A stretch of DNA of 64,000 nucleotides, from positions 62,001 through 126,000 of the forward strand of contig NW_026781868.1 in assembly GCF_031769215.1 (NCBI RefSeq). Direction: 5' to 3'. Positions 1 through 64,000 of the stretch are shown piece after piece. A model generated the notes under the pieces. It was not told the DNA's origin. It searched no databases and saw only the letters and a program-made list of their open reading frames with translations. This stretch comes from Ylistrum balloti (Eukaryota). Position 1 is the first letter of the stretch, and each line of letters opens with the position of its first letter. Made by a program: the position numbers and the translations under genes.

Positions 1-67
1 AAATAGTGTTGGTTTTGTTTGATTACCTTGACCTTTTCATTCTGTAACCTTTGACCTTGTGTTGTAG

Positions 68-3000
68 GTGCTGATGTAGTGACCTTACTGGAGAGTGACG
101 CGTCCAAACCTTTTCTTGGTAACAATGACCTTGGCCTCTGGCTTGGAGAGAAACTAGGCATGTATGTTGACTTTGGGCCTTCTACCAAAGACCACACCTG
201 GGGGTAAGTCCACATGTGCAGCAGGAATTGGAGTAGGGAAAGGGGGTTGTTACAGAAGACAGCAACATAACACATCGACAGCAGTCAGAGAGATCATGTA
301 CAGATACAACACATCTGTAGGGGAGTTAACATATCAGTATAGGTTTGAAACACTGGTATTCACCCATCTGTATGATAGGACTGGTGAGTTAAAGGAAGCA
401 ATTTACCCGGTATTACCTTACATTGTACCCATCAAACAGGGTTGTTGGATGAACTAGCTACCTTAGGTTTAGGATAAGTAATATGATTTATGCAACTGTT
501 GAAAAAACTATTTCTAACAATAAGACCATGCACATTAAAAAGACCACTCATATTACAAATTAGTTCCTGTACCAAAGTATAATATTATGAGACTCTTTCA
601 CGTGTCAGGGTGTAGGATAGGGATATTCCAACCGAGATGTCACAAATGTCATAAAACCAAAGACTTTGTTGAAGGTTTTACCACATTTTGTAGCCTTGAG
701 GGTGAAATATCCAATCCTTCACCCTGACTTATGAAAGAGTGTTTTTCTCTCATTTTTCATTCTGAAATATTGGGAAAATATAGATTCAGATGTTGTTTAT
801 GTATTACAATTTTTGTGATATTACACAAAAATCATATTTTTATTGATATAGAAAATGAATTCTTGGTACCTAAATTTGACAAACAAATTTTGATGTTGAA
901 AATTGAAACTAAATACAAAGAGTCACTGTAAAGAACTATTTGTATACATGTTTGTATACATTATATCAGGCAATGACGTCATGAGGTAGGGACACGTCAC
1001 ATTTCTTTTGGCGTGTTGTTTGTATTGCATGGATGGGTATGTAATACAAGAACAGCGTACCTGTTTAACCAGAATTACACACCTAGAAATTAGAGAAGTC
1101 ATTATCTTGTAATAAGCCCAGGGTCTGATGTTATGTACTGGGTATATTACATGACAAATATGATACTAATACTGAGAGATCTAAACATTACTGATACAGC
1201 TTTAATGATATACAGGTCTAACTCTTAATTGCTATTTTGTTTTTTTCTCTGTATTTTCTCTAAATGACTAACTCTTTGCTTTGATTTCAGAAATTTGATT
1301 TTGTCAAAGTATCCGATCATCAAGTCTACTCACCACCTTCTCCCTTCCCCGCATGGTAAGGTTTTAATATGAATTAACCACCTGTCAATCCAGTTAGGCA
1401 TACAGACTACAACAGTACGGGTTGTCTGTATTGTATTGTTTTAGGGTTAATCCATAATTAACATTTACAATTTTGTGAAAAAAATTTATCACTGCTCCTG
1501 ATCCAAAAATTAGATTTGAAGCCAAACAATAAAGATTAATTTTATGACCAAAAAAGTCAAGGTTAGTTCCTTCTTAGAATTTTAAAACAATGGTCATTTT
1601 TCATCTCCACTTTAACAGAAAATTTAAACTTTACTTTAAGATTAATGCACATGTCCAAATGTGATGACTTGGCAATGCATTATATCAGAAAACTTGTAAA
1701 ATACTAACACCAACAAAAACTATGGAACTAAATGTGAAGGAGAAAGAAGTGACTGAGTGGAAAATGTAGCTAACAGTGTTTACTGTTCATTGAGTGATGC
1801 TGATGTCCTCAGGATTTACCCATGTTTAGTCTGCGGTATGGACAACCCATGTTATCAGAGAAACAGAACCGAGCATACAATTTAATCAATTGTTACACAG
1901 TTGAAGTTCAGAGAAAGAAATTGTCACCAGTTTGAAAAGATAGTGATATGAAATTAGGTTTTTATTCTTTTTAATTTTTCACCATGTTGCAAGTGTTTGA
2001 TATTGCTTATGTTGAGTTCATGCTAAAATATCAACAAACACCCATGGATTAATGTACCTGGATGAGAGTCTTTTAAAAGTTTGTTTTACAAGTAGAAGTT
2101 GCATGTTGTGACCCATCAAAGCTGAAATGGATGTTCTAACCTTTGCATGACTACTAGTTTTTATACTTTATTAATATCAGCTTATTAACAATGACCTCTG
2201 AACTCTTCAATGTAAATTAGTAGTTTATTTGACAATTAAAGGGATATTATACACAAGTTAGGATTCCATAAGATGTTTTTTTATAGAAAATTGTACAAAA
2301 TTATCTGCTTATGTTGTGATGGTAATTGTCCACCTCAATTTATCATTAATACATTTTAGCTAGATCAATTTACAAATGTTTGTGCAGAACTAATTGTGTC
2401 ATGACAGTTTTGCATTAGCAGAGCAGCATGGAATAGTTTTGTAAAAGTATTAAATCAACAGAAAATAAGCTTAAGAAAGTAATGAAAATTGCGACTCCAG
2501 CGAAAATTTTAGTGAACAACTTTTACCCAATACTCTGCATAAAATCTGTGATCCAGTGACCTTTCAGTTGCCGATTTCCTGCTGCACTATATTTAGACGG
2601 TAAATATATCAGCTGGAGGTTCCCACCATTTTTCCTGTTCAAACTGACAATAGGAGATTTATTTTGATGTCAACAATAGTTTTAAAAGTCATAAGAACAC
2701 TTTGCAACTTGGTCAGAATTTCATTTTAAATATACATCACACTAATATCATTTGGTTTCTTTTTTGTCATGAAGCCTCTATATTGCTATTTTTTGACAGA
2801 CCAAAATTATCCCAGGTTTGCCTGAGCCAATAAAGTGCCCAAAGTGACATCAACTTTGTTGCTAACTTCCATTGATAGTGGTTGATAATTTAACAATCTA
2901 TGTAGACTAAATTATCACTTTATACTTTTGATATGTAATTGGTACAGGTGAGTTGGCTCCAGCAGTGACTGCTAGTGTCAACATCAGCGGTCAAGCAGTT

Positions 3001-5017
3001 GATTTCGTGGTCACTCACATGGGCAATGACCGTGACATTCTGGACAGAAAGCTGCAAGCACAGTTCCTCGCCAAAGAACTGAAAAAAAGGTAACAATAGA
3101 TACCTTCCTGATCTGATTAACAACCGAAGTCAACCAGGACATTGGTTCTCTCCCATTTCGTCAGTTTTTTGAAATTCAGTGTATCAGGATTTTGAAGACT
3201 TACTCTACCTGATTTCATAATTTTTTTCAAAAAAATGTTAAATTGCGGTACAAGAGTTATATACTGCCAGGAACTCAGTGGGATATTAATTCACTTTTCT
3301 TTACATTCATTATACTAATCCAGATTAGTACTTTTCATATACTTTTACTCTTCATACTAATATCTTTTTTAAAAACATAGTACATTTACTTTTATTACAT
3401 CAATTGTAACCAAAAATTCTATAGACAAATATCGTATATTTAGGAGTAAAATCTGTAGAATTTAATACATTATTTTGATAATAATGATAGAAAGGAAAGC
3501 CAAACATGAGGTCTCTGATATTTAACTGGAATGGTTTCAACTTCCCTCATTGACTGGATAACTCAAAATATTTCCCCTGCAAGCTCTTCTTCAAGAATGA
3601 TCTTTTCATATATACATTGTACATTCCACAGCCCAAATCCGGTGATATTTCTGGGATATGTGACCTCTGCCCCAGGGAGTCGTGACTACAAACAGCTTCT
3701 AAAGAAAGGTCTTGTCAAGGACATTGACCAGACTGACCGTGACAGATGGTGTGAATACATTATGTACCGCGACCTTATCAGGTACATACAGAAATTTTTT
3801 GTGAATATCAGATGATTTGTACATATTGATAGAGGCTCTGTAAGTTTACTTTCCTCCATGGTGAAATAAAACTTTCCACTTTTCCACGTGATTAAGATGA
3901 CACCTACTCTGTTTCTACAGGCTAGGCTATGCAAGAATCACCCATGGGGGTCTCAGTGACACTGAAGTTCAAATAGCAAAATTCCTGATTCCTGAGGATC
4001 AGCATGATTTCAAGGATAATGGCAAGGTGACCACTGATTCCAGACAGGTCAACAAAAGTCTTCATTTTAATGTCAGGTAGGTACAACCTTACCTCATGTG
4101 ATGGAAAACCGAGGAAAATTTACCATGATGTTACAGTGTATCAGTAATAGCATGTGATGGAAAACCGAGGCAAATTTACCATGATGTTACAGTGTATCAG
4201 TAATAGCACTATCAATGATGTGTTTGACTAATCATGAAATATCAGGTAGGTACAACCTTACCTCATGTGATGGAAAACCGAGGAAAATTTACCATGATGT
4301 TACAGTGTATCAGTAATAGCAGTATCAATCATGTGTTTGACTGGTTATGAAATAATCCTCATTTTAGTTTCCAATTCTGATATTTTTTTAAAGACAACTT
4401 TCTGTGAAATGTCTTTTGGAGTTGATTAAGCAGTATTTTGGACAAACTGGTCAGGATCATTATATTTTTCATGACCTTTTAAGAAGTAGGAGCTTGAGGT
4501 TGGTATAAGTCACAGATACATCCCAGCTCTAATAGTTCTTAAAAAGAACAGCTCTTCTTCATTGTCTGTTGATAATGTTTTTCCTTAGAGAGCTACTTAT
4601 CAAGAATACCTGAACAACTTTCTCTCTAAATTTGGTCTTGGGTTAAGGAGTCAATTTTGTATGAATGATGAGTCCAGACCATCTTAGATCTTAATTAATG
4701 CCTAAATTAATGCCATTTTACTTTGTGGGTGGAGAACCTGTTTTGATAGAACTAAGATGTTGTACAAAGTGTACTGTAAAGTTTGGTCCAATTTTCCAAG
4801 TTCTCATATTTTGTATATGGAAAGTTATTCACAGTAGTTAATGAACATGATATTTTTCATGCCAGTTTCTTCAGTTTTAAAGGTGTCACTAGTACCTGTA
4901 CCAAGAAGTGACCAGATACATCTTTTCTGTTTCAGATTCGGTTCTTTCCATGCTGGTCATGGATATTTTAAAGGACACAAATTCCATATGGATACGCCCA
5001 AGTACTTCTTGCCTTAA
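68..5017 (+). CDS. CWH43: CWH43 / PGAP2-interacting protein (GPI lipid remodelling), last six coding exons; 5' part lies outside the window
   Basis: GT-AG exons 68-203, 1291-1355, 2948-3089, 3632-3781, 3921-4076 and 4936-5017 join in consistent phase. They read [45 protein letters not shown]|[21 protein letters not shown]|[38 protein letters not shown]...|[19 protein letters not shown]...[14 protein letters not shown]|[21 protein letters not shown]...HFNVR|[26 protein letters not shown], closely matching the vertebrate CWH43 C-terminus as I recall it. Confidence 0.95.
4073..4354 (+). repeat. Intronic tandem duplication: three copies of a 56-bp core, plus a second copy of the exon end and splice donor
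   Basis: TGTGATGGAAAACCGAGG(A/C)AAATTTACCATGATGTTACAGTGTATCAGTAATAGCA at 4097, 4153 and 4266; TCAG|GTAGGTACAACCTTACCTCA at 4073 and 4242. Confidence 0.9.
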
Positions 5018-6638
5018 CCTCATAGCCTTATCTGTTTTGGAAGAACAGGTGTTCGTTTTAAATATTACAGACCATCCGTTCCTGTCACATACGACACTCC
5101 TGGAAAACGAGTTCCAGGTACAAAATTTTGCCGTCCTCTCTATCAACATCACACAATACAGATGCTGCCTTACATCTGAAATGAGACACAAACTTTTAGA
5201 ACTATTTTTTGAGATTTTCAAATACATGTTCTATAAAATAGTATTTTTTGACACATCTGTGTGTATATATTAAGACATACTAACTGAATAGTGTCTTACT
5301 TCATTTTGATGCAAGTTTGATAGATTGGGAGGAAAAGAAGCAGCATTGATTACTGTTAAAGTGTTTTAATTGGGTACATGGTTGGAGAGACTAGGGGATT
5401 TTTTTAGGAGGGGGTGGGGTTGGGAGACAGTGTAAAATTATGAAACATGTTGTGTATGGGCACATTTTGGAGTTTTTTAGTGAGTTTAACATTGTATTGA
5501 AAATCTAACACAGAACATAAGATTTGTAGAACTGTAGATTTTTAATAAAAAAAAATAATGCTTATGTTCTTAAAAGACTGAGAGTGGCTTATAAAGGATT
5601 CATTTGCCTAATATTGATATTTGTTTAAAAGATAACGTTACTGTAGAAATCTGTAAGGAGACATATTGTTCAAATGTCCTTTGTATGAAATCTTTGTCTC
5701 TGTTGAGATATTTCTTCCTAAGTTGAACTGAAACTTTGACAAAGTCACAGGTTTTATTGTATTTGAAGGAAAGTATTATGACATAAAAAATGGCATAATG
5801 TAAAAATATTACAATTTTTCAGATGTTATGCATTCAGATGTATGCACTGATTAAAAATCTACCACTGGGGTTGTTCCAAACAGCCTCAACTTTTTTATTT
5901 CACATTTCCAGTACCAGGTTTTTTTTTTTCTGAATGTTTCCAGATCCTGAAATGTATACCTGTTGTATTTAGCTGGTATTGTCCTTTCAGAGTTTAGTAG
6001 TTTTAATAAAGGGTTTTATAATTTTCTGTTCCTCAGTGAAATTTGATTCTGATTGACAGTGTTAGATATCTTTAGTAGTTATAGATGTTGTTTTTTGACC
6101 GTGGATTTATGTTTAAAAGATTTTGGTTGAAATAATCTTGGTTTCTGGTGCAGAGTTCAATGTTTGTACAAAATATCCAGGACTTGTAAATATATATATG
6201 TGTTGTCCGTGGTCTGGTTTAGTCGGAATCATCATGAAAATAGTCAATATCTATCTGTATTGTTGGCGTTTGTGAATTAACTACAACTTGTATATATTGG
6301 TCATTGGTTTGGGATATGCAATCCAGATTTTTGTGTTAATTTCTCTCTTTTGTTGGTCATAGTATTGTCTGTGTAGTTCAGAGTTTTCTGTTACATAATG
6401 ATAAGTTACGTAATGGCCGCGATTGGAGTTTGTTGTCTAGATTTTTGTATGAATTGGTCACAGATTTGTTATGTGATGTTGTTTTCGTATCTAATGGCCA
6501 TATGTTGATGTGATATTCAACAACTCGCCATATCACATGTTGGAGGAATGGTTCATGTGAGTGAGTTAAAATCTTTGTATTGTGAATCATACAGACACTG
6601 ATTGACATAAACATCCTCAGCTTCAAATCAACGTTAAC

Positions 6639-6989
6639 TACCTGTAAACCAACTTTCTTTTTGTGTGTTATTTTCTTTCGCGAACTTTATGATCTGAGCA
6701 AAATCATGAAAAATTATTCGCTGCAAATCAAAATAAAGATATTAAACATTATTTCCATATTACAAAATTATATATTTCGTTGGGCTCAAATTTTATGGTT
6801 TTCAATAAAAATACATTTTCGTTGATGTTTGATTTCACTGATAAAAGTTGCTGATGAAATTCTCTTGTGCTAAGTTAATGGGTATCCTGAACAGATTTAT
6901 CATGTCATGGGCAAATTAATTTGTGGTTAAGAAGACCTCATGAAATCAGTGAAAATAAAAAGCCCTTTAAAATTAGTGATTTGACAGTA
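6639..6989. mobile_element. Degenerate TA-flanked MITE
   Basis: Left end TACCTGTAAACCAACTTTC...TTTCGCGA; right end AAAATTAGTGATTTGACAGTA (reverse complement TACTGTCAAATCACTAATTTT). Imperfect TIRs. Confidence 0.4.
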
Positions 6990-9180
6990 AATAAACATTA
7001 TTGATTAATATTCCATGACTATCCTTTACATGTTGTGTTTTGTAGATATGTTAAAAAGTCATTTCTGCCAGTGTTTGATTCCAGTGATGTCTGGTAACTT
7101 CCAGATAAAGTCTGCTCAGTGTCATTGAGTTCATTGAATGGTTTACCTGTATAGGGTAGCTTACAAGCTTTTAAGTCACCATGATTGACCTTTATATAAC
7201 TATTGTACAAGAAGCACAATACATTTACACCTTATTAATTTGCGAAGTTAGTGAAGCTGGTTTATTTATCAGTGTTTTGTAAAAAATGGGGCTCTGTATG
7301 GGATTAAAATGAAGACTCTGCACTTGTTGCACAGTTGTGGTTCTGACTTTGGGGAAAGTCAGTTGCAATAAACCTGTTGTATTACTGAAACTGTGAAAGT
7401 TAGCAGCAGTGAGAGAAAGTTGGTTTACATTCAAAGGTGTTAACAGTAAGGAGCTTGATTTAAAATATATTATATTTGGTCTTCATTGCCTTTATCAATG
7501 TACATGTAGCTGTTTAAATGGACACACCCATCTTAAACTAGGAAGTTAACTGTGATAGACTGATGATCCTTTATGACAAAACTAACAATGTGCCTCTTTA
7601 TACTTATTGAAATCTTTGTCAGTAAATCTGTTGTCATATCTTTGCGACTGTAAAACCTTTCCCAAACTAATCCTGTGCCTGTGGATTAATCTGTTTTGAA
7701 AAAGACAATTTATATCTTTTTGATACCAAAGATTTCTGACAAATATACTACTGAAAACTGATAGGGAAGGAGAAATGGGAGATTTTCAGTACAGAGAAGT
7801 GTGTAAGAACTACAGAAATTGATTTGTGAATGAGAGCTTTGTCTGTGATCAAGTTAGTGTTTGTTTTTTATATATAAATTTATATATCTATATACCCATA
7901 TGTACATTGTTATATTATTACTACAGACAATCTTCCTACTGATAATTCATCTGTATCATTATTTTGGACATAATTGATCAGTCTTCGATCAATATGTAAT
8001 TAAACCCAATTTTAACAGAAGATCATTGTAAAGGGAGGTAACAAGTGTATTTTGTTTTAAATTTTGTTGTTATATTACTTGACAGAGTATGTTTCTCATA
8101 AATGAATGAGAATTGTTCCATTTGTCGAAAACAATGCAAAAAAATGATAGAAGTGAATCTTATCTCTTGTGATTGATGTAATGGTGGCGTTATTGTGTAA
8201 GAAAACTCACATCAATACATATCATCGTATAAATGTGATACAAATCTGGACATGATTAGGGAAGCTTTTTCTTGCCTGTCTAAACTGGATCTACATCCTG
8301 ATGATCCATGTAGTGTTGTACTTATCTAAGATATATGTATATATATACTGTTGTATAACTGATTCGTAGAAATTTTGTCTTGGCTTGGGTTTATATACGT
8401 ATATATAAGTTGTATGCAGGAAATGACTGAATATGCAGACTTGATAGAATCTTTCATCATTTTTTGGGTGAGAAAGGGGATTTCAAGAAGATTGGAAAGA
8501 TTATAAAGTTGGTATGCAAAAGGTTTGTGTAATGTTTGCAACTTAATAATCTTTACCAAAGGGTTGAGATTCCTCTATCTCACACACAAGTAGATGAATT
8601 AACACTTTGCTGATGCTACATGCCTTCTTACCTTTGGGTTATTGTTATCTCAAAGCTTTTTATTGTTGACGTGACATCAGTGAGATGGATTAGAATCCCC
8701 ATCTCAGTCCTGCAGTGAGACAAGTCAGTATTCACAGTGGTTAAAGCATTGATTTCCACAGGAAGAGAACTTATATATCTTAAACTATATTATATAAAAT
8801 ATATGCAGATGGAAGAATAATGCAACATCATTATTCAATACACATATTAACTATTTATATTGATGAAGTTACCTTATTCAGATTTTTATATCACACATAT
8901 GATGTATTACATTGTTTTCATATTACAGTATGAGTGGGGTAGTGGGCTGCAGCAATTTGTACAGTACTTTATTGTATTAAAGTTTTGGGAATTTTAAATA
9001 ATGTGTGTGGAATTTAAAAAGATATGTTTACTTTAATTAAGAAATATCTTAATTTCATTTCATTAATTCTTAGTATCTTTGATAGGTAGTGAATGCTTTT
9101 TAGAAAAGAAAAACTATTATAGTGTAGTGTTATTTGAAGTGTACTCTAATCAATAGTGTTTTTCATTAATTGATTGAATA

Positions 9181-9700
9181 ATTATGGCCCACCACATAGT
9201 GGTGAATGTCCAACAGTGGTTGCTCTGCCAGTCTGTCCATCCGTCTGAATCATATTTATGTCCACTCCATAATTTTGTAATATATTTGAGGGATGGCACT
9301 TTGTCATATTTTTAACCACTATAAAGTGTGCCACATACCTAATTATTGTGTATCCTTTTATGGTAAAATTTAAACCTAAGGAAGTTAATAGTTTTATTGT
9401 GGGACTACAGAAATTTATGTCCATTTCATTTCTATATAACCAGTCTAAGTAGAGGGATGAAACTTTGCATGATTGTTAAACACTATGAGAAGGTTAGATG
9501 GTATTTCATTTATTTGTTCTTCATAGATCAATATCTGAACTTTAGACTTTTCATTGTACTCAAAACAATGAAATAAAGACATTTGTATCCACTCTATAAC
9601 TAGGCAGTCATTTAAGTCTTGCCAGGGCCCTTATAGATAATTTCCATCTCCACGTCATCTAGTTTAACTTGATATAAAAAGTGAATAATTAGGTTACATG
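9181..9700 (+). mobile_element. Degenerate HINE/pearl/DTC84-type (Helentron-associated) repeat
   Basis: Head with short hairpin CACCAC-ATA-GTGGTG, followed by a GTCY microsatellite (GTCTGTCCATCCGTCTG) and then typical body motifs. The right boundary is approximate. Confidence 0.45.
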
Positions 9701-10497
9701 TGAGTTTTATTTTCACATTTTGCCAAATTTTGTTAACCAAGTGTGTAGCTTATATGTACAGTTTACTCATATTAGAGTAAAAAAATTTAGATTGTTGAAA
9801 TTTCTTGGTGTTCTAATGTGAGGTAACTGTACTTGTTAAATATGATCTGTATAAAAATGGCATACATTATGGGTTGGTTAGATTTAAAGTCACTTACATT
9901 CCATCATTTGCCTTGTTGTGTTTGTTAAAAATGATCATTATGTGTCATGTGTTGATGATGAAGCTATGTTTTTGTTTTGTATGTATTTTTGTTTTTGTTT
10001 TCCTCAATTTGTACAATTAGACAATCTAAAAGGACTGGTGACTGAAAGGTAATGTTATCTATTGATTAAATATTTGCAAATCATACATACACTGTGCATG
10101 TAAATCTGTTAGTGTACATGTTTTCCAAAAGTTTTCAGACAACGAGTAATGACAGCTTCAATTTTTACTCCTTGTAAATCTGTTTTTTTTTCTTGTTGGA
10201 TTACTGTCAAAATTAGGAATGAAGTAGGAAAGGAAAAAGTAGGAAAACCATGAAGTCATTATTGTATTAAAGAAATTATTTATTATGGTTAATGAAAGGC
10301 AGCTGTCAGATTAGACAGGTTATTGGAATACTTAGTGGTCAGGTTAAACAGGTCTTTTGAATACATAGTTATCCAAGTATACAGATAATTGAGATAAATA
10401 GTGGTCAGATTTGACAGGTCTTTTGAATATTTAGTTATTTAGGTTATTGAAATACTACTTGGTGATATTAGGCAGGTTTTTGGAATACTGGATTAGA

Positions 10498-11250
10498 CTG
10501 AGATGTCAGATTAGACAGGTTGTTGAAATACTGAGATGTCAGATTAGACAAGTTGTTGAAATACTGAGATGTCAGATTAGACAGGTTGTTGTAATACTGA
10601 GATGTCAGATTAGACAAGTTGTTGTAATACTGAGATGTCAGATTAGACAAGTTGTTGTAATACTGAGATGTCAGATTAGACAGGTTATTGAAATACTGAG
10701 ATGTCAGATTAGACAAGTTGTTGTAATACTGAGATGTCAGATTAGACAGGTTATTGTAATACTGAGATGTCAGATTAGACAAGTTGTTGTAATACTGAGA
10801 TGTCAGATTAGACAGGTTGTTGTAATACTGAGATGTCAGATTAGACAGGTTATTGAAATACTGAGATGTCAGATTAGACAGGTTGTTGTAATACTGAGAT
10901 GTCAGATTAGACAGGTTGTTGTAATACTGAGATGTCAGATTAGACAGGTTGTTGTAATACTGAGATGTCAGATTAGACAGGTTGTTGTAATACTGAGATG
11001 TCAGATTAGACAGGTTATTGAAATACTGAGATGTCAGATTAGACAGGTTGTTGAAATACTGAGATGTCAGATTGGACAAGTTGTTGAAATACTGAGATGT
11101 CAGATTAGACAGGTTGTTGTAATACTGAGATGTCAGATTAGACAGGTTGTTGTAATACTGAGATGTCAGATTAGACAAGTTGCTGTAATACTGAGATGTC
11201 AGATTAGACAGGTTATTGAAATACTGAGATGTCAGATTAGACAGGTTGCT
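10498..11250. repeat. 33-bp minisatellite, about 23 copies, with decayed copies upstream from about 10300
   Basis: Unit CTGAGATGTCAGATTAGACA(G/A)GTT(G/A)TTG(T/A)AATA. It produces the repeat ORFs 10447-11346(+) and 10468-11178(-). Confidence 0.97.
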
Positions 11251-12358
11251 GGTACTTATGACTACAGTTTTCTTCCTTTATTTCTGTCTAGACAAAATGT
11301 CAATACCAATCAAGTCATCGGCAATAAGATTGTTTTTTTTTTGTAGATCAGAAATTTTTGTTCTTCTAGATTGATGTGAGTCGGTCATTCATTATACCTT
11401 AAATGATTTCACTTCACTTAACATCAGTTATTGATACTGCATTTAAATTACGTCCTCAAATGATCAAGTTCTTAATTCAGGTAAACTTGACCCACCTGAA
11501 ACATTGCCAGTCAGTCTACGGGATATTTCCTGGTTATTTTTAACCATTTTAGATGGTCACAATCCTTTAACTAGGCTATAGTCAGCTGTCCTGTCTTCTA
11601 ATTTCAAATTTTACCTAAGGTATATCAGAAACCTTATTGATAGTATAAAACATTTTGTATTTCCATGACACTTTCCATGTTTTTATTCTAGGTTTAAACA
11701 AGCAAATCATTTTGAAATGTATTTTACTTGTAAAGAGTTTTGACTTAAGAATATTTTGCAAATAATCTCAGATCAAATATTGAGCTTTATGGTTATTGTC
11801 ATAACTTATACCACATCGCTGAATTAAATTCTTCCACAAGCACAACATCCTTAAATGACCCTGGAAAGTAAAGCTACAATAAATTCATCTATCTTATACA
11901 GATGGCTTTTAAGCTTAATTACCAAAAATAAGGTCTCTAATTAGTTGTCGGAACCTGATGTGTTTTAAAAATTTGGATGGCTTATATACTGTGAATGTAA
12001 TAACATATTGTCAGTGTAACTAAATTTAAGACTGATTGGTCCCAACTTTTGTCTGAGAAACTCTGTAAACTGCTGTGTCAATTTCAGCAAAAACATGACA
12101 TACAATCCAACCTTTATATAAAGATTTGGGTATATTTATTTGTTAATACTGATGATGCCACTTGATGTTGCACTTTTCCTCTTTTGACTTTCTGTTAAAT
12201 TTGTAGCTCACTCTAAGATGTAGATAAATAATGTTAATAGAATAATTACTATAATATTTCTTTATAATGTTTAACTTAATTCTAAAATTTTCAAAAATAA
12301 AGTCATGCATGCAATTTTTCATTTTTAAAATTTATAAGTTAAAATCTTGAGTTAGATG

Positions 12359-12515
12359 TTCAGACTAAAGAACATCAAAGTGGGTTGTATTTATTACTCT
12401 ATGTGTGTGTTTTTACCACCAATAAACCAACTGACCTTCAGACTAAAGAACATCAAATTGGGTAGTATTTATTACTGTATGTGTGTGTTTTTACCACCAA
12501 TAAACCAACTGACCT
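12359..12515. repeat. 78-bp tandem duplication (2 copies)
   Basis: CAGACTAAAGAACATCAAA...TTTTACCACCAATAAACCAACTGACCTT at 12361 and 12439. Confidence 0.9.
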
Positions 12516-13259
12516 TTGTTTGAGAAGGACTTGTATACTGGTTGTATTGTCACCAAGAGGTTAATGTCTGCTGTAGACAATTTTATTGAAACATAAACAT
12601 ATGTTTATTATTGTTATTTATACCAGCTGGCTTTAAAATGTTATAAATGCATTGTATACAGAAAAGAAAATACAAAGTATTTTCCTTAGCTGGTACATTT
12701 ATGTCTCCTCCTTTAAATGATTCTGGTTTTTCTAATAATTTCTTATCCAAGATGTAACTTTTAAACTATTGATGACATCTTGACAAAACTTGCAGTACCA
12801 TTTATATTTGCATAACCTAAAGCTGATGTACAAAAAACTGCTAATGGTCACTGTGACCTTGACCTCAAATTCAAAGGTCGAACAAGTGCAAATTTATCAA
12901 TAATTTGATGTGTTGGTGATAACTTTTAATCTGTTAAAGATATTTTAGTAAAGGGATACTGCACACCTTTATCACCCACTGACCAAGTGCAGCACTTTGT
13001 CATTGGATCGCAGCAACCTTGCTCAAAGTCAATGGTCAAACTAGTCTGAATTTTTCCAATAGCTGAATTAATAAAAACAGTAATTTTTTTATACAAAAGC
13101 AGCCAATTTATATAATTGCTAATAAAAGAGTGGAGCCATGTGTTTTTGTTCACTTAAATTAATCTCTAGTTTGTAGTTCTTGTATGCTAATGTTTCAAAT
13201 AAACCAACGTTTCATTCCTATAAATACCTCTGTTTCATTTTTTATATGCCTGTTAAAAG

Positions 13260-13800
13260 ATGGGTCATATGTTATCATTTGGGTAGGTGGGTGGACACAG
13301 GCAGAGTCCGTTCGATTAACTTAGGTAGTTTTCTAGACTTCATAGGGAGGTTCATTATCATGATAGCTTGGATGAATTTGAATATGGTAATTTATGGTTG
13401 ATTTCCATGATTGCCAAGACAAGTTTGATCACTGCATTTTTTTGAGTTATGGCCCTTTATTTAATTACAGAAATATTGTCTGCTTGATATCACAAAAAGG
13501 ATTCAACAGATTAACTTCAAACTTCATAGAAAGGTTTAATACCATGATAGCTGGCCCCTTATTCAACTACCAAAAGCATCTGCTTGCATCGCAAGTAGTT
13601 TTTCAACGAATCAACTTTAAATTTTATAGGAAACTTCATTACCATGATGTGTCACACATGTCGCATTGCTGCATTTTTCTTACTGTAATTCTTGGAGTTA
13701 TGGCCCTTTATTAATTTATGAAAACAGTGTGTGTTCCATATCTCGATTAGTTTTCAACAGATCAACCTCGAACTTCATAGTGAGGTTTATTACCATTACT
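13260..13800 (+). mobile_element. Degenerate HINE/pearl-type element with an internal array of 3-4 diverged units of about 120-150 bp
   Basis: Recurrent GAGTTATGGCCCTT...TTCAACAGAT(T/C)AAC..C.AACTTCATAG..AGGTTTA.TACCAT blocks near 13340, 13445, 13550 and 13695. Confidence 0.4.
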
Positions 13801-14756
13801 AACTAGTTTTAAGTGCCAATTTTCAATCACATGCCTTTTATGGATAATTCACAATGACAAATTTTATCACAAATAACAATGACGAAAATCGTTTGACACT
13901 TTAGAATGATGTTGGATTGCCATGACAAGAGACAGCATAATTCATGCCATACATATAGTTCCTTGTTTATATCACAGGTCATTGAAGTCTTAACTCATTT
14001 GGTTTATTGCCAGGAAACCTAAGACAATTTCTATAACCGGTATCATTTGCCTGTTATCTATTGTGTCATGGCTTTAGTAAAATTGATGGAACAATAACTT
14101 GAATGTTTTTTTAGGGATTAGCTCAAATGTTAGTGCCATTGACGCAGGGTGGTTTAATCTGGTTTCCTCCACCATCACACAACTTGCACTGTCTGTAAAT
14201 GTATTGATAGGGAATTTAACATCACTTTCCTTCCCTTTCCTGTCTCCAAACGCTCATTTGACCTATGACAGGCATATCAAGTACTACCTCGGGAATCTCT
14301 TCTTCCCTAATAGTATAATGTATATATGTACTTTAACACAATAGTTATATAGACATCAATGAACTGAAGAAATTTCCTGGTATACTCTTTTTATACTCTG
14401 ATTTTCAAGAAACTGCAACATTTACTGTGCTTATCAGTACTTAAACACCATGCCATGTGATTATGATGCTTAACATGCACAGCTGAGATGTTTAAAAAGG
14501 TCAACATCTTAGAAACAGTCTCCTTCCTTGGTAATTTCCTTGAAGGAAATTAAAGGACTTTCAAACATTTTTGTCATAATATATCAACTTTTTTAAACAC
14601 ATAAGAAACAACTTGTCCACTTGTGTTTAGATACTTTATCAGATATATAGGAATTATTGAATAATTATTTCTTTAATTCTTAAATTCTAGTTCAAGGTCA
14701 TCATTAAAAGTATACTTTAAAATGTACACACAGATATTACACAGATATAGAATATA

Positions 14757-16096
14757 CAGTGAAACCTCGCTATTAAGACCACTTTGGGGACTGGACAAAA
14801 GTGGTCTTAATAGCGAGGTGTTCTTAATAGTGAGGTGGATCAGATTTAACCACAAAGAACCGTAACTCTGTTTAAAATAAAGAGTATATATATCATTACG
14901 TAATGTACATGTATATTATTCAACAATAATAACTAATAATAATAAACTAAAATGTTGAATTGTATGAAATGCATGTAAAAAAGACAAAATTGCTGAATTG
15001 ACAGAAGAATAGTTATGTATATATTCCTTAGTTTATATCATAATAAACATGTATATTTACTATTGTAAACATTGAATAAAAGGAAACAAACAATCCATTT
15101 TAAGTTAAATTGGCATTTAACGTTAATTTTGCAACTATTTCACATAAATTTACGAACACATTTACTCAGTATTTGTAACAACTTTAATTAAGTCACTATA
15201 AAGTCTTTCAACGCTTCATTTTTCACTTAAATTCGCAAACACATTATCTTTATCAGTGTATCACTCAGTACAACATATCTTTCTTTTTACTTAAAAAAGA
15301 GTCCGGAGCACAATATTGCGAAGAGCTACGGATCTGGACAGCCTCCTCTTTCATACGTCCTTTTTACCGATCGCGATAGCTCGTTTCGTTTCCGTGGTTT
15401 CGTCATTGCTTGATAAAGTTCATCGGAGTTTTGTGACAGAGAAATGTGCCGTAAAAAAAATGGAACACATACACTTTTTTTTATTGTTCAAACGATATCG
15501 AGAGTGTAACATTACTAGAAAAACAGTTAAAAACCCTCGACAACGTGTGCGCGTGCAAGCCAAGAGTGTAACATTACTAGAAAAAACAGTTAAAAACCCT
15601 CGACAACGTGTGCGCGTGCAAGCCAAGGAATATCGGCCGAAACGACTACATAAGGTGTTTATATACCTACTGATCTATCAATATATAATTAACAAACAAC
15701 AGATCGATATTAAAACGTGTCTAGCATGCGGTTTCGGACGGGTAGGCCAAGTTAATCCGATAATTATGTTTACTTCGTTTAACGCCACCTGGTGACAGGG
15801 TCGGTAACCCGCGACGAAAACAATGGTCGTGAACGACACACATGTCCGCGGTTCACTGCCCACCAGGTAAACTTCAATCTTTGGTCAGGCCGTGGTCGTA
15901 ATTGTGAGGTCAATTATCGTTAATAAGTGGTCGTTGGGACTGTAGAAAGTGGTCGTAATACGGAATAGCAGGGTTGTTGTAATACTGAAGGGACCAATAC
16001 AAAGATATATAGTGGAAAAAAACGGGACTGAAAAAAAGTGCCCGTAATAGCGGGGTGGTCGTAATTTTGAGGTGGTCGTTAGGTGAGGTTTCACTG
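14757..16096. mobile_element. Non-autonomous Tc1/mariner-superfamily (Tigger/pogo-like) DNA transposon, 1340 bp
   Basis: TA flanks at 14755-56 and 16097-98; TIRs CAGTGAAACCTC...GAGGTTTCACTG (12 bp perfect, similarity extends to about 25 bp); subterminal GTGGTC(G/T)TAAT repeats; internal 62-bp tandem duplication at 15501-15627. Confidence 0.85.
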
Positions 16097-17916
16097 TACA
16101 AGTTTTTGTGATATCATTTACATATTACACATTCCTGTACATGTATATTATTTTTATCAATGTATGATGGTGTAATGTCTGTCCTCTTGTCCGATTGATT
16201 ATAATTAGATTGTCAAATAGTAGGGACCTGATAAATAAAACACCAGATCCCAGAGATGGCGCCCGTCATCCTTTTTAACTTCTATCTGACAGATTTTTTC
16301 CTTCTTTCCATTTCTTCCTCACTGGTCCTAAACTCAAATATACACAACAAGTGACCAGTGGGGAACTATATATAAAATCTGAGAATAAACCATGTTGTTT
16401 CTCTTAATAAAAAAATAGCACAATAAAAAAAAAACATCCATGATGACTGCCATCTGCCGGTGGTTTTTTTTTTTTTTTTTATCAGTTCCAAAATAGACAA
16501 TGCACAGTTAGAAGTCATAGGCAGCCTACACATGGAATTTGAAAATGTCCCATTAAGTACTTCATAAGAAATAACATACCACACTATAGCTATCAAAATT
16601 CACTTAACAGCCATTTCTAGGGACAAAATGGGACATACTTATGAAGTTCAAGAATGATCAATGTAATATTTTTCTAGTGATTACAAGTACTGTTTAGGGA
16701 CAATCAGACGGACCATGGGCAAAGGGGATTTGAAACTGCAAACATATTATTTTCCTATAAATTTGACCAAAACAGACATCACTATCTTTTTTCAAAGTTG
16801 ATGACTTTTTCATGAAACTGCTAGCTGTTTTACACACATTGGTAAGATAGACACCTTGGAACTTGTTTTATATCATACAGTCTAAGAAAACAAACCTAAC
16901 TGCAGTTCTTGATAGTCGATCAAGAATGAGGTTTTCAGGTAAACAAATTTACTACTAGAAGTTACAGAATTTATTTCACATTTCATACACGGTTTTACAA
17001 CCCATTCTAATGTTATATATATGCTGATATCAATTGTTTCGGTCAGGATATTTTTAGGTCAAAGTTCAAGGGAATATCAATGTATCAAATGATTGGTATA
17101 AAACTGAGGTCAAGGTCAATCTAACTGGAAGATATTTGTGCTGTTAAAAACCAATGGTATGTTTACTGTAAAACCATATCATACTCTCTTGAGGTCAAAC
17201 TCAAATTTAATAACTCAAATTAAGAGTACCTGGTACGACGGCCTATGATAAGATATCATAGCTTCGTCGAAAATAACATCATCACGAAAATGAACCACAG
17301 TATTTTTCAGCACTTGGTTATTTTTGGCTGTACGATGTCATGGTCAATATTAAAAGGTCAATACTTGCAATCAAAGGAAGAATATATACATATCCTATTC
17401 TAATATGATAAACCAGGTCAGCGGTCAATTTAAATATGCACAAAGGTAATTATCAGCTGCCCAACATGTGAAACCAGTATGAGGTCAGAGGTCAATAAAA
17501 TGTGGTAACGAAGATCAATTTTAACGTGAACCAAAGAAATCGTTCACTTGTCCAGGAGTTGAATTGGTCACGTGATCAAAAGCTATAGACCTACGTCAGA
17601 TGTTAAAGGAATGCAAGTTCTAGCAGTGCAAGTATTATACCCATATATCTGGGGCTATATTTGGTATATAACAAATGCTTGTTAACTACAAATATCATTG
17701 TAAAAAGTACACATATGAATTTTAAATTAAGCATATTCGTATAATATGAACATCGTCTGTATAAATCTGAATATTCACATATTTATCCTAGGTCACCACT
17801 GTGTCCGAAGTTAGCGATGTAGTTTATAGTCTATATCGGAGATCAAGTTAAGTACATGCATATTCATGAGGTTAAAGATCGTGCTTGTTTTAAATAGAGC
17901 TTTATCTGATCTTTGA

Positions 17917-18101
17917 TACTGTATAGTTGTTAATCTTCGTGGGCAAAATATTTCGCGGTTGTCCCAGTTTGAGGCAAAACAGAGATGTTCTCAGATTTTC
18001 ATTCACTAGAAATGCTCTCGTGGTATTTAATTTCATGTTATCACCATTGACCGCGAGTGTAGTGGATTAAATCCCCCGTGAATATTATCAACCACATAGT
18101 A
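17917..18101. mobile_element. MITE of about 185 bp with TA ends
   Basis: TACTGTATAGTTGTTAATCTTCGTGGG versus the reverse complement of the right end, TACTATGTGGTTGATAATATTCACGGG (20/27 identical). Confidence 0.65.
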
Positions 18102-18444
18102 GGTTCCGCCATTTATATACATTTGCCTCAAACAAATGTCCATTAGGAGTCAATTTTGGCTCCACAGATGTTTATGTCATTCTTGGGCACTAGACAGCGT
18201 AAAAGTTAACCAACATCATAGAATACCTACGTACATGCAAGGGTGACGAAAGCTCATTGGCAACGTGTACTAGCAAATGTCGCAAGTCAGAGTAGTTGTA
18301 TAAAATATGTCTATTTATTTCTGTAGTTAATGCGTTATCAACAAAAAGTTAATCAAATGAAAGCTTGCTGCATAGTCTCTCATTTTTATCTACTTACAAC
18401 GTGAGGTCAAGGTCAATACTTTATGTATTATTAGAAGTAAGATT

Positions 18445-20622
18445 CTATTGCTCTCCGTCATCCCACGTGTAGACCCTCATACTAAGGTCTAGTTCATTTG
18501 TAATGTCTTCCTCTGCTTTGGATGTCACTGAGCCACGTGACTGTCTCTCCTCGCGGGTCAGTTTGACTGGAGGACGATCACTTCCGTCAGAGACGTAAAA
18601 TTCCACCTCATTTTCGCGACAGTATTCAAAGTCACGTTGTACATATCGCCGACGGTGAAATATTACCATAATTACCACGGCAATCACAATTATTACTGCC
18701 GCGGTGGAAATGCTCGTTACTATGGTGATCACCGTGAAATTGTGCTCTTCTGATTGGTTGTTTACATCTGATAAATTTTCCTTCGTTCCTTTGTGAGCAC
18801 TTGTTACCCTGGTTACACCCGTCGTGTTGATTACTGGAACGACTGATGTCACTGAAGGTTGTAAAGTGTACCCGGGCTGTTCACTTGCTGTCCTTGGATG
18901 GTTATCCACTTTGGTTGTGGTTGGTAACATTGTAGTAGTGGTTGTGGTAGCGGGAACGAAGTCAGAATACTGAATACTCATAACAGACTGTCCACGTAAT
19001 TCGATTGGAGTGTAGCACAATATATCAAAAGGCATAAAAAACTTGCTTCTTTCTAACTTGATGAAATCTTGAAGCCATCGTAACAGACTATCGCAATGGA
19101 AAGGGTTTCCGGAAAGTTTGATCACTCTGAGTTGTTTTAGTCTACTGATTAATGTCAAACCGAGACTTGTGATAGTGTTATCCATGAGGTTTAGATCCTG
19201 TACCGAGCTTATACTTGACAGCATTTCTTGTGAGGAGACAAGTTTAGCTGCTAGTTCGGGGCTCTCCTGCAGCGACAATGTAGTCAGATTTGGCAGCCAT
19301 TTGAAAATGTTTCCTTGAATCCCTGTTGGTGATTTCACAATAATAAAAGAAAGATCAAGGGCCATCAAATTGGACAAACCAGTGAAAGCGTCCTCTTCTA
19401 TCAGATCTAGATCAAGCCTAAGCAGGTTCAAATGTACCAGATTTACTAACGATGAAAAAACGTTATTAGGAAGTACGGTTATATAGTTTCCGCCGAGAAA
19501 TAGATCAGTCAATGAAGCAAGATTCTGGAAAGCCTCATTTTCAATACGTGTTATAGCGTTAGACTGCAGAGACAGTATGTGCAGATTGGAATTGGCGGGA
19601 AAATCGTTACTATTTATAACACTTACTTGATTATCGTCAAGACTTAAGTGTTGAAGGCCAGTTGGCAATCCTGCTGGAATTTTTAACAGGTTATTCATAT
19701 TTAACCATAATTCCTGCAGATCTTCCATTTCCGCAAAACAGTCGTCTTCAATCAAAGTCAATGAATTTTGATATAGCATAAGGTTCCTTAGTCTAACATA
19801 GCCGATCATATCGTCTCGTCTAATCGTAGATATGTTATTCTGATCCAGGTGTAAAAACTCTATACGCAGAGGTAGCACTTGTGGAAAGGATTGAAGACGA
19901 TTGTTGGCTAAATCAACGGTTTGTAAATCAGGGTTATCCACGAACAACCCGTCTGCTTGTTTTAAGAAGTTGTCTCGTAATATGAGTTGCCGTAGTGACG
20001 CCATACCCCAGAAAGTCTGTAAACTTATGCTGGATATATTGTTATTCTCCAAGTTAAGATACTGTAAACTACTCATTCCTTTAAACGATTGAGAGGTCAG
20101 GTGAGAAATACGATTGGATGATAGATCTAACTGCAGAATCTCGGACATGTTTACAAACACTCCTTCCACGTCGGTAAGGTCATTATTCGAAAGGACAAGA
20201 TTTTCAAGATTTTTGAGATAACCGAAAACTCCATTAGGTAAATGCTGCAATTGATTTCCGCCAAGATGTAAAAACCGTAGAGATTTCAAACCGGAAAATG
20301 AACCACGTGATATCTCCTCTAAGTTGTTGTTACGGAGGTCAAGTGACCGTAACTTTTTTAAAGGCCGAAGTCTGGCATTGTCTAGCGTTCGCAGGTGATT
20401 ACCAGCCAAATTGAGATTTTTTGTACCGTCTGGAATATCCTCCGGAATATCAGAACTTTCCTGGCTGGAACATTCGACAGTTTTTCCGTAACAGTGACAT
20501 ACATCAGCTGGACACAAGTTTTTTGTTTTCTGTGTCCTTGCAAGTACAATGACCACACTCATCATGATAAAACTTACCACAAGGGCCCTGGACGGTTTAC
20601 ACTGACCATACATATCTGTCAT
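18445..20622 (-). CDS. Type-I transmembrane leucine-rich-repeat protein (LRR-only ectodomain), 725 aa, single coding exon
   Basis: First ATG at 20622 (the ORF track starts at an upstream TTG). Hydrophobic N-terminal signal; LRRNT (CPADVCHCYGKTVEC); about 19 LxxLxLxxN repeats; LRRCT (NPFHCD...LCYTPIELRG); Thr-rich stalk; TM segment (TVITIVTSISTAAVIIVIAVVIMVIF) followed by HRRR; about 70-aa tail with no TIR or kinase domain. Confidence 0.93.
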   Translation of the reverse strand: MTDMYGQCKPSRALVVSFIMMSVVIVLARTQKTKNLCPADVCHCYGKTVECSSQESSDIPEDIPDGTKNLNLAGNHLRTLDNARLRPLKKLRSLDLRNNNLEEISRGSFSGLKSLRFLHLGGNQLQHLPNGVFGYLKNLENLVLSNNDLTDVEGVFVNMSEILQLDLSSNRISHLTSQSFKGMSSLQYLNLENNNISSISLQTFWGMASLRQLILRDNFLKQADGLFVDNPDLQTVDLANNRLQSFPQVLPLRIEFLHLDQNNISTIRRDDMIGYVRLRNLMLYQNSLTLIEDDCFAEMEDLQELWLNMNNLLKIPAGLPTGLQHLSLDDNQVSVINSNDFPANSNLHILSLQSNAITRIENEAFQNLASLTDLFLGGNYITVLPNNVFSSLVNLVHLNLLRLDLDLIEEDAFTGLSNLMALDLSFIIVKSPTGIQGNIFKWLPNLTTLSLQESPELAAKLVSSQEMLSSISSVQDLNLMDNTITSLGLTLISRLKQLRVIKLSGNPFHCDSLLRWLQDFIKLERSKFFMPFDILCYTPIELRGQSVMSIQYSDFVPATTTTTTMLPTTTKVDNHPRTASEQPGYTLQPSVTSVVPVINTTGVTRVTSAHKGTKENLSDVNNQSEEHNFTVITIVTSISTAAVIIVIAVVIMVIFHRRRYVQRDFEYCRENEVEFYVSDGSDRPPVKLTREERQSRGSVTSKAEEDITNELDLSMRVYTWDDGEQ

Positions 20623-23209
20623 GAATGACTCACTGTTTCCTGCGACCAATGACCAAGCTGCTGACGGTTGAAAACTTGGACACCAACAATCTATCCGATG
20701 ACCCCGTGGAGAGGTTCAGTGACCTCTGTCGTTCTTTGGTCCGTAATATATGTTTAATTCTTGCAGTCGATTGTCCACTCTTCACGTGACTTATCCGTCA
20801 CTGGCCATACCTCTTGTTATTGATGCAATGCTATCTTGAACGCTGAAGTTGAAGGGTCACTGTTAAAGATGGCCAAACTATTCTGTGTAGGTGATGTGGC
20901 CTGGTGAATGACGACAGAGTTGGCTGTAAACGTTGTAGGCGTCAGGAGACTAGCGGAAAGGCTTGCTGGTTTGAAAATGGCGTTCTGATACTTGGCTACA
21001 CACTTGTACCAATATCGTTACATCCTGTGACTCTCAGACCCGGCCCCAATTACTGTAATTGGCCTGGCCATGTCCTCGACATATTGACAGGGTAGTACAT
21101 ATATAGTGCTATAGCACTTGAGACGTGAGCATTGCATCGTGTACCTGGATAATCAGGATGTCACATAACACATGTATAGAAAGCATATCACGAAAACGTG
21201 ACCCTTAAGCGAGTTATCTACCTTGGGAAAAGCTCCACCTATATATAGAATGCATGTCGTCTTATATAATTCTCAAGGCTGTTCTGCTCTATTTTCGTTT
21301 CAGATACATAAAAAAGCAAAATATTTCCTATTACAACTGGCTTTATGTTCTCTGATATATAATTTATAATGAAATTCACGATGAAGATATCCTAAACACC
21401 GTATTCTTGCAATTTCTTGTCGTTAGTCGAAGCAGATTTGATAGCGAAAACCTCAGCCGGAAGGGGGGTGTCGGCCATCAAGTGGTGTGTGCAAGGAAAC
21501 TCTCGATCTATTCTATTATTACACTTGATATGACGTATACGAAATATTCATTTAAACATCCAATCATCTTTCACAATTTCTTTTATAAAAATAGAACCGT
21601 ATTTATAACTTGGAACCTCTTCAATGCTTTCCATGTGCACACACGATTTAATACCCCCGCCAATTTGTTCCGGTTGTACAATTAGGCCTAGTGGCAAACA
21701 CAGACAAGTTTGGCTATCTATTTAAAAAAATAAGAACAACTACTTTAAATTTGAAAATAACATCAATTTATTTGAAACAAGGAATAACAAGAGTGATATC
21801 TGACATTTGACAGAAGTAATAAAATATAATGTACATTACATTACAGTACATTACATGTTAGGCTGTAAGTATTCTGTGTTAAATGTGAACATTGTGTCAC
21901 CTTTTTTAAACTTGAGAAATATCATTTTTCATTTTCAAAATCACATTTCATGTAGATCTATATTTTCTAATTTCAAAATTTCATTTCATTTTTTAAAGGA
22001 ACTCATAATTCATTATAAATCATTTGTAAGATCTCTTTCCACATGTAATCTAAGAAAAATAGGTAAATCATGTATTTTATGAGGAAAATTGCATTACCAG
22101 GTAATTAATAAAATTATTTGCAAGAAATACAATTTTACAGTGCTTTTTTTGCCAGTTTTCAGTTACACAAGCAACACATGTATATTACATCCAGAATTTA
22201 AATATATTTGTGTAGCTATATGAACTTTTGATTAGTGTCACTTCATATGAACATCATTTTTGCTCTTTTTACAGGAAACCTGAATGACAGTATTCAAATA
22301 CATTGCAAAAAGTAATCGTAGCATATTCCATTACAGTAACCGATTTAAAATAACAAATTTCCGATTGAAAATTTCTTCATTTTCTATATATTGTAAATAG
22401 ATATGAACTCGACATTAAGTCTACACAAGATCTGCAGTATATATATCAGTAGTAGTACATGGCAAATACCTCGAGAGCTTCCAACTTATGACGAAAAAGT
22501 GAAGAGCTCCCTAGATATAGTGATGAAAAGCCATAACCATTGCCAGCGCATTGGATAAATTTTTTAAAAATACAATATGTTATAAGGCACCAAGATGAAT
22601 TTCCAAAAAGAGACATGGCACACTACTCCTAACCATTTCATGGCAGTAACCTTATAACAGGACTTGCATGTTTGTGAACAGACAGATAACAAACAATGGA
22701 AAAAAACATGTCAAGTACATATGATAAATTTAAACAAGGATAAAAAACTAAATAAGCATAAAACACATTTTTTGTAAAACAAAATAACATATTAAACAAA
22801 ATTGTGCATTTGCACTATCTGTGCTAAAAACGATAACGGTAAATACTACTGTAAATAAAGAAAATAGAGTAAATAAACTATGACAAAGAATTAAAATCAA
22901 TACACAAACTAACTTGTGCACTACCTGTTATGTATGATAATCATGTAAAATAACAACAACGAAAAACCAAACCCCCCCCCCCCCAAAAAAAAAAAAAAAC
23001 GAAGAAAAATAAAAATTAACAAAAACAATTACCCCCACAAGGTACTTCAGTATATCACATTGCTTTCATAAAAATGTTCTTAATGACTTTGTTTGATCTA
23101 TTCAATAGATATGAATTATTAAACACTCTTCAGGTATTATTATGCATGTAAGAATTTGTGCACACTTTTTACATATTTGAATACGTTGAATTGAAAAATA
23201 TTTACAAAC

Positions 23210-25308
23210 TCAATGTTTGCGATCTTTGTACACACGCCTTTTCCTTTTATTTTTGGAAAGAAGAACAAGTCGGTTTTGTTTTTCCATAACTTGTTTCAAG
23301 GCCAAAAGGCCTTTGTGGTTTGTTGCTCTAAAGTAGCTTTTGGTAATAATATCATTCATTTTCTCTAGCCCTTGTTGGGAAAAGCTGACCAAGTTTCCAT
23401 GAAGCTTGATCAACTCACTGACATGATAGTGAAGAGCATGTATATAGGGGGTAATGTCTCTACTCTGATACAAAGAAACATACATTCTGCACCAGTTTTC
23501 AGCCTTTCTTTGCACTTCATCTGGGTTGGGAGATAGAGATTTCAAAATCATATTAATATCTGAAAATGCATCCCACAACTCTTGTATTTGGTTTGCTCTT
23601 TCACTGTTAGGAAGGAGATCTGAAGCTTGAAACTTAGTCATTAATATCTGCTTCTCTGGACCTGTTAAGTCCCTTTACTCCAGCTTCCTAGTTTCCTTGT
23701 TAATATACAACTCAAATGAAATTCCCATTTGCTGCAATGCATTCTCTAATGCAGACACATGTTTGACTTTATCTCTGTCTAATTCAACAAATGTTGTATG
23801 CTGTGAAACATTATCCAATGCTCTCAGCTCTGTAACTAACAAATTAAAGAGTTTGTCAGTTATTCTAAGAAAGAGATGCAAGAGATCCAAGACAACTTGA
23901 AATGGGGTAATACATGGAAACAGAGGCCGGTTAACTATGGAGAAGGTCTGTTCTTTCTTAGGTCTTGACAACCTACTATTTGCAGGTTTATTCACAGGCT
24001 CAGTACAAATATATGATAACCTTGCCCCAAGAGCTGGGTCCTGCATTGACCATTGCTTTTTAAGAGCAATCTTCTCCTTTTTGTCACATTTACAGTATAT
24101 ACAAGAGTTTGAAGCTGCCACAGATGATATGCCAACAGCAACTAATAAGAATTTGTAGTCTCCTTCAGTATATTCCCCTGTATTTCTTCTACTTCGTGCT
24201 GTAGATCAGCTAGAGCAATGTTTAATTCAGTGTACTTTTCTTTGGTCTGAACAATGCATAAAGGATAACATGTTTGGTGAGCTAAACCTTCATTAACAAT
24301 ATTGAAAGCGAAATTGACAACATGTAACCTTTTCCCTACTCTTGTCCCATCTCCAGATATTTTCACTTTCAATTTGTTATCTGGCACTATTTCAGTGTTT
24401 TCTGACATTAAACTACTTAAAACATCAATGAGCCTTTGCTTTAAGGATTGTTGAACCCCGAGTCCATCTGGTGTAGTGATAATGTTGATACCCTTGTTTA
24501 GGTTTTTGATATACTCAGTAATGTTATGCGCCCGTGGCATAGTTTTGAATAACGAACTTAACTCGCGATATGCTTCTTGTGATACATGGAATGTATCTAA
24601 TATATACAGTAATGTGTTAATGCGATCAAGTTCTGTTACATCTACATTTTCTGTATTGTCCTCATCTGCCTGAAGAAGATCAAAGACAGCCTCTTCTCCA
24701 TTTCTTACAACTGTTACACTTATTGGTTTACAACCATGGAGTTCTAAGGCACCTAGAGCATTTTTACATCTCTCATTGTCCATTTTCATCACTTTCCTCT
24801 TGTAAGAACCTGAACACTCTTGCAAAGGTTTTCTTTTTCTTCTAATATTGTCATTAGATTCCTTCGCATAATTTTGACAATGAAAGTTTTTATCACTATC
24901 TTCACATTTTTGCAAAGCATTTTCTAAGGAGGTTATTTTGTTTTTCATTTTTTGTTCTTTTTTTCGGGCACCATTGACAAAGTCACAAAACTTCCCTTCA
25001 ATGCTATTCTTTTCAACTTCGCACTGCTTTAGTTTGCCTTTAATTTCTTCAATTTTCACTTCAGTTTCATGGGGGCCTAACGGCACATGCCAAGAAAATT
25101 TTGACTTACTAATTGAATCTTTAAATCGGTGAAACTGGTTCCCACCTTTCACTTTGGCTTGAAGGCCACTTCGTTTAAGTCTATAAAGCTCTTAAAATGT
25201 TTACATCTTTCTCATTTGCTTTAAACGATAGTGTTAGCTCATTTTCTAACTCAGTTTTGATGTTTTTGACTACATCTAACGTTAAAGGTTCTTTCCAATG
25301 ATTCTGTA
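23210..25308 (-). pseudogene. RAG1-core/Transib-like DDE transposase, inactivated
   Basis: The ORFs join across frameshifts at about 25192 and 24165 and an in-frame TAA at 23675-77 (KLE*RDLTGPEK, probably a former W). Motifs in RAG1 order: basic NBD-like RKRKPLQECSGSYKRK; LYILDTFHVSQEAYREL; KVKISGDG (D1, about 24350); GDYKF (D2, about 24159); CIYC; VLDLLHLFLRI; ITPYIHALHYHVSELIKLHGNL; SQQGLE (E, about 23364). A splice acceptor (TTTTCCTTAG) precedes 25308. Confidence 0.85.
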
Positions 25309-25436
25309 CTAAGGAAAAAAGGGTTAATTTAGATAGTACAACCATATCTATTTTCAAAACAGTTTAGAATCTTACAGCAAACATAATTGCGATTAAAATC
25401 AAATTTCCTTTTAGAAAATTTTTAAGTTTCTAAAAC

Positions 25437-25536
25437 ACTTCCTGTATTTCGGTGAATTCCATATAACTGTAGAAAATGTTAAATTCTAACTTCCTGTATT
25501 TCTGTGAATTCCATATAACTGTAAAAAAATGTTAAA
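25437..25536. repeat. 52-bp tandem duplication between the two genes of the element
   Basis: ACTTCCTGTATTTC(G/T)GTGAATTCCATATAACTGTA(G/A)AAAATGTTAAA at 25437 and 25489. Confidence 0.85.
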
Positions 25537-25583
25537 GATTCTCAAACAAACTGTCAAAAAATAGATGGCCACACTCTTGTTGA

Positions 25584-26448
25584 CTAAAGTTCTACAGCAT
25601 TCAAGAGGTCTGCACCATTGTTCCTGTTAGATGGCATTTTCACAAAGGAAAAGACCAGCTGAGTGCCTCTGTCCAGGGTATACCTTTCGATGTGCTCAGG
25701 GTACAGGAGGAAATCTGTAAGTGGTCTCCTACTATGCAGATAGAATTTCACTGTGTGTGTTTTTATATAAAAGTTGTCTCCTTCTGCATTGAGAATTCTA
25801 TAGTCCCAGCCTGTTCCAAGTAACTGATTTAACCTGTTTCTGTTCTATTATTTTATACACAGTCTTTGTCTTTGTCATTTTGTGGGGGGTTCCACAGTTG
25901 GATATTTGGAGAAATTCTGCTGCCGTCACTGGCACCTTCACTTTAACCAGACTGTCTGATCCACATGGACTTAATTTTTCTTTAATCATTACCACCAGCT
26001 TGTGGGCAAATGATGAGGTTTGGTGGGGTATCATCACAAGCTGGTCTCTTGACACTTCCTCATCATACTTCCTGTGCCACCCTGAAAGAAAAATAGAATA
26101 CATTATAATACTGATAAGTGAACATGGTAGGTGTATATCTATGGTATGTGTATACATCTATGGTACGGTTGTGGCACAATTAATACTTAATACATCAGTG
26201 TATCTATATTGAAACATATATACAGGAAATTGATTAACAGAACACTTACCTACATAATGGATCTTTACATAACCTTCTTGGCCCTCATTTATCACCTCCA
26301 CAGGATACAGACCAGTACTCCAGGTATCGTTTGAATTCCTGCTTCTTGATCGTCTTGATTGGGGCAGATTTGTACTGTTTAACTCACTGGAATTAAGACA
26401 ATTCATTATCAATACAAAGATCAGTATTATTGATTACATTTTCAACAT
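25584..26448 (-). pseudogene. Spliced accessory gene: Tudor-knot/chromo-barrel-like domain plus an uncharacterised C-terminal domain; frameshifted
   Basis: Exon ending at 26250 (GTAAGT donor), 168-nt intron, exon starting at 26081 (TTTCAG acceptor). Together they restore YPVEVINEGQEGYVKIHYVG|WHRKYDEEVSRDQL. A 1-nt frameshift at about 25830 continues as QLLGTGWDYRILNAEGDNFYIKTHTVKFYLHSRRPLTDFLLYPEHIERYTLDRGTQLVFSFVKMPSNRNNGADLLNAVEL* (stop 25584-86). The 5' end is uncertain (candidate acceptor at 26448). Confidence 0.75.
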
Positions 26449-26576
26449 CTGTAGGTATATGACAACTTAAATACTGCACAATAACACTATATTAAAACTC
26501 AAGTTGGATGCTCGCACAGTTATTGAAATTCAGCTAAATATAATTATTTCTGACCTCAATGGCATTTTGCATTATA

Positions 26577-26752
26577 CAGTGGAACCTGTGAAATATGACA
26601 TACATTGGGAGTTCATAATGTGGTCAGATTCCACAGGTTGTTGGAAAAGTCAGGATATTTCTACATGAATTAGTAACACTTGGTATGGCAAACTGTATCA
26701 GAAAGGACAGGATGTCGGAAAAGTCAGGTGTCAGATTTCACAGGTTTCACTG
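26577..26752. mobile_element. Tc1/mariner-type MITE, 176 bp, inserted in the upstream part of the RAG1-like element
   Basis: TA TSD on both sides; TIRs CAGTGGAACCTGTGAAATATGACA and CAGTGAAACCTGTGAAATCTGACA (22/24 identical). Confidence 0.9.
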
Positions 26753-27939
26753 TATCGTCAATAGGACCTTACAGAATATTTGACATTTTAAAAACATTCC
26801 AAATATGTTGGATTAAGATACTGTTTAAATAATTGATTCTTTCTGTATGCAGTGTGTTCAAAGGCCATGGTCAAAAGAACATTTTACTATCTCTGATATA
26901 AAAACAGCTGGGACTTGTGTGAAAGTAGGTGGTGGGAACTGCCGGCTCCTATTGAACACACTTGACTCTCTGTAAATGATTGAAACTTCTTTTTTGGCCC
27001 TTATTTGACATACAAATTTCTTCTGTGGCTAATCTTAAGAAGTGCACCCCTTTTTATTTTCTGTTGATGTACGTGCACTGTACGCTTATTAGGACGAATA
27101 CAGTATATTGTCCATTCACTTAAATTCTTCTGTATGTGGGAGTGTGTCCGTTTTTTTTATGTGTTCTGAACTGGGTCTCCAGCAACCAGCATGATAATAA
27201 GCCAGAGTCTACAAACTGACCCACACGGCCACATAACGACCCCTTTTCTTGACGTGAAACGAAATAACGAAAACAAGAATGTAAAATAACAAAACGTAAG
27301 TATACATATATATCGAGCCGGAATAATTCCACTCGGTCGCTACATGTGTATTCAGACCCTTTATCTCTGATTTTCTTGACGCCTAGCGTAAATGACAATC
27401 TTCGTTATTTCGGTCTGAAAATGCAATGTCCGATCTGTCACTCTATCTGCCAAAGAAAAAACTATCATCTTCGTTATTTCAACCCGCTGTGCGACAGAAT
27501 GAAGTTATGAATACAATCGTCTTTTCATCCCGTTCCCCCATAGCGCCGGTAAATAAAGAATACATGGCCAGTGTCTTAAAATATAAGTTGTACTTTGGCG
27601 AGGGTTAGTAAAGACAAAAGTGGTGATCCTCTGGCGAGCCACTTATTGTCTTTCTGTCCCGAAATTAGTATATAGATTACGATGAGGATTTCATATTTGA
27701 ATCAAAATATTTGTTTCAGATTCTTTCTTCAAACATGATTCGAAGATCTTAAGTTATAGCTACACACGTCATTAAATATACTGATACTATTATTTATGCG
27801 TGTATACTTATATATATATGGTAGGTGTATTCCGACAATGGGCAGCGGAAATTGCATTATGAAAGCTTAATCTAATAAGTTATCAACATCAAAAACATTA
27901 ATTTAGTGATCATTGTACGATATTCTGATTGTATTATGA

Positions 27940-29138
27940 CATCACTTACTATGACGTCACGATGCCATGACGTCATACTCTGTTTCCATGTACTACTGAT
28001 ACATGTCCAAGCTGTAGGCACGCCTCTGCGTAAGTATAGTTTCAGATAGCCCATTGTTGATAATGACATTACTAATTTAAAGAAGGGGTTCCAATAGGTT
28101 TGTGGTTCGAACTTTTTTCTCTCTCTAGGGAGCTGTGGTCACTGCCCGTCTCGTGCTAAACATTTGTACTTTTGCTCTTTGGCAAGTACATTCCTCCAAT
28201 TCATTTGGGTTGCATGCGACAGGCCTTCTGTGTGTTGTTAACTACAATGAGACTTTGCCTCAAAATATTCAAAGTGAACAAAAAAAAATCGACAATATTT
28301 CTCGCAGCCCGGATGTGATGTATCACATAATTTGCCATCCACTCCCAACCCCTACCTTGACCCCAATGTACCTAACCAATTCCGTAACTCTCAGCATTCA
28401 TGATCCGACCTTTTTGGTAACCGTCAAAAATTTTCGTTTTTTATATTTTGCTACACATTTCCAATTTGTGTATGTTTCTTTCTTAATTTCATCTCTATCG
28501 ATTTGGGTGAAGATTTACATTCGGGGGATCTAAGTTCTAACATCTAAGAATACATCGTGTGTTGTCGAAAGATGAAATTTTTATCAACATTTTCCAAGCT
28601 GGAACAGACAACAATGACGATACCCGCTACCAAATTCTTTGACATCAAGCATATGAGTACTATACAAACATATTATTATATCATAATCTGGTCATTAGAA
28701 AACCCCCAAAACTGCACCAGAGGGAAGCACTATTCACAATTATTATTGAAATGAATAATTCGTTAAGTTTTTTTTCTTTTTTTTTTCACTAACCTTGTTA
28801 TCACTCAATTAAGTGATATAATGTTATAACCATAAATAGCGTACAGATTTTAATTTGTTTCTGAGGAAGGGAGTAACCAGTGTTCACAAGATCTGTTTGT
28901 CGTCCCATTATATGTTGTACATAAACCATTAACACCCTGGAAATAAGTGCAGGCAAAGCCTCGATAGGAATATTGCACAGTTTTCTGATTGTTGACATAT
29001 TAAATTATGACGTCATGGTACCATGACGTCATGCTTTGTTTCCCCTGTGTTACCGATACATGTTCCAGCTGTAGGCACGTCTCTGTCTAGGTAAGTCACA
29101 CGTTTGTTCATGTATATATATATAGTTTCTGATAGCCA
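27940..29138 (+). repeat. Pair of diverged direct repeats of about 110 bp (about 27950-28052 and 29007-29138), each with two TGACGTCA sites
   Basis: ATGACGTCA.G.T.CCATGACGTCAT.CT.TGTTTCC...GATACATGT.C.AGCTGTAGGCACG.CTCTG...GTAAGT...TATAGTTTC.GATAGCC in both copies. Confidence 0.8.
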
Positions 29139-29289
29139 ATAGTTCTCTCACTGTGGTTCAACGTTTGTATACGTTCAAAGAGTGTCCGACAGCATCGACT
29201 GCTCGGTTAGTAGAGCGTAAACTTTACTATCTCAGATGAAGATCCGAGGCGTGGGGCTTGATACCTATTAGGTATGAGTGATCTTTCTC

Positions 29290-29653
29290 AGAAAGTTGAG
29301 ATCACGGACTGTCCCCTGTTGGTGTACCCCACTTGTTGTGGATAACATCTGACGAGCCTCCCGCATGTTGTTTAGTAAGGTCACCACCTCTTTGGTCCTA
29401 CTTCAAAATGTTAAATGAGAAAAAAGTAGGTGCGTTATTGATTGTGATGAAGAGGACGCCAGGACAAGATGTCTCACCAAGCTTTATTATGTTACTTTCC
29501 TTTCAATTACAATCACCCTTTCAACTTAAACACGGTATGCGATTTGCCCCACTCTATCGTCACTGACGATCCGGGCCGGACTGGGATTCGAACTCGTGAC
29601 CTTAGACTATAGATGTCATCCACTGTGATCTAGCCACTAGCTGCCGACCGACC
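29290..29653 (-). mobile_element. tRNA-derived SINE remnant
   Basis: Minus strand: A-box-like CAGCTAGTGGCTAGA and B-box GAGTTCGAATCCC (29583-95). The body is homologous to 62785-62960. Confidence 0.7.
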
Positions 29654-32600
29654 TTGTCACGCTACACGGATTTTTGATAAATAGAAATATGACATACAAA
29701 TAGAAATCGGTGCCATCACCATAGTTACTCCGTTCTTAGTTAGGTAAAGTATTAAAGTATCCCGGATGTGTTCCTGTTTCTGAGTTCCAAGGTCAATCTG
29801 TAGAAAATTCTATCAAAGCAATACAGATGTATGAATACCTGAGATGAATTCGTGTCCAAGGTCAAGGTCATAGTTGCAGTAGGAACATTCGTATTAGTAA
29901 TCTTATTATTTCAATTATTTTATTTCACCATTACTTTAATGGAAAGAAAAATAGACTTAAATGAAATATTCCTGTGATCAATCAATATTCCGATATCCTC
30001 ATATATAAAATGTTGCCTAGTGGTACAAATATCACATCAAATTGAAGTGCCACAGAGCTAATACTAACCCACAAACTGCCTTAAACAAAACACACTTCAA
30101 TATGATACCGTGGTAACTGCTTCGTCGTTTATACGACTTCTGAAATCACTGAACAGTGTTTCAAAATCGATAACTTTATGACCCTGAACGAAGTTCCTAC
30201 CTGTGTTAGATGTCGATGTATACAGGTACATCTACAAATTACCTGGATACACTTAAATAATCACCGAACCGTGAAATATCAACTGCATCAATCGTAGAAA
30301 GATCAATATGATTTTATTGATTATGTCAGTTTTATTGGTACCGCTTAGCAACACATTAATAAATCATGTACACACACACAGGCAATTGGTTCCGTCGGTA
30401 AGGGTACTGTCAATAACTGAACATTTGGCATAGCGACACGGGATCATCTCACTGTTTATAGTTAGTGGGCACCTGTATCGTGTTCTTCACGTGTAAAATC
30501 CACGGAATTACCGTCTCATTTTACCCTAAGGTCAGTATGGGTCATTTTTTATTTCGTTTGATGTAGATTAAGATGTTACTTTCAACAGAGTGGTGTTAGT
30601 TTCATTTACACTATCGTACTGCATGTAAACAAATTACAGGGCGGATGAGACCTGGCGAATTCTGGTTCGGCAGGTCCGAAAAAAAAAACCTGTATTGTTC
30701 GATCTTACACAAATACAATCTTACTTATGTCTCACTTATTACGTTTTCAAGAAAGTTGTGTAAAACGATTCTTCCAAAAATATTGAAATTCGATTTTTTT
30801 TATTAATAGATTCATATACTTTTTTTAACTGTAAAATGAAATCATATGAATATAATAAGAAAAAGTACACCTCTTTATAAAACCTCTCAAACTACTTTAC
30901 TATTTAAAATTAGAAAATAAAACTGGGTAAGAAAATGTAAATTATTTGTATCAATTAGCCGTTTGACTTCCACTTGTACATGGCAGTGTTACATGGCCCA
31001 TCCCATCTCATCCATCTCAAACGCACAAAAACCCTTAACAAAATCACTCACGGAGTTTCATAAATCGTCCATTATAATTGATATTCTTACAAACTTATGT
31101 ACAATTTTACTTTATATTCAATGTAATTCTGACATTTTCCTTTATCAACACTGTATGGTGTCTCATGACTAGTCGTTTGCTGTATACGGCCTATATAATT
31201 CGTCCCCTTCCAATGGATTACACAATGTACAAGCCTGTATGAAGTTGTTCGTTATCACAGATAGCTGTGTGACAAAAGCAAGCTGACATGTGGTTTTAAA
31301 ACACAAAGGAAAGCTGAGAAAGAAGGCACACAAGATACAATATATTTACTTAGATTTATTGACATATACACTTTAAACGGATTTCTGACAATAACATCGC
31401 CGATCTGACAACGATGGGTACATATTAAGTTGTATAGTTCATTATCAGGATCAGGCTTTATAGAATTTGACGGGAGGGAAAACCTAATTGTGAATATTCA
31501 GTCTGTGAATGGTATCTGGAATAATACAGCTCAAATATCTGACACTACTGTTTTTTTTTTTTTTTTTTTTTAATTTTAATTACTTGGATACCTTCTACTG
31601 TCGATTAAGACTTTAATCAGTTTTATTTCCCTGTTAGTAACTATATAAGAACTTCAGGGGATATTTTGTGGTTTCGTTTCGAAATTTTGATTTAAATAAA
31701 TTTAATTTGCCTAGGTAAAGAAAAAACACTCTCTAATCTTTACCTTGTCTGAAGAATGACTGTTAAAGATTTTTCACAATATCTCTCAAAACATCTAATT
31801 TCCCCACACTAAAATTGACAAGTAGTGACATACAAATACAAGTAGATTATAGAACCACTGTATTTATACTAAGTTCTAGTCTACAACTTTTTGTTGATTC
31901 TAGAGAGGGACCAGACAGACGAACATGCCGATTACAGACCAAAATTTCCTGAATACGCTATTTTGGTAGAGTTCAGAAAATAAAACTTTCTATTATCGTA
32001 ATAATTACGTGTTCAGGTTGATCGCTAAGTCATCAAAATTCTACGGTTACATTACAAAGTACCGCGGTACATATTTTACGTTACCATCCTAATTCACTTT
32101 CTTATACGATGTTTGTAAATATAAGTTTAGAAAGACAAATATTGTTAGTGGTTTAAGTATTGTAAAACAATCTCGTTATAGGTGTACATGCCGCTTACAA
32201 GTGTCTCATAAAGCTATCAACGGAGTAGAATTGTTGTACATGAACCCACACTTGTCGACTGCTGTCCTTGTCAACAGCCATAGCCTTGTTCGTTTTCAAT
32301 CACGTGGTGTAATCAATTTCAATCAGAGATGTAATCAACACTGTTGTATGGTTGTTGAGGATATCACATTTCGCATGATTTTAACTAAATATTAAAAATG
32401 CATTAAATTGAGCACTTGTTTATCCTTGTAAAAAACATCTCACCATAAAAAAACAAAGGCTGATTCTGTATTGGCTTAATCTCACAGTCGCGGCGGATTC
32501 GCCCATTCGCACACTCCTTACTGTCCTTGTTAAATTAAACTATGAAGTCAACGTGCTTCAAATTCTTACCTACGTATTTAATCAGGAGATTACGATCAGA

Positions 32601-32674
32601 TATAGGGAAATTTCAAAATTTATTGAATTATTGGGCGAGTGATTGTATCAAGTGTTGATGGATCCCAAACGATA

Positions 32675-32793
32675 TTCCTTGATATCCCTTTGTTATCTCC
32701 CTTGATATCCCATTGATATCCCTTTGATATCCCCTTGACAACCCCTTGATATACCTTGATATCCCTTTGTTATCTCCCTTGATATCCCCTTGA
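32675..32793. repeat. Degenerate 11-12-bp minisatellite (TTGATATCCCC)
   Basis: About 10 imperfect copies of GATATCCCCTT interspersed with GTTATCTCCCTT. Confidence 0.8.
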
Positions 32794-34712
32794 TTAGACA
32801 ACGGTATCAGAAGTCACTTTATACCACAATGGGACGAATTACACTCGATATTAGAAAAGGAATTTTGCAAATGTATTACATATCACAGTTTGACTAGGTA
32901 TCGAGGGAAACATCGTGCTACACCGAAATTCTCCCCCTTCCGACACATAGAGAAAAAACAAGAAAGTCAATGCATTTACAAGCACATTGAAGATAAACCC
33001 TAAAGATCATTATGCGTAGGAAGCACCCGTATCAAATGGTATTGAGTAAACATTTACAGAGAGTGGTCATATTCTAAAGTTCTACTGTAAGATTTCCGTC
33101 TCCATACTTCCGACCTCACAACCGATCCTTTTAACCAAGCGGAATTACATTTATCAAAATGACAAGTCCATGTTTTCTGATAAGAGTTATCGTTTGTCTT
33201 TCTATCTTAAATACACACCAGTCTTTGATATCTACAAAACAAATAAAAGGGTTCTCACCTTGATCCCCGCGACCATTGCCTCGCAATGTACATACATAAT
33301 TCTGTGCAAACATGCCCATGTCTCATTTATTTAACAGGATCGAGTTTTATAAAGACTAAGAGGCATTGTATCTCAGAGAAAATCTTTTCAAGCTTCTTTC
33401 AATTATTGCTATGTCGATTTAATTCCTGAATATCGAAGAGATATCGCTGTAGTGGTATATTATAGGTATACCGAAGCCCCTTCATTTGTCATAGAGAGTA
33501 AAAAGAATCATGTTAGATTTCAGAACTTATCTTTTACAGCCGATGTCATTTGAATACACAGAAGTGAACCATATTAGTTGTTTAATAATGTTTCGATCGT
33601 TAAAAGATGGCAGTTTCCACTTTTCCAGTTTTCTTCTCATTAAACAGGTCACAACTGTATTTTTCCATTTTTTTTTTTTTTTCAAATTTTCATTATTTAC
33701 ACACTGAATCAATTTCACCGTCTTTTAATCATTTACCGTTTTAGTGGAAAAAATCATAAAAAATAAGATTTCAAATAATGAAAATTAAGTAATAGAATGT
33801 TGTTTTAGAGACTGAACAATCGGTCTAGGGCAGATAAAGACCTTATCATAGAACTTTAACATTGCCTACAGTCGTACAGCTATCCCCATGTATTTACTTA
33901 CAGCAATGCAGCTTGTGTTACACGGCAATATTTCAAATGATAGATTACTAAGTACATATATATATAATTATGTCTATCACATGACCTACCGGTAGGAAAA
34001 TAAATCGAGGCTCGTGCCCTTTACATAGAAAAAATAAGATACGAAAGCACATTTTGATTTATCATTACAAAACATTAATGCAATGTATCATCAATGCATT
34101 CAGTGTGAGCACAGAATGAACTATCAACATTAAAAAAACACAACACACATATATCATGTAAAACGGTTCGAACATGAAACTAGACTCATTCCAAGTCGTT
34201 CAGTTAATGAATTTCTTCATTGACAACAAGAAATCTATGTAAAACAGATGAATGTTATTTCGGGGTGGTTAATATCAATATCAAGTTTAGTCGGCTGACA
34301 GCAATGCGAAATAAATGTATACAACAGTCAGGTGTGTTTCTGTCTGAAAATCAATCGATAACATATTCCACCTGGCAATTGCCATTCCATATATACTCGA
34401 CACACCGACTAAGGCCAAAACCGACACCATATATCAACGCTGACAATACACTAGCATAGGCTAATTCATTACTTTTTAAACGAAATTGTCCCCGACAACA
34501 TAAGATCTATTAACGTTCAGGCACTCGCCTACATTTGACAACAAAACCTTTTGAGTGAAAATAAAAAACATTTTCTTGTGTTATTAAAGTATTATAATGC
34601 TATTTACGATAACAATATTAGCTGTCTTGGTACGGCTATAGGGTATGTGAGAAAAATAATATTTGTATGAATGAGAATTCAAGCGTGCTATTGAATAAGG
34701 CGTCTCTCAGAG

Positions 34713-34786
34713 GTCCCTGGCAACTGGACGCGATGGCCCGTAACAACAACAAACTATCTCCGAACACGTGCTCGGTTTGAGCCAAT
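34713..34786 (+). promoter_or_regulatory. Candidate proximal promoter of the TEX26-like gene: RFX X-box, E-box and CCAAT
   Basis: GTCCCTGGCAAC at 34713-24, CACGTG at about 34765 and CCAAT at 34782-86, within about 120 bp of the ATG at 34829. Confidence 0.5.
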
Positions 34787-34828
34787 CGAAGTTGGTTTAA
34801 CATAAGATTGAGACACTCCGGTGTAAAA

Positions 34829-37800
34829 ATGGCGACTGATATCGACACCGGACTAAACATGATGAATTCGTACGCCATGTATCCGGACATGGCTCCGGTT
34901 TACGATGAACCCCGGGTAAGCTATATCTGATAAATTGCTTTACTCGTGTCCAAGTTACTATGGATACAGGACCGTCAATGCACTGTTTAAATTTTCTAAA
35001 TTTAATTAATTTCTGTTACATTCGAATTCGTTACAGGTTGGAGAAAATGTGATAACACAAGGACTAACTAAAGACTTGGAAGAATTTTACGATAAAACAG
35101 AATCTAGTGCTGACAGAGAAAAGGCATTGCAACTGCTTACTTCTCTGAAATTTGGTCAAGAAATTAAACATCCGAACTATCCACCTTTAGAAAGGCCCCA
35201 TACAGCCATGCCAACTTACGGTAAGTCTGATGTGAAGGGTGGATTTAAAGGGGACCTCGAAAGGGTTTCCTGCAATATCGCTGTATTTCAATATACTATT
35301 ATGTATAACATAATTGCTACTCTGTTTAAATATTGCTATAATTCAATAATACTCTCAGCGACAATGTTTGTCGTACAATTACAATGTTTATTCAATACAT
35401 AAACAATGGTAAAATAATATAAACAATGAAGTGAAGATAATTTATTTATACGCTAGTAACTATCCTTTTTTTGTAAACAAATTTCCTTAGTGTTAAACTT
35501 TGTTCCAGAAATCAATATACGTTATATATTTGATGATGAATGTGTATATATTTAATCTCGAGTGTTTATATGATGTATTCAGATATTTAAAACATTTTAT
35601 ACTGTGTGATTTTAAGTAAGATTTTATACGACAAAAATGATTTGCAGTTTTACTGTTATACGAGAAAGCTACAAAAAACTGTTTCATAATGAAATACGTT
35701 TATCACCGTTTTGTTGTCGAATATCGATACGTAATTCGGAAAGCCTGCAGACTTTTTTAACCAATTATTTCTCGATTGACCAAGAATGTTGTTTTTTTTG
35801 TAATTTCTTTCGACCCACTTGGATTTTCCTTATTTGCCTCCTAGTTTTTCACCATTTAAGGCCTTTAGCATCACTCAAGAACCCTAGATGGATGAAAACA
35901 TTGTGTAATGCAACTAAATTTCTTTTTTGCTATGACTTTTAATTAATTTTGATTGAAGGGTGTTCTCCCTTTGTGTATTTTTGTAGAATATTTGAAACCT
36001 ATGATACTGACAGTAGGATTTGGATTAACGTGATCTATGTTAAAATTACCCGACCGATGTTATGTCTGTATGGTTAAAATTTCATGTGTTATGAATTCTA
36101 TGGGAAAGATAGAGAAATCATTTTAACATTTACCGAAAAATTATCTCTCAAATGGTCAATGGAATTTGAAAAATCGAGAATTCGAGAAAACTCCAAAACT
36201 CTTCATTAAGATATTAAATAAATTTCTCAGTATCAGAAAGTCTAAGGTACTTGAATGTATTTATAACTTGAAAAGATGATGAAACACGATTGAATATTAA
36301 TATCTAGCCAGCCTGTCTGATGTGAATGAAATCAGCATGCAATGTAATAATCAATTACAGGTGGAAGAAATCCGTACCAAACAACGTACACAAAGGATTA
36401 CCCTTTTAAGGAGTCCAGTGTGACTGCCATCAGGTAAATGATTCATGATAAATATATCACCTTTATAGTGTGGTTATATCAGGTATTGATAAGATACTGG
36501 GACAAACAAAATAACCTTGGTATTTCTCCGACGGTTTCACAATAGGTTGTCCTCGAACGGGATACCAGGAATTCGAGGAAGAGAACCTTGGTAAATTAAG
36601 ATAGAATAACGGGGTTCCAGTTAATGTGGCGTTGCAACAAATTGGAAATCAAGCTAAATTGAATCTGCTAAGTGAAACTTTGGTTAATATAGACTGCCGG
36701 TTAATACGATTTCGCATAACAGGACTTGGTTAATGTAAACTCTGATACTCGGGCTTTTTAAAGCCCACACCAGTTGAAGTTTGTATTGAATTCAGTTTCC
36801 CTTTATATACATTTTTCTTGTGAAAAGTGTGTTATTGGACATCGTGGCATTGCCATACTGAAGCTAGAGATATCTATTGCTAGAAAGAAAGTAAACAGGT
36901 AGAAAACACGAAAGTACGTTACTCAAATTCCGAATATTATACTAAAATATCACATATTGAACACTGCTACTACTACTACAGCCAGAACCTGCAAAGTTGA
37001 GATGATCTAACAATTCGTGAACAACAGGGGTTGTGGGGTTTACAAATATTAGATGTTGAGTGATCAGCCCGCCTATTAGGCGACCCAGAGCTCAACACAC
37101 ACCACGTTTATATATCACTTAATCTTCTACATTGCCATTCCAATGTATACTTATATAGTGTAACGGAAATCCAATTAGGGTTCACGTGACCGCTTTGGTT
37201 TGGTATTATATAATGACAACACACACAGGGGCAAGACACTTTAATATACTCAAGAATTTAATACTCAAATAAAATTACTAGACTTCTTTTTTTAAAAGTA
37301 TTCCGAATGATTCCTTATCGTGTACAGTGCAGGTATCTACAAATACTTAATTTTGGTTATGAATTCCATATAGATCAATTAACGCACAGAAAGGATTCAT
37401 AGCCAAATGAACGCAAGTGATTTCACTAGATGTAATAATATCAAGAAATGTGTAATCTCCGTTAGTAAATTAGTAACGAAATCAAGAACGAACATGTAAA
37501 CAGTAATGAAAACGAACAATAAGTAACCTTCTAATTGTATTGTAGTGCATAAGCACATTTTTTTTTATTAATTATTCAATTCCTATGTCAGTGGACAATC
37601 TATACAGCTGTGCCCAGTGTGTATTGTGCAGTAACGAAATAAAGCTATTACTATCTATTTGTAAATTCACAAAGTAACACTTAATAAAATTTTCGTGAGG
37701 TAAATATCTTTTGAATATTTAAACACAATAAATTCGGTATATTATACCTCGACTGTGGTTACTACCTATTTATGTATAGGTAATTACGTGTCTTATGTAA

Positions 37801-40800
37801 TGATTGAACCAATAAATACTTGTCAATCACCATACACTACCGTAATACTATATAAATACGGATATCAAATGACTACCAGCTCAACTCCCTTGTGTGGTAT
37901 ATAATGATCAAATGGAATTCCTGACGGAAATTAAAACCTTGGGTGTCTAAAGAACCACACAGTTATTTACAATGCAGTCCTCGATATCGTTATTTACGTA
38001 TCCAGTGTACGTTTTGATTACGGTAGATGTCATGAAATTGCGACCGGCAGAAATTGCAAAGATTTCGTGTTAAAACCTCTCATATATTTTCATTTATTCA
38101 GATTTTTTTCATTGCTGTTTTAATTAGTTGAGCTGCAACTATTCTAATGTGATAGTACATCATATTTCTACTGAGCTTAAGTGAGGTTGTGAACCCTAAA
38201 TCCTCGTTACTGTAATGCCGCTAGTTTCCCCATACTTTAATGTGTAAACACATGATTTCTCCGGCCCTAGAGCTAGCCGTTTGAAATTGTGTACATGATT
38301 GAAGTCTATAATTATGAATATTTACTGGCAATATAATTCTACCACCGTCTCATTCCCTGTTGGGCGTTTTGTCTGGTGTCCACGTATTCAGACGTGTGTG
38401 GAGGTTAAACATTTCGACGTTTACTTGATAAAGTATGATTTGATGAAACCACACCAGATAAAGAATCTTGTTTTAGTAATGCACTGTAATGAAATAAACA
38501 ACAGTGGAGTTTGTTGTCTTATTTCGCCCTACTGTGAACAAATTATTGTAAATTTTTTCATGTTTGATTTTCTACAAACAGGACAGATATTTTTTCATCG
38601 TGTCGTTATCATAACAGTGGAAACTATTTGTTGATATTACACTGCGTGCTAACTTCCAAAATAAATGTAACTATCACTTATCCTTTTAAATCAGCCAATA
38701 TTGGTAATAAATGACAGAAAATAAATTGACATACATGTATTAAGAAAATTTCTTTGACATTCGTCGTCGTATTTTGTTGTCTAGGCCGATGTCCTCACAA
38801 GGATTCGCAGCATCACATGACCTGAGCGGCCCTATCGGAGCCACTACTTACCACAATGATTTCAGTAGTGCACCTCAGCGTCCTGCTTCCCCAGTCAGGA
38901 GCGGCACCGCTTCCGGTTCGCGTAACAATAAACCACACCCACTTCAGGTAAGTGGACTCACTTCCGATTCAGATGTGGTGTTATTGTGAATGAATTCTGG
39001 TGCATTGATTTGTATAAGTACATGCTTCCTGTCAATATCAGGAAAATGGTCAAACAAAATAAGAACAGTCAAGTACATGCGTACAAAGTGTAACGTATCT
39101 ACTGCAGCAAGACGATTAGAGTTCCCTCCCTTCGAATGCACATGTATACTCGTATGTTTTAAATATTATTCAGTTATTGCCAAGAACTGTGTTGATTATA
39201 AATAATTTTAACTAGTATCTGTTATGTTAATCCACTCGAAGGTACAGAGGAATATAATGATTGAATCATGTTCAATGAATTAACATTTTTTTGCTGAAAT
39301 ACTCAGCGAATGGACAACTTCATCAAAAGCGAAGCCGTTATCATGCATACGAGCCCCTTGGTATAACTCATAATCAAAATAAATTCCATGTCTAATTTCA
39401 AAGTATACTTCATTACGCCTGCCGAGCGTTCTTAGGATATTTCAGTTAATGATATTTCTTTACTAGCACTAAAATGAACTTTAATGACTGTTAAAATTGT
39501 TCGTTAACATGGTTTCAGACCAACAGCCTCAATCACTGAGATTGAAAAGTCGTATAATATATATCGGGAATGTTATCTAATGAGTCTTGATTGTAGACAC
39601 CTTGTCAAAGCGTCAAAATAATGTAACATCATACCGGAATATCGTACCTTTTATTTCCAGTCCTTCATGGTGTGGAAGTTCCCGTCGAAGGCACGGGCAG
39701 AGCAAAAGGAAAGTCCGTGGTCTGAAGAACTAACGGACGATATGATCAAACAGGTTCACAAGCGCCTGTGTCAGTCTACATACCAAAGTGACTTTCTCGG
39801 TATACCTCAAGGTAAGAACACATTCCTTAAATAGATCAGCGCTACCTCAAGGTAAGAACACCTTCCTTAAATAGATCAGAGCTACCTCAAGGCAGGAACA
39901 CCTTCCTTATATATATCAGAGCTACCTCAAGGTAAGAACACCTTCCTAATATAGATCAGAGCTACCTCAAGGCAGGAACACCTTACCTTATATATATCAG
40001 AACTACCTCAAGGTAAGAACACCTTCCTTATATATATCAGAGCTACCTCAAGGTAAGAACACCTTCCTTATATAGATCAGAACTACCTCAAGGCAGGAAC
40101 ACCTTCCTTATATAGATCAGAGCTACCTCAAGGTAAGAACACCTTCCTTATATATATCAGAACTACCTCAAGGCAGGAACACCTTCCTTATATATATCAG
40201 AACTACCTCAAGGCCGGAACACCTTCCTTATATATATCAGAGCTACCTCAAGGTAAGAACACCTTCCTTATATATATCAGAACTACCTCAAGGCCGGAAC
40301 ACCTTCCTTATATATATCAGAGCTACCTCAAGGTAAGAACACCTTCCTAATATAGATCAGAGCTACCTCAAGGCCGGAACACCTTCATTATATATATCAG
40401 AACTACCTCAAGGTAAGAACACCTTCCTTATATATATCAGAGCTACCTCAAGGTAAGAACACCTTCCTTATATATCAGAACTACCTCAAGGCCGGAACAC
40501 CTTCCTTATATAGATCAGAGCTACCTCAAGGCCGGAACACCTTCATTATATATATCAGAACTACCTCAAGGCCGGAACACCTTCATTATATATATCAGAA
40601 CTACCTCAAGGTAAGAACACCTTCCTAATATAGATCAGAGCTACCTCAAGGTAAGAACACCTTCCTTATATATATCAGAACTACCTCAAGGCAGGAACAC
40701 CTTCCCTTATATAGCTCAGAGCTACCTCAACGTAAGAACACCTTCCTTATATATATCAGAGCTACCTCAAGGCAGGAACACTTCCCTTATATAGATCAGA

Positions 40801-43446
40801 GCTACCTCAACGTAAGAACACTTCCCTCATATAGATCAGAACTTCCTCAAAGTAAGAACACCTCACTTATACGACAGAACTGCTTCAAAGTAAAACTACT
40901 ATCATTCTCTAGACCGGAAATACCACATGGTAAGTATGTTTATCAGGATAGATTCGCCGTTCCGCTTGTTTTGGTAAAAGTCAAGACGAACTCATTTTAC
41001 CTCTAGTTAGGAATAAATTCACAACAATCATGTCCATCATTACCAGCCACGTATTATTGTTGGCAGCCATTTGTATATATGTATACTCTACACTATCTTG
41101 TTTACTGAGAATAAAACAGTTGTTATCGTCATTAAATGACACCCCCCACCCACCCCCAAGAAAAATGACTTTGTGAGACAGAGGTAACCAAGTGCAATGT
41201 TTATGTTTGAACTTCTCGGAAGAATGTTGATGTGATGAAAACAAACGCTAAACAGATGTTATAGGAGCTATCACATAGTTTGTCATCACATCGTCTTTCA
41301 TTTCGTGAAAGCAGCTTCCATTGCATATGTCATAGAATACTTGGTATAAAAGCCCTAATCTACAGCTCGATGTTTAGCAATTCTCGTCTAATTCAACTTT
41401 CAACAACACAGGTTTTTGATCAACATCATGGACGAGATAAGCGTAACTTCTGTCAACATTCCCAGGAGAAGAATGTGTATTTGTCAAGGATTTATTTTGA
41501 CATCCGTTCAATAAATTTGGTTGATTTACAGGTTTCCAAGTGAAAAGTGCATACAATCTACCTCCCGATTGGAAGGCGAACATTCCGTACACACTAGACT
41601 CTGTGGCCCGATATTCCTTCCAAACCCCATCCCAGCAAGATGAACTGAAACTCCCAGCCTCGCGCTATGGTAGCAACAAGAAAAAACAATTTGTCGCTTC
41701 CGGTACAAGTAAGTCCTTCCGCCGTATAATCAATGCACGCAACAAACTGGCAAGTTGAGCTAGACCAACAGAAATACTGTCTTTGCTCTGTTTACAAATT
41801 ACAAAATACATTTTACAAAGATTTGTGAATAGAAGTAAACGTATAAGTTATTTAATGTTTATACTTCAAATTCGGTTGTTTGAGTTAGTTTATAAAATGG
41901 AAAAAAAACTAATTGCGCTTTATTAAAGTGGAAAACGGGAAAATATTAATTAATTTCTTCCATTATGTTACAGTACCCACAGCATCATCTAGGTACATGC
42001 ACATCAAACAGAGAACAACATACGATCGGCATTACAACGACAACTCGCCAGCTGTCGTTACCCAAATTAAGGATACCGGAAAGAAATTAGGGACCGAGGC
42101 CCTTCGGAAACACATGGAGAAAACAGAAGGAGAAGGTAAGAACTCTTCTGTAATAGAGGGGAAAAGTACACACTGCGTCATCATGCGTTTTGTTTTGTGC
42201 TATATATCAGCCTTTGGTTTGAAAAACAAGCGTTTTGGAAACCCATATGTTTGGCAAGTTTGATCCGATTTGTTTGCACATGTCACATGATCACTATTTA
42301 CAATTGCCATGGTTACAGTGGTAAGTATATTCACAACATCTTCAGTCGCATTAACGCTTGTCTTCTGACTGTTCTCATGCTTTTACCACAAAAGATGTTT
42401 GGTCAATTTTCTTATCTCACCTACATGTATATCATTAATTCACATTGTTATACATACAAGACTTTTCTGGTTTTTTTAGTTGATTTTATTTCATTTTATA
42501 AAATTAACCTGATATGCACGATTGTTGTTGTTTTGATATTCACATGTTTGTTTTGTAATGTTTTAAGATATGTTCGTATATATTGTCTTGACAAGATCAA
42601 TACATCTCATTGTAATGATTCTTAAAACACTTTAATTGTTATATCACATCTAACTATTCATGTTATGCTTGTGGTACGATTCTCCTAAAACACATATACC
42701 GATTTGTTATTTCGCAGTGTTCTACCAACTTGTTGATGGAAGGAACCGGTTGTCACAAACTATAATAAAATTATATTAACGTTTACTGATAACTTGTGAA
42801 AAATGTACAAAAACAAAAACCAAATAATGATGATAAAATAAAGCAGACAGTCGAAGATTGTCTCGTCAAAATTTATTTGAACATGAAGGCTATTTCGAAG
42901 CATGCCACACTCTGAAAATACAGTTTTGTGACTTCCGGTATTTTGTCGTTTACATTACTTCCGGTTTATGCCATATTCTGTTTGTGTTGTGTGGTTTGCC
43001 TGTTATGCAGTGTTTGTGAGTGTCGTTTACACGGTGCTTCGATTTTCTGATCTGTTGCAGAGAAAGACTTGGTCGGGAAGATGTTAGAGGCCTACGAAAT
43101 GGGCGGTTATGAGCCAATGGGCGGAGTACCTAACGTACAGCCACCACCACCCCGCCCTAATTCACGCGCCTCTGTCAATTCCAAACGTTCTTACAAACCT
43201 CCAAGTACACCTATTTCGAACTTTAGCGCCAATTCCTCGGGTGTGCATCCTTTCCGAATGGGTCGTACACCGACCCCGAGCCATCGGTCGCCCAGCACGC
43301 CCTCGTGTGGTAGGCCTGACAGCGGGTATCAAAACAGATTGGGAATGCATATACCGCCCACTCCAATCTCTCTACCAATGAAAGGATCCAGAACGCCATC
43401 CACGCCCATATCTGTTCCTTATACTCCGCCCATGTTTCTGTCCTAG
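34829..43446 (+). CDS. TEX26: Testis-expressed protein 26-like (TEX26-like), 8 coding exons, 460 aa, with a Pro/Ser-rich C-terminal extension
   Basis: GT-AG exons 34829-34915, 35037-35220, 36361-36433, 38785-38947, 39661-39811, 41532-41708, 41974-42135 and 43061-43446 total 1383 nt and form one open frame. Sequence YQTTYTKDY...TTYHNDF...RSGTASGSRNNKPHPLQSFMVWKFP...PW...STYQSDF...PPDWKANIP...SRYG...QRTTYDRHY resembles TEX26 as I recall it. Confidence 0.82.
39803..40870 (+). repeat. 40-bp minisatellite, 27 copies, starting in exon 5 of the TEX26-like gene and containing its splice donor
   Basis: Unit TACCTCAAG|G(TAA/CAG/CCG)GAACACCTTCCTTATATA(T/G)ATCAGA(G/A)C. Counts: 12 units AG|GTAAG, 6 GCAGG, 6 GCCGG, 3 (C/A)GTAAG. 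Confidence 0.97.
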
Positions 43447-44575
43447 TTGTTGATTCGTCGCTAGTTCTGTCATAACAAACACATACGAATTAAAATATTG
43501 TCGTTGATTTTCTGAAATCCACTGCCCAGCTTTGTTCATCATTTACTGGAATTAATACAGAAATTATGTCCGCATTATAGAGAATAATGCCATACGTTTC
43601 AGAATGTTTCTTCTGTCATAAAAAATATATATTTTATTATTTTCTAACTGTGATAAAATTATTACCTGATGCCCTGAGAGCGGAAATCAACATGAAGATT
43701 ATTGAACGTTATAGCATACGGGAAAAAATAGGATTGACAAAATGTTGGAGGGATGCTAAACTAAACTGAACAATTTGAAAAATATGTCAATATTTTGGCT
43801 AAAACGTAAAGATTGATAACACTAAATATATTGGTTTATTTAGACGTACAATAGTTTATTTGATAGACAGGCCTATTGAACAGTGCCTTTTTGGTCGTAG
43901 TGAATCTGTTAAGTGCTAGATACACGTGACTTACGTTGCTTCAGTGTGCTATAAATAGAATTATACTCTCTAAACCGTGCTGTGTGTTTGCCAGAACGAT
44001 TATGACGTCACGTTTAGAGGACTGGCCTGTCTTGCACTTATTGTTGTCAATGGTTACATTTCAACAATACATAGGTAGGGATGTTGAAAATTGATTTGCT
44101 CATAATTGTTATTTTACATTAGAACCGATATCTTGTTATGTAACGTGACTTCATTTGTCGTTTGTTTTCAAAGCAATCTGTGATTTTTTTTTCACTTTTT
44201 ATCTTGGCACACTCTGAAGCACATGATTGATACCTTACCGCACATTTTAAACTGCCAAACATAATCTAAGTGTCCGATATTGTCAGTGTTTACAGTTATC
44301 GATTCGAAAGCCAACACCGCTTCCCTATTTTATGTTTGTACTTCAGTATTAACACATTCAGTGATATTTCTGTTCAGTCTGGATGTGTTTCGGTGTATTA
44401 CCGAAGTCATTTATAGACGTTAAACGTCAATGTTTTCCAAGAAAAGTTGTGATATGGGACGTAACTGTTGTTAATCCAAGTTGCTTGAGTTATCTCCCTT
44501 TTGACAAAATAGTAACTAAGAAAGGCCCAATGATCAATTGTAGTTGTAGTGTTATTTTTATGAACTTATTTTCAG

Positions 44576-44742
44576 ATGCACAAAATATAAGCAACAGTTG
44601 CACTAACATGGAGTTTAATCGTCCTGTGTTACGAATGCAACAACGGCCCACCACATCTATGTTCCCGCGGCTTTCAATGACCCACGGAGCCGTGCCGATG
44701 TTGGACAGGGCCACTGATTGGCCGGGACCAGTGCACTCGTGA
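44576..44742 (+). CDS. Candidate alternative terminal coding exon of the TEX26-like gene
   Basis: Acceptor TTATTTTCAG; phase-1 frame DAQNISNSCTNMEFNRPVLRMQQRPTTSMFPRLSMTHGAVPMLDRATDWPGPVHS*; GC content higher than flanks. Compatible with the exon 7 donor (42135) or an internal donor at 43309. Confidence 0.5.
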
Positions 44743-47700
44743 TTGCTGTCCTTATCACGTGATATTACACAGTTGATCAAAGATGCCTAGAACACTTGTC
44801 ATTTCTCAACATTCTGGAATAGTCTGTGATATGGTACGCCTAAGTTGACATAAAATCTCTCTCTTCAGGATTTCCCTTCAACGTAATGATTATTTAACCA
44901 AATTACACTTGTTTCCCATTCCAAATTGTTAAATGTTCATTTTTGTTTTCATTTTTATGTTTTTTGTGCGGTTGCCAATGAATCTCAAATCACATTTCAT
45001 GGAAACTTGAAAGTTTAGAAGCGAAATTAAATCCTGTTTCGACTTCTGGAACAAGGAAGGCTCATATGTAGTATTTTTCTGTTCTGACAGGAATGATTTA
45101 AATTTTATTGTAGACTTTGATTGTAATAATTTACAAAGACCATTAATGAGTACTTATATCTTATTGTTGAATTACCGTTTTTACCGAGGAGAAAAAATGT
45201 TCTTCACTACTTTTTTTTTGTTGTTGTTCACGGACGTCATAAAAGTTTTGTATAGCTCTAGTCATCTTATTAACAAGGAAATATATTTTTCTACATTATG
45301 AAAATTGTGGATTTTAGGAGAGTATTGATATATTATTGCTGACCAGTATATATATATACCCTTAGTATTATTTAGGCACAGGGTCAATGCTAGACATTTG
45401 TATTCTAACTTCACTTCTTGTTTACTATGAATATGCTATGAATGATAAATTAGGACGCTTTTTTATTTTTAATATTAGAGGAATATCCACTATCTATTAA
45501 GATGTAACATATATTTAATCATGCAGGAATACCATACAAATTTTATGTTTTCGAATACGATTTAATCATAGTAATCTATAACACTTTTGGCTCTATAACA
45601 GACATCATGTATCATTTCAATTTATATCAACCGACACGGAAATACGTTAACTGCTCAATTTACAAAATCATTTTAATATTAACCGAGAGGGCTAGCCTAT
45701 CAGCCAGTTCCATCAATAGATTAATATACGGCATTAGCTTGAGTTAGAATTACGTATTCAAACTGTCACCCCATACCCGGCCTATTTCTGCTTCTGGGAA
45801 ATTTTTTGTTAAACAGCTGCTTCCGCTTTATTATAATTTACAAAACCAGGCCGATAAAAATATATGACAGGTATATAGTTCTAGTTATGTATGTATTTAT
45901 ATGTCTGTTATATATATATATATATACATGGTTTGTTATGAAATCGGAGATATCTGTTTATAGTGATGGCCAACGTCATGTGGAAAGTTGTATCGATAAT
46001 ACACAGGTCCGGTTTCTTTTTGTATCGAGACGAGCTCGGGTGTCTATCCTTGATCTAGTAACACTGAATTAAAGATAAGTATTAGCAAAGAGAGAACATG
46101 GATGTTATACATGCTTGTAAAACGTCATGTTACAGTCATTTCTTTTCTTTATTTTTTCTTACTTAAATCTAAAAGGCCCGAGTTTCCGAGTTTCTATTTT
46201 TGTGAATACATAAAACATTTGTCTCATTTGTCTGAAATCTACAAAGTTGTCCGTATTTCCATGAAATTATTCTTGATATAAATTTAATTGAATTGAATAA
46301 TGAAATTGAAATAAATTAATAGAAGCCCTAGATTTACTTAGACATAATTATTGTAGTCAAGGATCATTAAGGTCTCAAAATGTATCAGTATTAGGCCGTC
46401 GAATTAAACATTTTACCAAAAATCCTCGATCGATGTTTCTTGTTTTGTAATAGGACTATCAAACACGCTTTACTGAATTCGTTTACATTATGTATTAGGG
46501 ACAAGGTGATACGCTGGTCAGTGTAGGTCAGTGTGTGGTCAGTGTTTGGTTAGTGTGCGGACGACATGATTACATGATCAATAATTCTACACATCTTTCA
46601 TAGAATTCTTAAACTAACATATTTTAATTATCATTTTTCGTTCTACTTTAAGTTTAATGTGTTTTATTCATGGTTACGGTCACATCCGATTTTATATCTC
46701 TTTAAACCCTATGTGATTATATCTGATAAGAAACATTGTTTCCTGAAGGGAGATAATTGGATTATCTCCCTAGGATTATCGCCCCTTATTTCGATAAAAT
46801 AAAGTGTATACCGTAAAACCACACGGTATTACGTTTTGCTGATGAAATTATGTCATATGATTTTGCACACAAATATACATCATGATGAAAATTTCTGTTA
46901 AATTACATAATTTGGATGTAGCTCTATTTTCCTGATAAATATGGCTGAAAATGAATAAAGATGAAACGTCATTGTGATAAATGTCAGTTATTTTGGATAA
47001 CTTTATTCAGTTCTTTAAAAAAAAACCATAAACGATAGATAATAAAACAACATGAAGATAAAATTGACATATTCTTATTAGTTACCATATGTTTAAACTT
47101 GTTATTCGTGACAATTTCGCGAAGTATGTGTGAATTGGTATTATGGGGACATCATGGATGTTATTCTTTCTTTTTCTTTCTCAGAAAGATTTTTTGTTAC
47201 ACGTTTCAGTTATATTGTTTATGGGAGAAGTGATAGATTTGTACGCAACATTTTAATTTGCTATTGAATTGCACTGAGAATAAACAATATAAAACAGACA
47301 TATTTGCTTCCTGTGTTTTGTTGGTGCTAATGACGAATTAATCGGCGTGGTGCATGAATGAAGGGGAGTAACTCTGATGAAGTTAACCCAACACCATAGC
47401 TATAACAACGTCAAATTTGGTCGATTTTATCAACTGATCTATTTACCGATCTGTTTATTTCGTTTTTTATATTCTACATAAAAAGCAGTTGTTGAAACAA
47501 TGAAAATCTTACGATGAAAATGTTTTTCTAGTGTTTCTCAGAAGTAATTTCGGGATTTTCTTGATATAGTTTTCTTTATTTTTCGACTCCGTGAAACTAT
47601 GAAAGGTTGTTTCTGTGTGACTTTTCAGTTCAGTCGAAAAATTGCATGGTTTTCACGGTCCTAACTTGTGGAGGTTTATATTTCTCGAGGAGAAAAGACT

Positions 47701-48545
47701 ATAGACCATCCTGTGTTTTACTGATTTGTTCTTTGACTGAACACTTAACTCTAGTTGTTCTGGAAGACACATGCCGGACCTCCCTTATGTAGTTCGGTGA
47801 AGTTGGCACCAACTTCTACCAGAAAACCCGGCCTAGAAATAATATAGTTGTTCAAAAGATGATAAAACTCGACAAACCAAAATCCTTCGTGTATATGGAA
47901 TTCAAGCACTTTCAGGTATAAAAATCTTCAGCGGCTTTCTCGTTAACTAAACAATACTGGCTACAAAGAACATCGCCTAAAAGTGATCTGATAATCAACT
48001 GTGTAATCCTTCAATTAGATAAACTCATTTTCAATACCTCAAATCTGTTAGTTGTCTTATTAACGAGGTAGATAATATGGCTTTAACTTAGAGACCTACA
48101 TATCTGTTTTAATATATCTCTTGTGGTAATGTATACATTTACTTTAGAATTGTAAGTTTAAAATTGAAAAAAAAACATATGTAGGAAAATCCTTAAATTA
48201 TTTTGATACAATAATTGACGGTCGCGGTCAGCTTCATGTCAGGAGTCGTATGACAGAGAGAGGTCACCTTAGGTGTTAGAGGTCAAGAAAAGAACCATAT
48301 GTTATAGGTCACTTGCAGAGTTAGAGGTCAAGTAAAGAACGATTAGCTTATATGTCACATTTAGTACTGAAAGTCAGGTAATAAGAAATATTTCATCGGG
48401 CACATGTAGAGCTGGAGACAAAGTAAAAAGCAATTATGTCACAGGTCACATTTGAAGGTAGAAAAGGGCTAATATCAAATATCACAGGTCACAGGTCTCA
48501 TGTAGAGATATCAGAGGTCAGATGGAGAGATGGAGGTAAATGTAT

Positions 48546-48835
48546 AAAGGTGTGTCACAGATCAGGAGTACAGGTAAAGGTCAAGTAGAAAGGTGTGTCA
48601 CAGATCAGGAGTACAGGTGGAGGTCAAGTAGAAAGGTGTGTCAAAGATCAGGAGTACAGGTGGAGGTCAAGTAGAAAGGTGTGTCAAAGATCAGGAGTAC
48701 AGGTGGAGGTCAAGTAGAAAGGTGTGTCAAAGATCAGGAGTACAGGTGGAGGTCAAGTAGAAAGGTGTGTCACAGATCACAGAGTGCAGGTGGAGGTCAA
48801 GTAGAAAGGTGTGTCACAGATCACAGAGTACAGGT
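48546..48835. repeat. 43-bp minisatellite, about 6.7 copies, with a decayed GGTCA-rich flank from about 48220
   Basis: Unit AAAGGTGTGTCA(C/A)AGATCAGGAGTACAGGTGGAGGTCAAGTAG. Confidence 0.95.
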
Positions 48836-51356
48836 ATAGGTAAAACAGAGATTTCACAGATTACATGAAGTACTAATTTCAAGTAAAGAGTGAGATAGTA
48901 CAGTCACATATACAGACACTTAAACTGTACTTAGTATTGATTTGTTATATACATACTGTTGCTGTGCACTATATATGTGTACCATGAATTATATTTGGTA
49001 TTAGCATTGATCTAATTGTTGTTGCAATAGACACTATGTATATCAACTTCGACTGGATAATGACAAATTGGTCACGGATCTGAAAATATCCAAAATTATT
49101 CCAGATGACACTCATAATGCATGTGAATGTATGTCCAATTTGAAAAAATACAAAATTATACAATAATGTCTGTGATAACTTAAGATATCACTCATCCTAT
49201 ACCAGCCAAAAGTTCCATAACTATATCCTGAGTTATCGTAGAATCATAGAGTTATTTCCCTTGTGGATTAACTGAGTAAGAACTTCTGTGCGTTGAAATA
49301 GACTATATTCCTATGATATCTTACCAGACGTACGGTGACCCCGAGTGTAACCACACACAGCTGCCACAGAGATCAGAAGCATTAACAAAACTATGAAACA
49401 GACTATAGTGGGGTCTGCAGCAGGTAGAATTACTGCAACCTCCTTATAAGTAAATAGGTGACGTCATTGCAAGACGAACTTTCTGTTTTTCCAGTATGGC
49501 GGACTGCTACAGTTAGCCGAACATTCACTTCTGGATTATCTAAGTCTGTTTTTTGTTCGCCAGAATCTAATGTTTCTTATCAATCGGGTTGTGTTAAAGT
49601 TTACTTGCCAGCATCGGTTAAAGTTATTTGAGTTTCTCTTTTGAAAGTTTTACATATTTTTCAAACATTATGGATACCGGGACATAGGGAAATGCTATCT
49701 AGGAAGGAAAACATACATCCGTCTCGTGCGTCGCAAGAACAAGCACGAGGTGTACTGACCACTGGACGTGGCATCAAAGGGAGGCTGTGTGGACCTGTGA
49801 TGACGTCGGGCGACCTCACGCGACCAGCACGTGTATGACATCATTTGTTATGGTCGCTAGGCACACCAGAGTTTTAGCGGCAGAATGGTTTTCATTGGAT
49901 ACTACACTTAACACAACTATAGTGATATGTGGGTCTAAGACATGGACTTCCTCAGCGTTTTTGTTCGTTTTCTTTGTCTACAAATGTGTGTGTGATGAAA
50001 AATACCAGAGCTGGCCTCGATGGGACAGAAGCGACCCCGGCCCTTTGAGGAAAGTAAGTATGCGCCCCTCCACACATTACAAGTGTTGTTGTTTAGGGAA
50101 CGCGTACTCACTCGTTTGATCTAGCTCGCGTGTGCGATACCATATGATAGGGCTGCTGGCGAGCTGTGTAAAGCACGTTCCTGTACCCTTCCCGGTGGAA
50201 TGCGTTACAAGTGCTTTCATATTTCTTTCCGTTTACGATAAAGAGTAGTCTAGATATCTATACTTTTGAACTAGAGTAGAATTTCTCTAGTTAAAATGGA
50301 CCAGCTTATCTACTTTCAAGAAATCTAAACCTAATTTCTCATTCACCGACCGTGAAGGGTACGGATCAGGGATAATTATAGTTACCTTGGAAAAACATGG
50401 TATTTTTTCAGAATAAATTCAAACTCTCTTGATTCTTTATATGTTTACTGTACGTTTTTGCTTACTTCTATGTGTATAACTTTGTTATTATATCGTTACT
50501 ATCGCAACAGGGTATTCTCTACCAGGTTTTAGTACCTCAGACAAGCTGACATTGTTTACTCGAGTGAACAATAAGTCTATAATTTTTTAATCAGTCTTCA
50601 AACGTTGATAAACAGCAATCATAACATTACAAATAGTTCTACAGAATCATGACTAACGTGTTATCCTGGACACAGTCTTTTGTCACTTCTGTACAACATG
50701 AAGCGAGGACGCCTGGCCGGATGGCATGTTCACCCAAGGATTGGCACAGTCGTAAGTTATGCCATGACATCTGACAGTGAAGAGTATAACTTGAACATTC
50801 ACAAACATCAGGAATGTGGACCATCACGCCTTCGTCACATCACCAGTGCAACCTTTTGCTCACATATTTTATGATATCGCGATAAAGGACGCAGTTGGTT
50901 CCAATCCACATGACGGGACAATGACCTACGCATACACGAGGGGCAATGTTGTCTTTGTTACATGAAAATAGCATTTTATTATAAATTGAATTTTGAAATT
51001 CAAAATGAAAATGGTATGATCATTTATTTATCTTGTTCCGAACGACCATGGTGCAATATCTTGTTCACGTGAACATGCCCTGTCAACTTCCTCAAAATAC
51101 TACAAATATTTGTACAACACAGGCAAACAAACTGCGCGAATAGTAACGCAAAGTCAACTACTCTCGTCATACGAAACGATTTAACAAGTTGGAAATACTG
51201 GAAAAAATTAGAGATTTAAAAATTTGAAATTTTTCTCAGAGTGAATTTTCGTTGGTCATAGGTATATCATGATAAATTGCATTTGTGATAGATACACAGT
51301 CATGGGTAAGTTTTAATATGTAATACCCAAATGCAAGTTATGACCAGTGGGCTGGA

Positions 51357-51618
51357 TGTGCCCATAGACCTATTCCCCGTCTTGAACACACGACTATGCC
51401 CATAGAACTATTCCTCGTCTTTAACACACGACTATGCCCACAGACCTATTCCTCGTCTTGAACACTCGGACTATGCCCATAGACCTATTCCCCGTCTTGA
51501 ACACACGACTATGCCCATAGACCTATTCCTCGTCTTGAACACACGACTATGCCCATAGACCTATTCCTCGTCTTGAACACACGACTATGTCCATAGACCT
51601 ATTCCTCGTCTTGAACAC
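51357..51618. repeat. 38-bp minisatellite, 7 copies
   Basis: Unit GCCCATAGACCTATTCCTCGTCTTGAACACACGACTAT. Confidence 0.95.
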
Positions 51619-53191
51619 CTTGATAATGCTATGGTAGCTTGAGATGGTAATTTGAATGTAACGTTGCAAACTGTGTATGATATTAAGCTGTAATAATTTT
51701 GAGTGTGTCAGACGCTCGATAACTTAAGCGCGTCATGGTTATTTGAATGGTGTTTGACACGTAACGGGTACTCGAAGATGTGCAAATTTAGGAACGTTGT
51801 TGATTGTCGAGAAATGAATTTGAGTGTGAGTAGTAAGTAATAGAAATATCTGGTAACAAGATAACAACGGCAGAGTGGTTCCGAATTCAGGGAAGGTAAT
51901 TTACTGATTGCAAGTTATTTCGATGGGGTTATATTTCTCAATATTTTAAGGAGTGGAGCAAAATCGCGAATAACAGATACAATTTACATTGAAAGTGAAG
52001 ATAGAGGCAATCATTCAGTTTTCGTCACTTTCTTGTGAAACCACGAAGAAGTATGGCGTATAAGGACCAATTATCACCTATTTGTCGACCGCATTCAGAC
52101 GGCCTACCAAACAAAAATCGTTTCAGTATTGCGTCATTGCGTAAGTTGGCGTCATTTTTGGTCCTCGAGCACTTTTCTGTTTCAAAAGTTTGTGTCTCTC
52201 GTAGAGTGCGGATGCAGTTGAACTCGATATTGTTCTGGAGACAAGAATATAAAATATTAATTGTCAAAATACGTCCTGGTTGTTTGAATGTAGATTAACA
52301 TTACAACGTCGTGTGATTGAAATATATTTAAGGAGCTTAAAATGTGTACTACAGCTTTTTTTTTATGTGCACCAACGCGATTTTGACGGTGCACGTGTAC
52401 TAAGCATTGTTCTTGTAGCATTTTAACATAGGTACGTTTTAGGGATAGGTGCATGGTTTGTTGTTAAAATTTAAAATGCGTATAAAAACTCTGATGTTAT
52501 ATGTATTCCTTTGTTTTTTTAACATCTTAGACTGAATAATTAAAGTGCCGGAACACTATCTACAGGTATTAATTTTAAAGTCATATTTTACAACCGAATG
52601 TGTTGATGTTTTGTAAATGTCTGCGTTAGTATTGGATGTTGGGTAATTGATAATTCATTCATCACCTGACTATCCACCTAGCCCTAATAATTCACTTTCT
52701 CATTGGTCAATACAAACATGCTGTACATGAATTGACTCAACATGAACGCAAGAATTCTCAACATATCTATTGTGGCAGTAGATATGACAATAAAGCACGT
52801 GAAATTCCCAACATGGTTGTCTCGCTTCGAGACAATGCATGTTATAATGAAGAACATGGAATTCTCTGCATGTCTTCCGTGCGTTGAGACAATGGCTATG
52901 ATAACCACGTGATCATTTCAACGTCCCCCGTGGCAGGTTGTCAGTATACCCCATGTAACTATTCACCCACCCAGACATTTGGCACGTGATTTACCTGCCA
53001 TAATACGTATTTCTCCTGACATTTTGAATTCTAACTATTTACACAGTCTACGCATACCTTACGGTCCGCATTTAGGAAGAGTTTTGCGAGCAAGGTATTA
53101 ATGCTGCTTCTCCTCAGCGTTTGATTCCTATCAGTATACCAATGACCTCCAAAACAAGGAAGTTAGTGGGATACATGTAACAAACATATGC

Positions 53192-53451
53192 GTCGCCATA
53201 GCGACGGAAGTAGAGAGTCACGGCCTGTAAGTCAGTGCATTTACAGCTCACGTGCATCAGGTGCTAGACGTTTTATTTATGTATCACACAGGACACGCGC
53301 AATATAACTTGATCCGGCCAAACATTCGGTTTGACCCGTGGAGTCGTCACTGGAAACAAAATTTGAAAAGAAATCTGTTGGAATTTTAATTGAGACACGC
53401 GTCGTGGCCAAGTAACGCACATGTCTGATTTAGTGATCCAAGATGGCGCCG
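53192..53451. promoter_or_regulatory. Candidate promoter: near-palindromic RFX X-box, ETS core and YY1 motif
   Basis: GTCGCCATAGCGAC at 53192-205, immediately followed by GGAAGT; a GTAAGT donor at 53227; CAAGATGGCGCC at about 53440. Confidence 0.4.
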
Positions 53452-55417
53452 ACAGATAGTTGAGCAAGCTCTATGCAGAAGAGAGTTATTTGTTGTTTAT
53501 GTCTTTCTCAAAAGGGCCATTACGTCACTAAGGAATTCAACCCCCTTTTGGAATGACTTTCTAAAGTACAATCGTTAAGAAGTACGAGGAACGCTTTCAA
53601 TAAAAAGAAAAAAGGGGATTCTCGCCGAGTTTTCATCGTTTAGCATTATCTCTAATTATCATAATGATGTTCATATTTGTTTTGAATTCAAAATACTGGA
53701 TAAAACATAAGCAGTATATGTCAATCTAATTGCGTTTTAATCAGTTCCAAATCTCGTCTTGATGGGTTGTTTAAGTTTACCGGGACTACAAGTACACAAA
53801 ACCCAGAAGTAAACAACCATTTTCTTTAATTAATCTAATTAACTACGTAAACGAGCTCAGAAGTGAAAGTGTCCGACTAGGCTGCTGTATCTATTTACGT
53901 TACTGCGCAACACATTCCGGCTAAGTGCAGTTCAGTGACCTTTTTCAGTCCTTTTTTTATTACCTTTTTCCTGATAATTCCGTGTACACTATCATTGTCA
54001 TTTTCACGGGTCGAAATTTTCGCGATTTGCTTTTAAAACGATCGAATCCCATCTCGTCGTAATCAATTTCCCCGCAGACTCGTTGACAGGCGATTTTGTG
54101 TTTCGTCACTATAATATGTGTGTCAATGTAGTTTTCATTTTATTACTATCTTATAAACTCTTCTGATTGTTTGATACCCCTTGATCTGCTCATTTTTGCA
54201 CTGAATCCCTGAATGCATGGTTATACGTTTTCAATGTGTCAAACAGCAGTTTACGTAGTTAAGTTGTCATTCGCCTATTGGTCATCCAACTCATAAACAT
54301 AGTATCACTATTTTTCTCTCAAGTTGATTGAAAAGAAATATGTTTTACTATAAAGTATCAGCTATGTAAGTGTTGTGTAATATGATACCACCCTGTTGTA
54401 TTATTGTTTTCATAGAGATCTTCTATACATTGTGTCTGACCTTTGTGAAAGTTGTGTGTTGGTAGGTCGTCAAGAATGCTTTCATGTTTCTGTGTGATAG
54501 TGAACTAAATATACAACAACATTATCATTCAGACACGAAATCATCTAAGTGAGAATAGAACAAAATAACGTAAAAATGTACATGAAGAACAAGTAAATGG
54601 AGTATCCACTCTTCAACCATATGTTCCGGGAGGGTAAACGTTTTCTGCTTCATTAAGTACATCCTTCTTGTAAATCTAGGTTATTCCTGTAATTTTGTGT
54701 TTTCAAATGAGAACGAGGTGTTTTAAGTGCAAAATTTCTATTTTGTTTGATAAAAAAATCATACCAGTGCCAGCATTCCAAGGGCAGTACGCAGTCTACT
54801 GATAATAGTAAAATTTTCAATCGGAATCGCATGCTTGAGCTATCCTGACGGTAAATCTTTATATCACTCGCTATACAGCTTTTGATCGATTTGTTTACGG
54901 CGTTGAACTTCCTTGCAACAGCCAGGATGAAATGAGCACATATGTCAAGAGGGAAGCCAAAGGTGGAAATCATAGCAATGATAGATAATGATTTGAGAGA
55001 AAAGAAACTGTAAAGATGTAATGGGGGACAGCAGATATATGTCGGTCTCTTTAATGTCACCTCAGCGGAGGACATTGAGACAAAACCCCAGACACGTCAG
55101 TGAATCAATGATGGTCTGTATCCAAATATGAAATATTTCGGTATTTTCGCTTGTGGGTTAAGTCCTAGTGGGGAAAAAGTTCGTTCTATAGTATATGTAT
55201 TTATAAATGACAACATCTCCCCACCTATCTCTAAAAGATAGAGAGATGCCTGTATTTAACGTAGTATCGATGACATATTCATTACCACAATTTCGAACCA
55301 TCATGATTTTGATGATACATTATCAGGACAATGTCTTAAAAGGCATGTTTAATTCAAGGGCATTTTGCTTAAAACGGAGACGTGGAACAAAGATCGCTTG
55401 ATAGAACAGCAATTATC

Positions 55418-56290
55418 TAACCTGTATGACTGCGTAGTGTGTCAGTTTAATGTAAGGCAGTCCCTTTAACCTGTATGACTGCGTGGTATGTCAGTTGTAT
55501 GTTCTGTATGTTTGTGTAGAATGTCAGTTGCATGTAAGTAGGTTCTTTTAACCTGTATGAATGCGTAGAATGTCATTTGTATGTAAGTAGGTTCTTCTAA
55601 CCTGTATGACTGCGTAGTATGTCAGTTGAATGTAAGGCAGTCCCTTTAACCTGTATGACTGTGTAGTATGTCAGTTGTATGTAAGGCGGTCCCTTTAATC
55701 TGTATGTTTGTGTAGAATGTCAGTTGCATGTAAGTAGGTTCTTTTAACCTGTATGACTGCGTAGAATGTCAGTTGTATGTAAGTAGGTTCTTCTAACCTG
55801 TATGACTGCGTAGTATATCACTTGTATGTAAGGCAGTCCCTTTAACCTGTATGTTAGGCGGTCTCTCTTACCTGTATGACTGTGTAGTATGTCAGTTGTA
55901 TGTAAGGCAGTCCCTTTAACCTGTATGTTAGGCGGTCTCTCTTACCTGTATGACTGTGTAGTATGTCAGTTGTATGTAAGGCAGTCCCTTTAACCTGTAT
56001 GTTAGGCGGTCTCTCTTACCTGTATGACTGTGTAGTATGTCAGTTGTATGTAAGGCAGTCCCTTTAACCTGTATGTTAGGCGGTCTGTCTTACCTGTATG
56101 ACTGTGTAGTATATATGTTATAAGGTTTCTCTAAACAGTAGCACTTTGTAGTATGTAAATCGAATGTTAGGCGGTACCTCTAAGCTGTATGAATGTGTTG
56201 TATGTAAGGTATATGTTAGTAGGCTCCTCTAAACTATATTACTGTGTATTATGTCAGTTTTATGAGAGGCGGTCCTTCAAAAGATATGTC
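55418..56290. repeat. Complex minisatellite of about 49-bp units grading into a 74-bp higher-order repeat
   Basis: AACCTGTATGACTG(C/T)GTAGTATGTCAGTTGTATGTAAGGCAGTCCCTTT variants; near-identical 74-bp units at 55871, 55945 and 56019. Confidence 0.93.
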
Positions 56291-59200
56291 AGTTGCACGT
56301 GTCCGTTCAGTAGCTTCCTCTGTAACCTTGAGATGACCATGATTTAAATGCATTTGGATGACCTCGGAAGCTACGTCTGCTAATGACTAACACCTGTTTC
56401 TGACTTCCGAGTGTAAACATTCCCGCATACCGTCACACATTTCCCCTCACTAATCCGTTCCATTAAACAATAGTTTCTTTACCAAAAATATTCTGCCTGT
56501 TTTACGTTCCATAAATAAACGTCAAAACTAGAACAGACCAGTGGCCTGACGTCACCAGCCAAGATACCCTGGAATAATGTGCCGACTGTATAGAGAACTG
56601 GAGAAACCATTAGGCCGAGCCTGTGAGTACGGACCAACATTGGGTCGCTTCATTAGGCTGGCTTTGTTCTTTGTATACGCCTTAGCCCTCAGTCGAAGAA
56701 ATGATTATCTGGGCTACAAGGAGTATACTTTCACAAGGGTATCGAGAGTGCAAGCAATAAAACCGGAACTGGTTCGGCTTAGCTCGGTACAGCGTCTGTA
56801 TACTAGATACAGATTATCGGCTATCGGTGGCTTCAATTATAGATACACTATCTTGGTGTATTGCTGAGAAGGAGGTGAGAGATACAGGTACACGATAGAA
56901 CGAGCTTAGGGGAGAACTTGGTGAAGTTGTGTTTTCATAACATTCAAAATAATGGTTTGATCGTTTGGTATACATGACCTTCAATTCGTTTCTCTTCTTA
57001 TCAGATTCATGAAAGATTGTCTTTGTGAAATGAAATTTAGAAAATTGGTGTATTTTAATTGTTCTTATTCAAATTCTAAGATTTGTAAACACATGGGAGA
57101 GTAGTTATGTTTAGGTACGAACCTATTGAAGCCTGCATCCTTGAGAGATAGCGATAAACGGATAGTTTCTATGGTTGCAAATTAGGTGAGGGCTCTATAC
57201 ACTTCAGGAATGGTAAGAGACACCTCGGGCTGTGTGGGGGAAGGTTACAGTCACAAAAGTAATAGACAATATACAGGAAGGCAAGGCTAGCAGTGAATAT
57301 TGTACCACTATGTACGATAACTACAGCCAATTATAGAACTAATAGTCAAAACGAATCATGATATGATATTGTACATTTCTACAAAAATTCATTAAACGAG
57401 CAGATGAGCTTTTATCAGCCAAGCCTTTGGCGAAAGAAAATGAAAATATTTTAGCGAGTTTCATAATATTATGAGAAATTAACTCTGATTGGATCCCTTT
57501 TTATAGCATGATTAAAACTGTTTGCAATTATAGAAGAATGTTTGACATTCTAAAGGATTCTTGGTGTTACTACTTACATGTAAAACGTCTCTATTTCGAT
57601 GTCAATTAATAATCTGCAATTGTACGATGTTAACTGATAATATGACGTCACAATAGAGTGTATAATATGGCAAAAACACTATTTATTAAGTGAATTGATA
57701 TGATTAAAGCAAGATCCCACATTACACTTCACACCATATGCCTCGTTTCACGTAACGAGGTACGAAGTGAAACGCGAGACCTGACCTTTTAAATTAGATT
57801 AGCAAAACATAGCATGAGGGAATGTCATTTTAAGTTGTTGTTTTGTATGATAATTTTTCCACCAAATGTGTTTTTTAAGTACACAGACTTATACATAAGC
57901 CGTATTGATAGTTTTTGCATATTTAATACATTGACAAAATTTGAAATCTCGCGAGTTGATGACAAACTGACATGACACGAAAGAAATATATCAGAGTTGT
58001 CTCTCTTGTTTCATTAAAGCCAGTAATAACTTTAATACTCCCGTGTTTATTTTCATCAGGGATAAAAGATTAGCAAAGTTTTATTTCTTGTAAGCATGGT
58101 CATGTCTGGATGATTTTAAACCTTGATAAAAGTTGACAAGTGACACCTTCCAAAATATCCTACTAACGGGGCCAGGAGGGGCGGTCTTTTGTTTTGTTTT
58201 TCTTTTAATCCTGTCACTCATCAGTTTCGATCTACATATTTTGCTAGTGGAATAGAAACTCCCGCGGTAATTCTGAAACAAAATCGTGGACGATACGAAA
58301 AGACAATTAGGATAAGACACTGACACGATATAATCATTAACCAACAGTGGAACTAACGGGTGTTTTTAGCACGACATTGTATACACTACCTCTCGTTAGC
58401 GAAGTATAATTAGAGATCTATAGAACCCCAGTTTTACAGAACAATATACCTACAGTATAGACAGTGTTCCTCTGGCCTATAGCCATTCAGCGGTCCTTAG
58501 ACTACACTGTTACCCGCTAACCTCAATTTCCGAATTCCTTTTAGACGCTATACATCGCCTACCTGCAGTTTGTGTACTTGGTTCTGTAGATTGCCCCACT
58601 GCCCCAGTTCTCGTCTGCTAGTTGAGAAATTAGATGTTTTTAGATATAGACGTTGGCAGATAAGGTTTATGATGAGAAATTGTATATTCTTTTCAGTTTT
58701 AGTATTTTTCTTCTTACGAAAATCGGTGAAGATTGAGAGATGATTGGTCTGGTTGTTTGTTGTGTTTATTTACAAGACTACTGCTGCGTAATGACGAAAT
58801 GTAGTCGTTACTAAATCATGACAAAATACAATATGTTTAACGAAATATCTCGACCTGACATCGAGGATAGTAGATATAAGAGCAAGCTATGATTAATAGC
58901 GAAAACATGAAAACCTTGTGTTACGTAGGCCTAGAAGTGTCAATCCATCAAAAAGACGTGATGTTTCGTTACTCGGTCAACTACTTCTGTAAAAATAGAA
59001 AATCGTCAAATACTAGGAATACTTAACGCTGGAGGAGATGTTAACAAAATGTGTTCATCGGCATATAGCGTTGCTGAAGAGTTCCAAACCCAGTATACAT
59101 CACAACAAGGAAATTTACGATGATAGACGTTTCAGTAAAACAAGTAATAACACCCAGGGAGGTAACCGAGATTACTAACCCAACCAGACTGTTGTAATAA

Positions 59201-62200
59201 CCGGAACAGATGTCATTTTTTCCTACCGTGTAAAAAATGTGTGTAGATAGTGTAGCTATCGGATTCAATGATTTACTCACCTCGGTTTTTCGCAGTATAG
59301 AGGCATTATATGACGTGAAGAAAGAAAGGGTGATAAATATCCTTCTGGTAACATCTTCTCTCGCATGACCTTGACTAAACATAGTATTATCATGTTAGTA
59401 ACTTAATTGGTTATGATCGCGGTCTTCTGTGGAATAGATAATCAGTTTATAGGGAAAATATCCTAAACATCAAACCCTGTAAACAGGAAAGTGATAGAGT
59501 CAAACACACAGAGAATACCTAGTTTTATGCGTGATAATTCAATACTAAATAATTTAATCTCCTGAAACGCCGAGTTGCTAAGAATGACAGGAACTGGTAG
59601 ATGCCTCCATCTTTCAGTGATATTTTTTCCTATTATGTGTTCTCCCCGGAATTGTTTTGGTTTAAGATCCATATATGTTGAATCTAAGTGAAGTATTGAA
59701 TACAAACGTAATTAGTCTGGGCGATCGCCAAAAAATAACCAAGCTTTTCATTTATCATTTCAAACGAGATTTATGAAACTCGGGCAGACGTTTTTGTAAT
59801 GTTTCTCGATTAAAATATATTGCAAAAACTTCAAAATGACTGCACATTACCTTCGTTTCATATACCTTATTACGTCTTTAAACAGTTCAAAATTGACATC
59901 TTTCACTTAAATGACACAAACTTTGAACCTTTGATATTTTTTTTCTTACCTGTGTATATAAATGACAGGCAACACAATTGTATTTTGAATTGTCACTAGT
60001 TATAAAGGCATGTGTTGATATACTGATGACTTAGACAGGTGAACAAAGCCAGCAGGTTGTCTTTTGATTATCGAGGTGTATCTCGGATTGTACAGCGGTA
60101 TGTTTTCAAGTGCATTCACTTTTTAAACTCTCGTATTTACAAAGTTGGCCCCCCTGGAGCACAAAGTCAAATTGCGTGTGTACGAATTACCAGTGGTAGC
60201 GGGAGAAATGCATGGCCTTGTGAAACAACACATTACAAAGACTAACGACACCTCCCACACGGCTGATTTAACTGATGATCCGAATGACGCTATTCCGGGT
60301 ATTGGGGTGTTCAAATTAGGCATATACGTAAGATAGTTGGACACACACATTCTGCTTTATAGGTAACTTTTAAGGAATTATCTTTACAATGTCTTCAACA
60401 AAGAGTTCCATCAACTCCTATGGATAGAACCGCTAGTCCGAATCAAATGCGCTCGAAAAATGGACCTCCCGAGCGAAGAACATGCGAGGTAACTATCATG
60501 AGATGGGTGTGTCTATGAGGGTTGGGAGGAGTGGGGGTCACGGGGGAAACTTTACCCAAAATGGCGCAGCTGAGATTTAGGAAGGTTTCAGGAAGATTTA
60601 CAATGACTCTATCAAGACATTTTATATAATAATAATGAAGACTAGATTTGACAGTTTAATCGGTGTCATTTCTGTGTGAAAAGAATATTTTATCTATTTA
60701 TAAAGAAACACTCCGTGGAGAAGTATTGGTAGTTAGGGCCTTAGTCTGTACCGCCACAGAATGGTGATCTGAGTTACTTCTTCATGATCTACGTTATATT
60801 GAGGTCACGGTTTGTTAACAAGATATCTTGTCATATTTAACGATCTTTAACTGTATTATCGCCGGAGGGGTCTTACTCTGGAAGAAAACATGAAAATCCA
60901 ATTATAATCTCCTAATCTTATGTTTTATTTTAAATAAAAAAAATACAGTATTCTATTTTCTTAAATATTGTACTGAATTCATATAACCAAATATCAGACT
61001 AGAAAATTCGTTTTTCGACTCCAGTTCGGTTTGTACAGATCACATGGCGCAATTAACAAACATTGTCTGGTAGTTCACTGTTTCTTGGCTACTTTTATTT
61101 TTCAACTTCTATTACATAAAATAATTTAAACTAAAAAATTGTCTAAATGAAGTGTATTTAAAAATCATCAGAGAGAAATCAAAATGTCAAGTTTTAACTG
61201 TTATGTGGTCAACTTTGTAGGATTCATTATAATCAATTAGGGCAAGTTTGTTTGTTTAATCGATAAGTATTGTTATTACGTTTCCACAAGATTATCATAC
61301 AACATACAGATTGTCGAAAGATCTGAAAGAACACTGATCCGACAGAAAGGCATAATATGGCCATAAAGAAAATATAAATTTTGGGTTCAAATTGCTTCTG
61401 GACTCTTTATCCTACCAGGTTTTTCGATATCACTGTATTGTTGACAAATTATAATTTTAATGTTTTATGAAAGAGGCAAAGTTCTTTCACAAAGCCCAGT
61501 GGTTATATTAAACAATCAAGGTTGAAATAGAATATTCCGTTTCGCGCGCATGTATTCTCGTCACACAGAGTCGTTAAGTTATTTATGTCTCTTACTTTAC
61601 GTAAAACTGTGCACATGCATCATGTGTTGGAATGCCACCGAACACGGCTAAGGTCAAATGTCACCACTGTCTGGAGGTGTAGACTTGTGTGAAATATGTC
61701 TACATCTCGCGTGTACGTGCACGGTCCCGCTCGCGCACCCAGCCACACGCAGGAGCGTGCAGTTGTCGATAGACCAGTCAGATGCCCGGACCTTTATACA
61801 TCATCAGACAGAGTTGTTCACTACAGACCAATATCAATGCTGTTGGAAATGCCAAACGTTCTCAATAAATGTTCCCTTTGTTTGGTCTCTTATCATAGCT
61901 ATATACGCAACATAGAAACTAGGGGATTTGCCTTCAAACTTTTACCAGGTAGAAATATCTGTAGAAGGTATTCAATGTTTCTAAAGAATCAATATACAAG
62001 TCTTTACATTTTAAGAATACATCATAAAAATCTATATGTTTGCCTGTAATCAATTACCTCTCTTAAATCCACGATTTATGTAGCATCAGGCTAATATTTT
62101 ATATTTATGATACAATTTAAAATATATCAAATATTGTTTTGTTTGCATGAGTGTTGTAAATTCACGAATTAGTATTCTTTCATAGATTTTTTTTAAATAA

Positions 62201-62784
62201 TGCATTTATTTAAAATGATAATTAGAAATTGTCAGATGTATCTTCTCATTTCTGTATAGAAAATGGAGGCGTATTACAATAGTTTACAACTAACGTTCGA
62301 TAAAGGTTTTCCCTAAAGAATGCCATTGTGATATGTAATGTATGACAAATGACATGTTTGGGAGACAGCTCTCGGCGAATAGATGTGATCAGAACTGTGT
62401 CCATCTGTGGTGGTCAAGGTGAATTAGGACGTTATCATGTAATCACACAAGACACTCTAATTTTAGTATACCTTACGCAAGAATAGACACAAACACACAA
62501 GAATTATCTCCCCTTGTAGCTATAAACATGATCAGTGTTTATATGGGTGTGTGATGTTTATGACTCTGAAAGTTTTATTCTTCTAATAAATTACCTCCCT
62601 TAAGAGGACCGGTTAAAAATCTCAAGTTATAAAATGACGTTAATTGCACACAGAAGAACTACCCCTGCCACTGATTTTTAGATGCATTCATATTTGTATG
62701 CATTATATCCGAGCTTCCACTTGTTCATTTTGTTTACAGACACCGCGATACAACAGGTGAGACCCTACCCCAGAGAGGGAGGTT

Positions 62785-62960
62785 TCACAGAACCGCAGAC
62801 CACGGATTGTCCCGTTCGGTCGTGGTTGTAGTCCTGTACAATACACGTGAACTCAATTTCCTCGGATAGTATGCGATGGATCTCCCGCATGTTGTTCACA
62901 GAGGTAGTCATCAGCTGCATAAGGGAGACCCTGCCTCAAAATGACCTTGCATTGGCCGTT
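62785..62960 (-). mobile_element. Second, head-less copy of the SINE family seen at 29.3-29.65 kb
   Basis: Shared collinear blocks CACGGA(C/T)TGTCCC, CTCCCGCATGTTGTT (15/15) and (G/A)CC(C/T)...TCAAAATG. Confidence 0.6.
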
Positions 62961-64000
62961 GACGAGGCGAAACGCACGAACAATAAAATAAATATATCTC
63001 TGAATGGATAATCCATATATCAGTCAATCCCCTCTGTACATTGTCGGAAGCATCAATTTCGTAAATTTTCAACAAATTTACTTATATTATCCAGCTATCT
63101 CTCAATCCGGACATTTTTATCGAAGTTGGATGGGTCCTAGCAATGACTTCATCGGGATTTTAAGAAATCATTTTGGATATTATTATTTCATATTGTTTTG
63201 TATAATATGTGGGTATTTAATTCAACTCTGTGTTTTTATCTCACTATTCAAACACGTATTTATGTGCTTCTGGCTTTGACTTTGATAATGAATTCACAAA
63301 CATATTATTTTCAATGCTGGCAGTTTCCATTTCTGAGACATTCTAATATCAAATATGTGCCGCTAGGTAAAAGTTATTTGTATAGTTGTATGTGATTATG
63401 GAGAAAAACTTGAATACAAAAAGTTATTTTCATTGTAGGGAAATGTCTTTATTCAATTCTATAGCGATGAAATAAAAACACAACTACCGTGATATACTGT
63501 TAGATTGGGTTTTGGGCAAATACAACAATTATATGTAAAAGTCCGGAAATATCCAGATCTATTTACATATATACGAACTACTCTGACTTCATTCAGCTTG
63601 TGACAGAAAGCACGTGTTAGTGATGTGTAGGGTGTGACTTTAACGGTCTGGTGTTGTTTACAATGGTCAAATTCTTGTTTACATATCGATAGTCATGTCC
63701 ACATTCCGCGGGTCTTTGGCCGCCGTCCACCCGAGGGCCCCTCACATCTCGATATACTTATGTTTTATGGTCAGGGTTATTAGCCCTACGGCACAAAATG
63801 TGTAGCATCGACAGCTTCACATAAAGAGGAATGAAATCGAATTCTTCTTTGATTAACATAAAACGTAAGCCTCGAAATATTGATTTTACTTAAGCAATGT
63901 TTAGCGTACAATTAACCAGGTATGCTCGTTCTGTTATTGTTTTCGAACACTACAATAGGTAAAATTGTTATTATGTATCAACGAAGCAACACAAAACATG

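What the first reader, a model, noticed from the sequence alone, without database searches (positions are those of the whole stretch)
23210..26448. Two-gene RAG1/Transib-like DNA transposon whose partner is a putative chromatin reader rather than RAG2
Seen in sequence: a transposase retaining the ordered RAG1-core hallmarks (NBD-like basic motif, D-D-E at KISGDG / GDYKF / QQGLE, CxxC plus HxxxxH zinc ligands, the DxLH motif, and the ITPYIH...HVSELIKLHG segment paralleling RAG1 [21 protein letters not shown]). A second, spliced gene sits head-to-tail about 280 bp upstream and shows the same frameshift-type decay. Established: Transib encodes only a transposase, and RAG-like transposons carry a convergent kelch-type RAG2L. 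Inference: this is a distinct architecture in which a chromo-barrel protein may supply chromatin targeting, analogous to the RAG2 PHD finger reading H3K4me3. The motif spacing differs from RAG1L proper, so this is a related family and not RAG1L itself.
Basis: partly seen in the sequence, partly recalled or inferred. Interest (0 to 1): 0.78.

Follow-up and report, generated by a model that had tools for sequence, protein, structure and literature searches.

The report
Two-gene RAG1-fold transposon in scallop
The window holds a dead copy of a scallop DNA transposon that pairs a RAG1-like cutting enzyme with a small protein carrying a chromatin-reader-type domain, a widespread family with no family name or annotation in the sources searched; its live relatives still jump and, unusually, leave no target-site duplication.

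Summary
Window 21184-27223 (minus strand) is a decayed copy, lacking its 5' inverted repeat, of a two-gene DNA transposon of the scallop Ylistrum balloti. An intact 97% copy lies on contig C941.

- **Transposase.** The enzyme has the RAG1/Transib fold. Foldseek's top 49 hits are all RAG1, BbRAG1L or HzTransib, best E 9e-14. A profile search of solved structures gives E 2e-7 to RAG1. The DDE triad and the CxxC/HxxxxH zinc ligands are invariant. It reaches no Pfam threshold, whether RAG1 or Chapaev DUF1280.
- **Partner gene.** It encodes a Royal-family chromo-barrel plus an unknown domain of about 130 aa. It is linked to the transposase in 7 of 8 loci from scallops, a sea cucumber and two unnamed assemblies. 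In this genome 43 of 53 scored transposase loci have it. Orientation is head-to-tail, or convergent in two families.
- **Ends.** Termini read CAT...ATG. None of 11 complete insertions has a target-site duplication. An empty allele in three public runs skips exactly 5408 bp.
- **Size.** At least 1058 protein clusters match at E<=1e-30.

Best reading: a new lineage of the CACTA/Mirage/Chapaev/Transib group. Chromatin targeting by the partner is inferred, not shown. I could not check Repbase or Dfam. The scan's only other note (s1-258887) is on this same stretch.

The parts
21184..27223 (-). Whole repeat unit in the window: a decayed copy of the 'family A' two-gene transposon that lacks the 5' TIR
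   Evidence: 97% identical over exactly this span to C941 (L019 24-6098); the flanks differ on both sides. There are 81 substitutions and 14 indels against that copy.
21184..21196 (-). 3' terminal inverted repeat (plus strand CATATCACGAAAA; the element ends ...TTTTCGTGATATG)
   Evidence: Similarity to C941 and to the Mizuhopecten element stops exactly here. In Mizuhopecten the same 13 bp form a perfect TIR at both ends.
23210..25345 (-). RAG1-fold DDE transposase pseudogene. The intact C941 allele is 726 aa (P0004).
   Evidence: ORF pieces; motifs. P0004 aligns with the family. Fold and profile matches to RAG1.
25193..25193 (-). Site of a 5-nt deletion (frameshift) in the transposase N-terminus
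   Evidence: Pairwise alignment with the intact C941 copy.
24164..24164 (-). Site of a 40-nt deletion (frameshift) just before the second catalytic Asp (GGDYKF)
   Evidence: GDYKF continues in another frame.
23675..23677 (-). Premature stop codon (LE*RDL where the intact copy reads LEYRDL)
26250..26386 (-). Partner-gene exon encoding most of the chromo-barrel (...WSTGLYPVEVINEGQEGYVKIHYVG)
   Evidence: Splice sites read. Homologous to exon 2 of Mizuhopecten P0016. Pfam MSL3_chromo-like and Tudor-knot hits are sub-threshold.
25584..26081 (-). Partner-gene last exon: end of the chromo-barrel (WHRKYDEEV) plus the C-terminal domain of about 130 aa with unknown fold. A +1 insertion at 25845 breaks the frame.
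   Evidence: The accessory profile matches here in the genome search (C11:87599-88085 = window 25599-26085).
26387..27223 (-). 5' region without recognisable TIR or first exon. The edge is shared with the C941 copy.
   Evidence: No similarity to the 5' region of the Mizuhopecten or family B elements. No inverted repeat of the 3' end.

Best explanation
**What it is.** The window holds a dead copy of a cut-and-paste DNA transposon of Ylistrum balloti that lacks its 5' inverted repeat. Complete elements of this family run 4.7 to 6.6 kb. They have short imperfect terminal inverted repeats that begin 5'-CAT and end ATG-3'. They carry two genes.

**Gene 1, shown by homology.** It encodes a DDE transposase of about 720 aa with the RAG1/Transib architecture: an RNase H core, a CxxC and an HxxxxH zinc site between the second Asp and the Glu, and often a C-terminal CCHC knuckle.

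**Gene 2, shown.** It encodes a protein of about 230-245 aa. Its N-terminus is a Royal-family chromo-barrel and its C-terminus is a conserved domain of unknown fold.

**Mechanism, inferred.**
- The transposase probably excises the element as RAG1 and Transib do, by nicking at the CA/TG ends and forming hairpins on the flanks.
- Unlike them, it joins both ends to directly opposed phosphates, so no target-site duplication arises.
- The partner protein is a transposition cofactor. Its chromo-barrel probably reads a methyl-lysine histone mark to choose or license chromatin. Its C-terminal domain probably contacts the transposase or the element ends. This would be analogous to RAG2 with RAG1, or to TnpA with TnpD in CACTA elements.

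**Placement.** The family is a separate lineage within the CACTA/Mirage/Chapaev/Transib assemblage. By sequence and fold its closest solved relative is RAG1.
For: **Mobile element.**
- The repeat unit has sharp edges and different flanks.
- The related family B has about 8 distinct insertions that are 98-99.4% identical, with the TIR CATATCAAGATTATTTTGTAGT.
- Family C has three copies 99.87% identical over 4724 bp.
- The Mizuhopecten family A element has a perfect 13-bp TIR.

**Still active.** The C729 insertion is absent in contigs of runs X1, X3 and X6. The joint 2915->8324 skips 5408 nt, with skipped ends CA..TG and 1 nt of ambiguity.

**No TSD.** None appears in 7 family B, 3 family C and 1 Mizuhopecten insertion or at the empty allele.

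**Transposase fold.**
- The AF2 model has pLDDT 83.7.
- Foldseek's top 49 hits are RAG1, BbRAG1L or HzTransib, E 9e-14 to 2e-6, with 570-690 aligned columns. The next hit is P-element transposase at 5e-3.
- The profile against PDB puts RAG1 at 2e-7, with the catalytic and zinc residues aligned.
- D, D, E, C, C, H and H are invariant in 25 sequences.

**Partner domain.**
- VIA-align gives Z 5.0-5.6 to the RBBP1, MRG15, Polycomb and HP1 chromodomains over residues 40-84.
- phmmer with the sea-cucumber N-terminus hits L3MBTL3 at 4e-5, the ARID4A chromo barrel at 1e-4 and CBX7 at 1e-4.
- Sub-threshold Pfam hits to MSL3_chromo-like, Chromo and Tudor-knot recur in independent members.

**Linkage.**

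**Size of the family.** 8658 cluster representatives match at E<=1e-3 and 1058 at E<=1e-30.
Against: - No experiment shows transposition, blunt integration, histone binding or contact between the two proteins.
- The complex prediction gave no verdict.
- The chromo-barrel matches are modest: Z below 6, and Pfam scores below the cut-offs.
- The C-terminal domain has no recognised fold.
- One relative (P0020, L070) shows no partner gene within 6 kb. Ten of 53 scored loci in this genome also lack one.
- The two Ylistrum family A copies share a 5' edge without a TIR although their flanks differ. Simple cut-and-paste does not explain this.
- Placement relative to Chapaev and Transib rests on scores, not on a tree.
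Confidence: 0.8

Rival explanations
1. It is an ordinary member of an already catalogued CMC family (Chapaev or Chapaev3 type) whose second ORF is simply not discussed in the papers I could search. Nothing is new beyond the copy in this scallop.
For: - The nearest ESM Atlas clusters by language-model features carry DUF1280, score 0.91. DUF1280 is the Chapaev transposase family (PMC3985635).
- CA..TG termini and the C(2)C / H(3-4)H motifs are shared by the whole CMCT clade (PMC12730594).
- CACTA elements commonly encode a second protein (my own knowledge of En/Spm TnpA and TnpD).
- I could not query Repbase or Dfam.
Against: - DUF1280 is hit by only 1 of 15 members, at E 0.014, far under its cut-off. 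RAG1 is hit more often and better.
- Chapaev3 makes a 3-bp TWA duplication with CAC termini (PMC3014272). CMCT lineages make 2-5 bp. Here the duplication is 0 bp and the termini read CAT.
- NCBI names every member 'uncharacterized' and no Pfam family covers them.
- Six of the eight full-text searches were on this point, using the terms Transib, Chapaev, RAG1-like, chromodomain, Tudor and TSD. None found a description.
Confidence: 0.25
2. It is a true Transib or RAG-like (RAGL) transposon. The neighbouring gene is an unrelated host gene or a captured passenger with no role in transposition.
For: - RAG1 is the best match by fold and by profile.
- TSD length is labile in a Transib lineage, at 5, 3 or 2 bp (bioRxiv 10.64898/2026.08.26.747230).
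Against: - The partner gene is kept inside the TIRs in families only 33% identical at the transposase level. It occurs in molluscs and an echinoderm, in two orientations, with intact ORFs in young copies.
- The genome-wide association is 43 of 53 scored loci.
- There is no RAG2L or kelch gene and no CAC heptamer. No member reaches the Pfam RAG1 cut-off.
- HzTransib scores below RAG1 by fold and is not hit at all by the sequence profile.
Confidence: 0.1
3. The pair is a domesticated host gene pair in scallops rather than a transposon. The window copy is a pseudogenised duplicate.
For: - Family A is present as a linked pair in Ylistrum, Mizuhopecten and Argopecten, with 74-79% transposase identity.
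- NCBI annotates the pair as ordinary genes.
- The Ylistrum family A copies lack a 5' TIR.
Against: - The Mizuhopecten family A element has perfect TIRs, and its similarity to the window stops exactly at the terminus.
- Sister family B is multicopy, about 99% identical and polymorphic for presence or absence between individuals.
- Dozens of decayed copies exist in this genome.
Confidence: 0.07

Closest known systems
RAG-like (RAGL / ProtoRAG) transposons: RAG1L plus RAG2L
   Same: - A RAG1-fold DDE transposase with ZnC2/ZnH2 ligands.
- A second gene inside the TIRs that carries a histone-reader-type module.
- In families C and D the two genes are convergent, as in RAGL (PMC9435367).
   Different: - The partner is a chromo-barrel protein of about 230 aa, not a kelch propeller with a PHD finger.
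- Scallop and sea-cucumber families are head-to-tail.
- Termini read CAT..., not a CAC heptamer.
- The TSD is 0 bp instead of 5 bp.
- The transposase does not reach the Pfam RAG1 cut-off.
Transib (e.g. HzTransib, PDB 6PQN/6PQX)
   Same: The overall fold matches (Foldseek E 2.5e-9 to 2e-6). Both have DDE plus C2H2 zinc sites.
   Different: - Transib encodes the transposase only.
- It makes a 5-bp TSD (3 or 2 bp in some lineages).
- HzTransib is not found by the sequence profile, whereas RAG1 is.
Chapaev / CMC transposons (Pfam DUF1280, DUF1258, Transposase_21)
   Same: - CA..TG termini.
[quoted passage not shown]
- DUF1280-bearing clusters are the nearest by language-model features.
- Two-protein coding capacity is common in CACTA elements (my knowledge).
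   Different: - DUF1280 and DUF1258 are hit only once each, far below their cut-offs.
- Chapaev3 makes a 3-bp TWA TSD with CAC termini.
- No chromo-barrel partner is described in the papers I searched.
Chromoviruses (Ty3/gypsy integrases with a C-terminal chromodomain) and RAG2 PHD
   Same: The idea is the same: a mobile-element recombinase coupled to a methyl-lysine reader that steers or licenses integration. This is from my knowledge and is not tested here.
   Different: Here the reader module sits on a separate protein of a DNA transposon. Its ligand is unknown.
Spy (PIF/Harbinger-like elements without TSD)
   Same: A eukaryotic DDE transposon that inserts without duplicating its target (named in the bioRxiv 10.1101/2021.09.26.461848 classification; details from my knowledge).
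   Different: It has an unrelated transposase fold and family. Spy has a strict target motif, and none is seen here.

Membership tests
RAG1/Transib structural class | Full-length fold similarity to solved RAG1, RAG1L or HzTransib | tested here: met
   Foldseek's top 49 hits are all of these, E 9e-14 to 2e-6, with 512-700 aligned columns and TM by target 0.43-0.67. The model has pLDDT 83.7.
RAG1/Transib structural class | DDE triad plus CxxC and HxxxxH zinc ligands in RAG1 order | tested here: met
   The profile alignment puts the family's GGD on RAG1 D708, CxxC on C727/C730, HxxxxH on H937/H942 and QQGLE on E962. D312, D389, C408, C411, H628, H633 and E653 are invariant in 25 sequences.
Pfam RAG1 (PF12940) | Score at or above the gathering cut-off (25 bits) | tested here: not met
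   Best scores are 19.6 bits (P0054), 15.6 bits (window C-terminal piece) and one of 15 aligned members at E 0.001.
Transib superfamily | 5-bp target-site duplication | tested here: not met
   No duplication at 11 complete insertions. The empty allele skips exactly the element, with 1 nt of ambiguity.
Transib superfamily | RSS-like TIR starting with a CAC heptamer | tested here: not met
   Termini are CATATCA... in families A and B and CATCACAGG... in family C.
RAGL transposon | Linked RAG2-like (kelch, PHD) gene | tested here: not met
   The linked gene has no kelch or PHD hit. It matches chromo/Tudor-knot families and Royal-domain structures.
Chapaev (Pfam DUF1280, PF06918) | Match to the family model | tested here: not met
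   1 of 15 members matches, at E 0.014, well below the 25-bit cut-off that the genome search prints for this model. There is no match in the six-frame genome search, but its control did not ring either.
CMCT clade (CACTA/Mirage/Chapaev/Transib, Kojima 2025) | [quoted passage not shown] | tested here: met
   Termini are CAT...ATG. The motifs CIYC and HxxxxH are invariant. The definition comes from PMC12730594.
CMCT clade (CACTA/Mirage/Chapaev/Transib, Kojima 2025) | 2 to 5 bp target-site duplication | tested here: not met
   0 bp.
Royal family chromo-barrel (MRG15/MSL3/ARID4A type) | Small beta-barrel fold and sequence match to solved readers | tested here: met
   Z 5.0-5.6, rmsd 1.3-2.5 A over 40-45 residues, to the RBBP1, MRG15 and MRG701 chromodomains, the Polycomb and HP1 chromodomains and the TDRD3 Tudor domain. 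phmmer gives E 4e-5 to 1e-2 to L3MBTL3, ARID4A, CBX7 and MORF4L1. The Z values are modest for so small a domain.
Royal family chromo-barrel (MRG15/MSL3/ARID4A type) | Pfam gathering score for MSL3_chromo-like, Chromo or Tudor-knot | tested here: not met
   Best scores are 21.7 of 28 bits (MSL3_chromo-like), 20.8 of 25.1 (Chromo) and 16 of 20.8 (Tudor-knot).
Royal family chromo-barrel (MRG15/MSL3/ARID4A type) | Aromatic cage able to hold methyl-lysine | tested here: inconclusive
   Aromatic or His residues are kept at four positions in all families: (L/F)Y..E, (H/K)(Y/F), G(W/Y/F) and (Y/H/F)D. Their assignment to cage positions rests on my memory of MRG15 and was not modelled with a ligand.

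The most novel reading that the evidence does not exclude
This is a superfamily-level lineage of RAG1-fold transposons that has not been described. It is widespread in marine invertebrates. It integrates with a 0-bp stagger and depends on a separate Royal-domain protein that reads chromatin. If so, the pairing of a RAG1-type recombinase with a histone-reader partner arose at least twice, here and in RAG1-RAG2. Live elements are available in a scallop to test it.
Probability: 0.35. Interest if true: 0.85.

Novelty: new variant of a known kind. Interest (0 to 1): 0.72.

Why it matters
RAG1-RAG2 is the textbook case of a transposase that works only with a partner reading a histone mark. How and why that partnership arose is an open question.

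This family offers a second, independent natural pairing of a RAG1-fold enzyme with a reader-type partner. It would make three questions testable:
- Is chromatin licensing a general need of this enzyme class?
- What sets the spacing of strand transfer (0 bp here, 5 bp in RAG and Transib)?
- How far does the RAG1/Transib/Chapaev group really extend?

In practical terms, more than a thousand protein clusters now labelled 'uncharacterized' could be annotated. Family B is a currently mobile, footprint-free element in a commercially fished scallop.

Tried and rejected
- **Whole transposase against Pfam.** No significant family.
- **Single-sequence phmmer against PDB.** Only noise, ERAP1 at E 0.11. 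The profile was needed.
- **Empty sites in the assembly.** Searches with the left flanks of two family B insertions found none. Public reads then gave one.
- **MITE relatives.** A TIR pattern search found only the known copies, near background.
- **Foldseek on the whole partner-protein model.** Nothing meaningful, best E 0.02. The profile against PDB also gave nothing. The C-terminal domain remains without a fold assignment.
- **Complex prediction, family C transposase with its own partner.** 'No answer', score 0.00, alignments not used by the tool. This is no evidence either way.
- **PF06918 and PF12940 in the own genome.** No match, and the controls did not ring, so uninformative.
- **First coding exon of the partner gene in the window.** Not found. 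The 5' 820 bp do not align to the Mizuhopecten or family B 5' regions.
- **P0032 (1305 aa relative).** No DNA available.
- **Explanations considered and rejected.** Helitron or Crypton, because DDE and TIRs are present. KDZ, Zisupton or P-element, because there are no Pfam hits and the P element is only rank 50 by fold.
Full report
**1. What is in the window.**
On the minus strand, three ORF pieces (25152-24142, 24121-23675, 23641-23210) together encode a protein of about 720 aa.

Upstream on the same strand lies a spliced gene. One exon (about 26386-26250) ends ...GYVKIHYVG at a GT donor. After an AG acceptor the last exon (26081-25584) continues WHRKYDEEV... and ends NAVEL.

Names attached to identical proteins identify the genome as the scallop Ylistrum balloti.

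**2. Extent and state of the copy.**
A second copy on contig C941 is 97% identical over exactly window 21184-27223. Both flanks differ. That copy has an intact 726-aa ORF (P0004, annotated LOC132562943) and an open last exon of the partner gene.

Against it the window copy has 81 substitutions and 14 indels:
- +1 nt at 25845, in the partner gene;
- -5 nt at 25193 and -40 nt at 24164, in the transposase;
- a stop codon at 23677-23675.

The low-coordinate edge (21184) is a true terminus. The Mizuhopecten yessoensis relative (L025 7920-14496) has a perfect 13-bp inverted repeat, CATATCACGAAAA, at both ends, and its similarity to the window stops exactly at 21184.

The other edge (27223) has no inverted repeat and no first coding exon. 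Both Ylistrum family A copies share this TIR-less 5' edge although their flanks differ. I cannot explain that.

**3. It is a mobile family, and relatives are alive.**
A sister family ('B', about 65% nucleotide identity in the transposase) has about eight distinct full-length insertions of 5.4-5.5 kb that are 98-99.4% identical. Its termini are CATATCAAGATTATTTTGTAGT / ...ACTACAACTATATATTGATATG. It has an intact 713-aa transposase (P0001) and an intact spliced partner gene, annotated as the 245-aa P0181.

Contigs of public sequencing runs from three samples join position 2915 to 8324 of L021. They skip exactly the 5408-bp element, whose skipped ends are CA..TG, with one ambiguous base. So this insertion is polymorphic. 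The same runs show other, different flanks at the element ends.

A profile search of the genome found 413 candidate transposase places. Of the 61 scored, the hits fall into 53 loci, several with open frames of 714-741 aa.

**4. No target-site duplication.**
Seven family B insertions, three copies of a distant family (C) and the Mizuhopecten element have no direct repeat of any length at their edges. The empty allele confirms that nothing is duplicated.

All termini begin CAT and end ATG.

For comparison:
- Transib and RAGL make 5 bp (PMC9435367).
- Chapaev3 makes 3 bp, TWA (PMC3014272).
- The whole 'CMCT' group is described as making 2-5 bp with CA..TG termini (PMC12730594).
- A 2026 preprint shows 5, 3 and 2 bp within one Transib lineage.

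So the length is labile, but none of the papers I read reports 0 bp for this group.

**5. The transposase.**
No Pfam family reaches its threshold. The recurring weak hits are RAG1 (E 0.0045, 0.001, 0.00027) and, once each, DUF1280 and DUF1258.

A profile of 15 homologues finds RAG1 chains in the PDB at E 2e-7. Its 16 best hits are all RAG1 or RAG1L. The family's GGD aligns on D708, CxxC on C727/C730, HxxxxH on H937/H942 and QQGLE on E962. These residues are invariant in 25 sequences only 26-37% identical to the reference sequence P0012.

An AlphaFold2 model (pLDDT 83.7) matches only RAG1, BbRAG1L and HzTransib in the first 49 Foldseek rows (E 9e-14 to 2e-6). P-element transposase follows at 5e-3.

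In the ESM Atlas the nearest clusters by features carry DUF1280 (0.91). RAG1 clusters follow at 0.86-0.89. By structure both give TM of about 0.56. DUF1280 is the Chapaev transposase and was already grouped with RAG1 (PMC3985635).

I therefore place the enzyme in the RAG1/Transib/Chapaev assemblage, on a branch that none of the available family models covers.

An exhaustive HMMER search found 8658 cluster representatives at E<=1e-3 and 1058 at E<=1e-30. The few that carry names are 'uncharacterized' or 'hypothetical' proteins of scallops and of the sea cucumber Holothuria leucospilota.

**6. The partner protein.**
Homologues are P0016 (Mizuhopecten, 228 aa), P0017 (Argopecten, 239 aa), P0181 (Ylistrum family B, 245 aa), a 229-aa ORF in family C and ORFs in family D and in Holothuria.

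The N-terminal 45 residues fold as a Royal-family barrel:
- VIA-align gives Z 5.0-5.6 to the RBBP1/ARID4A, MRG15 and MRG701 chromo-type domains, the Polycomb and HP1 chromodomains and the TDRD3 Tudor domain.
- phmmer with the Holothuria N-terminus hits L3MBTL3 MBT repeats (4e-5), the ARID4A chromo barrel (1e-4), CBX7 (1e-4), MORF4L1 (0.01) and MSL3 (0.02).
- Sub-threshold Pfam hits to MSL3_chromo-like, Chromo and Tudor-knot recur in independent members.

Four aromatic or His positions are conserved across all families. This fits a methyl-lysine cage, but I did not test it.

The remaining domain of about 130 residues is conserved (W..R.(L/I/C)N...D...F invariant) and has no recognised fold.

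**7. Linkage.**

| Locus | Arrangement |
|---|---|
| Window and C941, Ylistrum family A | partner upstream, same strand |
| Mizuhopecten, family A | partner upstream, same strand |
| Argopecten, family A | partner upstream, same strand |
| Ylistrum family B | partner upstream, same strand |
| Holothuria | partner upstream, same strand, 9 nt before the transposase ATG |
| Family C (4724-bp element, three copies 99.87% identical) | partner downstream, opposite strand (convergent) |
| Family D | partner downstream, opposite strand (convergent) |
| P0020 (L070) | no partner within 6 kb |

In the Ylistrum genome, 43 of the 53 scored transposase loci have a partner-gene match just upstream on the same strand. 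I compared the coordinates by hand.

The gene pair is thus an ancestral, conserved feature of the lineage. Two families have the RAG1L-RAG2L orientation.

**8. Mechanism.**
Shown:
- the element is mobile and its boundaries are defined;
- it makes no duplication;
- the transposase has the RAG1 fold and conserved catalytic and zinc residues;
- the partner has a Royal-type domain and is conserved in linkage.

Inferred from homology with RAG1 and HzTransib: nick-and-hairpin excision at the CA/TG ends.

Inferred from the absence of a duplication: strand transfer with no stagger.

Inferred from domain content and from the analogy with RAG2, with chromovirus integrases and with CACTA TnpA: the partner is a cofactor that ties the transposase to a chromatin state or to the element ends.

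The single complex prediction gave no verdict.

**9. Novelty.**
Eight full-text searches in all were run. Six used combinations of Transib, Chapaev, RAG1-like, chromodomain, Tudor, accessory gene or second ORF, and TSD, and two looked up DUF1280 and Lanisha. They found no description of such an element, and the largest RAG1/Transib survey I read does not mention it. I could not query Repbase or Dfam. This is the main caveat.

I rate it a new variant of a known kind: a new lineage of the CMC+Transib group with an unusual partner and an unusual integration geometry.

The scan's other note on this genome that touches it (s1-258887) describes the same partner gene on the same stretch and agrees with my reading.

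Noticed in passing
G000 C373:298216-311264 (not in the window): Nine partner-gene-like ORFs of 203 aa lie in a perfect tandem array with a 1567-bp period, next to a transposase fragment at 311478-312545.
   Followed up: no
L024:10312-11231 (Argopecten irradians): The last 80 codons of the partner gene occur three times in tandem between the gene and the transposase.
   Followed up: no
window 27223 and L019 6098 (C941): Both Ylistrum family A copies end at the same TIR-less 5' edge (TGGGTCAGTTTGTAG in gene orientation), yet their flanks differ on both sides. Simple cut-and-paste and simple segmental duplication each fail to explain this.
   Followed up: partly
L021:4980-8382 (family B, contig C729): Contigs of runs X1 and X2 carry a form that skips 3401 bp, from inside the partner gene to near the 3' end. 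This may be an internally deleted, non-autonomous derivative. Runs X3 and X6 show a rearranged joint 8231->5280 with TTAAAA between the sides.
   Followed up: no
G000 C825, C695 and C1262: Three contigs carry the same family B insertion with identical left flanks; the right flank was seen for C825 and C695 only, and is identical there. This suggests haplotigs or duplicated assembly of one locus. The C695 copy shows in-frame stops.
   Followed up: no
window 26574-26600 / 26729-26755: A 27-nt inverted repeat, 93% complementary with 128 nt between the arms, lies inside the 5' non-coding part of the element.
   Followed up: no
L070:1-14283 (ENA ERZ25878500): The one relative without a partner gene lies among retroelement genes (RVT_1, rve plus Chromo) and a RING-finger ORF. 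It may be a fragment nested in other repeats.
   Followed up: no
P0032 (1305 aa) and P0043 (940 aa), ENA contigs: Some relatives of the transposase are much longer, with the matched part at the C-terminus. P0032 is followed by a 763-aa gene. These may be fusions or another architecture of the family.
   Followed up: no
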